Assembly (NCBI GenBank): GCA_964549615.1
Contig: CAZJVP010000079.1
Location: 1-48,926, forward strand
From: an uncultured Thermococci archaeon
Lineage (GTDB): Archaea > CAYQAE01 > CAYVLA01
Direction: 5' to 3'
DNA: 48,926 nucleotides
Positions 1-48,926 of this stretch are shown here, piece after piece. The notes under the pieces are model-generated. The model was not told where the DNA came from, made no database searches, and saw only the letters and a program-made list of their open reading frames with translations. Each line of letters starts with the position of its first letter. Position 1 is the first letter of the stretch. Position numbers and translations under genes: made by a program.

Positions 1-1685
1 TACCGGGCTTTCGCCAGCAGCCCTTTCATCTCCGGGCCCGGGCGCTCCAGGTTATCCCGGCTGTACAGCCAAAGGGTGGGCACCACGCCCAACGACTCGT
101 AGGATGTGTCCCATGCGTGCCAGAGCCCCGGGTAGGAGTCCGGGTTGCAGACGCCCAGGTAGCCGTACATGACGTTGTACGGGCAGAAGAGGAAGGCCGA
201 GATCGGGTGAAGGCGGTCTATGAGGTTCGCATCCCACGTCTGGGCCACATGGTCGATGCCCAGGATCACATGCCTCTGGGCGAACCTCTCATACCTTATC
301 GTGAGCTCGCTCAGCCCCTCGCCGCTGAAGGCAACGTCGGGCATGGCCTCGTGCAGCTGGCGGTGTAGCTCCAGGTTCCCCTGGGTTGCCGTGAGCCCGT
401 CGATCGGCCCGTTTGCGTCGTTCCACACGGCCCAGCTGCAGTCAAGGTGAAACGCGTCCACCCCGTACCTTTCCCTGACCTCCTTCAGGGCCTGGACGAA
501 GATTGCCCGCCACTCCGCCGAGGCCGGGTTGATGTAGGCGATGTAGATGGGCGGGTCGGCCCTTGTCCATTCCCACCAGAGGAGGTCGCCCGAGAAGGGG
601 TCCCTCATCTGATGCTTCTTGAGCTGGGCGTAGAGCGGATGATCGGGGGAGACGCCGAAGTAGTTCGTGTGAACCATCACCCTGAACCCTAGGCGGTGGG
701 CCTCGGACAGGAACTCGGGGAACTGCGGCGAGGCCGTGTAGTCGGGGTAGTTGCGGTCGTACTCGTAGAGCCTCCAGTTCGGGACGTAAAGGAGGGTGGC
801 CGAGGAGTTCACCCGCTGCGAAAGCGGGAGCAGCAGGTCCTTCTCAAGGTTCATTATGACGACGAATCTGATGTCCTTGGCCCAAGACGCCTCCTCAAGG
901 AGGGGGCAGAGTTCGAGGTTCTGGCCCATCCATTCCCTGTAGATCTCCGCGCCGACGGTCCAATCGCCTCTGAACGCGGTTATCCTCCATGCAACCGATG
1001 ACGCGTCCCTGAGAACGTCGAATGGGGCGATGTTCTGCGTTCCGAACCTCAGGTCCCAGCGGCCCCCGCGCCTCCTGTACTGGAAGTCCTTGAAGCGGAA
1101 GCCCGTATCGTTGGACCATACTAGGAAGCCGCCCTTGGGCGTCTTGATGATCATCATTTGGGACTCCCAGGTCATCGGCCACTGGAACTCGTATCCGTCG
1201 AGCTTGTAGGATGAGTCTATCTCGACGCCCGAGGCCCCGGGGACTATCAGCGATGTCTTGGATGCGTTCAGCCCGCATATCCCCCAGTATATTTCCGCAA
1301 CTCCGGGGTCCTCGCTGAGGCCCCACTGGGTGAGGATTACATCGCCGCTGGGGTCGGCCCAGGCGGTCAGGATGTAGGTGGCCTTCTGAGTCTGGTATGT
1401 GGCTTCCACGAAACCCTCAGCGGTCTTCAGGCCTGAGAGGGTCATGTCATCGGTCCGGACTGCTGACTTGAGCAAGCGGATTCCGGCAAGCTCCGCTCTG
1501 GCGACCGGCGGGGAACCAAACCTCTCCCCCGTCAGATGGTTCTCAAGCCCGATGATGTTCCCAGCCTCCACCGTCACGGTGCAGGACTGCGTGGAGAGTT
1601 GCCAGGCTTGAGCGCCGGCTGCCGAGCAGAGGAGCAGGATGGCGATTGCAGAGAAGCGCAAGACAAGCACGGAAGCGCCGGGCAT
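1..1685 (-). CDS. Secreted putative glycoside hydrolase-like protein (DUF6259-like, TIM-barrel type); runs off the window edge
   Basis: Not in the ORF track because it is open to the edge. Manual translation from ATG 1685: MPGASVLVLRFSAIAILLLCSAAGAQAW (signal peptide) ... LLYVPNWRLYEYDRNYPDY ... AHRLGFRVMVHTNYFG ... YGVDAFHLDCSW, motifs typical of GH-like barrels. Family assignment is inference. Confidence 0.65.
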   Translation of the reverse strand, partial: MPGASVLVLRFSAIAILLLCSAAGAQAWQLSTQSCTVTVEAGNIIGLENHLTGERFGSPPVARAELAGIRLLKSAVRTDDMTLSGLKTAEGFVEATYQTQKATYILTAWADPSGDVILTQWGLSEDPGVAEIYWGICGLNASKTSLIVPGASGVEIDSSYKLDGYEFQWPMTWESQMMIIKTPKGGFLVWSNDTGFRFKDFQYRRRGGRWDLRFGTQNIAPFDVLRDASSVAWRITAFRGDWTVGAEIYREWMGQNLELCPLLEEASWAKDIRFVVIMNLEKDLLLPLSQRVNSSATLLYVPNWRLYEYDRNYPDYTASPQFPEFLSEAHRLGFRVMVHTNYFGVSPDHPLYAQLKKHQMRDPFSGDLLWWEWTRADPPIYIAYINPASAEWRAIFVQALKEVRERYGVDAFHLDCSWAVWNDANGPIDGLTATQGNLELHRQLHEAMPDVAFSGEGLSELTIRYERFAQRHVILGIDHVAQTWDANLIDRLHPISAFLFCPYNVMYGYLGVCNPDSYPGLWHAWDTSYESLGVVPTLWLYSRDNLERPGPEMKGLLAKAR

Positions 1686-1834
1686 TTCTTGCCTGATTAA
1701 TCTCATACTCCATCTGGACGCGCCTGCGATCGCTAGGGCAATGGTTCGGGCGTGCCGTGAGGGGCGCCTCGCAGATCATAGGACCCCGAAGGCCTCGATT
1801 TGAGCGGGTCGCGGGAACTGGAATCGACCTCAAG

Positions 1835-2302
1835 CTACGAGTTCGGCTGCCTCGCCCTCTTCCGCGCGCCTCGGGAGCCGTTTGCTGATCGGCGCTTCAA
1901 CCAATCAGCCGTGTAGGCCATGTACGCCTCGAAATCCGAAAGCCTGGTCTGCAGGAATTCGTACTCGAGGGACGTATCTACAGCCGCGTAATCATGGACA
2001 AGCAAATTCCTGAAGCCGATCATCTTGGTGATCCTGTCGGACAGGTCCTTAGGGATGACGCCGGCTTGCACCAGCATCGGCGGAATATCCCTGTAGCGTT
2101 CAGGCCTTCCGAGTTGAAGGAGCGAGATGATCTCGCTTCCAATGTCTATGACCGATTCTATGGCAAGCTGCAAGTACCTCTCGGCCGCCCCCCTTGACCT
2201 GAAGTCCGCCATGAAGGCCTCTAAGGACGCGGCCTTCAGCTCCTTCAGGAACCGCAAGTACTCCTTAAGTCGTGAAAGTTTCTCCCTGATTAGCGCTTCC
2301 AC
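1835..2302 (-). CDS. hepT: HepT-like HEPN RNase toxin (DUF86), type VII TA
   Basis: ERYLQLAIE and GFRNLLVHDY (R-x4-H-x-Y) motifs; overlaps the upstream MNT gene. Confidence 0.9.
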   Translation of the reverse strand: MEALIREKLSRLKEYLRFLKELKAASLEAFMADFRSRGAAERYLQLAIESVIDIGSEIISLLQLGRPERYRDIPPMLVQAGVIPKDLSDRITKMIGFRNLLVHDYAAVDTSLEYEFLQTRLSDFEAYMAYTADWLKRRSANGSRGARKRARQPNS

Positions 2303-2709
2303 TTCGAGATCTCCTTGACGAGGGCCTCGTCATATCTCTCCCTGAGCCATGCAAGATCCAGGTACTCTCTCATGGCCCGCGCCTCAAACTGGACTCTTGC
2401 CACTTCATTACGGCAGTAGACCACCTTCCCCGTCTTGATCACTTGGTGTTGGAGGAGGCTTGGTGCCTCGTTGAGAATGACTAGGTCGACCCTGTCGCCA
2501 AAGAGCCTCGTGAGCCTATCCGTGAGATCAAGGTAGTAGTCCAGCATATCTTCGGGCAGCTCGGAGAGCACTACCCCTATGTCGGTGTCACTCTCGGGGC
2601 CCTGAGAACCTCTGCAGCCCGAACCGAATAGGTAGGCAACTTGAACTCGAGGATCCTTCTCAAGGACTTCGGCTACCGTCCTGAGTACGGCTTGGGAAAG
2701 GCGTTCCAC
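2290..2709 (-). CDS. mntA: MntA-like minimal nucleotidyltransferase antitoxin
   Basis: YLFGS-x10-DTD motif, VDLVILN; 139 aa; directly upstream of the HEPN gene. Confidence 0.9.
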   Translation of the reverse strand: MERLSQAVLRTVAEVLEKDPRVQVAYLFGSGCRGSQGPESDTDIGVVLSELPEDMLDYYLDLTDRLTRLFGDRVDLVILNEAPSLLQHQVIKTGKVVYCRNEVARVQFEARAMREYLDLAWLRERYDEALVKEISKWKR

Positions 2710-2833
2710 CTACTGCAACTCAGGGTTCAATTATTAATCTGTTTCCGCTATCTTAGGCAGGTGCCTCCGGCGACGTTGTCAAGCTTGCCCGCCGCTTGTG
2801 CCCGCTGTGAACTCCACCAGGCATCGGTTCGAG

Positions 2834-2924
2834 CGGGCCGGGCGGGATTTGAACCCACGGCTTGCGGCTTTCTTCCAGGGGAAAGGTAGGAGGCCGCCGC
2901 CCTATCCAACTAGGCCACCGGCCC
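2834..2924 (-). tRNA. tRNA-Arg(CCT) with 17-nt intron at 37/38 (intron 2870-2886)
   Basis: Acceptor GGGCCGG/CCGGCCC, discriminator G, D-loop AGTTGGATA, anticodon stem GCGGC/GCCGC with CT-CCT-A, T arm GTGGG-TTCAAAT-CCCGC; CCA not encoded. Confidence 0.9.
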
Positions 2925-2958
2925 AGAAGCAGTAGCGCCGATCAATCCGGAATTTTGA

Positions 2959-2966
2959 TTAAATAT
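2959..2966 (-). promoter_or_regulatory. TATA box (ATATTTAA) of tRNA-Arg
   Basis: 34 nt upstream of the tRNA 5' end, preceded by a purine-rich BRE-like run; the same octamer lies upstream of tRNA-Asn. Confidence 0.6.
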
Positions 2967-3055
2967 CTTTTGCCGGGAGCCGGGAGCGCCAGGATACACT
3001 TTAAAACCGCTTGCCGATCAGCGGGCGAACCCGCCTGGCGGGGCTTGGTGATGAC

Positions 3056-4189
3056 ATGGCTAATCGCGTAGGTCTGGCCGCGATCGGAGCTGGAGGGATA
3101 TTCCAGGGCGCGCACCTACCTCAGTACCTCAAAATCCCCGTAGATTTCGTGGGCGTATACGACGTTGACAGGTCCATGGCCGACGCAGCCGTGAAGAGAT
3201 ACCGCGACCTGAGGGCAGAGGCCATGGGCGAGGCCTCTGGATCCCTACCGCTGCCCAAGGTCTACGACAGCATCAAGGAGATCATAAACGACGACAGCGT
3301 CAGCATGGTCGATGTGTGCACGCCGCCGTCGGCGCGGGACATGATCGTGGATCTCCTCAAGGCGGGCAAGCATGTGTGCGCGGAGAAGCCGATGTGCCGG
3401 AACTACCTTGAGGCCAAGGCCATCGCGGAGGCAGCGAAGGAGACGGGCAGCCTGTACCAGCATAACGAGAACTGGTGCTATGATGGTTATCGATACACCC
3501 TGCAGAAGCTGCTCAAGGAGGACCTGGGCGTCCCGCTCGTCAGCATGCATTCGGAGGGCCACGGCGGGCCCGAGGGCAAGGAGTGGTTCTGGGACCCGGA
3601 CCTTGGAGGCGGCGGCACGCTCCTTGACAACGGCATACACCCGATCACCGGAAGCTGGTATCTTTTGGGCTTCGATGAATGGAAGCCCGCCAGGGTCAAG
3701 GCGGTCAAGCTCGGCATCAAGTATCCCTGGCGCATGATAGGCGGGATATACCAGAAGGTCAGGGTCGAGGACCACGCCCACGTCAAGATAATCTACGAGA
3801 ACCAGGCCGGCGATACCTCGCTCGCACTTGTGGAGGCAAGTTGGAGCTGGACCTACCTGAGGTCGTTCATCCAGGCCGAGAAGGGTTCAGCGCACGAGGA
3901 GGCCGGTGACATCGTCATGGACATCTACGGCTACGGCCAGAGGAGGATCAAGATCCCCGCCATGAGCGGAACGTTCGGCGAGTTGAACAACTTCGTCCAG
4001 TGCATCCTCCGAAAGCAGCGATCGATCACGAACGAGGACATCGGACTCCAAAGCATGGCCATCGTGGGCGCATCCTACCTTTCAAAACTGAAACGGCGGA
4101 CCGTGACCCTGGAGGAGTTCGTCGAGTGGGCCGAGCGCATCGGGGACCACAACAAGCTCAGGCGCGAGCTGTTGAAGGCTTGCCAGTAG
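3056..4189 (+). CDS. Gfo/Idh/MocA family oxidoreductase
   Basis: IGAGGI Rossmann motif, GKHVCAEKPM, GGGTLLDNGIH; ATG 3056 preceded by GGTGA. Confidence 0.9.
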   Translation: MANRVGLAAIGAGGIFQGAHLPQYLKIPVDFVGVYDVDRSMADAAVKRYRDLRAEAMGEASGSLPLPKVYDSIKEIINDDSVSMVDVCTPPSARDMIVDLLKAGKHVCAEKPMCRNYLEAKAIAEAAKETGSLYQHNENWCYDGYRYTLQKLLKEDLGVPLVSMHSEGHGGPEGKEWFWDPDLGGGGTLLDNGIHPITGSWYLLGFDEWKPARVKAVKLGIKYPWRMIGGIYQKVRVEDHAHVKIIYENQAGDTSLALVEASWSWTYLRSFIQAEKGSAHEEAGDIVMDIYGYGQRRIKIPAMSGTFGELNNFVQCILRKQRSITNEDIGLQSMAIVGASYLSKLKRRTVTLEEFVEWAERIGDHNKLRRELLKACQ

Positions 4190-4240
4190 CAGCCGGAGCC
4201 GGGGCGCGTCCGATTTAAATCCCCGGACGGGCAGAAGAAA

Positions 4241-5560
4241 ATGCCGATGGACGAAGCGCCTAGGATACTGAAGGCAATCAAGGCGGGCTCCCTCCCGCGC
4301 CTTGAGACGGGAAGGGTACCCAGCTCGAAGAGCGACGCGCGGTGCATCCTTTGCCGGGGGAGCAAGCTGTTGTGCGGGAAGTCCAGATGCCCGATCATGG
4401 TCAAGTTCTATGCGCAGTCTAGGATCGCGCCGAAGCTCGACGTCCTCGAGATGGAGGGAGCATCCCCGCCCGGGGTCTTCGTGGGCAGGATCGGCTACCC
4501 CAAGGTTTTCGTGGGGCCCCTCATCCCTCCGGAGTTCGGGGATACCTCCATGATGGATACCCCCGAGCTTTGGCTGGGCAAGACCATAGACGAGATAGTG
4601 GACTTCAGGTTCCGGCTGGTGCGGGGGAAGAGGAGCGTGGACGTGAGGGATGTGCTCGGCGGGGGCAAGGTCGTCGAGATGACGAGGGAGCTTGGCATGG
4701 CTCGCGATCCGGCCGAGGTGGAGGCCGAGTTCACGAAGAAGCCGTCTGGCAGGATAATCCTCGACGATGAGATCCAGCCATTCGGCCCGTCGGCCCCGAT
4801 CAAGAGCATGAGCTTGGGAAGCTACCGCCTTGACCCCAGGATCGAGAGGGCGTATTTCGATACCGACCTCAAGGCAATGCCGGCGGTGCTGGACCTCTAC
4901 CAGCACGGCGTCTACGTCTCCAAGATACAGAGGGCTCTGTCCGTGGGTGCATTCGGAATCGAGGATGCGAGGCGTTTCGTGCCGACGCGCTGGAGCATCA
5001 CAGCGGTCGACAGCATGCTGTCCGAGAACCTGATGTCCAAGGTCAAGAGACATCCGCTCATCAACGAGTTCAGGGTCTACGAGTCCTGGTCCTTGGATAA
5101 CCGCTTCGAGGTCCTGATGATGCCCGCCGCTTGGAGCTACGAGCTCGTGGAGGCATGGTTCCCGAACACGGCCTGGAACCCGTCCGGGTCCAGCGTGGCC
5201 ATCTACTCCTCCTCCGAGGGCTACAGGGGAAGGACCACGTACGCTGAGATCGGCGGCTGCTACTATGCAGCCAGGCTTGCAACATGTGAGCAGCTGGACC
5301 GCGAGCGAAGGCAGGCAGCGGTCGTCATCCTGCGCGAGAGCCATCCAGGCTACATAATGCCCGTGGGCGTGTGGAACGTGAGGGAGAACGTCAGGCGTGC
5401 GGTGAGAGGACCGTGCACGCGGTTCGAAACGTTGCACGAGGCGTTGGGCTTCATCGCCAAGAGGCTCGACATCGACCTGGGGACCTGGATCAGAAACAGC
5501 AGGATCCTGAGGGATGCGATCTACCAGAGGAGGGTCGACGACTTCGCCAGGGAGCCCTAG
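4241..5560 (+). CDS. nreA: Archaeal DNA repair protein NreA
   Basis: N-terminal CILCRGSKLLCGKSRCP Cys cluster, SPPGVFVGRIGYPKV, VPTRWSITAVD, GGCYYAARL, C-terminal PIP-like QRRVDDF. Confidence 0.9.
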   Translation: MPMDEAPRILKAIKAGSLPRLETGRVPSSKSDARCILCRGSKLLCGKSRCPIMVKFYAQSRIAPKLDVLEMEGASPPGVFVGRIGYPKVFVGPLIPPEFGDTSMMDTPELWLGKTIDEIVDFRFRLVRGKRSVDVRDVLGGGKVVEMTRELGMARDPAEVEAEFTKKPSGRIILDDEIQPFGPSAPIKSMSLGSYRLDPRIERAYFDTDLKAMPAVLDLYQHGVYVSKIQRALSVGAFGIEDARRFVPTRWSITAVDSMLSENLMSKVKRHPLINEFRVYESWSLDNRFEVLMMPAAWSYELVEAWFPNTAWNPSGSSVAIYSSSEGYRGRTTYAEIGGCYYAARLATCEQLDRERRQAAVVILRESHPGYIMPVGVWNVRENVRRAVRGPCTRFETLHEALGFIAKRLDIDLGTWIRNSRILRDAIYQRRVDDFAREP

Positions 5561-7152
5561 GCCTTGGCGATGGAATACCTCACGGTTGCGAACATCGGCC
5601 CCCGGATGTCTATCTTCTTGTTCCTCGACTCAACGAACCTTCTCACCGCGATGGGTATGTCAAGGTAGATGTCTGATGCCGACCTGACCATCCCGACCCT
5701 TATTTCCCTGGTGCCCAGCTTTCCCTGTTCCACATCCACCTCGATCTGGGACGCACAGAAGTCCGCCAGGCACCCGATGTACGACAGCTGGCCGGCCCGC
5801 CCCTCATTTGCGCGGGGCGGGGATGCAATGATGTTCCCGTCCTCGACCCTAACCACGTTGAAAGCGGCCGGGCCCATCAGCTTTACCCCCTCCTCCACCT
5901 CGACCAGTTCCACGGTGACTCTGTGGCCTCCAAGCGTGCCATCCCATACCGTGAAAGCGCAGGGAGCAGCCGCGTCCGCTTCCTTTCTTGCTGCGGTGAC
6001 GATCGCTGCCGAGATCGCAATGCCCTGTTCGGTTGTGGGCGAGCGTATCGGCCTGAGGCTCCTCTCCATCTCCTCATCGGTGAAACGGGGTTTGACGTAG
6101 ATCTCCGGATAGGTCAGCTCCCTTATGTCCTTGGCACGCTCGGTGATCATTGCCAGCCGGCCGATGCTCAGCCCCATGTTGAAGACGGGATACGGTATGC
6201 CGTATTTCGACAGGGCAACCGGCGAGTACATGCCCAGGTCCGCGATCTCGATCCCCAGGCTGCCCGTTTTGCTGGCGACGGACGGATGGACCGCGAAAAC
6301 CTCCTCCTCGGTCCCTGGCGTGTAATACTTGGAGGTCGCCCGTTTCTTCACGAACTTTATGTCGCTGAAGCCCAGGCCTTCGATGATCCTTCGGGCCATC
6401 TGCCTCCCGTCCTCGAGGCTCAGCTCCCTGTCCATGATCACTATCGAGGCGTTGTAGTGGCTCCTGAGGTGGGTTGCATCCTCGCGCTGCTCGCGCCTCA
6501 TCCTGACGCCGGTTGTGAATAGGAGGATCGGCGTCACCTTCTTGTTTAGGACCTCCGCCAAGATCGGGAACCACGCGGTGGTGAAGTGGGAAAGGATGGT
6601 GAGGTGGGTCGGGATGGGCTCAAGCTTCTTCAGCTCCGCGAAGACCTTGTCGATTATCTCGGTGGCTTTCCCCTCAGGGAGGGAGAGGCGTTTCACCATC
6701 TCCTCCACGAAGTCATCGCTCTCGATCTTGCCCGCCTTGTACTCTCTGAGAAGCTGGGTGAGCTTGTCCACGGCGGAAAAGCCGGGCACGATGCTGCGGA
6801 TCTGGTCCAACCTCTCCTTCGATAGCCCGATTTCCGGGCGCGGAAGCCCGGCAAGATAGTAGCATCTCTCGAGGATCAGGGCGGATTCGGGGCCGTACTG
6901 TTTCCTGACGTGCTCGTCCTCCCAGATCAAGGGCGTGATCACCTCGTCGAATCCAAGGTCCAGGAGGACCGCGCGTATCCTCTGCCTTGCGACCTCGATC
7001 GGATGCGGCCTGCCGGGGCCTTGCTTGGGCCGCAGCAGCCTGCCCTCTCGCTTGATCAGGTCCGCCGTTTGCAGCCAGGCCGATTCGAAGTCCTTGCCGG
7101 CCTGTTTGTTTATCGCCTCCGGGCTCCAGGACACGTCGATCAGCCCCTGCAA
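5557..7152 (-). CDS. sepS: O-phosphoserine--tRNA ligase (SepRS), divergent
   Basis: KDFESAW, GFDEVITPLI, KQYGPESALILERCYYLAGLPRP, RREQREDATHL, SKYYTP, YSPVALSKYGI, LMGPAAFN, KKIDIRGPMF. Confidence 0.9.
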   Translation of the reverse strand: MQGLIDVSWSPEAINKQAGKDFESAWLQTADLIKREGRLLRPKQGPGRPHPIEVARQRIRAVLLDLGFDEVITPLIWEDEHVRKQYGPESALILERCYYLAGLPRPEIGLSKERLDQIRSIVPGFSAVDKLTQLLREYKAGKIESDDFVEEMVKRLSLPEGKATEIIDKVFAELKKLEPIPTHLTILSHFTTAWFPILAEVLNKKVTPILLFTTGVRMRREQREDATHLRSHYNASIVIMDRELSLEDGRQMARRIIEGLGFSDIKFVKKRATSKYYTPGTEEEVFAVHPSVASKTGSLGIEIADLGMYSPVALSKYGIPYPVFNMGLSIGRLAMITERAKDIRELTYPEIYVKPRFTDEEMERSLRPIRSPTTEQGIAISAAIVTAARKEADAAAPCAFTVWDGTLGGHRVTVELVEVEEGVKLMGPAAFNVVRVEDGNIIASPPRANEGRAGQLSYIGCLADFCASQIEVDVEQGKLGTREIRVGMVRSASDIYLDIPIAVRRFVESRNKKIDIRGPMFATVRYSIAKA

Positions 7153-7751
7153 ATTTCGAGCTTGCGCGAAAGGTCCTCCTGGAGGACCGCGTTCGTCACA
7201 TCCGCCCGTGTCTTCTCAAGCAGGCTCCTTGCTACGTCCAGCCTTCTACGAAGATCGCCCACGATGGCCTTCGGGTAGTCGAAACCCATGAGGAGGTCGT
7301 ACATGTTCTCGAGGATGTCTAGGTATTCCTCTGCCTCCTTGGTCTGCCGGCGCCGCAGCAGGTCGAGTATGTGCCTCCTCATCTCCCCAATTGCGTCGCC
7401 CATCCCATTCAGGTAAGCGGCAGGGGGCACCTGGACCTCATCCATGTCGGGGATCGTCCTCTCCGTAAAGAGCTTGAAGACCATGACCAACTCGGCGTAC
7501 TCGGTCAGCCCGGACATGACCATGGAGGAATGGTAGAGATCCGGATAATCTCCCAGTTCCCTTGCCACCTCGTTCGTGATCAGTCCCGCCTCCTTGATCC
7601 TCTGCTCGGCCGACGACAGCTCTCCTCGGTGTAACGCCTTTATGCCGTCGCCGCAGGTTCTTATGAGGAGGCGGAGCTTCCTGATCGAGCTCTCTCTCGC
7701 CGCGTCCTTCTGCCGCAGTATCTCATGGATGCGCTCCGCGCTTTCCGCCAA
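7140..7751 (-). CDS. Translin/TRAX (C3PO) family protein
   Basis: DAARE, EYAE, YLNGMGDAIGEMRR, LRRRLDVARSLLEKT; overlaps the sepS start. Confidence 0.85.
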   Translation of the reverse strand: MAESAERIHEILRQKDAARESSIRKLRLLIRTCGDGIKALHRGELSSAEQRIKEAGLITNEVARELGDYPDLYHSSMVMSGLTEYAELVMVFKLFTERTIPDMDEVQVPPAAYLNGMGDAIGEMRRHILDLLRRRQTKEAEEYLDILENMYDLLMGFDYPKAIVGDLRRRLDVARSLLEKTRADVTNAVLQEDLSRKLEICRG

Positions 7752-8139
7752 GGTCCTCGTGGGTAGCTATGGGCAGCGCTAATTAACTCTTTTCGGTTGG
7801 CGTTGGGCGCGTGCTGTTTCCGCATTTCGCTCCTTGACGGACGAGCGCGTTCTCGCGGACGCCGGCCAACCCCCAACTCGTCATGCGGTCTTTTCGACCG
7901 ACGTACGGGGCATGGCGCTGAAAAGAGTCCGGTAGGCCGGTCTTGCACAGCTCGGTTTGAACGGCGCGCGCTTGGCTCGGGTTGCGCATCTGGGTCAGGG
8001 ATTCAGCCGCGAGAAGGTATGTATCCAGCTTCGAGGAAGAAAGCTACGTGGGGCCTCGAACTCAGCCGCATGAGCCAGACTGAAGGTTTCTGGTCGGTTG
8101 GGCCCGACAATCTGTTGGAGGCCTTGGCGTCGGCTTTCG

Positions 8140-9351
8140 TCACAGGGAGGCGCGGGTGGTCTTTACCTCTCTGTACAGCCGCCTCCTAACCATCAGGGTC
8201 CACAGAGCCGCCCCGCACAGAAGCAGGGTGGCTGTCACGGCGAGCCATTCGATGAGATAGACCCAGAGCAGGGCCCTCTGCCTGAGCTTCATCGACTCTT
8301 CAGACAACTCGGCGAACTCACTTAGAAGGTTGTCCATGGTCTGCCATGCCGCTTCATAATCGCCCTCGATGTAAAGCCTCTCGGCACGTTTCCTATCGCC
8401 CTCAAGGTCCCCAATCAACTTCTCGATACCGGCCGTGTTGGCCCCGAACTTTCCCACGAAATCCAAGAGAGCCGCCGCCAGCGACCTTCTCGTCAGGTAC
8501 TCGTTGAAGGAGTTCCTCAGCCTTCGGGCCAGATCGGGATCCTCCGGCAGGGGGAGATTGGCGACGTAGTATGCATGGTTCAGAACAAAGTCGACGTAGT
8601 ACTCCCAACCCCTTTCCGTGGCGTCGGGGACGTTGTCCCACCCCATCGGTATCATGAGGGTGGTTCCGGCTCCGTAAGTGCCGCCGATGATCGCATCTTC
8701 CTTCCCTGCACGCCACACGGTGTACACAACCGAGCCCGCCCGGGCCACCTGGATTCCGTGTTGCTCGACCGTCGTGAGGGGGATTCGATCGAAAAGGGGA
8801 AGGGCTGTCAGAAGCGATTCCGTGGTTATGTCCATGTAGGCGGTGCGGAGGTTCTGTTTTCCGAGAACCAGGTCCGCGGGGTATGCCTGGTAAAGTACGG
8901 TGCCGCTCCAGGCCGCCGCGTCGTTTCCCGTCCAGTCCGAAACTGCATACCAGCCCATCTCCACCAAGGCCAGGCCGAGTCCATGGTCTCTGACGGCGTC
9001 ATGGATCCATTGGATGTGTTCATTCCTCAGGACGTAGGGCACGAAGTCGAAAAGCTCGATCACGTCGAAGTTCGAAACCAGCTTCTCCTTCGTCCGCGGA
9101 ACGTAGATCCGAACGAACCGCTTGCTGGTATCCGGATCGGCAATGTCGCCGGCGGGGATGAGGGTGAGGTCCACTCTGGGATCCGACAAGAGGAAGTAAG
9201 TGGCGTCCTGATGGTGAATGTCGACCTCCCCGATCATCAGCATCCGGATCTTCCCCGTTTCGGGGTCGATCTTGGGCACGCCCAGGCCAGCGGACAGGGT
9301 CCCTTGCAGGATGGAGAAAGCCAAGAGTCCGCTGACCCACCCTTCACGCAC
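8140..9351 (-). CDS. Uncharacterised membrane-anchored protein, paralogue A (signal peptide, extracellular domain, helical stalk, C-terminal TM)
   Basis: Shares DPETGKIR, RIYVPRT, KFGANT and WVYLIEW...LMVRRRLYREV motifs with 11834-13012 and 39122-40357. Confidence 0.8.
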   Translation of the reverse strand: MREGWVSGLLAFSILQGTLSAGLGVPKIDPETGKIRMLMIGEVDIHHQDATYFLLSDPRVDLTLIPAGDIADPDTSKRFVRIYVPRTKEKLVSNFDVIELFDFVPYVLRNEHIQWIHDAVRDHGLGLALVEMGWYAVSDWTGNDAAAWSGTVLYQAYPADLVLGKQNLRTAYMDITTESLLTALPLFDRIPLTTVEQHGIQVARAGSVVYTVWRAGKEDAIIGGTYGAGTTLMIPMGWDNVPDATERGWEYYVDFVLNHAYYVANLPLPEDPDLARRLRNSFNEYLTRRSLAAALLDFVGKFGANTAGIEKLIGDLEGDRKRAERLYIEGDYEAAWQTMDNLLSEFAELSEESMKLRQRALLWVYLIEWLAVTATLLLCGAALWTLMVRRRLYREVKTTRASL

Positions 9352-9840
9352 GTGTCGGCCAGAAGCGCTTGGAACTGAAAATTGTCACATTGCACGCGTT
9401 GAGCCTTCGGGTCGCTTCGCCTTTTCGTGTCAGCGCGCACCCCCCTCCGGCTTTGGCCTAAGGTTCGGGTAATATCTGGGGTAGGTCAAGGCTCCTGATG
9501 GTTGCATGTGGCAGGAGGGCCAGGATCTCAGGGGGCGTCCCTGATAGCTCTGGCCAGCCACCATCCCAGTCGAGGGGGCGTATGCTGCTGAAGTTGCCGG
9601 TTTCTCGACGACCTCATGGCCTGGGCCTCCATCTTGATGGGCTGTTCAGCAACGTTGTTTCAGGCATGGGCGCAGCCACGATGCAGCTACGTGTAGAGCT
9701 CCCATTTCAAAGGAATGGGAAGCCGGAGGAGAGGCGTCAACCCGGCAAAGGAACATGCAGCACAGAAGGCCTAGGTCCGGGACTCCGCATGCTATAGGAG
9801 TACTTGAGCGAGCTAGATCCGAAGGCGGGAGACGATATAT

Positions 9841-10833
9841 ATGGCCAGGAGGCTTAGCCTGTGTTGCTTGGCAGCCCAGGAGACAGCCCGGTTTGCGGAT
9901 TCCCCCTACGACGTTCTCCGCAAGCAGGGGTACGGCTTGGTCGGCCGTCACTCGGCGGTCAAGCTGTGTCACTGGCTGCGGAAGAGCCTTCGTGGAAAGG
10001 GCCACTGCTACAAGCAGGAATTCTATGGCATACAGTCGCACCGGTGCCTCCAGATGTCGCCGGCCGTGGCGCACTGCGACTTCAGATGCATCTACTGCTG
10101 GAGGCCGGTGGAGTTCACCCAAGGCGTCTCAATGGGGCAGGATGTCGATCCCCCCGAGGAGATAGCCTCCGGATCGATCGCAGCCCAGAGGAAGCTCTTG
10201 AGCGGTTACGGTGGAGTGCCCGATCTCGTTCCGATTGATAGATTCAGGGAATCCTTGGACCCCCGGCATGCGGCGATATCGCTTGCCGGGGAGCCCACGA
10301 TCTATCCCCGTCTGGGGGAACTCATCCATGAATACTCGAGAAGAGGGATGACGACCTTCCTGGTGACGAACGGCTCGTACCCGGAGGCTCTCGAGAGCCT
10401 GTCCACCGAGCCCACCCAGCTCTACATCTCGCTCTCAGCCCCCTCCGAGGCGGTGCACCTGAGAGTTAACCGGCCCGTGGTGAGCGGGTCGTGGCGGTCG
10501 ATTCTCAATAGCCTGGACCTTCTCGCGTCCTTCCGCTGCAGGACGGTGGTGCGGCTCACCCTCGTGCGCGGCCTAAACATGGAGGGAATCGACGCCTATG
10601 CCCGCCTCATAAGGCAATCCTCGCCGCACTTCGTGGAGGTGAAGGCATACATGTTCGTTGGATGGTCCAGGCATCGGCTGACCATCGCGTGCATGCCATC
10701 GTTTGCCGAGATAAGGCGCTTTGCGGATGCCCTGCAGACCAGCTCCGGATACCTGAAGGTTTGCGAGTCGGCGTCAAGCCGCGTCGTCCTCCTCGCCAGG
10801 GAGCCGGGATCGGCGCTCATCCAGTCGGCCTGA
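9841..10833 (+). CDS. taw1: 4-demethylwyosine synthase Taw1/TYW1 (radical SAM)
   Basis: HSAVKLCHW, CYKQEFYGIQSHRCLQMSP, CDFRCIYCWR (CxxxCxxC), AISLAGEP, EVKAYMFVG. Confidence 0.95.
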   Translation: MARRLSLCCLAAQETARFADSPYDVLRKQGYGLVGRHSAVKLCHWLRKSLRGKGHCYKQEFYGIQSHRCLQMSPAVAHCDFRCIYCWRPVEFTQGVSMGQDVDPPEEIASGSIAAQRKLLSGYGGVPDLVPIDRFRESLDPRHAAISLAGEPTIYPRLGELIHEYSRRGMTTFLVTNGSYPEALESLSTEPTQLYISLSAPSEAVHLRVNRPVVSGSWRSILNSLDLLASFRCRTVVRLTLVRGLNMEGIDAYARLIRQSSPHFVEVKAYMFVGWSRHRLTIACMPSFAEIRRFADALQTSSGYLKVCESASSRVVLLAREPGSALIQSA

Positions 10834-10906
10834 GCTTGGAGATGGGCGGTGCATCGGCAGGTGTTGCGGGGACGTTCTTTGCCCTAGGTCTTCGGGACCG
10901 GCTTCC

Positions 10907-11821
10907 CTAGGTCTTCGGGACTGGCTTCGGCGGCTCGACCACGTTGGCCAAGAACTCCGCCTCCACCCCGTCCACGCTGATGGCGACGATGTGGAGGATC
11001 TGGTGAATCGCAACCGCCCAGTTGCCGTTGATGCTGGGAAGCTTGCTTGAGTCGATCGAGAACAGTACCGTGATTCGGTCGTTGCGCCGCAGCCCCTCGA
11101 AGTCTGCAATTCCCCGGTCCGGGGCGTTGAGCACCGAGAGCACGTTTTCTGCGCCCTCGCCCTCCACAGTGCCGTAGTAGACCGACTTCTCTTCATTTTT
11201 CTGCACGGTCAGTTCCTCGACGCTTATGACTCTGCCGGTGTAGAAGTCAGCCACTCCTTCGTAGAAGTACGTCAGGTTGCCGTCTTCGTCGAACAGGCAT
11301 GCGAAGGCGTTGTAGAAGTCCCACAGGTGCCCCCTCCCGAAGCGCGGGCGCTCCAAAGAGTGCATCAGGTCCGAGGGGACCGCCTGCCAAACGGACTGTG
11401 AGAAGTCGTAGAGGTAGACATCGTAGTCCTTCTTCACGAGCCGGTCTCCGTCCACCCATCTTGGCAACTGGATCCGGAAGTGGCTGACCTTCGGCGCCCA
11501 AAGTCCGGCCCTTGACATGTCGAGATACGACCTCAGGCTGGGGATGCGTGCGCAGACATCCTCCGGACTCCCACTTGCATCGATGCCCGCTATGAGGTCC
11601 GTCCTATTCACCAGGCAGAAATAGGACAGCCTCAGGTGAGCGATGGGTTCCTTGGCAAGCAACGTCTGGCCGATGATGAACCTTCCCTTCTCGGCGGCCC
11701 TGTACTCGTTCTTCACCAGAAGGTAGGGCCCGCCCCTCTCTCCCACGATGAAGATGGTTATGAGCGTAGAGATCACGAGCGCAATGAGGATGGTGCCAAG
11801 CAGGCTCCTGTCAAGTCTCAT
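10907..11821 (-). CDS. Uncharacterised N-terminally anchored protein, partner of paralogue B
   Basis: N-terminal TM; homologous by eye to 38251-39117 (YDFS, EGVADFY vs QGAADFY); GGGGAG RBS; starts 12 nt after the stop of paralogue B. Confidence 0.75.
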   Translation of the reverse strand: MRLDRSLLGTILIALVISTLITIFIVGERGGPYLLVKNEYRAAEKGRFIIGQTLLAKEPIAHLRLSYFCLVNRTDLIAGIDASGSPEDVCARIPSLRSYLDMSRAGLWAPKVSHFRIQLPRWVDGDRLVKKDYDVYLYDFSQSVWQAVPSDLMHSLERPRFGRGHLWDFYNAFACLFDEDGNLTYFYEGVADFYTGRVISVEELTVQKNEEKSVYYGTVEGEGAENVLSVLNAPDRGIADFEGLRRNDRITVLFSIDSSKLPSINGNWAVAIHQILHIVAISVDGVEAEFLANVVEPPKPVPKT

Positions 11822-11833
11822 CGGACTCCCCCG

Positions 11834-13012
11834 TCAGACCAGCCTCGTGGTCCCGACCTCCCTGTACAGCTTTCTTCTGACCATGAGCGCCCACACGATG
11901 ACGCCGGTTATCAGAGAGGTCGCTGAGACCGCGCTCCACTCGATCACGTAGATCCAGAGGAGCGCCTGATCCCTCAGTCTGACGGCCGCGGCGTTGATGG
12001 CGTCGAACTGTTTCAGGGCGTCGAGAAGGAGGGAGCTGCTCTCCTCGTATCTCTGCTCGATGTAGAGGTCCTCCGCCTCCTCCCTCATCGGGGTCACATC
12101 GGCCAACATCTGCTCGACCGGACGGGTGTTCGCATTGAACTTGTCGATGAAGTCGATCATTCCGATGATCAGGGCCCTGTGATCCCTAAACGACTCCAGC
12201 TGCTCCCGGATTCTGTGGACAAGTTCCACGTCCTCCGGAACCGGGACGTTTGCAGCCATGTAGGCGTGGTTGGCGAAGTAGTCCTTGTAGTACTTCCACT
12301 CATAGTACGGCTGGTAGAACCTCTCGATCCCCATCGAGTTGGCCACGGCCATGCCCTGGCCGTAGGGGCGGGTGATTATGGCGGCCTCCCTTCCCTTTCG
12401 GTATACCGCCCATGTGGTCGCCCCGGGCCTTGGCACATGGAGTCCCTGCTCATAGGCGAAGGCGACCCGCTCGATCCCTGGGAGGTCAAGGAATGCTCCC
12501 TCCTGCACCACGTCCAGGTACGGGCAGTCCTCGTTCTGCGCGTTCAGGATCATGTCGCAGGGATAAGCGTCGTAAACCGGCGTCTTCAGCCAGTCCTCGC
12601 AGGCATTTCCGGTCCAGCCGGTTATGCCGTACCAGCCCATCTCGCTGAGTATCATCCCCGTGCCCACCTCCTCGATCGAGCGTCTCATCCAGACAAGCTG
12701 CTCGTTCGTGAAGCCCCACGGCGTGAGATCTGAGAGGATGAAGATGTCCAGATCCTCCACCCAGCGCTGGTAGGTCCGGGGCATGTAGATCCTCATGAAC
12801 CTATCCATGTAGGCGGCATGCGTCTCATCACCGGCCGGGATGACGATCGCCGTGATCTTGGGGTCGGTCATAAGGATGCGCGGCACCAGGGAGCAGCCTT
12901 CGCCGAATAGGACCACTCTGATCTTCTTCGTCTGTGGGTCGACCTTGCCGACGGCGTGGGGCACCGCCAACAGGGTGAGCAAGACCAACAGCATGGCCAA
13001 ATGCCCGCGCAT
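11834..13012 (-). CDS. Uncharacterised membrane-anchored protein, paralogue B
   Basis: ATG 13012 with GGTGAGG RBS; signal peptide; same motifs as paralogues A and C. Confidence 0.8.
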   Translation of the reverse strand: MRGHLAMLLVLLTLLAVPHAVGKVDPQTKKIRVVLFGEGCSLVPRILMTDPKITAIVIPAGDETHAAYMDRFMRIYMPRTYQRWVEDLDIFILSDLTPWGFTNEQLVWMRRSIEEVGTGMILSEMGWYGITGWTGNACEDWLKTPVYDAYPCDMILNAQNEDCPYLDVVQEGAFLDLPGIERVAFAYEQGLHVPRPGATTWAVYRKGREAAIITRPYGQGMAVANSMGIERFYQPYYEWKYYKDYFANHAYMAANVPVPEDVELVHRIREQLESFRDHRALIIGMIDFIDKFNANTRPVEQMLADVTPMREEAEDLYIEQRYEESSSLLLDALKQFDAINAAAVRLRDQALLWIYVIEWSAVSATSLITGVIVWALMVRRKLYREVGTTRLV

Positions 13013-13082
13013 GCTCCCGTCCTCACCTGATCGCAATCTCCTGGGGGATATGCACCTAAAAAGGCTTTGGCCGGCCGCTTTG

Positions 13083-14087
13083 CTAGTGCCGGCGCTGATC
13101 AGCGCTCTGCCCCGTGTCCCGCGAGGTCCCCATCGCCTTCATCGTCTCAGCAACGCACATCTTCAGCACTTCGTCCACCTCTCCTCCGCACTTGAGCGCC
13201 GCAGCGCCTCCGTGGCCGCCTCCCTCCCCCTTTAGCCTGGATGCGACCGCTTCCATCACTTGGGCAAGGCTCAGGCCTGCATCGACGAGGTCGCCCCTCG
13301 CCCTGCCGCTGACGCTGACGATCCCCTTCCTTTTTCCTGCGGCAAATGCCACGTCAGCGCCCAGATGGATCAGGCAGGAAGCAACATCGCCCTGGAAGCT
13401 GCTGACGCGGGTCGTTGCGATGAGGCGGCCCCCAGCGGACTTGACGCTGAGGCGGGAGGCCCCCTTCAGGCATGCCATCCTGAGCGAAGGGTCCAAGGGC
13501 GTCCTTAGAAGCGGGAACACGCTCTTGAGTTCCACGCCGCTCGCGGCCGTGATCCGGACGATCCTCTGCAGCGTTTCCCCGACCGCCAGCTTGAGATCCC
13601 CTGTGTCCGCGATTATGCCGGAGAGCAGCTGGACGGCAATCGGCTTCGAGATGCCATCCAGAGATCCTACGTCCACCAGGTACTCAAGGAATTCGAACAC
13701 CATCTCCGAGGCCGATGAGAAGTGCGAATCCACGAAGAGGAAATCCGCTTGGATCTCCCCCTGGGCTTCGTGGTGGTCGATGACGGCCAGCCTTCCCTGC
13801 GCCTTATAATCCGAAGGCGGCCTTGCATCCACGAAGATGGTCAGATCGGGGGTCTTCGCCGGCTCGCGCGTTTCGACGGCCTCCCCTGCGATCTGGGCCA
13901 GCAGCCTGCCAATCTTGCTCGGTGGCCGCGGCGTCAGGACGACGGGAGCTTTGCCGAGAGCCTTGATGGCAAGCTTGAGCGCGAGGGAAGCTCCGACCGC
14001 GTCGGCATCTGCGTTCTCGTGCGTGCGGATCTGAATATCGTCGGATTCCTGGATGAGCGAGAGGAGTCGCTGGAAATCCATCTTCAT
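13083..14087 (-). CDS. DHH/DHHA1 family phosphoesterase
   Basis: THENADADAVG, IDHH, GIIADTG, SGRAR, GGGHGGAA; ATGA overlap with the pfdB stop. Confidence 0.9.
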   Translation of the reverse strand: MKMDFQRLLSLIQESDDIQIRTHENADADAVGASLALKLAIKALGKAPVVLTPRPPSKIGRLLAQIAGEAVETREPAKTPDLTIFVDARPPSDYKAQGRLAVIDHHEAQGEIQADFLFVDSHFSSASEMVFEFLEYLVDVGSLDGISKPIAVQLLSGIIADTGDLKLAVGETLQRIVRITAASGVELKSVFPLLRTPLDPSLRMACLKGASRLSVKSAGGRLIATTRVSSFQGDVASCLIHLGADVAFAAGKRKGIVSVSGRARGDLVDAGLSLAQVMEAVASRLKGEGGGHGGAAALKCGGEVDEVLKMCVAETMKAMGTSRDTGQSADQRRH

Positions 14088-14455
14088 CCGGCCGGGGCGG
14101 GTCCGCCTTCCTGCCCTGTCATGCTTCTGATCTTCGACTCCATCTCCTTCATGCGGTTGACTATCTTCGTCTCCTGCCTCTGGTGCACCTTGATCCTCAG
14201 GTCGAGGGTTTCGATCTTCTCGGCCAGCTCCTTCTTGGCCTCCTCCTTGTCGACGCGGATCATGAGGTTGCCAACGCTCTTGTAGACGATATCCCCGCTC
14301 TGGAGCTTGTCGAGCTCCTCCATCGCCGATTTGGCCTCGCTCAGCTGGGTTTCCAGCCTCCTTCTCTGGAGGGCGATCTCCTGGTACTGTTGCCTTATCT
14401 GCTGGTATTGCCCAAGCTGGTGTTGCAGCTGTTGGGGTATCTTCTCCTCTCCCAT
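14084..14455 (-). CDS. pfdB: Prefoldin beta subunit
   Basis: Coiled-coil hairpin with VYKSVGNLMI; usual operon position. Confidence 0.95.
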   Translation of the reverse strand: MGEEKIPQQLQHQLGQYQQIRQQYQEIALQRRRLETQLSEAKSAMEELDKLQSGDIVYKSVGNLMIRVDKEEAKKELAEKIETLDLRIKVHQRQETKIVNRMKEMESKIRSMTGQEGGPAPAG

Positions 14456-14457
14456 GA

Positions 14458-14703
14458 TCAGTCATCTCCAACGGCCCGTATGATCCTCTCGGCCAGTATC
14501 AACCATCTGAGGTAGGAATTGATCGCAGCCCTCATGCTGGTTATGTCCCTCGCCTCGATCCGCAGCGAAAGGCTCCTGCCCCTCCTGGCCAGCCTGACCC
14601 GGGCGCGCCTTGAGGGTGCCGTGGCCTGTTCGGGCATGACCGCGCCGAGGACGCAGGACGCCGTTGCGGGATCTGCGAACTCGAAAGTCAAGGAGCACCT
14701 CAA
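14458..14703 (-). CDS. pcc1: KEOPS complex subunit Pcc1
   Basis: IEARDITSMRAAINSYLRW motif; lies between rpoP and pfdB. Confidence 0.9.
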   Translation of the reverse strand: MRCSLTFEFADPATASCVLGAVMPEQATAPSRRARVRLARRGRSLSLRIEARDITSMRAAINSYLRWLILAERIIRAVGDD

Positions 14704-14707
14704 CCTT

Positions 14708-14860
14708 CTACCTCGCCTTTATCCTCTTCGGTGTATCGGGCGGCCTAATCTTGTAGAGGATGCGGTATCCGCAGTAGTTGCACCGAACGGGTTCACCCTC
14801 CTTGAGGGTCACGAGCCTTCCGCAGTTGCGACACTTGTACCGTGGCCTGGGTTCCTCCAT
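14708..14860 (-). CDS. rpoP: DNA-directed RNA polymerase subunit P (Rpo12)
   Basis: Below the ORF-track size cut-off. Manual translation [50 protein letters not shown] (50 aa, zinc ribbon, CGYRILYK). Confidence 0.92.
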
Positions 14861-14864
14861 AGTA

Positions 14865-15101
14865 CTACCCGACTATCCCGGATTCCGCCGCGGCGGGGGT
14901 GTAGGCCCCTCCTGCGAAAACGCTGCCGCACTTGGAGCATCGCCATATGCCCGTTCCAACCCTTCTGAGGGCCAGCTTGCCGCAACGGCTACATTGGTAG
15001 CTAGCCTTGGCCTTGAGGTCGACCTCCCTGAGCTGCCTACGCAGCCTCCACCCGTACCTTGAGCCCATGCGTCCGGCCGATCCAACCTTCTTCGTCCTCA
15101 A
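14865..15101 (-). CDS. rpl37ae: 50S ribosomal protein L37Ae (eL43)
   Basis: [20 protein letters not shown]...[16 protein letters not shown]. Confidence 0.95.
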
Positions 15102-15910
15102 GCGGCGACCTCCAATTTGAGCTTCTTCCTTAGGTCCGAAACGGTCTTCCTAGCCAGTTCGAGCGCGGCTTCGATCTCTTCCCTGGACCAGGGGCCGGAA
15201 CCCGTCTTCTGTATGGCTCTAATATGTTCCTCTTCATCCAGTCCGAATACGATCTTGCTGTCCATCCCGATCTCCTCCTCGTGGGTGGTGTCCACAAGGA
15301 GGGCCTTGCCGAACTTGGCAACCGAACAGGCGATCGGGATCCTTCTTATCGGCAGGGCCTGTGTTTGGCCTGCGGCGGCAACCGGCTTTCCGTCCACCAG
15401 CTCCCACTTTTTCATCCGACAGGTAAGGAGCGCGATCACCGATGCAAGCGTCGCACCATCGATGAGATTGCCACCGTCATCGAGCGTGTGTATGTCTACG
15501 AACACCACGACCACGTACTTGCCCCTTTCCAGGCAGAGCTTGCTGAAGTCGATCATCTTTGATTCCCGGATCGACCTGTCTACCACCCTTGCGATCTCGA
15601 TGTACTTGTCGCTCGAGAGAGGCGGACCGGATTCCACGTCCGGGGCTGCCAGAGGAACCAGCTCGGCCGAGGTTATGAGGACCCCCTCGTCCGGGGAATC
15701 GGGGTAGGGCTCCCCAGCTGCGGTCTTGACCGCGACCAAGATCTGGGTATCCCCGAGGTGAAGCAGACAGGAACCCTCCGCCGTCGAGATCACGTTGGTT
15801 TCGTAGGTTATCTCCCGGAACTGATCGAAAGCCCTGCCGTCCGGCCTCTTCCCGTCTGCAACCAGGCTTCGAATGCTCTCCCTCTTGACCTCCTCTACAA
15901 CTTCCTGCAT
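15098..15910 (-). CDS. rrp42: Exosome complex component Rrp42
   Basis: RPDGR, AEGS, GEPYPDSPDEG, ESGPP, ARVVDRSIRES, DDGGNL. Confidence 0.95.
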   Translation of the reverse strand: MQEVVEEVKRESIRSLVADGKRPDGRAFDQFREITYETNVISTAEGSCLLHLGDTQILVAVKTAAGEPYPDSPDEGVLITSAELVPLAAPDVESGPPLSSDKYIEIARVVDRSIRESKMIDFSKLCLERGKYVVVVFVDIHTLDDGGNLIDGATLASVIALLTCRMKKWELVDGKPVAAAGQTQALPIRRIPIACSVAKFGKALLVDTTHEEEIGMDSKIVFGLDEEEHIRAIQKTGSGPWSREEIEAALELARKTVSDLRKKLKLEVAA

Positions 15911-15914
15911 GCGC

Positions 15915-16625
15915 TCATCCCCTGTATTTCTCCATCAGAGCATTTCGCTGCATCTCGTACAGATAGTCCACCACACCCATCGCCAGATCCATTGCCTGCA
16001 TGAACTCCTGGGGGGTGAGGTCCCCGTCCATCTGGAGGAGGGTGATGTTCTTCCTGCGCGGCATCACCGCGATGGGCATGTCCGCCTCGCCGAAATTGTC
16101 CTCGTTCTTATCTAGGTCTAGGCAGATCTGGCCGTCGATCTTGCCCGCGGCTACCGCCACAACCAGGTCGCGCATCGGTATCCCGGCGTCTGCCAGGGCA
16201 AGCGACGCCGCGTTTATGCCCGTGCACCTCGTGCCCGCGTCCGCCTGAAGCACCTCGATGTTGACATCGATGCTCGACCTGGGGTAGTAGCCGAGGAAGA
16301 GCGCAGGCATCAGGGCCTCTCTCGTGACTTTGGAGATCTCGGTGGACCTCCGATCGGGCCCCGGCCGCTTTCTCTCCTCCACCGAGAACGATGCCATGTT
16401 GTATCTGACCTGCAAAATGGCCGAGTCGGACTCCTGTAGATGTCTGGGGTGGGTCTCTCTCGGCCCGTAGACCGAGGCCAGCACCTTGTTCTTTCCCCAC
16501 TCGACGTAGCCCGAACCATCCGCCCTCTTGAGCGGGCCGACCTTCATCTTGATCGGTCTGAGTTCGTTCAGGGCTCTACCGTCCAGCCTCTTGCCTTCCG
16601 TTATCAGTCGCTCCGGCTTCTCCAA
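15915..16625 (-). CDS. rrp41: Exosome complex exonuclease Rrp41
   Basis: RLDGR...[45 protein letters not shown]; TTG start after GGAGAGGAG. Confidence 0.97.
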
Positions 16626-17313
16626 ATCTCCTCTCCTCCTGGAGTAGACTCTTTATGCGGTTCGTCAGGCCCGATGTGTGGGCTTCCCTCTCTATCTTGC
16701 GGAGGATCGTCTTCAGCAGGTCCTCCCGTCGGGCATCGGTGCACCGTGCCCAGATTATGCCGTTCTGACCAACCAATATCTCTCGGCATACGCTTCTCTT
16801 GAGCATGCTTATCATGGATCCCTTCCTTCCGATGACCCGCGGCACCTTCGCGGGGCTGATCGTGAATATCCTGCCCCCGACGAGCTTCCTGAGCTCCGGT
16901 TCCTGCATCGTGAGCTTGACCTGCATGAGCTCGTTCACGCTGAGGACCTGCGCATAAATGAGGTCCGACGTCCTGAGGATATCCTCGAGGTTCCCCTTGA
17001 CCACGTCGAAGTTGTAGGGGACCTCGGAGACCCTGAGGATTCCAGGCATAGGGCTACGGATATAGACCATCCACCCAAGGAACTGGACCTCGGTGACCAT
17101 GCCGACGATCCTGTCGCCCGGCTTGGGGATGTACGCGCCCTCCAGGGGTATGACCCTTACCGTGTTGCCGTGGAGATCTACCAGCCCGATGACGGAGGAG
17201 TATATCTCATCGCCCTCCCTAAAGACGCCCTCCTCGAGCTTGTACCGGCCTCTCGCAACCAGCGTGCCGGGCGTCACGAGGGCTCTGTTGGCAGTCTCGA
17301 CGGTGTCGCTCAT
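16576..17313 (-). CDS. rrp4: Exosome RNA-binding protein Rrp4
   Basis: LVTPG, YIPKPGD (S1), [12 protein letters not shown] (KH), [15 protein letters not shown]. Confidence 0.95.
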
Positions 17314-17318
17314 TCCCT

Positions 17319-18038
17319 CTATCTCCTTTCTATCAACTTCGTTTCAGCTTGACCTTGGGTTAGCTTTCCCAGAAGCGAGTAGAAGTCCTGTTCCGCGCCG
17401 ACGGGTATCTCCAGCAGCCCGATCCACGAGCCGTCTTTCTGCCACTCCTCCTTCTTCAGGTCGCCGAAGGACTTCACCTGCCCGTAGGCCCTGCCGGTGA
17501 ACTCGGCCGGGATCTTCACCGCTATCGTCCTGACCTCGAATCTGAGAGGAAGAATGGTTCTGAGGTCCTTCACGATGTTCTTGACCTGGGCCTCCACGGA
17601 ATCGAAGGGGTCGATCCTTATCTTGGCCTCGGTGAGCGCGTTATCCACCCTCGAAGGGGGGTGCGGGTAGCCTGTTCTGGGGTCAACGGCGTTCCGCGAA
17701 ATGAACGCCACGATCGCCTTCCTCTTCTCCTCGATCATCTGTCTTCTCTGGTCCGTCGTCAGCTGGATTTCACCCTCGCGTATTATCTTCCTTGCGATAG
17801 CCTCAAGATCGAGCGTGCCGAAGACCTCGGCTATGCGCTCGTCTGAAACCCTCTCGCCCTTTCTGGCATCCTTGAAAACTCCATGCACCGCGAGGAGGTC
17901 GTCGAGGTCAACGGGCTCGCCCCGCCTGACCTTGGGCGCCAGGTTCGAGTCAACGAGTATCTCAAAGGTCGAGCCATGCGAGGTCAGCCTCGCCACGACG
18001 GCCTCATCAACCTTCACCATCGCCTGTGCCTCCGCCAA
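17319..18038 (-). CDS. Ribosome maturation protein SBDS/Sdo1 (ATG 18020 is an alternative start)
   Basis: [37 protein letters not shown]. Confidence 0.95.
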
Positions 18039-18178
18039 CGTCCCGTCCGCCTTGAGTGGCTCGAAGAGGTCGTTCGAGGGAGGCCTGGCATTCCGGTCCC
18101 ATTCGCCATCTGGCCGACGACTGCCTTAGGGAAGATTCAGACACACGCCAGACTTTGCCTACCCTGTTGCTTTCCCGG

Positions 18179-18772
18179 TCAAACCCCGTCGGGGGTGTGC
18201 TTGGCACTCCCATCCCTCGTTGCCGAGGTTAGATCCAAGAAATCTAGGATCGTGAACCCAAAGGATCCTTGATCGCTGGTCAGGTCGACCCTGCCATCAT
18301 CGAAAACCTGTTTGAGCTTGAATTCCCCGCGAGCAATCTTCACGTCGGACCCCGGGACGAAAGCCTTGATTTCGGCCATTCTCCTAAGCCTTCCCGGATC
18401 TTCCTCTCCTAGCCTCTTTTCCACTCTTTCAAGCACAGTGGCCGACGATTTTCTAATAAATTTATCCTTGCAAGCCCGCATCGTCCCGGAGACGCCCAGA
18501 CTCCGCACGATCACGGGCTCGCCTTCCATCTCGGTGGTCAGGAGCATCGATGTCCTTAGGTCATCCAGGCCATCTAGGTCGGATCTGAGCATTCCGACCT
18601 GTTTCTGCTCGTCGAAGAAGACGAGCCATGGCGATGACTTAAAGAAACCCTTCTCCCCCGCGAACCGTAGGAGAGAGTTCGTCAAGTGCCCTATGACCGC
18701 GTCCCGCCGAATCCTGGTTCTTCCTAGGACTTCGAACGCCACATACCGTCTCTTTGGTCTCACTTCATCCAT
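18179..18772 (-). CDS. rnp2: RNase P protein component 2 (Pop5/Rpp14) with C-terminal extension
   Basis: MDEVRPKRRYVAFEV and LGVSGTMR motifs; follows rnp3. Confidence 0.85.
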   Translation of the reverse strand: MDEVRPKRRYVAFEVLGRTRIRRDAVIGHLTNSLLRFAGEKGFFKSSPWLVFFDEQKQVGMLRSDLDGLDDLRTSMLLTTEMEGEPVIVRSLGVSGTMRACKDKFIRKSSATVLERVEKRLGEEDPGRLRRMAEIKAFVPGSDVKIARGEFKLKQVFDDGRVDLTSDQGSFGFTILDFLDLTSATRDGSAKHTPDGV

Positions 18773-19412
18773 CCCCGCGCTCCCGGGCCCTGTCCAAGAT
18801 GGCTCGCGGCGTTGATGTGAGCCAGTCCAAGGCGTCCTTGCGCGGAACGCCCAGGCAAGCGTGCAAGGCACAGGCGAGATCCCTTGGGTCGCGCATGAGG
18901 TAGCTGTCCTCTGCGCCCGAGACTAGGACCTCGGGACATGCGTGCTTCTCACAATACCCGTGTATGTTGCACCATGACCTTATCAGGCTCGATCTTCTAG
19001 CTGCCCGTTCCTTGAGCAGCTGTGAGTATGGGTACGCAACTGGAACCTCGTTTTCTGCCGCCGACCTTAGGGCTGCCGTGTCGTTGGGCGCGGGAACGAT
19101 GAAGTCAGCCGCCCCGGTGGCAGCGGCGCGGGCCGCACGCTTGCCGAATGCAACCCTAAGGTCCGCCCCCCGGTCTCGCGACCAACCTTCCTCCGCGACC
19201 GTGACGACCTGCACTTCGCGAATCCACGTCTCGGGAATGGGCATCGCGTCCCTTCCTCTCCGCAGGATTCCGACCACCGAGTAACCCAGATGGGCCGCAA
19301 CCCACACCAGGCGGGAAGGTGTATCCCTCCCACCCGCGCCAAGCGGGAAGGTCAGAAGATCGATGTACGACCTCGCCACCCCATCCACATCCAGCCCCAT
19401 GGGCCGAAGCAA
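18765..19412 (-). CDS. rnp3: RNase P protein component 3 (Rpp30)
   Basis: AAHLGY, AAENEV, VSGAEDSYLMRDPRD; between rpl15e and rnp2; start approximate. Confidence 0.8.
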   Translation of the reverse strand: MLRPMGLDVDGVARSYIDLLTFPLGAGGRDTPSRLVWVAAHLGYSVVGILRRGRDAMPIPETWIREVQVVTVAEEGWSRDRGADLRVAFGKRAARAAATGAADFIVPAPNDTAALRSAAENEVPVAYPYSQLLKERAARRSSLIRSWCNIHGYCEKHACPEVLVSGAEDSYLMRDPRDLACALHACLGVPRKDALDWLTSTPRAILDRARERGDG

Positions 19413-19413
19413 G

Positions 19414-19965
19414 CTACCTAGCCTTCTCGACGCCCTTGCCCTTCCTCCTGAGCGCCCTTCCCTTCCGTGCGGCGGAGGTCAGCCCTCTGAAGACGCGTCT
19501 ACGCTGGTGTTTATCGCATATCCAGTTGATGTCCGGATCGGACCTGATGGCGGGGTGGTTTACGTCGGCGAAAAGGATCTCGAAGTACTTGCTGGCCCCA
19601 TCGCTGCCGACCCAGTAGGAGTTGATGACCTCGAGGTTGGGGAACTTCCTGTTCGCCCTTTCCTCGGCAATGCGCTGAAGCGACTTCTTCGCGGAGAAGT
19701 GGTGGACCAACATCCTCCTCGGCCGCCTTCCCATCCGGGGTCGGCTCTTGCGCCTGCCACCCCTCCTGACCCTGACGCGCGCAATCACGAACCCGGGCTT
19801 GGCCTTGTAGCCGAGCTTGCGTGCCCGGTCCAACCTCGTCGGCCTATCGATCCTCACCACAGCGGGCTCCCTGCGCCACTTGATGAGCCGCCGCCTCATC
19901 AACTCTCCGACGTAGGACTCGTCGGGCTTGTCCCAAGCCTTTTCGATCGCCTTGTACATTGACAC
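19414..19965 (-). CDS. rpl15e: 50S ribosomal protein L15e
   Basis: [47 protein letters not shown]. Confidence 0.97.
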
Positions 19966-20070
19966 TCGAGCCCCTCCAATCGTTCAGGTCTGGTGACCCA
20001 CATCCCGGGGCAACGTAGCATTAAAGAAAATGGGCTTAAATATGGTTCACCTTAGGCTCGTGGTGGTCAA

Positions 20071-21159
20071 GTGGTCGAGGAAGCCGTCGACGTCACTCAG
20101 AAGCTGCACGACTTCGGAATGAGCATCTACGAAAGGGTGGAGAAGCTCAAAGCTCCCAGTTTCGCATATCCCTCCAAAGGGCTGAGCAACGTCTTTTACG
20201 AGGAAGCAAGCCGGTTGGTGAGGCAGGGCGGGAAGTCAAGTTCAAGGTCGTTTCTGAACCTCGCGCACACCCGAAAGTTCATGCAGACGCTCATGATCGC
20301 CGCTCGGTGCCAGGATCTCCTGGATGAGTCTAAAACCGCAAGCATCAGGGAGCTCTACTACCAACTGAAGCACAGCCTTCCTGGCCCCAAGGAGGAGAAT
20401 ACCTTTGAGGATCAGACGGAGTCCGACGACTGCGTCGAGGATCTCGAGCGGATGCTGGATGTTCTCAGGGAGCAGCTGCACCTGAACGCGGACAGGCGAG
20501 GCTTCATGCACGGCAGGATCGTGATAGAGGATGTCGGCGACATCATAGACTGCTCCGCGATGGGAAGCGGCGGCTACGCGATCCCGAGCAACATAGAAAG
20601 GATCAAGATCAAGGAGGTCGATGCGGACTACGCCCTGGTCATCGAGACCGACGGTATGTGCGACCGTTTGAAGGAGGAGAAGTTCGACAAGAAAAACAAC
20701 GCCCTGCTCATATCGACCAGCGGCCAGGCGAGCAGGGGCGCCCGAAGGCTGATCCACAGGCTCTCTAGCGAGTTCAGCCTTCCCATCTACGTCTTCACCG
20801 ATGGGGACCCGTTCGGCTACTACATCTACAACGTCATTAAGTGTGGCTCGATCAATTTGGCTTATCTTTCGGAGAGGCTCGCGACGCCTGATTGCAAGTT
20901 CATCGGGATGCGGATGACGGATATCGACAAGTACGGGCTCGAGAAGGTCACTGAGAAGCTCAAGCCGCAGGACGAGAAGAGGGTTCAGGAGGAGCTTTCC
21001 TACCCGTGGTTCAGCAGCAAAGAGTGGCAGGCGGAGCTCAACCTGATGCTCAAGAAGAAGGTCAGGATCGAACAGCAGGCGCTGGCATACAGATCGCTGT
21101 CGTTCGTTGCCGACGAGTACCTGCCGGGAAAGATAGCCGCTGGAGATTTCCTGCCGTAG
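20071..21159 (+). CDS. top6A: DNA topoisomerase VI subunit A (Spo11-like)
   Basis: [11 protein letters not shown] (catalytic Tyr region), [19 protein letters not shown] (TOPRIM), RIEQQAL. Confidence 0.93.
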
Positions 21160-21245
21160 AGCGCGAGGGGATCATGCAAACGTCGGCATCGTTGCGAAAC
21201 CGGATCAACCCACCCCTGCAGGCGCCAAAGCCAAGCTGGGCAGAT

Positions 21246-22238
21246 TCAGAGATACTCGCTCCACGCATGGATGACGGCCCTGTCAGCATCCCCAAAGCCG
21301 GCCATCACCTGGTTCCAGTTCTGGTTCACATCGCCGACGGCGTAGAATCCGGGGATGGGCTTTCCCTCGTGGTCGAGGACTCTGCAGTCTTCATCGACCC
21401 GGACATAGCCCTCCTCGTCCGTGGCACCGCCCAGCATGACGGCCAGCTCATTGTTTATCTTATAGATACCGAGGGCTGAGAAGGAGATGTCGAACCTCAG
21501 CTGCTTTCCCCCGCGCAGCCTCACCCCCAGGAAGCCCTCGTCGACCCCGAAAAGGGACTCTATCTCCTCTTCATAAATTGTGACGTTGTTCGAGGCAAGT
21601 TTGGCCACCAGATCACGTTTTCTACTCGATGAGAGCTTCTCCCCATCAAGGAAACGCTCGCCATGAGTTAGGATCGAGGCCGATCTGGCCTGGAAGCCGA
21701 AGAGATCGAGAGCGGTCAGGGCTGCCCTCTCGCCGCTACCGATCACAGCTACTTCCTTGCCCTTGACCAGGTGCCCGTCGCATATCTCACAGTAGCAGAT
21801 TAGGCCCTTGTTGGCGTAGGGGAATACGGCCTCGATCTTTCCGCCTATGACTGGCTGTCTGTCGGAAACGCCGGTTGCCAACACGACCGCCCTAGATGCA
21901 TACTGCCTGCTGGAGCCGGTGGGATTGTGGGTGCCTTTCAGCCTGAAGCCATCCCGCGTTCTCCGGATTTCCTCGACGGTGACAAAGTCCTCGATCGTCG
22001 CGAACTCGGCACGCGCGGCCAGCTGGGTGCGGAGCCGGGAGATGACCTCTTTGCCGCTTATCCCCTCCGGGTATGTCGGGAAATTGTGAAAGCTTGGGAC
22101 ATGGAAGGCCCGGCTCCACTTCTTCCCCTTGTCGACCACGTGTACCCGCACGTTCAACAGGGCGGCCCTGAACCCGGCGTACAGCCCGACGGGACCTCCG
22201 CCCACGATGACAAGGTCAAATGGCTCCTCCCTCTTCAT
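21246..22238 (-). CDS. Thioredoxin reductase-like NAD(P)/FAD oxidoreductase
   Basis: VGGGPVG, LATG, YCEICDG (CxxC), VAVIGSG, YAVGD. Confidence 0.85.
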   Translation of the reverse strand: MKREEPFDLVIVGGGPVGLYAGFRAALLNVRVHVVDKGKKWSRAFHVPSFHNFPTYPEGISGKEVISRLRTQLAARAEFATIEDFVTVEEIRRTRDGFRLKGTHNPTGSSRQYASRAVVLATGVSDRQPVIGGKIEAVFPYANKGLICYCEICDGHLVKGKEVAVIGSGERAALTALDLFGFQARSASILTHGERFLDGEKLSSSRKRDLVAKLASNNVTIYEEEIESLFGVDEGFLGVRLRGGKQLRFDISFSALGIYKINNELAVMLGGATDEEGYVRVDEDCRVLDHEGKPIPGFYAVGDVNQNWNQVMAGFGDADRAVIHAWSEYL

Positions 22239-22426
22239 GGTTGGTTTCGACCGCTGAGGGCAAGATGCTGCCGATGATAAAGCTTGCGCAGACCGCGTTG
22301 GAGGGGCGGGAAAGAGACCGTCTGCGTCGATCCTCTGCCCGGGGCACCCGGCGCACGCAGCCGAGGGGATTCATCTGCGGTCCAGACGTGCCATCCAAAC
22401 TAAGCGCCTCAAAGACGAAGGTTTCC

Positions 22427-22435
22427 TTTATATAA
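22427..22435 (+). promoter_or_regulatory. TATA box upstream of the purF-like gene
   Basis: TTTATATAA in GC-rich context, about 43 nt before ATG 22478. Confidence 0.5.
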
Positions 22436-22477
22436 GCCGCCACTTGGCTGGGCCTGTAGTAAGGCAGGGTGTTTGGC

Positions 22478-23914
22478 ATGTCGGGAGTGATCGGCGTCGA
22501 CTCCGAGGGAAGCGAGAACACGACGGCGATCGCTTTCAGGGCGCTCGTCGCATTGCAGAACCGGGGAGAGGCCGGGTGCGGCGTTTGCACGGCATCGTCA
22601 GGGAAGCTTCTGTATTGGCTGTCGCCCTATTCGGACGATCCCGAGCAGGGGATCTCGGGGGAGGGCAGGGAGAGCAGCAAGGTATTCGAGTTCCTTTACC
22701 CGAGGCTGGAGAAGATCGACGCGACGAGGCCGCGAAGCATCATAGGTCATACCCTCTTCGAGAAGGCGGGGAACATCCAGCCAACCCGGATCAACGGCGA
22801 AGACGTCCAGATGGCGATAGCCATGGACGGCACCGTTGTCGGCAAGGATCGTCTCCTCGACGAGAAATACCTTGGGAATGAGCTGCTTCGCTTCCTGAGA
22901 CAGGAAGATGGGAATCTCCAGGGTGCCGTGAAGAAGCTCATGGAGTCTTTCTACGGAAGAGCCTACTACTGCGTCACCATGCTCCTCAAGAGGAAGGACG
23001 ATGAGCCCGTGATGGCAGCCTTCAGGGATCCCACCGGCGTCAGGCCGTTGTGCCTGGGCAGAGCCGATAATGCCTACGTCGTGGCCTCCGAGTCCGTTGC
23101 CCTGGACGAATGCGCGGCCACGTTTGTAAAGTACGTCGAACCCGGCGAGCTCTGCATATTCAGCGGGGGGAACTACAGCTCTGAGAAGCTTGTGGATCGC
23201 CCCCATGCGCACTGCTTGTTCGAATGGATATACTTCGCCCGGATACAGTCCGTGCTGGAAGGGACGCACGTTTACGAGTTCAGAAAGAGGCAGGGAATCA
23301 AGATGGGGACTAGGTATCGAGATGTGATCCAGGCAAGCGACGTGATAGGTGCTTCTCCCGACTCGGGCCGGGCGTTCGGGGTGGGCGTCAGCCAGAGCAG
23401 CGGGAAGTTCTCCGAGGAGATTGCCTCTAGGAACGCAAGGAGGACCTTCCAGATCACCGACAAGAAGCTGAGGGAATGGGCGGCCGAGGTGAAGTTCCTC
23501 ATAAACGGCCCCGTCGTCAAGGGCAAGTGGGTCATCGTGGAGGACGATAGCATAGTGAGGGGGACGGTTGGCAGCAAGGGCATGATAGGTAAGATCAGGG
23601 CATGCGGGGCGAGGAGGGTCGACATGATGGTGTCATGCGCGCCCCTGACAGGGCCGTGCATGAAGGACTTCTACCCGGAGAGCACCACGGCCGCTTTCGG
23701 CAGATACGGCGAGCCCGTCGAGGAGACGGCGAAGTTCGTCGCCAGGAAGCTCGGGGCGGACAGGGTTTACTACACGACCGTTGAGGACATGCTGGACTCG
23801 CTCGGGATTGATGACGTCTGTACGGGTTGCTTCACGTGCCAGTATCCGATCCTCCAGGACCTTCTGCCAGCCTATCTGCCCAGCTACGCCAAGTCGACGA
23901 TAGAGAGGAGCTAG
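22478..23914 (+). CDS. purF: Amidophosphoribosyltransferase PurF-like, glutaminase nucleophile Cys replaced by Ser
   Basis: ALQNRG, RDPTGVRPLCLG, VASESVAL, CLFEWIYFAR, PDSG, EDDSIVRGT, CTGCFT; N-terminus MSGVIG. Confidence 0.85.
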   Translation: MSGVIGVDSEGSENTTAIAFRALVALQNRGEAGCGVCTASSGKLLYWLSPYSDDPEQGISGEGRESSKVFEFLYPRLEKIDATRPRSIIGHTLFEKAGNIQPTRINGEDVQMAIAMDGTVVGKDRLLDEKYLGNELLRFLRQEDGNLQGAVKKLMESFYGRAYYCVTMLLKRKDDEPVMAAFRDPTGVRPLCLGRADNAYVVASESVALDECAATFVKYVEPGELCIFSGGNYSSEKLVDRPHAHCLFEWIYFARIQSVLEGTHVYEFRKRQGIKMGTRYRDVIQASDVIGASPDSGRAFGVGVSQSSGKFSEEIASRNARRTFQITDKKLREWAAEVKFLINGPVVKGKWVIVEDDSIVRGTVGSKGMIGKIRACGARRVDMMVSCAPLTGPCMKDFYPESTTAAFGRYGEPVEETAKFVARKLGADRVYYTTVEDMLDSLGIDDVCTGCFTCQYPILQDLLPAYLPSYAKSTIERS

Positions 23915-24018
23915 TCAGCCTAGCCATGGGGACGGGTGGACCTCAGCCCTTGAAGCTTGCTCGTAACGAGACACGTTCATGCCCCAAGATGGGTGCCAAA
24001 GGTCAGGGTTCGTCCAAG

Positions 24019-25626
24019 ATGCCTCCCCCAAAGTGGTATGTCATCGCAAAGAACGAGTACCGCATCCACACGGGCAGGGTCAGGGCCATAAGGCCCTATT
24101 TCCCTTTCCTCGTGGCCGGCCTCTTGGCGGCCTACGCAGTCTATCTTGCTCCCGCGCTCGTGAGCTTGTTCGTCGATGAGTTCGTCGCCCTGATGCTCTC
24201 CCAGGCCGCGTTGGCGATGGTCCAGATCGTTCTGTTCTTCGTCTTCATCTACTTCATGATAATACCCATAACGGAGACGCTGCGGGACGTCCGGGCCGGC
24301 GAGCTGGAGATACTGCTCTCGGCCCCCGTGAGGCCGAGCGATCTTCTCCTAGGAGACTTCGTGGGCGAGATGAGCTTCTACCTCATCTTCATGACGGTTA
24401 TCGCAGGCCTGTTCACGGCCGCCCTCAGTCCCTTGGGGCTGGGCGTGGTCCAGATGGTCGTTGTCGTAGCCATCTTCATTCTGGTTTCCGCCTCTGCGTC
24501 TTGGATAGGCACTGTGATTGCCGCGGTTCTGAGGACAAGGCTTGGAGAGACGGCTCGAGGGCGGGACATCGGCAAGGCGCTGTCCTTCGTGATAGCGCTG
24601 CCGCTCGTCGCGCTGATCTACGCGATCCAGTTCGGCGGCCTGATCCAAGCTCTGTCCGATCCTTCGGCAAGCGGAGCGGTCAGGACGGTATTGGGCCTGC
24701 TTCCCAGCTCCTGGGGAGCGAAGGTGATCGTTGGGTTCGCGTCTGAGCCCGGCGGTCTAGGATCCCTGGGACTGCCGGCCATCGGGAGGCTGGGCGGCCT
24801 CGTCGCCTTCTTCCTTGGATCCTTTTACGTTGGTTCCCGGGTTGCGGACAGGCTCTACGCACTCGAGTCTGCCAGCTTCACCTCGCCAAAGGCCGGCGTC
24901 GACGGAGCCTTCTACAGGGCATTGCGGATGATCGGGGGAGGTGGGAACTTCGGGACCCTTCTTGCCTCGACCATGAAGGAATACGCGCGTAGGTTGGAGA
25001 ACCTTTCTCACCTCGCCTACATCTTGGGCATGATCGTCATCATGAGCATCTTCATGGTCCGATCTGGCCGCCCCGACAATTTCGGAAGCGTGGTGCCGTT
25101 GATGATGATACAGTTCCTCCTTCCCATCGTGGCCGTCTTGGTCGTCGGTGAGGTGACCTTGAAGGGGAAGGAGGCCCTCTTCATATTCCGGAAGTCGCCC
25201 GACGGGGTGGGAAGGTTCGTGAAGGCAAGATTGGTCCAGGGGTGGTTGGTCGTCATGCCCCTCGCGGCGCTTGTGGTGGTCATTACCGCCGCAACGAACC
25301 CGCAGATCAGCGTTCGCTCCGTCCTACCCAACATGGGGATGGCCATGCTGTTTGCCGCCGGGAACGTTCCCATGGTCCTGGGCCTCTTCCTCATCAACCC
25401 GGCCTTCTCCGAGAGGTCAGGCAGGTTCTATGTCGATATGCTCGTCGTGATCTCCCTTTCCATCGTCTTCTTCGTCGTCTCGATGGCGTTCCTGATCGAA
25501 CCTTTGGAGGGCATGGATCCCCTGCGGGGAACTCTGCACATCCAAGCCTCGGAGACGGCGATGTGCTGGTCGGCTGGGCTTGCATTTCTGACAGCTGGCA
25601 AATGGAATCTGTCGAGGATCGAGTAG
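24019..25626 (+). CDS. Polytopic membrane protein, putative ABC exporter permease
   Basis: About 12 hydrophobic segments in two halves (IAKNEYR / TMKEYAR), LEILLSAPV. Confidence 0.7.
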   Translation: MPPPKWYVIAKNEYRIHTGRVRAIRPYFPFLVAGLLAAYAVYLAPALVSLFVDEFVALMLSQAALAMVQIVLFFVFIYFMIIPITETLRDVRAGELEILLSAPVRPSDLLLGDFVGEMSFYLIFMTVIAGLFTAALSPLGLGVVQMVVVVAIFILVSASASWIGTVIAAVLRTRLGETARGRDIGKALSFVIALPLVALIYAIQFGGLIQALSDPSASGAVRTVLGLLPSSWGAKVIVGFASEPGGLGSLGLPAIGRLGGLVAFFLGSFYVGSRVADRLYALESASFTSPKAGVDGAFYRALRMIGGGGNFGTLLASTMKEYARRLENLSHLAYILGMIVIMSIFMVRSGRPDNFGSVVPLMMIQFLLPIVAVLVVGEVTLKGKEALFIFRKSPDGVGRFVKARLVQGWLVVMPLAALVVVITAATNPQISVRSVLPNMGMAMLFAAGNVPMVLGLFLINPAFSERSGRFYVDMLVVISLSIVFFVVSMAFLIEPLEGMDPLRGTLHIQASETAMCWSAGLAFLTAGKWNLSRIE

Positions 25627-26014
25627 GCCGTCGGGTCTTGGGTGAGGCAACCCGGGTTCGCGGCCCTTGTAAGCGGCGCGAATGCCCAGTCCGATTGGGT
25701 AGTGCGCCGCCCTGAGGCGTCTTCTTTGCAATAGCTGCGGGTCCGCGGGCGTAATCTGAATCGCTGGCTCGACCCAACGATCCCCGCTCGGTGGATGGGC
25801 CCTTCGCCGAAGGCCTAGGTGGAAACCTTTCGTGGTGAACGGCCAGGCCCACACTTCATCGGTGGAACGATGCGTTCCAGACGGATCCGGTCACCACAGA
25901 TGAAGGGTTCCACCCCCTCGGGAAAGCACAGCTGGGTCCCCGGAGGATTGGCGGGAGCCTCAAGGCTCCATGTCCTCCGGCAGGGTGCCCCAGTGCCTAG
26001 AGGGTGAGTTCGCT

Positions 26015-27193
26015 GTGGTTTCGTCGAAACTCGTTCTGGTATGTCTTTTCGCATCCATTTTCTTCGCAGGCAACGGAGTCGTGTTTTCATGGGATCTGCC
26101 TTGCGACAGCCCGGGGAACCCTCCGGAGTTCCTAGGCTACGCGGGCTGGAATTGGACTGTGCTTGAGCGCCTTTTCGGGTGGCGGTCGGTGTTGCGGTCC
26201 CTGACCATGTTTGACGGGAAGATCGTCTTTCGCGGAGCGCAGGATGACCGTGAGGCTCTCTTTTCCTACGATCCGTCCACCGGCATGCTGCTGGAGTGTT
26301 TCGCGACAGACTGGACGATATGCGATTTCCAGGTCATCGACGGGATGCTGTACGTGGTGACCGGCTACGCGTCATACCCGGTCTATCGCGGCTCGGTATG
26401 GTCTTCCGCGGACCTAGTCAGCTGGACGTTGAACGCCTCCACGGACGACATGGTGCCGCAGAGCATTGGGAAGTATGCCGACGGGACGTTCAAACTCGCC
26501 GGCTGCTGGAGCGACGGGCAGGGTACCCGGACGAGGATTGCCAACCTTTCAGAAGGGCTCGTCACGGTCATCTGGACGGGGAGCGTTTGGGGATCGGATG
26601 ACGGGCTGAGGATCACGATGTTCAACGAGACCCAGATGGTCGTCCTCGATGCATATCCCGTGAACGTCATATACTCAAACGATGGCGTCTCGTGGACAGA
26701 CTCTGAGAGCGTCAGCACCTTTGACTGGCCCGCCGATGCGGAGTTGCGTGATGGCCTTCTCTGGATCGCCGCAATCCCCGGTACCTGGCGGCCGGATCGG
26801 GCGGGGCTCGCGTGTTGGAATGGGAGCGCCATGGTATCCTACGATTTAGGGCGTTGCCCATGGGCCTTGTGCGACGGCTATGTCAGTTTGTCGAACGAAG
26901 TGCTCAGTTTCACCACCTCTCCGAGTTCGAACGCATCGATTTGCAGTTACAATCCGGACGGGTCTCTCGGTGCAAAAGTGCTTGAGATTGTCTGTGATGG
27001 CCGGATTGTCGGGCTCGCGCGGGACCCGGGTGGTGACCTGCTCTATGCGTTGGCCTGGGTTTCCTTTGTCGAGGGGCAGGATGCCCTGTATCTTCTGAGA
27101 GGGGCTCTTTCGCTTGCCATAGCGGAGGGGCGGGCCGTCTTGGCGGGCCTTGCGCTTGCGACAGGGGCAGCGCACTGGGTCCGTTCCCGGTGA
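26015..27193 (+). CDS. Secreted/surface protein, possibly beta-propeller, with C-terminal hydrophobic anchor
   Basis: GTG after GAGGGTGAG; signal peptide; Asp-box-like SSADLVSWT and YSNDGVSWT; tail IAE-hydrophobic-RSR. Confidence 0.65.
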   Translation: MVSSKLVLVCLFASIFFAGNGVVFSWDLPCDSPGNPPEFLGYAGWNWTVLERLFGWRSVLRSLTMFDGKIVFRGAQDDREALFSYDPSTGMLLECFATDWTICDFQVIDGMLYVVTGYASYPVYRGSVWSSADLVSWTLNASTDDMVPQSIGKYADGTFKLAGCWSDGQGTRTRIANLSEGLVTVIWTGSVWGSDDGLRITMFNETQMVVLDAYPVNVIYSNDGVSWTDSESVSTFDWPADAELRDGLLWIAAIPGTWRPDRAGLACWNGSAMVSYDLGRCPWALCDGYVSLSNEVLSFTTSPSSNASICSYNPDGSLGAKVLEIVCDGRIVGLARDPGGDLLYALAWVSFVEGQDALYLLRGALSLAIAEGRAVLAGLALATGAAHWVRSR

Positions 27194-27439
27194 GCTGGTT
27201 CCGACCGGGCGGGGAACAAGGCGGCAGGGCCGGCCACGCGTGATTCGGCGGGTGTGGGTCCCGCACCATGGTTCCAGATGGGCTGATCACCATCGTCGTT
27301 TCCGGGCTTATCGAGGTTGACAGGTCGCGTCCGTAGCAGCATGATGGGCGGGCAATCCGGCCCAAGGCTGGACATTACCTCAAAGACGAAAAAAAAGATT
27401 GACAGGAAGGTGAGAAGAAGAGGACACACCTTCCTGTGC

Positions 27440-28060
27440 CTAGCGCTTTCCTGCTGCTGCGTATATGGCCACGAGCAATGCAATGACTGCTATGACTATC
27501 GATCCCCAGACTGCTCCCGTGGGTGCTGGGTCTCCCTTCTCTCCCTGAGGTCCCTGCGGTCCGGTGTCTCCCTTCTCTCCCTGGGGTCCCTGTTCGCCCT
27601 GGGGTCCCTGTTCGCCCTGGGGTCCCTGTTCGCCCTGAGGCCCTTGCGGACCCGTCATGTCCTCGACTGTGAAACTTGCAGATGCCGAGACTCCTGCGGC
27701 GTCCGTGGCCGTGATGGTGTACGTACCCGGGGTGCTGGTTGGGATGCTGATCATTGCTGCGAAGCTACCCTCCCAGTTGGTCTCCACGGGCGCTGGAACA
27801 CCTGGTATCGGCTCAACGATCCCTTCCCACGTAATTGTCACAGTTGAATAGGGCGTAAAACCCTCGCCGACTATCGTGGTTGTTGCAAAACCGCTCTGCG
27901 GCGTTACTTGTACGGACGCGGCCGCTGTCTCGTTGAACTCCGTGCCTGCGGTTTCGTTGGAGGCGTCTTCGGCGCATGCGATTGGAATGCCGATCGTGGA
28001 GGTGATGAAGACTAGCACCAGAGCTGAGATCATGGCCTTTCCGCTGACATGGCTTCTCAT
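27440..28060 (-). CDS. Collagen-like (Gly-X-Y) membrane-anchored surface protein
   Basis: Signal peptide, Thr-rich Ig-like segment, 14 Gly-X-Y triplets, C-terminal TM plus KR; CAGGAGGTG RBS. Confidence 0.85.
   Translation of the reverse strand: MRSHVSGKAMISALVLVFITSTIGIPIACAEDASNETAGTEFNETAAASVQVTPQSGFATTTIVGEGFTPYSTVTITWEGIVEPIPGVPAPVETNWEGSFAAMISIPTSTPGTYTITATDAAGVSASASFTVEDMTGPQGPQGEQGPQGEQGPQGEQGPQGEKGDTGPQGPQGEKGDPAPTGAVWGSIVIAVIALLVAIYAAAGKR
27579..27632. repeat. 3 x 18-bp tandem repeat CCCTGGGGTCCCTGTTCG inside the collagen segment
   Basis: Exact copies at 27579, 27597 and 27615, encoding GEQGPQ units. Confidence 0.9.
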
Positions 28061-28429
28061 GGTTTCTCACCTCCTGGTAGGTTTCTTCGCGTCGTGGCGG
28101 AATTTGCACGCAGGCAATCCGAACCTCATCGGTGTCCTGCTGTGTCAACGCCAAATGACAGAGTGCGGAACATCTTATGTGGGTTGACCGGGACCCGATG
28201 GAACGGTTCGTTCCACAATCGTTTGAGGGGTCATGCTACCGGCGATTGCCTCTCACGTTTCCGGTGTGTTGGTCTGGAAGCCCGCTGGCGGTCTTGCGCA
28301 AGGTCTGCGCATGATCTTTCCTTGGATGCAGTCCTTGTGTTTGCCCGCCTGAGAGAGGGCTCCCGCCTTGAAGGGAATCGTTTGTGCGGGCTATGAAAGG
28401 ATTCAGGTGCCTTGAGCGTTGATCAGAGC

Positions 28430-28786
28430 CCAGTGCAGGAACTGGTGAGCCCGAACCGACATATTTCAACGCGTTCTATCGAGGCAGCGAATCCATGGCT
28501 GTCTTGGTCGTGTGACTCAAGAGCCTTCATCTTGTCACCGGCTACATCATCGCTGACCAGATCTCTGGAGCGGCCGCCTGGGCAAGCCTGTGTAGCAACA
28601 GGGAGTTCCGGTGCTTCCTGCTCGGCTTGGCGCTCAAGGATACCGGTATGGCCGCACAAGGCATTCTCGGCCCAAGGGCACTCAGGAAAGCGCAGAGGGA
28701 ACACCTTCCTGCCGCGGGGGCCATCTCAGCGTCTTCCAGCTGGCTCTGCGCCGTCTCTAGGTGGCATTCGCTTCCTTTGAATCCAT
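28430..28786 (-). pseudogene. Decayed HEPN gene, homologous to 36531-36992
   Basis: Starts MDSKEANA then frameshifts into TAQSQLEDAEMA...AKPSRKHRNSL; premature stops; left boundary approximate. Confidence 0.85.
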
Positions 28787-29420
28787 GCCCCCGTCTCCTC
28801 GTCCCGAGCCCAATCCTTGAACAACTGACTGTTCCTGATGGAGAGCAACCCTTGCAGGCCCTCGCGATCGTAGAGCACTTTTTAGCCTTCCAGGAGCCCG
28901 AATGAGAACGCCGCCCTGGCTTAGAGGTTGGCGGCCAGTCCGTCAAGTCATGAAGACGGCTTCCACCGGCACGTCGTACTTGAACATGAGATGGTACACA
29001 AGGTCTTCAGATCCTCCTCCGTCTCTTCCTCGGAGACTATCAGGAGGTCGATGTCACCTTCGGGCGTCGTCCGTCCTTTCGCCAAGCTGCCGAAGAGTAT
29101 GACAGCCGTTACTCGATCATCCCACCCGGCTCCTCCCCTATCAGCCTGGGCTTGGTTTCGGTAAGCAAGCGGTTCCTTACAATCGGCAAGAATAGCGGAT
29201 CCGAATCCACCGCCTCGGACAGCCTGATTAGTACGTATCGATCGCCCCCGACGCTCGGTGACCTGGGACTGGCGGAGCTCCTAAAGTTTGTTCGGGAGCG
29301 AGCGATGGCTAAGCTGGGTGGCGGATCTTAGCTCCCCGTAGGTCTTGGGGCTGTCCAGCAAACACGACACTATCGTACCCTCCGCGTCATCTCCACGAGG
29401 GATGTTTTTCTGTGCACTGC
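28757..29420 (-). pseudogene. Decayed wHTH-nucleotidyltransferase gene, homologous to 36962-37627
   Basis: Colinear nucleotide similarity (e.g. AGCGATGGCTAAGCTGGGTGGCGGAT, GGCACGTCGTACTTGAACAT) with frameshifts and in-frame stops near 28882 and 29281. Confidence 0.85.
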
Positions 29421-29844
29421 TCAACCCCGCTCCTACGCCTGCCTAGAAACCCTGGGGGATTCGACCCGGGATTGCGCCCGGGATCTCTCCGGCAGCGTTT
29501 CCACATTCGGTCCTCGCGCGAAATAGACCCAACCCGGTGAAGCGAACGCCGGCAGGTCTGGTTGAAGGGTGCAGCGATAAGTAAGAGAACGTGGGGGACC
29601 AAGAGGGATGCCTGTCTTGAGTCCTTCACCCTACCATCATCTCCTTTATTTCCGGGTCGCACCTGGAGCGATCGACTGCTTGCTACTCGATTGTGGATGT
29701 TCCTTTTGGTATAGTCCTCCATTTGCTTTAGGGATTCCAGTCGTTCCTTTCTCTCAGCGATCCTCCTGCCAAGTTCTCCCTCCCCTCGGGCAGGCTCTGC
29801 CAACAAGGCGTTGACCGATTGGCTTCGATCTGGATCTCGGCTCA

Positions 29845-30645
29845 CTACGTCCTCGCCCTGTGACAAGCCTGCCTCAGGGATGTTACAAAGGATTTAACCG
29901 AGTCCAGCCCCTCATCTTGTCTGCGGACGATCCCGCTGCCCACGACTATCCCGTCTATGCCTAGGCGTTTCAGAAAGAGAACCTGATCCGGGCCGGAGAT
30001 GCCGAACCCCACGCATATTGGGGTGGTGACCATTTCCCTGATTCGCTGCACGGCCTCTCGGAGGCTGGGACCCAGCCGGTCCCTTTCGCCTGTGACCCCC
30101 AGTGAGGAGAAAAGGTATACGAAGCCGTTCGCAACAGTCGCCGTTGCCCTGATCCTGATCGTAGGGGAGTTTGGAGAGAGAAAATAGATCAGGTTCATGC
30201 CGGAGCTCTTGACAAGGATGCGAAGTTCCTCGGATTCCTCGATCGGCAGGTCGGGCACCAGTAGACCGTCGATCCCGGCGGCTTGGCATTCCGAGACGAA
30301 GCGCTCCTGTCCGTACTGCAGGACCGGGTTGTAGTAGGTCATGAACAAGATGGGTGTCTGCACCGACGCCCTGATCTCTTCTGCAAGGCAAAGTGCCTTG
30401 GGTGGGTTCATTCCACGCTCCAGGGCGGTCTTGTGTGCGCTCGCGAGAACCTTTCCGTCCGCCACCGGATCGGAGAAGGGGATCCCAAGTTCTATCATAT
30501 CCGATCCGGCTTCCACAACTTTGAGAGCAGCATCAAGACTGGACTCGTAGGTGGGGTAACCCGCAACCAAGTATGTGCCCAAGACCAGCCTGTCCTCTGA
30601 TGCTGATTGGGCGAAGGCTTTCTGGATCCTGTTCAAATCAGCCAC
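29845..30645 (-). CDS. trpA: Tryptophan synthase alpha chain
   Basis: [40 protein letters not shown]. Confidence 0.97.
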
Positions 30646-31817
30646 GCCTGCCCCTTGCGTCCCAGATGTCGAAATATCACATCGAGATCCTTGTCACCCC
30701 TGCCTGAGAGGTTGACCACTAGGATCTGGTGCGGGTCCATATCGCGGGCTAGAATCTCGGCGTATGCCAGCGCGTGTGCCGACTCCAAGGCGGGTATGAT
30801 TCCCTCTAACCTGCTAAGCGTACAAGCGGCCTCAACGGCTTCATCGTCGTTGACGCTGACGTACCTCACCCTTTTCTTATCCTTCCAATCGGCATGTTCC
30901 GGTCCCGCCCCCGGGTAGTCCAAGCCCGCCGATATGCTGTGAGTTTCCAGAATTTGGCCGAACTTGTCTTGGAGCAGATAGGACATCGCGCCGTGCAGAA
31001 CCCCTCTCGTTCCCACGCAGAGAGCTGCACAGTGCTTGGAGCTCAGGCCCAGGCCGCCAGCTTGTACTCCGTAAAGCTCAACTTCGTCCGGGATGAAGTC
31101 GTAGAAGATCCCCGCCGCGTTGCTTCCACCTCCTACGCAAGCAACGATCCTGTCCGGCAGACGCCCTTCCGAAGAGAGGATCTGTTCTCGCGTTTCCTTG
31201 CCGATCACCCTCTGGAAATCACGCACCATCGTTGGATACGGGTGGGGTCCCACAACCGAACCCAGCACATAGAAGCTGTCCTGCACGTTCGCGGCCCAGT
31301 CCCTCATCGCCTCGTTGATCGCGTCCTTCAGGGTTCCTGACCCGCCCCTTACCTCTATCACATCAGCGCCGCACAGCCTCATGCGGAATACGTTCATCCT
31401 CTGGCGTTCCATGTCCTTCGAACCCATGTAGATGACGCAGTCAAGGCCGATTCTGGCGGCGGCCATGGCCGTCGCTATGCCGTGCTGACCCGCCCCCGTC
31501 TCCGCTATGATGCGGTTCTTGCCCATCCTCTTGGCGAGAAGCGCCTGTCCCAATGTGTTGTTCAGCTTGTGAGCTCCGCCATGCAAAAGGTCCTCCCGCT
31601 TCAGGTATATCCTCGTGCCCCATTGCTTGCTCAGGTTCGGAACATGGGTCAGCGGGGTCGGCCTCCCGGCGTAGCTGCTCAGAAGCTCGGCCAACTGTCT
31701 CCTGAAGCCCGGATCCTTCATCGCCCCCTCGTATGCCTCTTCAAGCTCGATCAGAGCAGGCATGATCATCTCCGACACGAACTGGCCGCCGTAGATTCCG
31801 AATTGTCTCATCATCAT
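30633..31817 (-). CDS. trpB: Tryptophan synthase beta chain (TrpB1 type)
   Basis: [52 protein letters not shown]. Confidence 0.98.
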
Positions 31818-32479
31818 GCCTCCTTTGCTGAGGACACGAACCTTCTCACCAGATCGGGGTCCTTGATTCCGGGCCTTGCCTCGACTCCGCTGGAGACATC
31901 CACTCCAAACGGCCTCACCTTTGCGATGGCTCGTTGGATGTTGCCCTGGCTAAGGCCCCCCGCGAGTATCACCTCGGTCCGGCCAAGCTTCTTCCGAAGC
32001 CATCGTGAGATCTCCCAGTCATGGGTCATTCCTGTTCCGCCCCATAAGCCCGGCGTTCTCGTGTCGAGAAGAATCCGGTCCGACACTCCCGCGTAGGACC
32101 GGCACATGGTCAACAAATCATGCCGGTTCGGGCATTGCCCAATCGCGATCGATGTGATCACCCTGATTTCTCTGAGTCCCTCTTCCTCTAGCATCTCTCT
32201 GAGTCTTGTCAGGTCGCTTGGTGTCCCGATTCCGTGGAGCTGCATTGCCGTCGGACAGACGACCCTGGCAAGCTCGACGGTCTTCTCGACCCCCTCCCAA
32301 ACGGTAACCGCTACTCTTTCCAAGCCGTCCACCCTTCTGAGGAGCTCTCGGGCAGTCTCCGGCTTCACCGCGCGGGGGGAAGGGGCTCCGACTACCACCC
32401 CAGCAGCATCGGCTCCGCAGTCCATGGTCATCTTGACGTCCCTTTCCGTCGTCAGGCCACAGATTTTCACCCAAACCAC
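31814..32479 (-). CDS. trpF: Phosphoribosylanthranilate isomerase
   Basis: [33 protein letters not shown]. Confidence 0.95.
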
Positions 32480-33258
32480 TTGGTCACCCTTCCCTGAAGC
32501 TCGAGCAGCTTTCCGCGGACGTCCGCGGTCATCAAGGCGGATCCAACTAGGAAAGCGTCGCAGTAGCTCTCCATCTTTTCGACATCCTCCCTGGAGCGGT
32601 ACCCGCTTTCACTTACCACAAGGCATCGCTTTGGTGCATACTTGGACAGCTTTCTGGTCGTCTGGAGGTCGACCTTGAGACTCGATAGGTCCCTGTTGTT
32701 TATCGCGACGAGCTCCGGTTCCAAGCTGGCCGCCGCCTGCATCTCGGAGCGGGTGTGCACCTCCACAAGGGGGGTCAGACCCTCTTCCATGGCCTTGTCG
32801 TACATGTTATGCATGCGCTTCCCGAGCAGGCGGACGATGAGAAGAACGGCGTCAGCACCCAATCTCCTAGCCTCTTGGATCTCTTCCTCGGTGGTCAGGA
32901 AGTCCTTCATCAGGATAGGGACCTCGCTGCAGGCGGCGGCCTTCGCCAGCAAGGCCTTGCTGCCGCCAAAGAAATGCCCCTCGGTCAGAACTGATATCCC
33001 CGCGACGTCGGCCGCTACCATCTCCCGAACGATCTCACGTGGGTCGGTGACCCGCCTGAGAAATCCCTGCGTCGGGGATCGGGGCTTTATTTCGCCGATT
33101 ATCGGGGTAATGGCCTGGGCGTTGACGCTCCTTATGCTCTCTGGGAGGCTTCGGGGTGCTCTTGTGTGCGTATGGCGGACCGGTGCCTTCGGCGTCTTCC
33201 TCTTTTCCTCCAGCACTCTGGCTATCAGGTCTTGCCCATGGAGAGCCGGTTCAGGCAA
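32467..33258 (-). CDS. trpC: Indole-3-glycerol phosphate synthase
   Basis: EIKPRSP, ISVLTE, LMKDF, GADAVLLI, LVEVH, INNRDL, SESG, LVGSALM. Confidence 0.95.
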   Translation of the reverse strand: MPEPALHGQDLIARVLEEKRKTPKAPVRHTHTRAPRSLPESIRSVNAQAITPIIGEIKPRSPTQGFLRRVTDPREIVREMVAADVAGISVLTEGHFFGGSKALLAKAAACSEVPILMKDFLTTEEEIQEARRLGADAVLLIVRLLGKRMHNMYDKAMEEGLTPLVEVHTRSEMQAAASLEPELVAINNRDLSSLKVDLQTTRKLSKYAPKRCLVVSESGYRSREDVEKMESYCDAFLVGSALMTADVRGKLLELQGRVTKWFG

Positions 33259-34308
33259 TCAGGCTCCCTCCAACAATCCGTGTACCCTGCCCTCGTTCCC
33301 ATTTGCCCTAAGGAACTCCACCAGGGTCCGGAGGGCACTCCCACTCTCTATTGACTCATAGGCTCTGCTCAGCCCTTCCCGAAGATCGCATGCTTGTCCC
33401 GAAGCCACGATCGCTGCCGCCGCATTCACGGCAACTGCGTCCTCCTTAGGTCCTTCGCACCTGCCAGCTAAGATATTCACCATTATCCTTGCATTAGTCC
33501 CCACATCCCCGCCCTTCAGATCGCCGAGCGTTGCACGCTTGATGCCGAGGTCCTCTGGGGTCAGCAGGTAGTTCTTGACCGATCCATCACGCAGCTCCGA
33601 GACCTTTGTGGCACACGTGGTGGATATCTCGTCTTGTCCGTCCTCCCCATGAACGACGAAGACGCGCTCTAGACCCAGCTTTGCTGCGACCTGTGCCAGC
33701 TTCCCCGTCAGCGATCCGTCATAGACGCCCAAGACGTGCCTCTTGGCGTCACACGGGTTCGTCAGGGGTCCGAGGACGTTGAACACCGTCCTGACCCCTA
33801 TCTCGCGCCTTGGTGCCAGTGCGTGCTTCATGCCCGGGTGGAAGACCGGGGCGAACATGAAACAGACCCCTGTTTTCTCCATGACCCTGGCCACCTCGTC
33901 GGGCCTCAGGTCCATCCGGGCGCCGAGAAACTCGAGTACGTCCGCCGAACCACACTTGCTGGAGACCGACCTGTTACCATGCTTCGCCACCCGGACCCCT
34001 GCCCCGCCTGCCACGAACATGGAGACTGTTGATATGTTGAAGGTGCACAGTCCGTCGCCGCCTGTGCCACATGTGTCCACTACCCTGCCCTCGACCGTTG
34101 GTCGGATCCTCACCGAGTTCTCCCTCATCTCTTGGGCCAAGGCCGCTATCTCATCGACGGTCTCCCCCTTCATCCTCATCCCCGCCAGCAGCGCCGCGAT
34201 CTGGGCGGGCGTGGCCTGGCCTTCCATGATCTCCTTCATGGCTTGGCGGGCCAGATCAGGTGTCAGATTTCGGCCATCCAGTACCAAAGCTATCGCTTCC
34301 TTGATCAC
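33259..34308 (-). CDS. trpD: Anthranilate phosphoribosyltransferase
   Basis: DTCGTGGD, NIST, KHGNRSVSS, GSADVLE, RTVFNVLGPL. Confidence 0.97.
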   Translation of the reverse strand: MIKEAIALVLDGRNLTPDLARQAMKEIMEGQATPAQIAALLAGMRMKGETVDEIAALAQEMRENSVRIRPTVEGRVVDTCGTGGDGLCTFNISTVSMFVAGGAGVRVAKHGNRSVSSKCGSADVLEFLGARMDLRPDEVARVMEKTGVCFMFAPVFHPGMKHALAPRREIGVRTVFNVLGPLTNPCDAKRHVLGVYDGSLTGKLAQVAAKLGLERVFVVHGEDGQDEISTTCATKVSELRDGSVKNYLLTPEDLGIKRATLGDLKGGDVGTNARIMVNILAGRCEGPKEDAVAVNAAAAIVASGQACDLREGLSRAYESIESGSALRTLVEFLRANGNEGRVHGLLEGA

Positions 34309-34877
34309 GCCAGACCACCCAGGAAATTGCGAAACATGGTTTTGCCCTCCATCGTGAGCACGGATTCGGGGTGGAACTGGACGCCCTCGATGGGCATCTC
34401 CCGGTGCCTTATGCCCATGATCAACCCGTCCTCCGTCCTAGAGGTGACCTCAAGTTCCTGTGGCAGGCCTTCCTCTGAAACAAGCAGGGAATGGTACCTT
34501 ACGGCCGAGAAGGGATTCTGAAGGCCGCTGTATATGCCTCTCCCGTCATGGCGGATCAGCGAGCATTTCCCATGGACGGGCTGGGGGGCGTGCACGATGC
34601 GGGCCCCGAAGACCCACCCGATCACCTGATGGCCCAAGCAGATGCCGAGCACGGGAACGCCGGAGAAGTGCTCGACCAAGCGCCCGCATATGCCCGCATA
34701 CTCGGGGCGCCCTGGTCCCGGGGAGATGATCACGGCATCCGGATCGATGTTCTCCGCATCGGAGATCGAGATGTTGTTCCTCCGCGTGATGACCTCCGCG
34801 CCCAGGGCCCCCAGACATTGGACTATGTTGTAGACGAAGGAATCGTAGTTGTCGATTACAAGAATCCTGGCGGTCAT
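34305..34877 (-). CDS. trpG: Anthranilate synthase component II
   Basis: IDNYDSF, SPGPG, LGICLGHQ, RYHSL, QFHPES; ATGA overlap with the trpE stop. Confidence 0.95.
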   Translation of the reverse strand: MTARILVIDNYDSFVYNIVQCLGALGAEVITRRNNISISDAENIDPDAVIISPGPGRPEYAGICGRLVEHFSGVPVLGICLGHQVIGWVFGARIVHAPQPVHGKCSLIRHDGRGIYSGLQNPFSAVRYHSLLVSEEGLPQELEVTSRTEDGLIMGIRHREMPIEGVQFHPESVLTMEGKTMFRNFLGGLA

Positions 34878-36241
34878 TCGGCGTGGCCCCCAATTGCTGC
34901 ATAGAGCGCCTTGAGCTTGTTCCGACACTCGGTGAACTCTCTTTCGGGGTCGGAGTCGTACACGATTCCCGAGCCCGCTTGGAGGTGCAGCTTGCCCGGG
35001 CTTGTGAACATCGTCCTGATGGCTATCGCCAGATCCATGTTGCCCCTGAAGTCGAAGTAACCGACTGCACCGGCGTAGGGGCCCCTCCTATAAGGCTCAA
35101 GTTCTTCTATGATCTCCATCGCTCGGACCTTGGGCGCTCCAGTCACGGTTCCCGCCGGGAAAACCGCGCCAAGGGTATCCAGGGCATCCTTGTCCGGTCT
35201 CAGCTGGGATGTGACGTTGGACACTATGTGTTGGACATGGCTGTACTTCTCAGTGGACATCAGCTCGTCGACGACAACGGATCCGTAGGTTGAGACGCGG
35301 CCCAGATCATTCCTGGCAAGATCCACAAGCATCAGGTGTTCTGCGCGCTCCTTCTCGTCTAGGAGCATCTCCATCCTGAGTCTCTCATCCTCCTCGATGT
35401 CCTTGCCCCTGGGCCTTGTGCCTGCCAGAGGGCGACTCACGAGCCTCCCTTTCTCCAGCCTGACCAGCATCTCGGGCGAGGATCCCACTATTTTTGTGTC
35501 CGGGAAATCGAGGTAGTATTGGTACGGGGAGGGATTGACGCGGCGAAGAAGCTCGTACAGCGAGAGCGGATCCCCCTTGAAGTTAGCGTCATACCTCAGG
35601 GATAGGACGACCTGGAAGATTTCGCCATCGACTATGTACTGTCTGGCCTTCTCCACAGCTTCTTCATAGTCCTCTTTGCCCATCCAAGAAGTGAAGCGAC
35701 CAACCCTTGCCGGTGATGGGCCACTGCTGCTCCCAAGCTCGATCGCATCCGCCCTGTCCGTCCCATGCGATATGAGCAGACACTCGTTCGCCACGTGGTC
35801 GAGACATACTAGGTGTCTTGGCATGACCAGACAGGTCTCCGGAAGCCCGAGGCTGTCCGGCTTCAGAGCCGGTAGATCCTCGAACTGCCGGACAAGATCG
35901 TAGGATAGATAGCCCACAAGGCCACCCGAGAAGGGTGTTATGCCCACGGACCCCACCCGGTAGGCCCCGAGGATGTTCCTGAGAGCTGACACGGGGTTCC
36001 CCTCAGTCCTTTCGACCTGCCCTTCGGTCGATATCTCGATTCTGTTCCCCTTTGATCTGAAGCGAAGTATGGGGTCGAAGCCAACGAAGGAATACCGAGC
36101 CGTCTTGGTCGTCCCCTCCACGGATTCCAGGAGGAACTTGTCGCCCTCGAACTGCTCCCTGATGCTGCAGAAGATCTCCAAGGGATTAAGGTCCCTAGGG
36201 AGGCGGGAGATGTTGGTGGTAAGCTGCTGGACTGAACCCAC
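34874..36241 (-). CDS. trpE: Anthranilate synthase component I
   Basis: LLES, GEIFQVVLS, NPSPY, GSSPE, AGTR, KERAEHLMLVDLARND, TGAPKVRAM; co-operonic with trpG and trpD. Confidence 0.95.
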   Translation of the reverse strand: MGSVQQLTTNISRLPRDLNPLEIFCSIREQFEGDKFLLESVEGTTKTARYSFVGFDPILRFRSKGNRIEISTEGQVERTEGNPVSALRNILGAYRVGSVGITPFSGGLVGYLSYDLVRQFEDLPALKPDSLGLPETCLVMPRHLVCLDHVANECLLISHGTDRADAIELGSSSGPSPARVGRFTSWMGKEDYEEAVEKARQYIVDGEIFQVVLSLRYDANFKGDPLSLYELLRRVNPSPYQYYLDFPDTKIVGSSPEMLVRLEKGRLVSRPLAGTRPRGKDIEEDERLRMEMLLDEKERAEHLMLVDLARNDLGRVSTYGSVVVDELMSTEKYSHVQHIVSNVTSQLRPDKDALDTLGAVFPAGTVTGAPKVRAMEIIEELEPYRRGPYAGAVGYFDFRGNMDLAIAIRTMFTSPGKLHLQAGSGIVYDSDPEREFTECRNKLKALYAAIGGHAE

Positions 36242-36262
36242 GTCGGCAGGCCTGGATGTCCG

Positions 36263-36304
36263 ATTATTAACTCTTATGTACCTTAATGGTCATTGATGCC
36301 CATT
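36263..36304 (-). promoter_or_regulatory. trp operon promoter: TATA-like TTAATAAT plus upstream imperfect palindrome
   Basis: TTAATAAT (36270-36263) 22-29 nt before the trpE GTG; AATGGTCAT-TG-ATGCCCATT at 36285-36304. Confidence 0.5.
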
Positions 36305-36530
36305 TATGTCAGGAAGGAGAAAGCTTGTGGGGCCGACTGCCTACCCGTGCGATTTCCCTGACCCAGCGTTGCCCCGGTCGGCACGACGGAGAACGGAAGT
36401 GGAGCGGGCGGCGGTGCGGACGCTGGTGCGTCGCAACTCCGCAGGGTGTGCGGCGCTTAACCAATCTTAGCGTGGACAGGTCGACGTATCTGGGAACCCC
36501 GGGGAGGTTCACCTGTCGTCTGCATCCGAT

Positions 36531-36992
36531 TCACGCACGCCCGCGCATGCCGTTCACCACGTGGCACCGGGGTAGCAGGTCCATGACCGCCTTGGCCTTC
36601 GTCAACGCTGTTCGGGCCCGGGCTAGGAGCCCTTCCGCCATCTCGCGCGTATAGAACTTGCTTGGGGGAAGCAGATCGGAGCCGCTCAGGACCGGGTACC
36701 GGGCCTTGGTCATGTGAGGTTCGAGTTTCCTCAGCTGTTCGACAAGGTCGGCCATCGTTGGTCGGATCTCCGCACCTGCCTTCTGGCCGATTTTGTGTAT
36801 CACGAGGGAGTTCCGATGTTTCCTGCTCGGCTTGGCGCCTAGGGATATCAGCATGGCGGCAGCGGCATTCTCGGCGCAGGAGGCGCTCAGAAAAGCGCAC
36901 AGGGAATGTCTGCCCGTCGCGAAAGCCATCTCAGCATCTTCCAGCTGGCTCTCTGCCGTTGCTAGGTAAGCGTCAGCTTCTTTCGAATCCAT
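36531..36992 (-). CDS. HEPN domain protein (RYP-type), partner of the upstream MNT
   Basis: AESQLEDAE, CAENAAAAML, KH, LEPHMTKARYP, YTREMAE. Confidence 0.85.
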   Translation of the reverse strand: MDSKEADAYLATAESQLEDAEMAFATGRHSLCAFLSASCAENAAAAMLISLGAKPSRKHRNSLVIHKIGQKAGAEIRPTMADLVEQLRKLEPHMTKARYPVLSGSDLLPPSKFYTREMAEGLLARARTALTKAKAVMDLLPRCHVVNGMRGRA

Positions 36993-37627
36993 GCTCCCGT
37001 CTCCTCGTCGCGAGCCCAATCTCTGAACATCTGCCTCCTCTTGATTGAGAGCAATCCTTCCAGGCCGTCCCGGTCGTACAATATCCTGTAGCCTTCCAGC
37101 AGGCCGAACGAGAACGCCGTCTCAGCTTGGAGATTAGCAAGGAGGCCATCAAACGTCATGAAGACCGTTTCCACTGGCACGTCGTACTTGAACATCAGAT
37201 GATACACCAGGTCGTTCAGTTCCTCTTCGATCTCCACCTCGGACACCACCAATAGGTCGATGTCGCTTTCGGGGGTGGTCTGTCCTTTCGCTAGGCTACC
37301 GAAGAGTATCACGGCCATTACGCGATCATCCCGACTCAACTCCTCGGCTATGAGCCTGGCTTTGGTCTCGGGAAGGGAGCGGTTCCGTACGATGGGCATG
37401 AACAGCGGATCGGCCTCCGCCGTCTCAGAGGGTCGAACCAATGCGTATCGATCGCCCCGACGCTCAGTGATCTGGGATTGGCAGAGTTCCTCGAGTTTCT
37501 TCGAGAGCCAGCGATGGCTAAGCTGGGTGGCGGATTTCAGTTCTCCGTAAGTCTTGGGGCCGTCCAGCAAAGACGACACTATCGTGCCCTCAGGCGTTAT
37601 CTCCACCAGAGAGAGCTTCCTCTGCAC
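36962..37627 (-). CDS. Winged-HTH fused to a minimal nucleotidyltransferase
   Basis: N-terminal LLDGPKTYGELKSATQLSHRWLSKKLEEL; C-terminal LFGSLAKG...SDIDLLV. Confidence 0.85.
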   Translation of the reverse strand: MQRKLSLVEITPEGTIVSSLLDGPKTYGELKSATQLSHRWLSKKLEELCQSQITERRGDRYALVRPSETAEADPLFMPIVRNRSLPETKARLIAEELSRDDRVMAVILFGSLAKGQTTPESDIDLLVVSEVEIEEELNDLVYHLMFKYDVPVETVFMTFDGLLANLQAETAFSFGLLEGYRILYDRDGLEGLLSIKRRQMFRDWARDEETGAWIRKKLTLT

Positions 37628-38250
37628 ACGGTAAAGTGAGCTTCACAAAGTATAAGTATCTTTGCTCTGTTCGGCTGTCATGGCTGCGAGCCTGCGAGAG
37701 AACTTTCGCGGCGGATGTGTGCAGGAGAAGCCCTGCAGGCACCATGGTCAGCTAGGATGGAATCAGATTCGCTCCCAGTGCTGCATGCTGCATGGTGCCG
37801 CCCTCAGCCTCAGGAACACCTAACGATTCGTGGCTTATGCCCTTTTTGGCGAACTCGGGCATCAATCGGTATGTCAGCTCGACCTTGGGTACGTCAGGGT
37901 GATTCTACCGGGCTCGGGAAACGGAAAGCATAACCGGGGGATAGGGCTGGATGTCGTTGGCCGAAGGCTCAGGTAGGGCGGATTGGGATATTCGACCCGC
38001 TGGTCGCTCCCTCCCCTGAGGAGACTCTCGGGACCAGCATGAAGGGATGCTCTTTGGCATTGGTCATGCGGAACTCAATTGTTCTCCTTCGATTTCCCCT
38101 GTTTCAAATCCCAAGGGCAAGCTGTTGCTCGTGGCATGCGTGGGCCTGGCCCCGGAAGTCAGTTCTACATTGCGATGCTTATGTTCCCCCTGTTGGCCGT
38201 CTGGAGAACGGCGGAGTTCGTTCCGCCCGCAAATGCCGGAGGCTCGGCGG

Positions 38251-39117
38251 TTAGATGGGTTTACCCATGAGGATGAACTGAGTGTCCTCCTCTGATAGCT
38301 CGCCGTTCACCCAGAATCGAACGACCTGGATGGCGGGAAGGGTGATGTCCCTGGTAGTGAATGACAGATAAGCCATCTGCCCTTTCCTGAGGCTCCCGAA
38401 GCGAACCGTCCCGAAGGGAGGGCCGTCGTTGACGTGGACGAACTCGCCCACGATTTCACGGATCTTCGGGTTCAGATACAGGCTTGAGGTCCCATCCTTG
38501 CCGAACTCTATGTCGGACACCGAATCATCGCGGTTCAGGTAGAAATCAGCGGCACCTTGGAAGACGGAGATATTCCCGTGCTCAGGTAGCCAGACCAGGG
38601 CAAATGCGCTGCAGGCACCGTATACCTCTGGGTGGGCCGAGCTTGGAACCCATGCCAGCATGTCCGAGAAGTCATAGAAGCGGACGAATAGATTGACCTT
38701 CTCCGCCTCAAACTCCTTTGTATAGGTGTAGGGCACCTTGGCTTTCAGTGTTTCGTACCCGACGTTGGCGGGCAGCCCGTTCGCCAGAGACCACATGCCA
38801 CTGGAAACGGTCAGGAACCTGTACGGATCGCTGTCGGAGAGCACCGACTCATTGAAACCTTCCGTGACGTAGAGCTGTCCCATCTTGGGGCCAGTCACCC
38901 TGTAGAGATAGCAGTACTGCACGACGAGGTCTTCCACATTCTTTCTGGCCAGGATGTTGAGCGCGAATCTGTTCGGCACGCCCGCCGAAAACCTTTCAGG
39001 GTACTCCACCTTGAGGACCGTGATGCGCGATCTGGCCTTCTCGCCCAAAAAGAGCATGACCGGTACGGATGATCCGACCAGGCAGACAAGAATCACTCCG
39101 ATCAGTTCCCTATCCAT
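38251..39117 (-). CDS. Uncharacterised N-terminally anchored protein, partner of paralogue C
   Basis: MDRELIGVILVCLV TM; homologous to 10907-11821; GAGGTGA RBS; 4 nt after the paralogue C stop. Confidence 0.75.
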   Translation of the reverse strand: MDRELIGVILVCLVGSSVPVMLFLGEKARSRITVLKVEYPERFSAGVPNRFALNILARKNVEDLVVQYCYLYRVTGPKMGQLYVTEGFNESVLSDSDPYRFLTVSSGMWSLANGLPANVGYETLKAKVPYTYTKEFEAEKVNLFVRFYDFSDMLAWVPSSAHPEVYGACSAFALVWLPEHGNISVFQGAADFYLNRDDSVSDIEFGKDGTSSLYLNPKIREIVGEFVHVNDGPPFGTVRFGSLRKGQMAYLSFTTRDITLPAIQVVRFWVNGELSEEDTQFILMGKPI

Positions 39118-39121
39118 GCAA

Positions 39122-40357
39122 TCACCTCGTAGCATCTCCCATGGCTCTGAGCCTCGTCTCTCCTACCTCCTTGTACAGCCTCCTCTTCACCATCAGCGTC
39201 CAGACGAGGGCTCCCGCAAGCATGCTGGTGCCCGAGACGACGAACCACTCTATCAGGAAGATCCATGCGAGCGCCCTGTCCTTGGCCCGTATGGCTTCTT
39301 GGACGACCTTGTCCAGCTCGGCTATGGCCGTTTCCATCTCTAGGGCCGCCCCCTCATAGTCCTGTTCGATGAAAAGCCTGTCGGCACGCGCCCTCTGCTC
39401 GGCCAACTCCAGTAGCTTCATCTCCACCGGCCTTATGTTCGCGCCGAACTTGTCTGCAAACTCGATCGTAGAGGTCGCATAGAGCCGGCCGTAGTAGTAG
39501 TCGCCGATCATCCCCCGGATCCGGTGGACCAGATTGAGATCGGCCGGAATCGGGACCCTGGCCGTGAAGTAGATGACGTGGGCCGTCACATCGGTGCAGT
39601 ATCTCCATCTCCAGAATTCGGGGTTTCCGACCCACCTGTGGATCCAGGCGACCGACCGACCGTTCCCCGCGGGGTAGTCCCAGTATACCATCTGCTTCTT
39701 GCCCCTGTTTATGTAGACCTCTTCCGACATCCTCGTGACGACGGTCGAGCCCAGCCTTGGCCAGGGCCGATTTGCAGCTTCGATCCAGACCTCGTTCCAA
39801 GGGATGTTGTTGGTGAACTCGTGGTTGGGTATCTCGGGGATTATGTGAAAGGCGTGTTGTGAACCGTAGGGGGAGCCTCCCACCGGCTTGTCGTCAACCG
39901 GCAGTATCTCCCCAACCGGATACAGGTACCAAGAGGTGTGGCTGCCGCTCGTTGCGAACGATGATGAGTCATCAGCCATGACGAAGCTCATGCCCTTCGT
40001 CGTCACCCCCTCCACTAGCCAGTACTGGAAGTCAGTCCTCAGGTGGGAGGCATCCATGCCGTCGATGAGTACCACGTCGTAGTTGGCGAAGAACCGCTCC
40101 TTCGACCTGGGAAGGTAGAGCCTAAGTGCTCTGAACGCCTCGGCGCCCATGGACCATGCGTGCGCCGGGACCGGGATCCAGTTGATCTTCGGATCTTGGA
40201 CGAAGACAGGACCGGGCGCGTTCGCCTGGTACCATGCCTTGCCTATGTGTAATAGGCGTATGACTTTCGTCTCAGGGTCGACCCTTGGCTCGGACGAGAC
40301 CGTCCCAAGCTGCAGGGCGAGAGATAGTATCAGGAGAGCCGAGCCAAGTCGCCTCAT
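39122..40357 (-). CDS. Uncharacterised membrane-anchored protein, paralogue C
   Basis: MRRLGSALL signal peptide; RVDPETKVIR, RLYLPRS, DKFGANI, WIFLIEW...LMVKRRLYKEV. Confidence 0.8.
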   Translation of the reverse strand: MRRLGSALLILSLALQLGTVSSEPRVDPETKVIRLLHIGKAWYQANAPGPVFVQDPKINWIPVPAHAWSMGAEAFRALRLYLPRSKERFFANYDVVLIDGMDASHLRTDFQYWLVEGVTTKGMSFVMADDSSSFATSGSHTSWYLYPVGEILPVDDKPVGGSPYGSQHAFHIIPEIPNHEFTNNIPWNEVWIEAANRPWPRLGSTVVTRMSEEVYINRGKKQMVYWDYPAGNGRSVAWIHRWVGNPEFWRWRYCTDVTAHVIYFTARVPIPADLNLVHRIRGMIGDYYYGRLYATSTIEFADKFGANIRPVEMKLLELAEQRARADRLFIEQDYEGAALEMETAIAELDKVVQEAIRAKDRALAWIFLIEWFVVSGTSMLAGALVWTLMVKRRLYKEVGETRLRAMGDATR

Positions 40358-40658
40358 GCCATTAGTCCCATGCGTTGCGTCAAAAAAAACCTTTTGTTTA
40401 CCAACCAACCATCCGGTACCAACCCCGGGCAACGACACCGCCGGGTCAGGCTGGGCTGCTGACTACCAGACTGAACCTGGGGCTGCTGATCGAGTCTCCT
40501 GGCAAACGGAGAACGATCTACGTCAGTCGAAGCGCCCGATGCAACCATCGCATCGGAACCTCGTTTGCTGGCTTCGCCGAACGAAGCCGATCATCGGATC
40601 GCAGTTCATCTCGGTGAGGATGGTCGAGTATCGTGTCGTGTTCTCGTGACGTCGTGAA

Positions 40659-40671
40659 TGGGCCCGCAGGG
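40659..40671. repeat. 13-bp direct repeat of the tRNA-Ile 3' end (TGGGCCCGCAGGG; partner at 44442-44454), att-like
   Basis: Exact match, same orientation, 3.8 kb downstream of the tRNA. Confidence 0.4.
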
Positions 40672-40803
40672 GCCCGGTCCCTACAGGGAGCGAATTGATA
40701 CCTGGCGTGCCTACGATACGATTTTCGCGTCTAACACTTCACGCCCAGAGGAGTTGAAGGGTGCATCCGCATAATCAGCCTACACCACGCGCGCATGCAT
40801 GTT

Positions 40804-41553
40804 CTATCGAGCTAGCTTCACGGCGGTGACCACGCCGGAGCCGACTAGCCCAATCGCACATGAGGTGGCGATCAGGAAGCCCATCCCTGGGCTTTCGAAC
40901 GTCGCCGCAAAACCTAATGCTCCATTAACGCGCAAACTGATCCACCAAGTTCTGTGTGCATATACTGATGCGAGCGGACCGATAATACACATACCGCCTA
41001 ACAAGAACAGGAATGCTGTCATGACATTCGTTCTTTCACTCTTGAGGAGGGTGAGGAGAGGAATGTGCAGAGTTCCGGTTATGGCTCCTACAAACACAAG
41101 GAGTATTACATCGCCAGCCATACTGTTTGTACCCATCATAAGGCCGACCCCCGTCAACGCATGATACTGCCCGACATCAAATGAGCCCCCGCGAGTTTCC
41201 ATAAGGGGTTCAACCCTTTCAGCAATTACCCAAGGCAAGAAGGTCGAAACAAGAGCCAGAACGCCCGTTGCGACCCCGACGACTACGGTAACCATTGAGA
41301 ACGGTTTCCTCAACTCGGCCACTGCCAAACGCTTTCCCACTCCCGAGAGGATTCCACGAACGAGAAACACAAGAGATAGAATCCAGAGAGCGAGGCCGAA
41401 GGGTAGGTAGGCACGCATAAGATCATACTGCTCGGCGGCATCGGGGTCGTAGGTTATCCGAACAGGCACTTCCATTGTAGCAAGATAGGTGCCCAACGCC
41501 AACAGAAACGCACTTAAGCAAACCAAGATGCTTGGGAACTTCGACCCCTGCAT
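40804..41553 (-). CDS. Hypothetical multi-pass membrane protein
   Basis: About six hydrophobic segments, STFLPW motif; ATG 41553 with GATTAATAT about 30 nt upstream; visibly AT-richer than its neighbours. Confidence 0.65.
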   Translation of the reverse strand: MQGSKFPSILVCLSAFLLALGTYLATMEVPVRITYDPDAAEQYDLMRAYLPFGLALWILSLVFLVRGILSGVGKRLAVAELRKPFSMVTVVVGVATGVLALVSTFLPWVIAERVEPLMETRGGSFDVGQYHALTGVGLMMGTNSMAGDVILLVFVGAITGTLHIPLLTLLKSERTNVMTAFLFLLGGMCIIGPLASVYAHRTWWISLRVNGALGFAATFESPGMGFLIATSCAIGLVGSGVVTAVKLAR

Positions 41554-42338
41554 TTTTACGAAATGAATAGAACATGAACGGATATTAATCTTCAGGGCGA
41601 CTTCCCCGGTTCCATCGTCCCGAATACACGCCAATCTTGTCAGGGATCTTCTCCCCGAAGGGCCACAGCGTGTAGTCTAAGGCTTCAACCTCGACGGCTT
41701 GGGGCTCTCTTAGGAGCTGGCTTGGTAGCAATCTGGAGGTTAGGATCTGCGGGGAGTAATTCCGGGGGACAACGGCAAATCGAATAACGTGAAGTAGACG
41801 TCATCGTCATCTTCGTCTATTCGCCTATCTGTTTGGCGGGGCGGCCTATCCCCAGACTATGTCCTCATCACAACATAAGAGCGGGTACCTCCCGACCCCG
41901 GAACGGCATATCGTCACCGAAAGCATCAACATGAACAAGCTGTGTACGGTGCTGGCTCGGCGTCGCCACCATCTCCGCTTTGTCTGAACAACCTCCAACA
42001 TGGACTGGGAGAGTTGGAACCGTGGCTTGATGAAAGCAAGTGCCGGTACTACTACAATCAAATCAAGGGACGGAGTTCCAAACTACGAGTAGTGCTGGGA
42101 AAACCAGTTTATAGCCTTGTTCTGAGCAGAGAGATACCCATTGCGAGAAAGGAGAGGCGAATAAGCATCTCCAAAGAGGGGATATTGCACTTGCTAGACC
42201 CTGCCCCCCTTAACAAAGATGGGATAATGCGGTCAGGTTGGCTTATGGCAGTGTGTCCACGTGGTGGTCTCTTATCGTTACAGTGCAATCGTCAGGGAAC
42301 TGGACGCAAGCACCACACCCTCGCATTGGGGAAAGGCG

Positions 42339-43841
42339 CTACCCCTCGTAGGGAGGCCTTGCTGCCATAGTCACCGCAATCGACACGATCTCTCCGGATC
42401 TCCACACGGTCAGGTTCACGCGTTGACCGCAGGAGACGTATTCCTCCACATACGCGGCCCAGTCCTCGAAGGCTAGCGTCGCGTAGCCATCAACGGCCAG
42501 TATGATGTCCTCCGCCGTGTAGGTCGTTGAACCATCGGGGGATCGACCACGGGTGGCTGCGCGCAGTCCGGCCTGCGCTGCAGGCGAGTCAGGGACCACA
42601 TCTATGACAAGAAGGCCGGTCTGGAAGGGATCGATGTTAATGATGTTGTACGATCTTATCGTCTCAGGAGAAAGTTCGATCAGGGAGACGCCGATGTATG
42701 GGTGAAGGTACTCGCCCTTCTCCACCAGCGATGTCGCCACCCGCTTCACGATGTTGGAGGGCACTGCGAAGTTTATCCCGTAAGCGGTACCTGCATTGGT
42801 TATACCCACGACTTTGCCTGCAAGATCCAACAAGGGCCCTCCCGAACTCCCAGGTGCAATCGCTATGTCGAGCTGCAAGACGGGGACGATGATGGGCGGA
42901 AGGTCCAGGCGCTTCTTCACCTGGCTTATGTAGCCCGAGGAGAGGCTTGTGGCGAGCCCGAGTGGGTTTCCAATAGCGACCACCTGTTGGCCAACCCAAA
43001 GTCCCGAGGAGTTGCCAAGCCGAAGGGACCCCGCCTCGGGCGGGACGGCTGGAACCCTTATCACGGCCACGTCCGAGTAAGGATCAACCCCCACAAGCAT
43101 AGCAGCAGCCCTGGACCTATCGTAGAACTGCACTTGGATCTCGGTCGCGCCGGCCACCACGTGCCAGTTGGTGAGGATGAGGTTGGAGTCGTACAGGAAT
43201 CCGGATCCCTGCCCCAACGAGGTCCTGATCATGACAACGGATCGATGCGCGTATTCATAGACCCTGGCAGGGGTCTGGTTCAGCAGCTGCTCGTAGGCCT
43301 GCCTTACTTCTGCCACATCCAGAGCAAGCACCGTGACGGCGGAGTTAAGCGCCTCTATGTCGCGCCTGATCTGAACGGTTTCTGCCGACCCCTGAACCGC
43401 ATCAAGCCTGATGGTCAAATTCCTTACGCCAGCCTCAAGCATGGCGAGGTTGCCTTCTAGCTTGAGGGTCGCATTGACAAGCCTCTCGAATTCTTCCATC
43501 GGCAAACCATCGTATGCCAGCCCTGCCCGAAGATTGGAGACGTTGGCGGCCAGTCTTACGAGATCCGATGCCAGCGTTTCCAGCGCCTTCGTGATCTGAG
43601 CGGTGCTACCCGACGCGGATTCGTTGGCAACCTTCAGCTCTTGAGCGAAACTGCTCAAAGCTGACTCAAGCGAATCCAGCCTTTCGGCGATCTGGGCCGT
43701 CGCGTTCCTTAGTTGGGCGAGCTCCTCATGCCTTGCCCACGAGGCGTGCAAATAGAGGCTGCCTACGGCCACGCAAACCGCGGAGGCAAGGCAAAGCACC
43801 ATGACCGCAATAGTTACACGGCGAGACACGCGTTCATCCAT
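42339..43841 (-). CDS. HtrA/DegP-like serine protease with N-terminal TM, long helical stalk and PDZ domain
   Basis: GSGF, TNWHVV (His), SDVAVI (Asp), AIGNPLG, PGSSGGPL (Ser), PDSPAAQAGL (PDZ). Confidence 0.9.
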   Translation of the reverse strand: MDERVSRRVTIAVMVLCLASAVCVAVGSLYLHASWARHEELAQLRNATAQIAERLDSLESALSSFAQELKVANESASGSTAQITKALETLASDLVRLAANVSNLRAGLAYDGLPMEEFERLVNATLKLEGNLAMLEAGVRNLTIRLDAVQGSAETVQIRRDIEALNSAVTVLALDVAEVRQAYEQLLNQTPARVYEYAHRSVVMIRTSLGQGSGFLYDSNLILTNWHVVAGATEIQVQFYDRSRAAAMLVGVDPYSDVAVIRVPAVPPEAGSLRLGNSSGLWVGQQVVAIGNPLGLATSLSSGYISQVKKRLDLPPIIVPVLQLDIAIAPGSSGGPLLDLAGKVVGITNAGTAYGINFAVPSNIVKRVATSLVEKGEYLHPYIGVSLIELSPETIRSYNIINIDPFQTGLLVIDVVPDSPAAQAGLRAATRGRSPDGSTTYTAEDIILAVDGYATLAFEDWAAYVEEYVSCGQRVNLTVWRSGEIVSIAVTMAARPPYEG

Positions 43842-44438
43842 CGATGGGAACCTCTGACCTGGGATATTAATTTTCAGGCAGGGGGCGTATCCCTGGGTGG
43901 ATCTTCTACTTGTCTTTGGCCCTGAGTTGTCCCTTGGCCTGTGGGCTGGAGGATGGAAGGATCGGTGCTTTACGTTGGATGTGCTGCCTGCTCAGGGAGG
44001 GACCAGGAGAACGAGACATCCGAATGGGCTGGGGAGATCAAGGAGATCTTGGCAGGGGTCGGCAACGACAAGGACAAGCATACGTCCAGCTGGGGCGTAG
44101 GGGGTCTGGAAGGCAAGGCCCGACGATAGTGCAACCATCACCCAGTCCATATCCCCACGGCCAGCTCCCTACAGGTGGCGGAGGCCCCGCTGGCTCATCT
44201 GCAGGTTCCTCACCAAGCTTCGCACAAGTTCGTGGCAGCTGCGGAGGCCGCGGAAGAAGGTAGAGATCCCGAGATAGGAAATTCATGGTAGGAGCTTGGA
44301 AATAGAGCTATGGACTTCACAGAAGAGAAGGCTTGGAAGAAGGGTACTACCGGGAGCACAGAAGACCTACCCACGATAAACTGTAGAGAACCAAAGAAGT
44401 TGACTCCGGCCATCTAGGTTGAACACACTCGCTGTAGG

Positions 44439-44537
44439 TGGTGGGCCCGCAGGGATTCGGACCCTGGACCAGTCCCCCGACGCAAGTGCGTCGTCCAGGT
44501 TATGAGCCTGGCGCTCTACCAGCTAAGCTACGGGCCC
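44439..44537 (-). tRNA. tRNA-Ile2(CAT) with 23-nt non-canonical intron at 43/44 (44472-44494); CCA encoded
   Basis: Acceptor GGGCCCG/CGGGCCC-A-CCA, anticodon arm CCAGG-CTCATAA-CCTGG, T arm CAGGG-TCCGAAT-CCCTG. Ile2 rather than Met is inferred from the acceptor stem and the tandem position after tRNA-Asn. Confidence 0.82.
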
Positions 44538-44546
44538 TCCTTTAGA

Positions 44547-44740
44547 TGGCGCCGCCGGCCTAGCCCCGCCGAGACAATGCTCGTGCGGTAGGGCTCGAAC
44601 CTGCTTGTGGCGCAAACAGGCAGCCCTGTTTGCGTGACCACATGGTTTCCGCTTGATGGCCGAACCGGACACCAAGTAACAGCCATGCGCTCCAGGCGGG
44701 CTCCGAACCGGAACCCCTCTACCAACTGAGCTACGGCGGC
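44547..44740 (-). tRNA. tRNA-Asn(GTT) with four introns: 22/23 (44692-44718), 37/38 (44647-44676), 48/49 (44605-44635), 63/64 (44560-44589); CCA encoded
   Basis: Removing 27+30+31+30 nt from 194 nt gives a fully paired 76-nt cloverleaf GCCGCCG TA GCTC AGTTGGTA GAGC G CATGG CTGTTAA CCATG TGGTC GCAGG TTCGAGC CCTGC CGGCGGC G CCA; each junction forms a BHB-type motif. Confidence 0.93.
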
Positions 44741-44772
44741 ACCACGCGATCCAGCCTAACCCGGCGAGTCAG

Positions 44773-44780
44773 TTAAATAT
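44773..44780 (-). promoter_or_regulatory. TATA box (ATATTTAA) of the tRNA-Asn/tRNA-Ile2 pair
   Basis: 32 nt upstream of the tRNA-Asn 5' end, preceded by BRE-like GGGGAAA. Confidence 0.65.
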
Positions 44781-44989
44781 TTTCCCCGAGGCTTAGCCCG
44801 AGCGGGATCGTCGTCAGAAACGCTTTCACGGGAGGCCACCGGCATCCGGAAGGCCGCCCGCAACAACCAAGGCAACCACCCGAGCCTCCAGCCCGCCTCG
44901 AATGCTGTGGTTCGGCCGGCAGCCTGTCCGCAAGCGATGCCGAAGCGCTGCTCGGCCGTCGCCGCCTCCTTCAGTTGGACCGCGATCGT

Positions 44990-45751
44990 TCACGCTGGTT
45001 GGCGGGTCGCTGCTTTCGTGGGTCTATGGCCTTTTCCGAGAGCGGAGACTATGGGACGTCTGCCGACCCAGTTCGACTTTAACGCTTGGGCCAACTCCAC
45101 CATCACGCGATAGGGGTCCGAGGCCCTGATGATCGCGCTCGCCGCGCCAACACCCTCCATTCCAAGCCGCAGCGCAGCAGAAACATCTTTGGCCGTTGCT
45201 ATGCCCGCCCCGCATGCCACACGGATCTCGGGTTTCACGGCTTTCGCGGCCTGCAGCGAGGCTGTTATGATCTCCGGCCTAGCGTTGGATATTGCGCGTC
45301 CGCTGCCGATGAGGTCGGGATGTTCGACCAAGATCATGTCGGGATTGAATCGCGAGACCGTGGCACACAACTCTGGGCTGTCCGTGCATACGCACGAAAG
45401 TAGCCCGACCTCCTTAGCCCTGCGCACGGCCGCCTCTATCTGGCCGGCTTGTAGCCTCTTCTCGGCGTGGTTGATGAGCGTCCCCACAGCCCCTGCCTCC
45501 TTCACCGCCTCCGGCAGGACATGTCCCGTGTGGCTTCCGGGTTTGATGGGGTCGATGTGTTGGGCGAACACCGGTATGCCGACCTCCTTTGATATGGCCG
45601 CGATATCGGTGAACTGTGGGATGAGAACTATGCTGATTCCGGTCTTCGCACTGGCTCTCTTGGCCAGAACGGCAAGCCTCAGCGCGTTTCTGCCCGTGCC
45701 CTCGAGGTATGCCTTAAGCCCAACCAGCAGAAAGGGCAGGCGGATGGCCAT
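44990..45751 (-). CDS. tpiA: Triosephosphate isomerase, archaeal type, divergent
   Basis: LKAY, FAQHID, GSHTG, INHAE (His), VEHPDLIGSG (Glu), CGAGI. Confidence 0.85.
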   Translation of the reverse strand: MAIRLPFLLVGLKAYLEGTGRNALRLAVLAKRASAKTGISIVLIPQFTDIAAISKEVGIPVFAQHIDPIKPGSHTGHVLPEAVKEAGAVGTLINHAEKRLQAGQIEAAVRRAKEVGLLSCVCTDSPELCATVSRFNPDMILVEHPDLIGSGRAISNARPEIITASLQAAKAVKPEIRVACGAGIATAKDVSAALRLGMEGVGAASAIIRASDPYRVMVELAQALKSNWVGRRPIVSALGKGHRPTKAATRQPA

Positions 45752-45912
45752 TCGCGATGCCGTCCTCATTGACGTGCCACAACACCAAACGGTGGGCGGG
45801 AGTTTAACGCTTTTTCCGTCCGTGCAAGTTGCGTGCAAAGACCGGGCCCCGTCCGGCGACCCGCATCAGTTTTATTCGCCGCGTCTGAGCCGAGGGCTTC
45901 GTCAGGGAGAAA

Positions 45913-47100
45913 TTGACGATCCTTGCGCGCGACCGGAAGCTGTTCCTCGCTCTTCTTTTCAACTTCGGTATTTTCGGCACCACCGTGGCGATCATAGGCG
46001 CAGCCGTTCCGAAGGTGATAAGCCAGTTTGAATGGAGCTATCTGTCCACGGGGATGGTCGTCTCGGCTTCGTCCGTGGGATACTTCGCATCCTCGTTCAT
46101 CTCGGGCCTCCTGATCCACAGGCTTGGGGCCAAGAGGGTTCTGCTTCTTGGGCTTTTCTTGCAGGCGTGCGGCCTCGCCTGCTTCGGTGCCTCCCCAAGC
46201 GTGGTCGTCAATCTGGCAGCGGCCCTGATGATGGGCCTGGGGCAAGGCGGCACCGAGGTTGTGACGAACTTCTGCGTCGTGCGGATGGAGACACCGGGGC
46301 AGAGCAGGTTGATGAACTTGATGCACGCTGCGTTCCCGGTCGGCGCAATAGCGGGGCCCATCATGATCGGCGGGCTCATCGCGGCGGGCCGGAGTTGGCA
46401 GTGGGTATTCAGGGGAATGTCGGTTGCATGTCTGGCGATGGCCGGGGGATTCGCGGTCTTATCATTCGGGGGCATGAACGCGACCGGGCAGGAGCGGGGG
46501 TCCGCCCGGATGCCAAGCCTCCTGCAAAGCCCACTGCTCGTGTTCCTCGCGCTGACCATATTCCTCTACGTGGGTTCAGAGATCGGCGTGTCGGCCTGGA
46601 TCGGCGAGTACTACGTCAAGGTCCTCGGCACTTCGGCGTCCACCGGGGCATACATGGTATCGGTTTTCTGGGCGGGAATCTTGGTCGGGCGCCTTCTGGT
46701 CTCCATGGCCTACAGAAGCTCGCGGCAGGCCGAGCTTCTGCTCTCCGTGTGTGCGCTTTCGGTCCTATCACTCGCGGGGTCCCTGTCGATTGGATCGCCG
46801 TTGCCGGCGGGTCTGGGTTTTCTTACATGCGGGCTATTGTTCTCCGCCATATACCCGGTGGTCATGTCTTTGACCGGGCAGCACTTTGAGGGTGCCCAGG
46901 GCATGGCCATAGGGATCGTGTCCACCGCAGGAGGGGTCGGCTCCTTCGTATCGCCGTTCGCCATGGCCGCGGTAGCCAACACCTACGGGATCCAGACGGG
47001 GTTTATCTTCTATGTCGCCACGGCGCTTGGAATGGCCGCGACGGCGGTCGGGGTCCTTTACCTTGTGCGGAAAGATGGAGGCCCGGGCGGCCAAGGCTAG
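45913..47100 (+). CDS. MFS transporter (FucP/TsgA-like)
   Basis: 12 TM pattern, GLLIHRLGAK (motif A-like), MNLMHAAFPVG, FLYVGSE, GILVGR. Confidence 0.85.
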   Translation: MTILARDRKLFLALLFNFGIFGTTVAIIGAAVPKVISQFEWSYLSTGMVVSASSVGYFASSFISGLLIHRLGAKRVLLLGLFLQACGLACFGASPSVVVNLAAALMMGLGQGGTEVVTNFCVVRMETPGQSRLMNLMHAAFPVGAIAGPIMIGGLIAAGRSWQWVFRGMSVACLAMAGGFAVLSFGGMNATGQERGSARMPSLLQSPLLVFLALTIFLYVGSEIGVSAWIGEYYVKVLGTSASTGAYMVSVFWAGILVGRLLVSMAYRSSRQAELLLSVCALSVLSLAGSLSIGSPLPAGLGFLTCGLLFSAIYPVVMSLTGQHFEGAQGMAIGIVSTAGGVGSFVSPFAMAAVANTYGIQTGFIFYVATALGMAATAVGVLYLVRKDGGPGGQG

Positions 47101-47310
47101 GATCCAAAGATGGGCATGAATGGCAGGTGGGCTGAGGCCCATAATCGGCCTGGGTTATCGGCCTGGGCGCACTCATGTTTTCGGCCGGAGAGAGTGCAGG
47201 CGGAATGTCCGGCTTGCATGGGCAAATGGACGCGTTGGCCTGACGATGACCGCGGCGGTCCGCGGGCTTGAACAAGGCAGGCGGCCCACCGGAGGCAATG
47301 GGCCGGTGGG

Positions 47311-48117
47311 TCAAGGAGACTTGCGTTGCAAGATCATGTTCTTCCGCGACGCGAATGGCCCGGCCGTCCACAAGGACTGGGCCAGGTCATCGGGGGGTCG
47401 CGCCAGACGCTTGCTGAGGATCTCCAGCGCAAGCTCGGGGAAGTCCGTGATAATTGCGTAAACCCCTAGCTCGGCCAGCTTCTTCATGCCATCGACCTCG
47501 TTGACGGTGTAGACGAAGACGGCCAGGCCGAAGCGATGGGCCTTCTCGACAAGTTGACCATTGGCCCTGGACAAGGGGCATCCGACCGCGCCGCAGACGC
47601 CCGGGTCAAGGGATGCTATGTTATCTTGGGAGATGCCCAGCGCCAAGGTCCTTACACTCGGCTGGATCTTTCTTGCCTCGCCTAGCCGGGCATGGTTGAA
47701 GTCGAATATGATCACGTGATCAAGGTAACCGTGTTCCAGCACCTTGTCGATGACCTGCCGCGGGCTTGCGCTCTTCAGCTCGATGCAGAGATCGGCCTTT
47801 CCCCTGACCAGCTCCAACGCCTCATCAAGGGTGGGAACCGGCTCGCCTCGGAACCTAGGCCCGAACCATGATCCCGCGTCGAGCGTGCGGATCTGGGCGA
47901 GGGACATTTCGGAGATGAGGCCCTTCCCATTCGTGGTCCTCGACACATCCGGATCGTGGATGACAACGATCTCGCCGTCGGAGCTGGTGTGGACGTCGAC
48001 CTCGACCATCCTAGCCCCTATTTCCAGCGCCGCCTGAATCGAGGATATGGTGTTCTCCGGGGCAACTCCCGAGGCCCCGCGATGAGCCACCACCAAAGGT
48101 CCCGGTCCAACCAGCAA
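47311..48117 (-). CDS. Glycerophosphodiester phosphodiesterase
   Basis: AHRGASGVAPENT, EVDV, VVIHD, IELK, YTVN, IITDFP. Confidence 0.93.
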   Translation of the reverse strand: MLVGPGPLVVAHRGASGVAPENTISSIQAALEIGARMVEVDVHTSSDGEIVVIHDPDVSRTTNGKGLISEMSLAQIRTLDAGSWFGPRFRGEPVPTLDEALELVRGKADLCIELKSASPRQVIDKVLEHGYLDHVIIFDFNHARLGEARKIQPSVRTLALGISQDNIASLDPGVCGAVGCPLSRANGQLVEKAHRFGLAVFVYTVNEVDGMKKLAELGVYAIITDFPELALEILSKRLARPPDDLAQSLWTAGPFASRKNMILQRKSP

Positions 48118-48144
48118 ATTCTAATGCACCTCGCAGGCCCAGCG

Positions 48145-48926
48145 TCACGGGGCAGGGGCCATGATTGGCGGCTTCTGGCTTCGCATCACGTATAGCTCCG
48201 GCCTCAGGCATCTTGGCACGAAGTAGGGGTTGCGCCGCCTCTCCGCGATCTTAGCGGGGTCCAGCTCGGCGACCACCATGGCCTCCCCGTTGCCGGGCTC
48301 CCGGGTAAACGCGACCACCTTTCCGTCGGGGCCGAAAACCCCGGCCCACCCCGGGAACTTGATCTTGCTGCCTTCCTGCTTGGTCTTCCTACGCCTTCCC
48401 GCATTGTTCGCTACGATCCCGTAGGCCCCGTGGATGTAACAGTGGACCCTGTAGGTGAGCCCCGTCGGATCCTCCTCCGGAAAGGTTGCGCGCGGGCCGG
48501 TTTCGTAGGCAAAGGGCATTACGAAGATCTCGGCCCCTTTGAAGAATAGGGTCCGCGCCATCTCGCTGAAGAGGGAGTCGTAGCATATCGTTATGCCGAT
48601 CCTCGCCTTCCCAATGTCGATGGGCTCTATCTCGTAGCCGCCTCGCCAGTACAGGTATTCTATGCCGGGCATGTGGATCTTCCTCTGCTTGCCAAGCATC
48701 CCCTCGCCGTTCACCACGACCTGCGTGTTGTAGACGATGTCCGCCTCCTTCTCCAAGATGCCGAAGCACAGGATGGTGTTCAGCTCGCCGGCAACCCTCG
48801 TCAGGCGCTCAACGGAGGGACCCGGCACGGACTCCGCTACGTCCCACGCGTGGGATGAGTGGAAATACCCGCTCACGCCCAGCTCGGGGAATAGAATGAA
48901 CTCCGCCCCTTGGGAGGCAGCCTTCT
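48145..48926 (-). CDS. Carbon-nitrogen hydrolase (nitrilase superfamily); 5' end outside the window
   Basis: Frame open to the edge: GAEFILFPELGVSGY (Glu), RKIH (Lys), ICYD (Cys). Confidence 0.9.
   Translation of the reverse strand, partial: KAASQGAEFILFPELGVSGYFHSSHAWDVAESVPGPSVERLTRVAGELNTILCFGILEKEADIVYNTQVVVNGEGMLGKQRKIHMPGIEYLYWRGGYEIEPIDIGKARIGITICYDSLFSEMARTLFFKGAEIFVMPFAYETGPRATFPEEDPTGLTYRVHCYIHGAYGIVANNAGRRRKTKQEGSKIKFPGWAGVFGPDGKVVAFTREPGNGEAMVVAELDPAKIAERRRNPYFVPRCLRPELYVMRSQKPPIMAPAP

What the first reader, a model, noticed from the sequence alone, without database searches (positions are those of the whole stretch)
44547..44740. tRNA-Asn(GUU) gene split into five exons by four introns
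Seen: exons of 22, 15, 11, 15 and 13 nt (44719-44740, 44677-44691, 44636-44646, 44590-44604, 44547-44559) join to a perfect 76-nt cloverleaf with encoded CCA; 118 of 194 nt are intron. Splice motifs on the minus strand: 37/38, helix CUGU:GCGG with bulges UA|C and AA|A; 48/49, helix GUGG:CCAC with bulges UC|A and AA|G and a 10-bp hairpin; 63/64, helix AGCC:GGCU with bulges CU|A and AG|G; 22/23, relaxed helix UGGU:GCCU with bulges AG|A and GG|A (sequence alone allows 21/22 to 24/25). Knowledge: archaeal EndA cuts BHB/BHL motifs, and to my recollection described archaeal multi-intron tRNAs (Thermoproteales) carry at most three introns, with 48/49 and 63/64 being rare sites. Inference: a functional, extremely fragmented tRNA that standard scanners would probably miss.
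Basis: partly seen in the sequence, partly recalled or inferred. Interest (0 to 1): 0.92.

Follow-up and report, generated by a model that had tools for sequence, protein, structure and literature searches.

The report
tRNA-Asn gene with four introns
This is a real archaeal asparagine tRNA gene cut into five pieces by four short introns, one more than the published maximum of three, and it is conserved in related hot-spring archaea, although its splicing has not yet been seen in RNA.

Summary
Confirmed. On the minus strand, 44740-44547, five exons (22/15/11/15/13 nt) join to a fully Watson-Crick cloverleaf that ARAGORN calls tRNA-Asn(GUU). ARAGORN and Rfam do not see the unspliced gene. My own pair-aware, intron-aware search placed the same four introns (22/23, 37/38, 48/49, 63/64) at every penalty tried.

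The gene has the same four introns in two sister genera and in 9 of 9 metagenome contigs found with a pattern that already required the first two. In a 10-sequence alignment, 1 of 73 exon columns varies against 62 of 119 intron columns, and the bulge-helix-bulge (BHB) helices covary.

No other GUU tRNA was found in this 99.5%-complete genome. It encodes two endonucleases carrying broad-specificity loops, plus RtcB. A second four-intron gene, tRNA(CAT), lies on another contig and is conserved family-wide.

Two papers state a maximum of three introns. A 2024 Asgard paper's closed supplement may hold four-intron genes. No RNA data exist, so splicing is inferred. It is a new variant of a known kind.

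The parts
44772..44787 (-). Putative archaeal promoter: a purine-rich BRE-like stretch plus TATA-like box (GGGGAAAATATTTAAC), with the TATA part about 33-40 nt upstream of tRNA position 1
   Evidence: The core GGGAAA(A)TATTTAA is present in 12 of 12 homologous loci while the sequence around it varies. Calling it a BRE/TATA promoter is inference from archaeal promoter knowledge, not a test.
44719..44740 (-). Exon 1, tRNA positions 1-22 (acceptor 5' strand, U8, D-stem 5' strand, D-loop, G22)
   Evidence: Invariant in 10 of 10 aligned sequences except position 17, which is U or A.
44692..44718 (-). Intron 1 (27 nt) at 22/23, a relaxed BHB: central helix UGGU:GCCU (3 of 4 pairs) and an 8-bp inner hairpin, with a 4-nt 5' bulge in the best register
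   Evidence: The central helix is 4 of 4 (AGGU:GCCU) in the 5 of 10 homologues that have A17. The hairpin is 97.5% paired with G:C to A:U and C:G changes.
44677..44691 (-). Exon 2, positions 23-37 (D-stem 3' strand, 26, anticodon stem 5' strand, loop with anticodon GUU)
   Evidence: Invariant in 10 of 10.
44647..44676 (-). Intron 2 (30 nt) at the canonical 37/38 site, a full hBHBh' motif: CUGU:GCGG, bulges UA|C and AA|A, with the anticodon stem as outer helix
   Evidence: central 4/4, inner 5/5, outer 4/4. 22 of 30 columns vary, and 3 inner-helix pairs change on both sides.
44636..44646 (-). Exon 3, positions 38-48 (anticodon stem 3' strand and variable loop)
   Evidence: Invariant in 10 of 10.
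44605..44635 (-). Intron 3 (31 nt) at 48/49: central helix GUGG:CCAC, bulges UC|A and AA|G, a 10-bp inner hairpin and a weak outer helix
   Evidence: 5 of the 10 hairpin pairs change on both sides, for example A:U to G:C, and 96% of cells are paired.
44590..44604 (-). Exon 4, positions 49-63 (T-stem 5' strand, T-loop, first 3 nt of the T-stem 3' strand)
   Evidence: Invariant in 10 of 10.
44560..44589 (-). Intron 4 (30 nt) at 63/64: central helix AGCC:GGCU, bulges CU|A and AG|G, and an 8-bp inner hairpin with one bulged A
   Evidence: The central helix is 100% paired and invariant; the inner helix is 97.5% paired with one pair changed on both sides.
44547..44559 (-). Exon 5, positions 64-73 plus an encoded CCA (44547-44549)
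   Evidence: Positions 64-73 are invariant. CCA follows G73 in only 4 of 12 homologues; the others read CCT (L044 GCC).
44442..44537 (-). Downstream tRNA-Met(CAU) gene with one intron (23 nt, placed at 43/44 by my search), starting 9 nt after the Asn CCA and probably co-transcribed
   Evidence: ARAGORN and Rfam at 62.3 bits; my search. It follows tRNA-Asn 12-13 nt after G73 in 12 of 12 homologues, with no TATA-like box in the spacer. Asn-Met adjacency is also seen next to intronless tRNA-Asn genes in four genomes outside this phylum.

Best explanation
This is the functional, and as far as found the only, tRNA-Asn(GUU) gene of an uncultivated hot-spring archaeon. Its same-genus relative carries the public label 'Candidatus Hadarchaeota', and the genome collection holds only five species of its phylum. 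The proposed pathway is as follows. The gene is transcribed from a conserved BRE/TATA-like promoter, probably together with the tRNA-Met gene just downstream. The 194-nt precursor part carries four protein-spliced introns at 22/23, 37/38, 48/49 and 63/64. Each intron pairs with the exon bases just upstream of the 5' cut. This forms a 4-bp central helix flanked by two bulges, backed by an intron-internal hairpin: a bulge-helix-bulge motif, strict at 37/38 and relaxed at the other three sites. The splicing endonuclease cuts two nucleotides 3' of each strand of the central helix, which makes eight cuts. RtcB joins the five exons. RNase P, tRNase Z and, where CCA is not encoded, the CCA-adding enzyme finish the ends. 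Shown here: the gene anatomy, its conservation, the covariation of the intron helices, and the presence of the enzymes. Inferred: transcription, the cuts, the ligation and the order of intron removal.
For: (1) The joined exons give a tRNA-Asn(gtt) cloverleaf with all stem pairs Watson-Crick and G73. (2) An independent pair-aware search with BHB-scored introns returns exactly these four introns at penalties 8, 10, 14 and 18, with a score of 66.1 against at most 46.9 for about 2,135 non-tRNA windows. (3) The same four introns occur in G002 and G003, two other genera of the family, and in 9 of 9 metagenome contigs. The search pattern already required introns 1 and 2, but introns 3 and 4 were not required. 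(4) 1 of 73 exon columns varies against 62 of 119 intron columns. (5) The 50 BHB pairs are 96.2% paired against 34-48% when slid by 1-3 columns. 10 pairs change on both sides against 0-4 when slid, and 0 of 500 shuffles reach any measure. (6) The spliced product is 57-63 of 73 identical to intronless tRNA-Asn genes from outside this phylum, and those genes are also followed directly by tRNA-Met. (7) No other Asn tRNA was found: ARAGORN made 47 calls with none for Asn, Rfam gave 35 matches, and my census of 42 genes holds one GUU. Genome completeness is 99.46%. (8) The enzymes are present. A 403-aa endonuclease matches the ARMAN-2 epsilon2 enzyme 4FZ2 over its whole length (E 2e-73). It keeps the Tyr/His/Lys triad and the lysine of the specificity loop (residue numbers from PMC6379350). 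A 393-aa two-unit endonuclease has a catalytic unit closest to the Aeropyrum pernix alpha subunit (E 2e-43). It keeps the triad and the Crenarchaea-specific-loop lysine. RtcB is present. Both endonucleases are in all four genomes of the family. (9) The DNA is sound. An independently assembled contig spans the stretch at 100%. Short contigs from runs of two other studies cover intron-bearing parts with 2-6 differences and no joints. Three variants that fall in introns 1 and 3 lie in hairpin loops or turn U:G into C:G.
Against: There is no RNA evidence of any kind, because no listed run holding the stretch is RNA. Thermodynamic folding of the whole precursor does not predict the 4-bp central helices. 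Their mean pair probability is 0.02-0.47 at 37 C and 0.09-0.65 at 70 C. The structure with all four motifs lies 6.2 (37 C) or 4.3 (70 C) kcal/mol above the minimum. Intron 1 in this genome has a U.U mismatch in the central helix and a 4-nt bulge in its best hairpin register. Introns 3 and 4 have weak outer helices and use bases of the mature anticodon and T arms. The same-genus genome G001 shows no copy; its contig ends inside the neighbouring tRNA-Met. No copy was found in G004, the other family of the phylum. A metagenome-assembled genome can lack tRNA genes, so 'only Asn tRNA' is 'none other found'. My scoring scheme was written by me and tuned on this locus after a first version mis-parsed it.
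Confidence: 0.92

Rival explanations
1. The locus is a decaying or silent tRNA-Asn relic, and the working tRNA-Asn lies in an unassembled part of the genome.
For: The genome is a 104-contig metagenome assembly. tRNA genes are often unassembled, and five expected anticodons (CCA, GGC, CUG, UGG, GGA) were not found by my census. No RNA run was listed.
Against: A relic would not keep 72 of 73 exon columns invariant across three genera and nine metagenome contigs while 62 of 119 intron columns change. Nor would it keep the intron helices paired through compensatory changes or keep a conserved promoter-like box. No second GUU gene was seen in G000.
Confidence: 0.03
2. The gene is real, but fewer than four of the insertions are endonuclease-spliced introns. 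For example, the relaxed 22/23 insertion, or 48/49 and 63/64 with their weak outer helices, might be removed another way or define a different mature sequence.
For: Intron 1 has 3 of 4 central pairs and a 4-nt bulge in G000. Introns 3 and 4 lack a good outer helix. Folding gives the central helices low probability.
Against: Only removal of all four at the stated sites gives a cloverleaf. All four have the same layout, with cuts 2 nt 3' of a 4-bp helix. The central helices are 87.5-100% paired in 10 sequences, and intron 1 is 4 of 4 in half of them. The insertions are 27-31 nt, and Rfam at E up to 10 finds no self-splicing intron family there. Enzymes of the two types reported to cut relaxed motifs are encoded.
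Confidence: 0.04
3. The structure is an assembly artefact or chimera.
For: It is a metagenome assembly with contamination estimated at 2.81%.
Against: A contig from another assembler spans 44400-44800 with no difference. Runs of two other studies hold near-identical pieces that include intron sequence. Two other genomes and nine metagenome contigs carry the same structure.
Confidence: 0.01

Closest known systems
Multiple-intron tRNA genes of Thermoproteales (Pyrobaculum, Thermofilum, Caldivirga and others)
   Same: They have short protein-spliced introns at canonical and non-canonical positions, with strict or relaxed BHB motifs and several per gene. They co-occur with a broad-specificity endonuclease (passages of PMC4033280, and PMC8450103).
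   Different: Those papers give a maximum of three introns per gene, whereas here two genes have four. The lineage is not Thermoproteales. The genome encodes an epsilon-type and a two-unit endonuclease rather than the separate alpha and beta subunits. Intron density here is about 1.2 per gene (51-52 in 42 genes), against 71 in 46 genes quoted for P. calidifontis.
tRNA genes of Atabeyarchaeia and Freyarchaeia (Asgard), PMC11291895
   Same: Introns are extremely frequent and often non-canonical: 92-95% of genes have introns, 228 introns were counted in three genomes, and over half of the genes have several (passages).
   Different: It is a different phylum. With about 1.9 introns per gene on average it may well hold four-intron genes, which would remove the 'first' claim.
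ARMAN-2 (Candidatus Micrarchaeum acidiphilum) epsilon2 endonuclease and its substrates
   Same: The 403-aa enzyme of this genome aligns with 4FZ2 over residues 29-403 (E 2e-73). The catalytic triad and the loop lysine are kept. That type is reported to cut relaxed motifs at many positions (PMC4033280; PMC6379350).
   Different: This genome is 3.2 Mb, not ultrasmall. The enzyme sits beside a second, two-unit endonuclease. Activity of either enzyme is untested.
[quoted passage not shown]
   Same: They hold up to three ectopic BHB-type introns per gene. RT-PCR there showed stepwise removal, with order tracking motif stability (PMC3728597 passages).
   Different: [quoted passage not shown] Here all exons are colinear.

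Membership tests
Archaeal endonuclease-spliced (BHB) tRNA intron | Two bulges (canonically 3 nt) on opposite strands, separated by a 4-bp helix, with a cut in each bulge | tested here: met
   Introns at 37/38, 48/49 and 63/64 have 4 of 4 central pairs and 3-nt bulges. The 22/23 intron has 3 of 4 pairs in G000, 4 of 4 in 5 of 10 homologues, and a 4-nt 5' bulge in its best register, so it is relaxed. The definition of the motif is from established knowledge (Marck and Grosjean 2003, recalled).
Archaeal endonuclease-spliced (BHB) tRNA intron | Flanking helices (h and h') on both sides of the motif | tested here: inconclusive
   The inner helices are strong for all four, at 8-10 bp and 92-97.5% paired with covariation. 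The outer helix is full only at 37/38 (4 of 4). It is 2-3 of 4 and interrupted at the other three, so these are relaxed HBh'-like forms.
Archaeal endonuclease-spliced (BHB) tRNA intron | Removal at the predicted cuts restores a canonical cloverleaf | tested here: met
Archaeal endonuclease-spliced (BHB) tRNA intron | The genome encodes a splicing endonuclease able to cut relaxed motifs, and an RtcB ligase | tested here: met
   This is met at sequence level only. There is an epsilon-type enzyme (E 2e-73 to 4FZ2, with the triad and loop lysine kept) and a two-unit enzyme with a Crenarchaea-type catalytic unit and its loop lysine. RtcB scores 607 bits.
Archaeal endonuclease-spliced (BHB) tRNA intron | Excision and exon ligation seen in RNA | not testable with these tools
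   No RNA run was listed for the stretch.
tRNA-Asn | Cloverleaf with anticodon GUU and discriminator G73 (identity elements from general knowledge, recalled) | tested here: met
   ARAGORN on the in-silico spliced product. The product is 57-63 of 73 identical to intronless tRNA-Asn genes from outside this phylum and shares their adjacency to tRNA-Met.
tRNA-Asn | High score of the spliced form against an archaeal tRNA covariance model (tRNAscan-SE or Infernal) | not testable with these tools
   The covariance-model tools read only the window and stored loci, and a joined sequence may not be typed in. The unspliced locus gets no tRNA match even at E up to 10.
Split (trans-spliced) or permuted tRNA gene | Exons encoded at separate loci, or in permuted order | tested here: not met
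   All five exons are colinear on one strand within 194 nt.
Self-splicing group I or II intron | A large structured ribozyme core | tested here: not met
   The insertions are 27-31 nt, and no Rfam intron family matches at E up to 10.

The most novel reading that the evidence does not exclude
This archaeal family carries the most fragmented cis-spliced tRNA genes yet described, with four introns in both tRNA-Asn and a tRNA(CAT). It keeps them because it maintains two broad-specificity splicing endonucleases, an epsilon-type and a two-unit type with a Crenarchaea-type loop, which divide the work between strict and relaxed motifs. The expected tRNAs that my census could not find (Trp CCA, Ala GGC, Gln CUG, Pro UGG, Ser GGA) would then be still more fragmented, or split.
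Probability: 0.2. Interest if true: 0.78.

Novelty: new variant of a known kind. Interest (0 to 1): 0.62.

Why it matters
Intron number per tRNA gene is used as a measure of how far endonuclease specificity and tRNA gene structure have co-evolved. Two papers give three as the ceiling, and tRNAscan-SE's iterative intron search is described for two or three introns. A conserved four-intron gene for an essential, apparently single-copy tRNA shows three things. Eight correct cuts and four ligations per molecule are sustainable. Standard annotation can leave an essential isoacceptor unannotated in such genomes: ARAGORN also missed His and mislabelled Phe here. And intron-rich tRNA sets exist outside Thermoproteales and Asgard. 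The pairing with two different endonuclease paralogs gives a direct biochemical test of which enzyme handles which motif, and in what order.

Tried and rejected
RNA evidence: no RNA holder was listed, so expression and splicing could not be examined.

My first intron-aware search used a flat intron penalty and mis-parsed the locus into a two-intron 'Pro' with a long variable arm. I replaced it with a version that scores each candidate intron for BHB pairing. The scheme was therefore adjusted after seeing this locus. Its later agreement with homologues, and its clean separation of tRNAs from noise, are the independent checks.

At penalty 8, random genomic windows scored up to 49.8 in 40 trials with 4-13 spurious 'introns', so I used penalty 10 for the census. 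At penalty 10 the search over-called introns in the G004 tRNA-Met, giving four where penalty 14 gave three and a better match to orthologues. Intron counts for census genes other than Asn and CAT are therefore approximate.

Whole-precursor folding did not recover the central helices.

All-against-all comparison of the 50 census introns found no similar pair at E 0.01, so there is no sign of recent intron transposition.

209 relaxed T-arm seeds gave no further gene. The top hit was the antisense of tRNA-Arg.

tRNA-Asn was not found in G001, whose contig ends inside the neighbouring tRNA-Met, nor in G004. I did not fetch those genomes whole.

'Not in print' rests on searches, which found no paper describing a four-intron archaeal tRNA. 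Subscription journals and supplements were not searched, and Supplementary Data 4 of PMC11291895 may bear on the claim.

Papers: I saw passages only of PMC8450103, PMC4033280, PMC11291895 with its bioRxiv version, PMC3728597, PMC6379350, PMC12397907 and PMC4090602. For PMC3488258 and PMC3239211 I saw only the listing with the start of the abstract.

Sigma-70 promoter and terminator scanning was not used, because it does not apply to archaea.

Full report
**The observation**

A script cut out the five stated exons (22, 15, 11, 15 and 13 nt) and joined them. ARAGORN calls the 76-nt product tRNA-Asn(gtt). The acceptor, D, anticodon and T stems are 7, 4, 5 and 5 bp, all Watson-Crick. U8, A14, G18, G19, U33 and the T-loop are in place, the discriminator is G73, and CCA is encoded. 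The four insertions are 27, 30, 31 and 30 nt, which is 118 of 194 nt.

Standard scanners do not see the gene:
- ARAGORN on the window finds only two other tRNAs.
- Rfam at gathering score finds only the same two.
- Rfam's tRNA model on the whole genome gives 35 matches, none here.
- Rfam at E up to 10 on 44500-44800 still reports no tRNA over the locus.

No ORF of 80 aa or more overlaps the locus. It lies between an HtrA-like protease gene and a triosephosphate isomerase gene on the same strand.

**An independent parse**

No tool here handles several non-canonical introns, so I wrote a dynamic-programming search for a cloverleaf. It scores stem pairs and conserved single positions and allows an intron between any two positions.

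- The first version charged a flat price per intron and mis-parsed the locus.
- The second version scores each candidate intron for the bulge-helix-bulge (BHB) layout: a 4-bp helix between exon bases -6 to -3 and intron bases -6 to -3, plus an inner helix.
- That version returns exactly 22/23, 37/38, 48/49 and 63/64, and does so at penalties 8, 10, 14 and 18.

At penalty 10 the locus scores 66.1. I ran the search on 966 windows seeded by a T-loop motif, 997 seeded by a D-arm motif and 209 seeded by a relaxed T-arm. The scores fall into two groups. The 42 genes I called tRNAs (cut-off 50) score 50.9-72.0. Everything else scores at most 46.9, and that top window is the antisense of a tRNA-Arg.

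**The splice motifs**

All four introns share one layout. The cuts fall two nucleotides 3' of each strand of a 4-bp helix.

| Site | Central helix | Bulges | Inner and outer helices |
|---|---|---|---|
| 37/38 | CUGU:GCGG, 4/4 | UA\|C, AA\|A | inner 5/5; the anticodon stem is the outer helix |
| 48/49 | GUGG:CCAC, 4/4 | UC\|A, AA\|G | 10-bp hairpin; weak outer helix |
| 63/64 | AGCC:GGCU, 4/4 | CU\|A, AG\|G | 8-bp hairpin with one bulged A; weak outer helix |
| 22/23 | UGGU:GCCU, 3/4 (one U.U) | AG\|A, GG\|A | 8-bp hairpin whose best register leaves a 4-nt 5' bulge |

Shifting intron 1 by -1 to +2 gives the same mature sequence. Intron 2 tolerates -1, and introns 3 and 4 tolerate no shift. Within this genome's intron set, 48/49 and 63/64 each occur only once.

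**Related sequences**

The genome collection holds only five species of this phylum.

- G002 and G003, two other genera of the same family, carry the whole locus at 80% and 79% identity. My search finds the same four introns in both.
- The same-genus genome G001 has a contig that ends inside the neighbouring tRNA-Met, and no copy was found.
- No copy was found in G004, the other family.
- A scan of metagenome contigs used a pattern requiring exons 1-3 with two gaps. It returned 9 contigs, and all 9 also have introns 3 and 4 at the same places. A fifth 'intron' called in L044 is an artefact of my search running into the next gene.

In an alignment of 10 distinct sequences, 1 of 73 exon columns varies (D-loop position 17, U or A). 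By contrast, 62 of 119 intron columns vary. These sequences are kin, so the Fisher p of 1e-15 is descriptive only.

I counted the 50 pairs of the four central helices and four inner hairpins on that alignment:

| Measure | As proposed | 3' partners slid by 1-3 columns |
|---|---|---|
| Cells paired | 96.2% | 34-48% |
| Pairs changed on both sides | 10 | 0-4 |
| Shuffles reaching the observed value | 0 of 500, for every measure | not applicable |

The A17 variant, present in 5 of the 10 sequences, makes the intron-1 central helix fully paired.

**Orthology**

Intronless tRNA-Asn genes in four genomes outside this phylum are 57-63 of 73 identical to the spliced product. Each is followed directly by tRNA-Met(CAU). 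The window shows the same adjacency: tRNA-Met starts 9 nt after the Asn CCA, and it follows within 12-13 nt of G73 in all 12 homologous loci. The five-exon gene is therefore the positional orthologue of an ordinary tRNA-Asn.

A GGGAAA(A)TATTTAA box lies about 28-44 nt upstream in 12 of 12 loci, amid otherwise variable sequence. I read it as a BRE/TATA promoter serving both tRNAs, which is inference. The encoded CCA is present in 4 of 12 loci, so it is not a conserved feature.

**Soundness of the DNA**

A public run that may be the source of this genome, assembled with another program, yields one contig spanning 44400-44800 without a difference. Runs of two other studies (hot spring and microbial mat) hold short contigs that cover intron-bearing parts with 2-6 differences. 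No contig joins across an intron. Three variants that fall in introns 1 and 3 lie in hairpin loops or turn a U:G pair into C:G.

**The rest of the genome**

The genome is 3.21 Mb in 104 contigs, 59.9% G+C, with estimated completeness 99.46%. ARAGORN's 47 calls include no Asn, His or Phe.

My census finds 42 tRNA genes with 51-52 introns, and 31 of the 42 genes are interrupted. Roughly 11 genes have none, 17 have one, 9-10 have two, 2-3 have three and 2 have four. Only one gene has anticodon GUU.

The second four-intron gene is a tRNA(CAT) at C20:204054-204247, minus strand. Its introns lie at 20a/21, 37/38, 45/46 and 68/69, and the central helices are 4/4, 4/4, 3/4 and 4/4. The same four introns are present in G001, G002 and G003.

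Five expected anticodons were not found: CCA, GGC, CUG, UGG and GGA. Seeds needed an intact T-loop or D-arm, so more fragmented genes would escape the search.

**The enzymes**

The genome has two splicing-endonuclease genes.

- One is 403 aa and aligns with PDB 4FZ2 over residues 29-403 (E 2e-73). PMC6379350 lists that entry as the broad-specificity epsilon2 enzyme of ARMAN-2. The residues aligned with its Tyr236, His251 and Lys282, and with the loop Lys161, are all conserved.
- The other is 393 aa with two endonuclease units. Its C-terminal unit is closest to the Aeropyrum pernix alpha subunit (3P1Z/3AJV, E 2e-43). It keeps the triad and the lysine aligned with Lys44 of the Crenarchaea-specific loop.

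Both genes are present in all four genomes of the family. G004 shows only one 190-aa unit. RtcB is present. The closest relatives of the epsilon-type enzyme outside the family are labelled Micrarchaeota and Aenigmatarchaeota, at 35-40% identity. The same-genus copy is labelled 'Candidatus Hadarchaeota archaeon'.

**What speaks against the reading, or is missing**

- No RNA run was listed, so transcription, cutting and joining are all inferred.
- Folding the precursor alone gives the central helices low probability. The structure with all four motifs lies 6.2 kcal/mol above the minimum at 37 C and 4.3 at 70 C. That structure is compatible with the acceptor stem.
- The central helices of introns 3 and 4 use G43 and positions 58-61, so the mature anticodon-stem end and T-arm cannot be fully formed at the same time. 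An order of removal is likely but unknown.

**Comparison with what is known**

This works like the multiple-intron tRNA genes of Thermoproteales, and it meets the sequence-level criteria for endonuclease-spliced introns.

[quoted passage not shown] Six full-text searches found no four-intron archaeal tRNA.

One reservation is serious. PMC11291895 reports 228 introns in three Asgard genomes, two of which are listed with 40 and 38 tRNAs, without giving a maximum per gene. Its per-gene table is a supplement I could not open.

**Verdict**

It is a new variant of a known kind: one intron beyond the stated ceiling, in two genes. It is conserved across a family of a small phylum-level lineage and is paired with an unusual double set of endonucleases. 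Interest 0.62.

Noticed in passing
G000 contig C20:204054-204247, minus strand (locus L049): A second four-intron gene, tRNA(CAT), also 194 nt. Its introns lie at 20a/21 (29 nt), 37/38 (54 nt), 45/46 (17 nt) and 68/69 (20 nt). The same four introns are present in G001, G002 and G003.
   Followed up: yes
G000 C90:41466-42674 (L022:1195-2406, minus) and C88:58694-59872 (L021:1456-2637, minus): One genome holds two splicing-endonuclease paralogs: an epsilon2-type three-unit enzyme and a two-unit enzyme with a Crenarchaea-type catalytic unit and specificity loop. Both are conserved in all four genomes of the family, while the sister family G004 shows only one 190-aa unit.
   Followed up: partly
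window 2834-2924, minus strand: ARAGORN names this intron-bearing tRNA Gly(tcc) on the window and Trp(cca) on the genome. The only intron placement with a BHB-like motif (17 nt at 37/38) gives anticodon CCU, Arg. With that reading, no tRNA-Trp was found in the genome.
   Followed up: partly
window 44442-44537, minus strand: The tRNA-Met next to the finding has a T-loop reading TCCGAAT, with C at position 55 where U is nearly universal. The G002 and G003 orthologues have the usual TT.
   Followed up: no
whole genome G000: My census found no tRNA with anticodon CCA, GGC, CUG, UGG or GGA. These genes may be unassembled, or too fragmented for seeds that need an intact T-loop or D-arm.
   Followed up: partly
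L005 about 1452-1595 (G004, the other family of the phylum): The tRNA-Met orthologue appears to carry three introns, at 2/3, 8/9 and 43/44, in an AT-rich genome where only a single-unit endonuclease was detected. ARAGORN does not see this gene.
   Followed up: partly
L008, L010, L013, L018 (genomes outside this phylum) and the window: tRNA-Asn is followed directly by tRNA-Met(CAU) in distantly related archaea as well, so this gene pair looks like an old, conserved arrangement.
   Followed up: no
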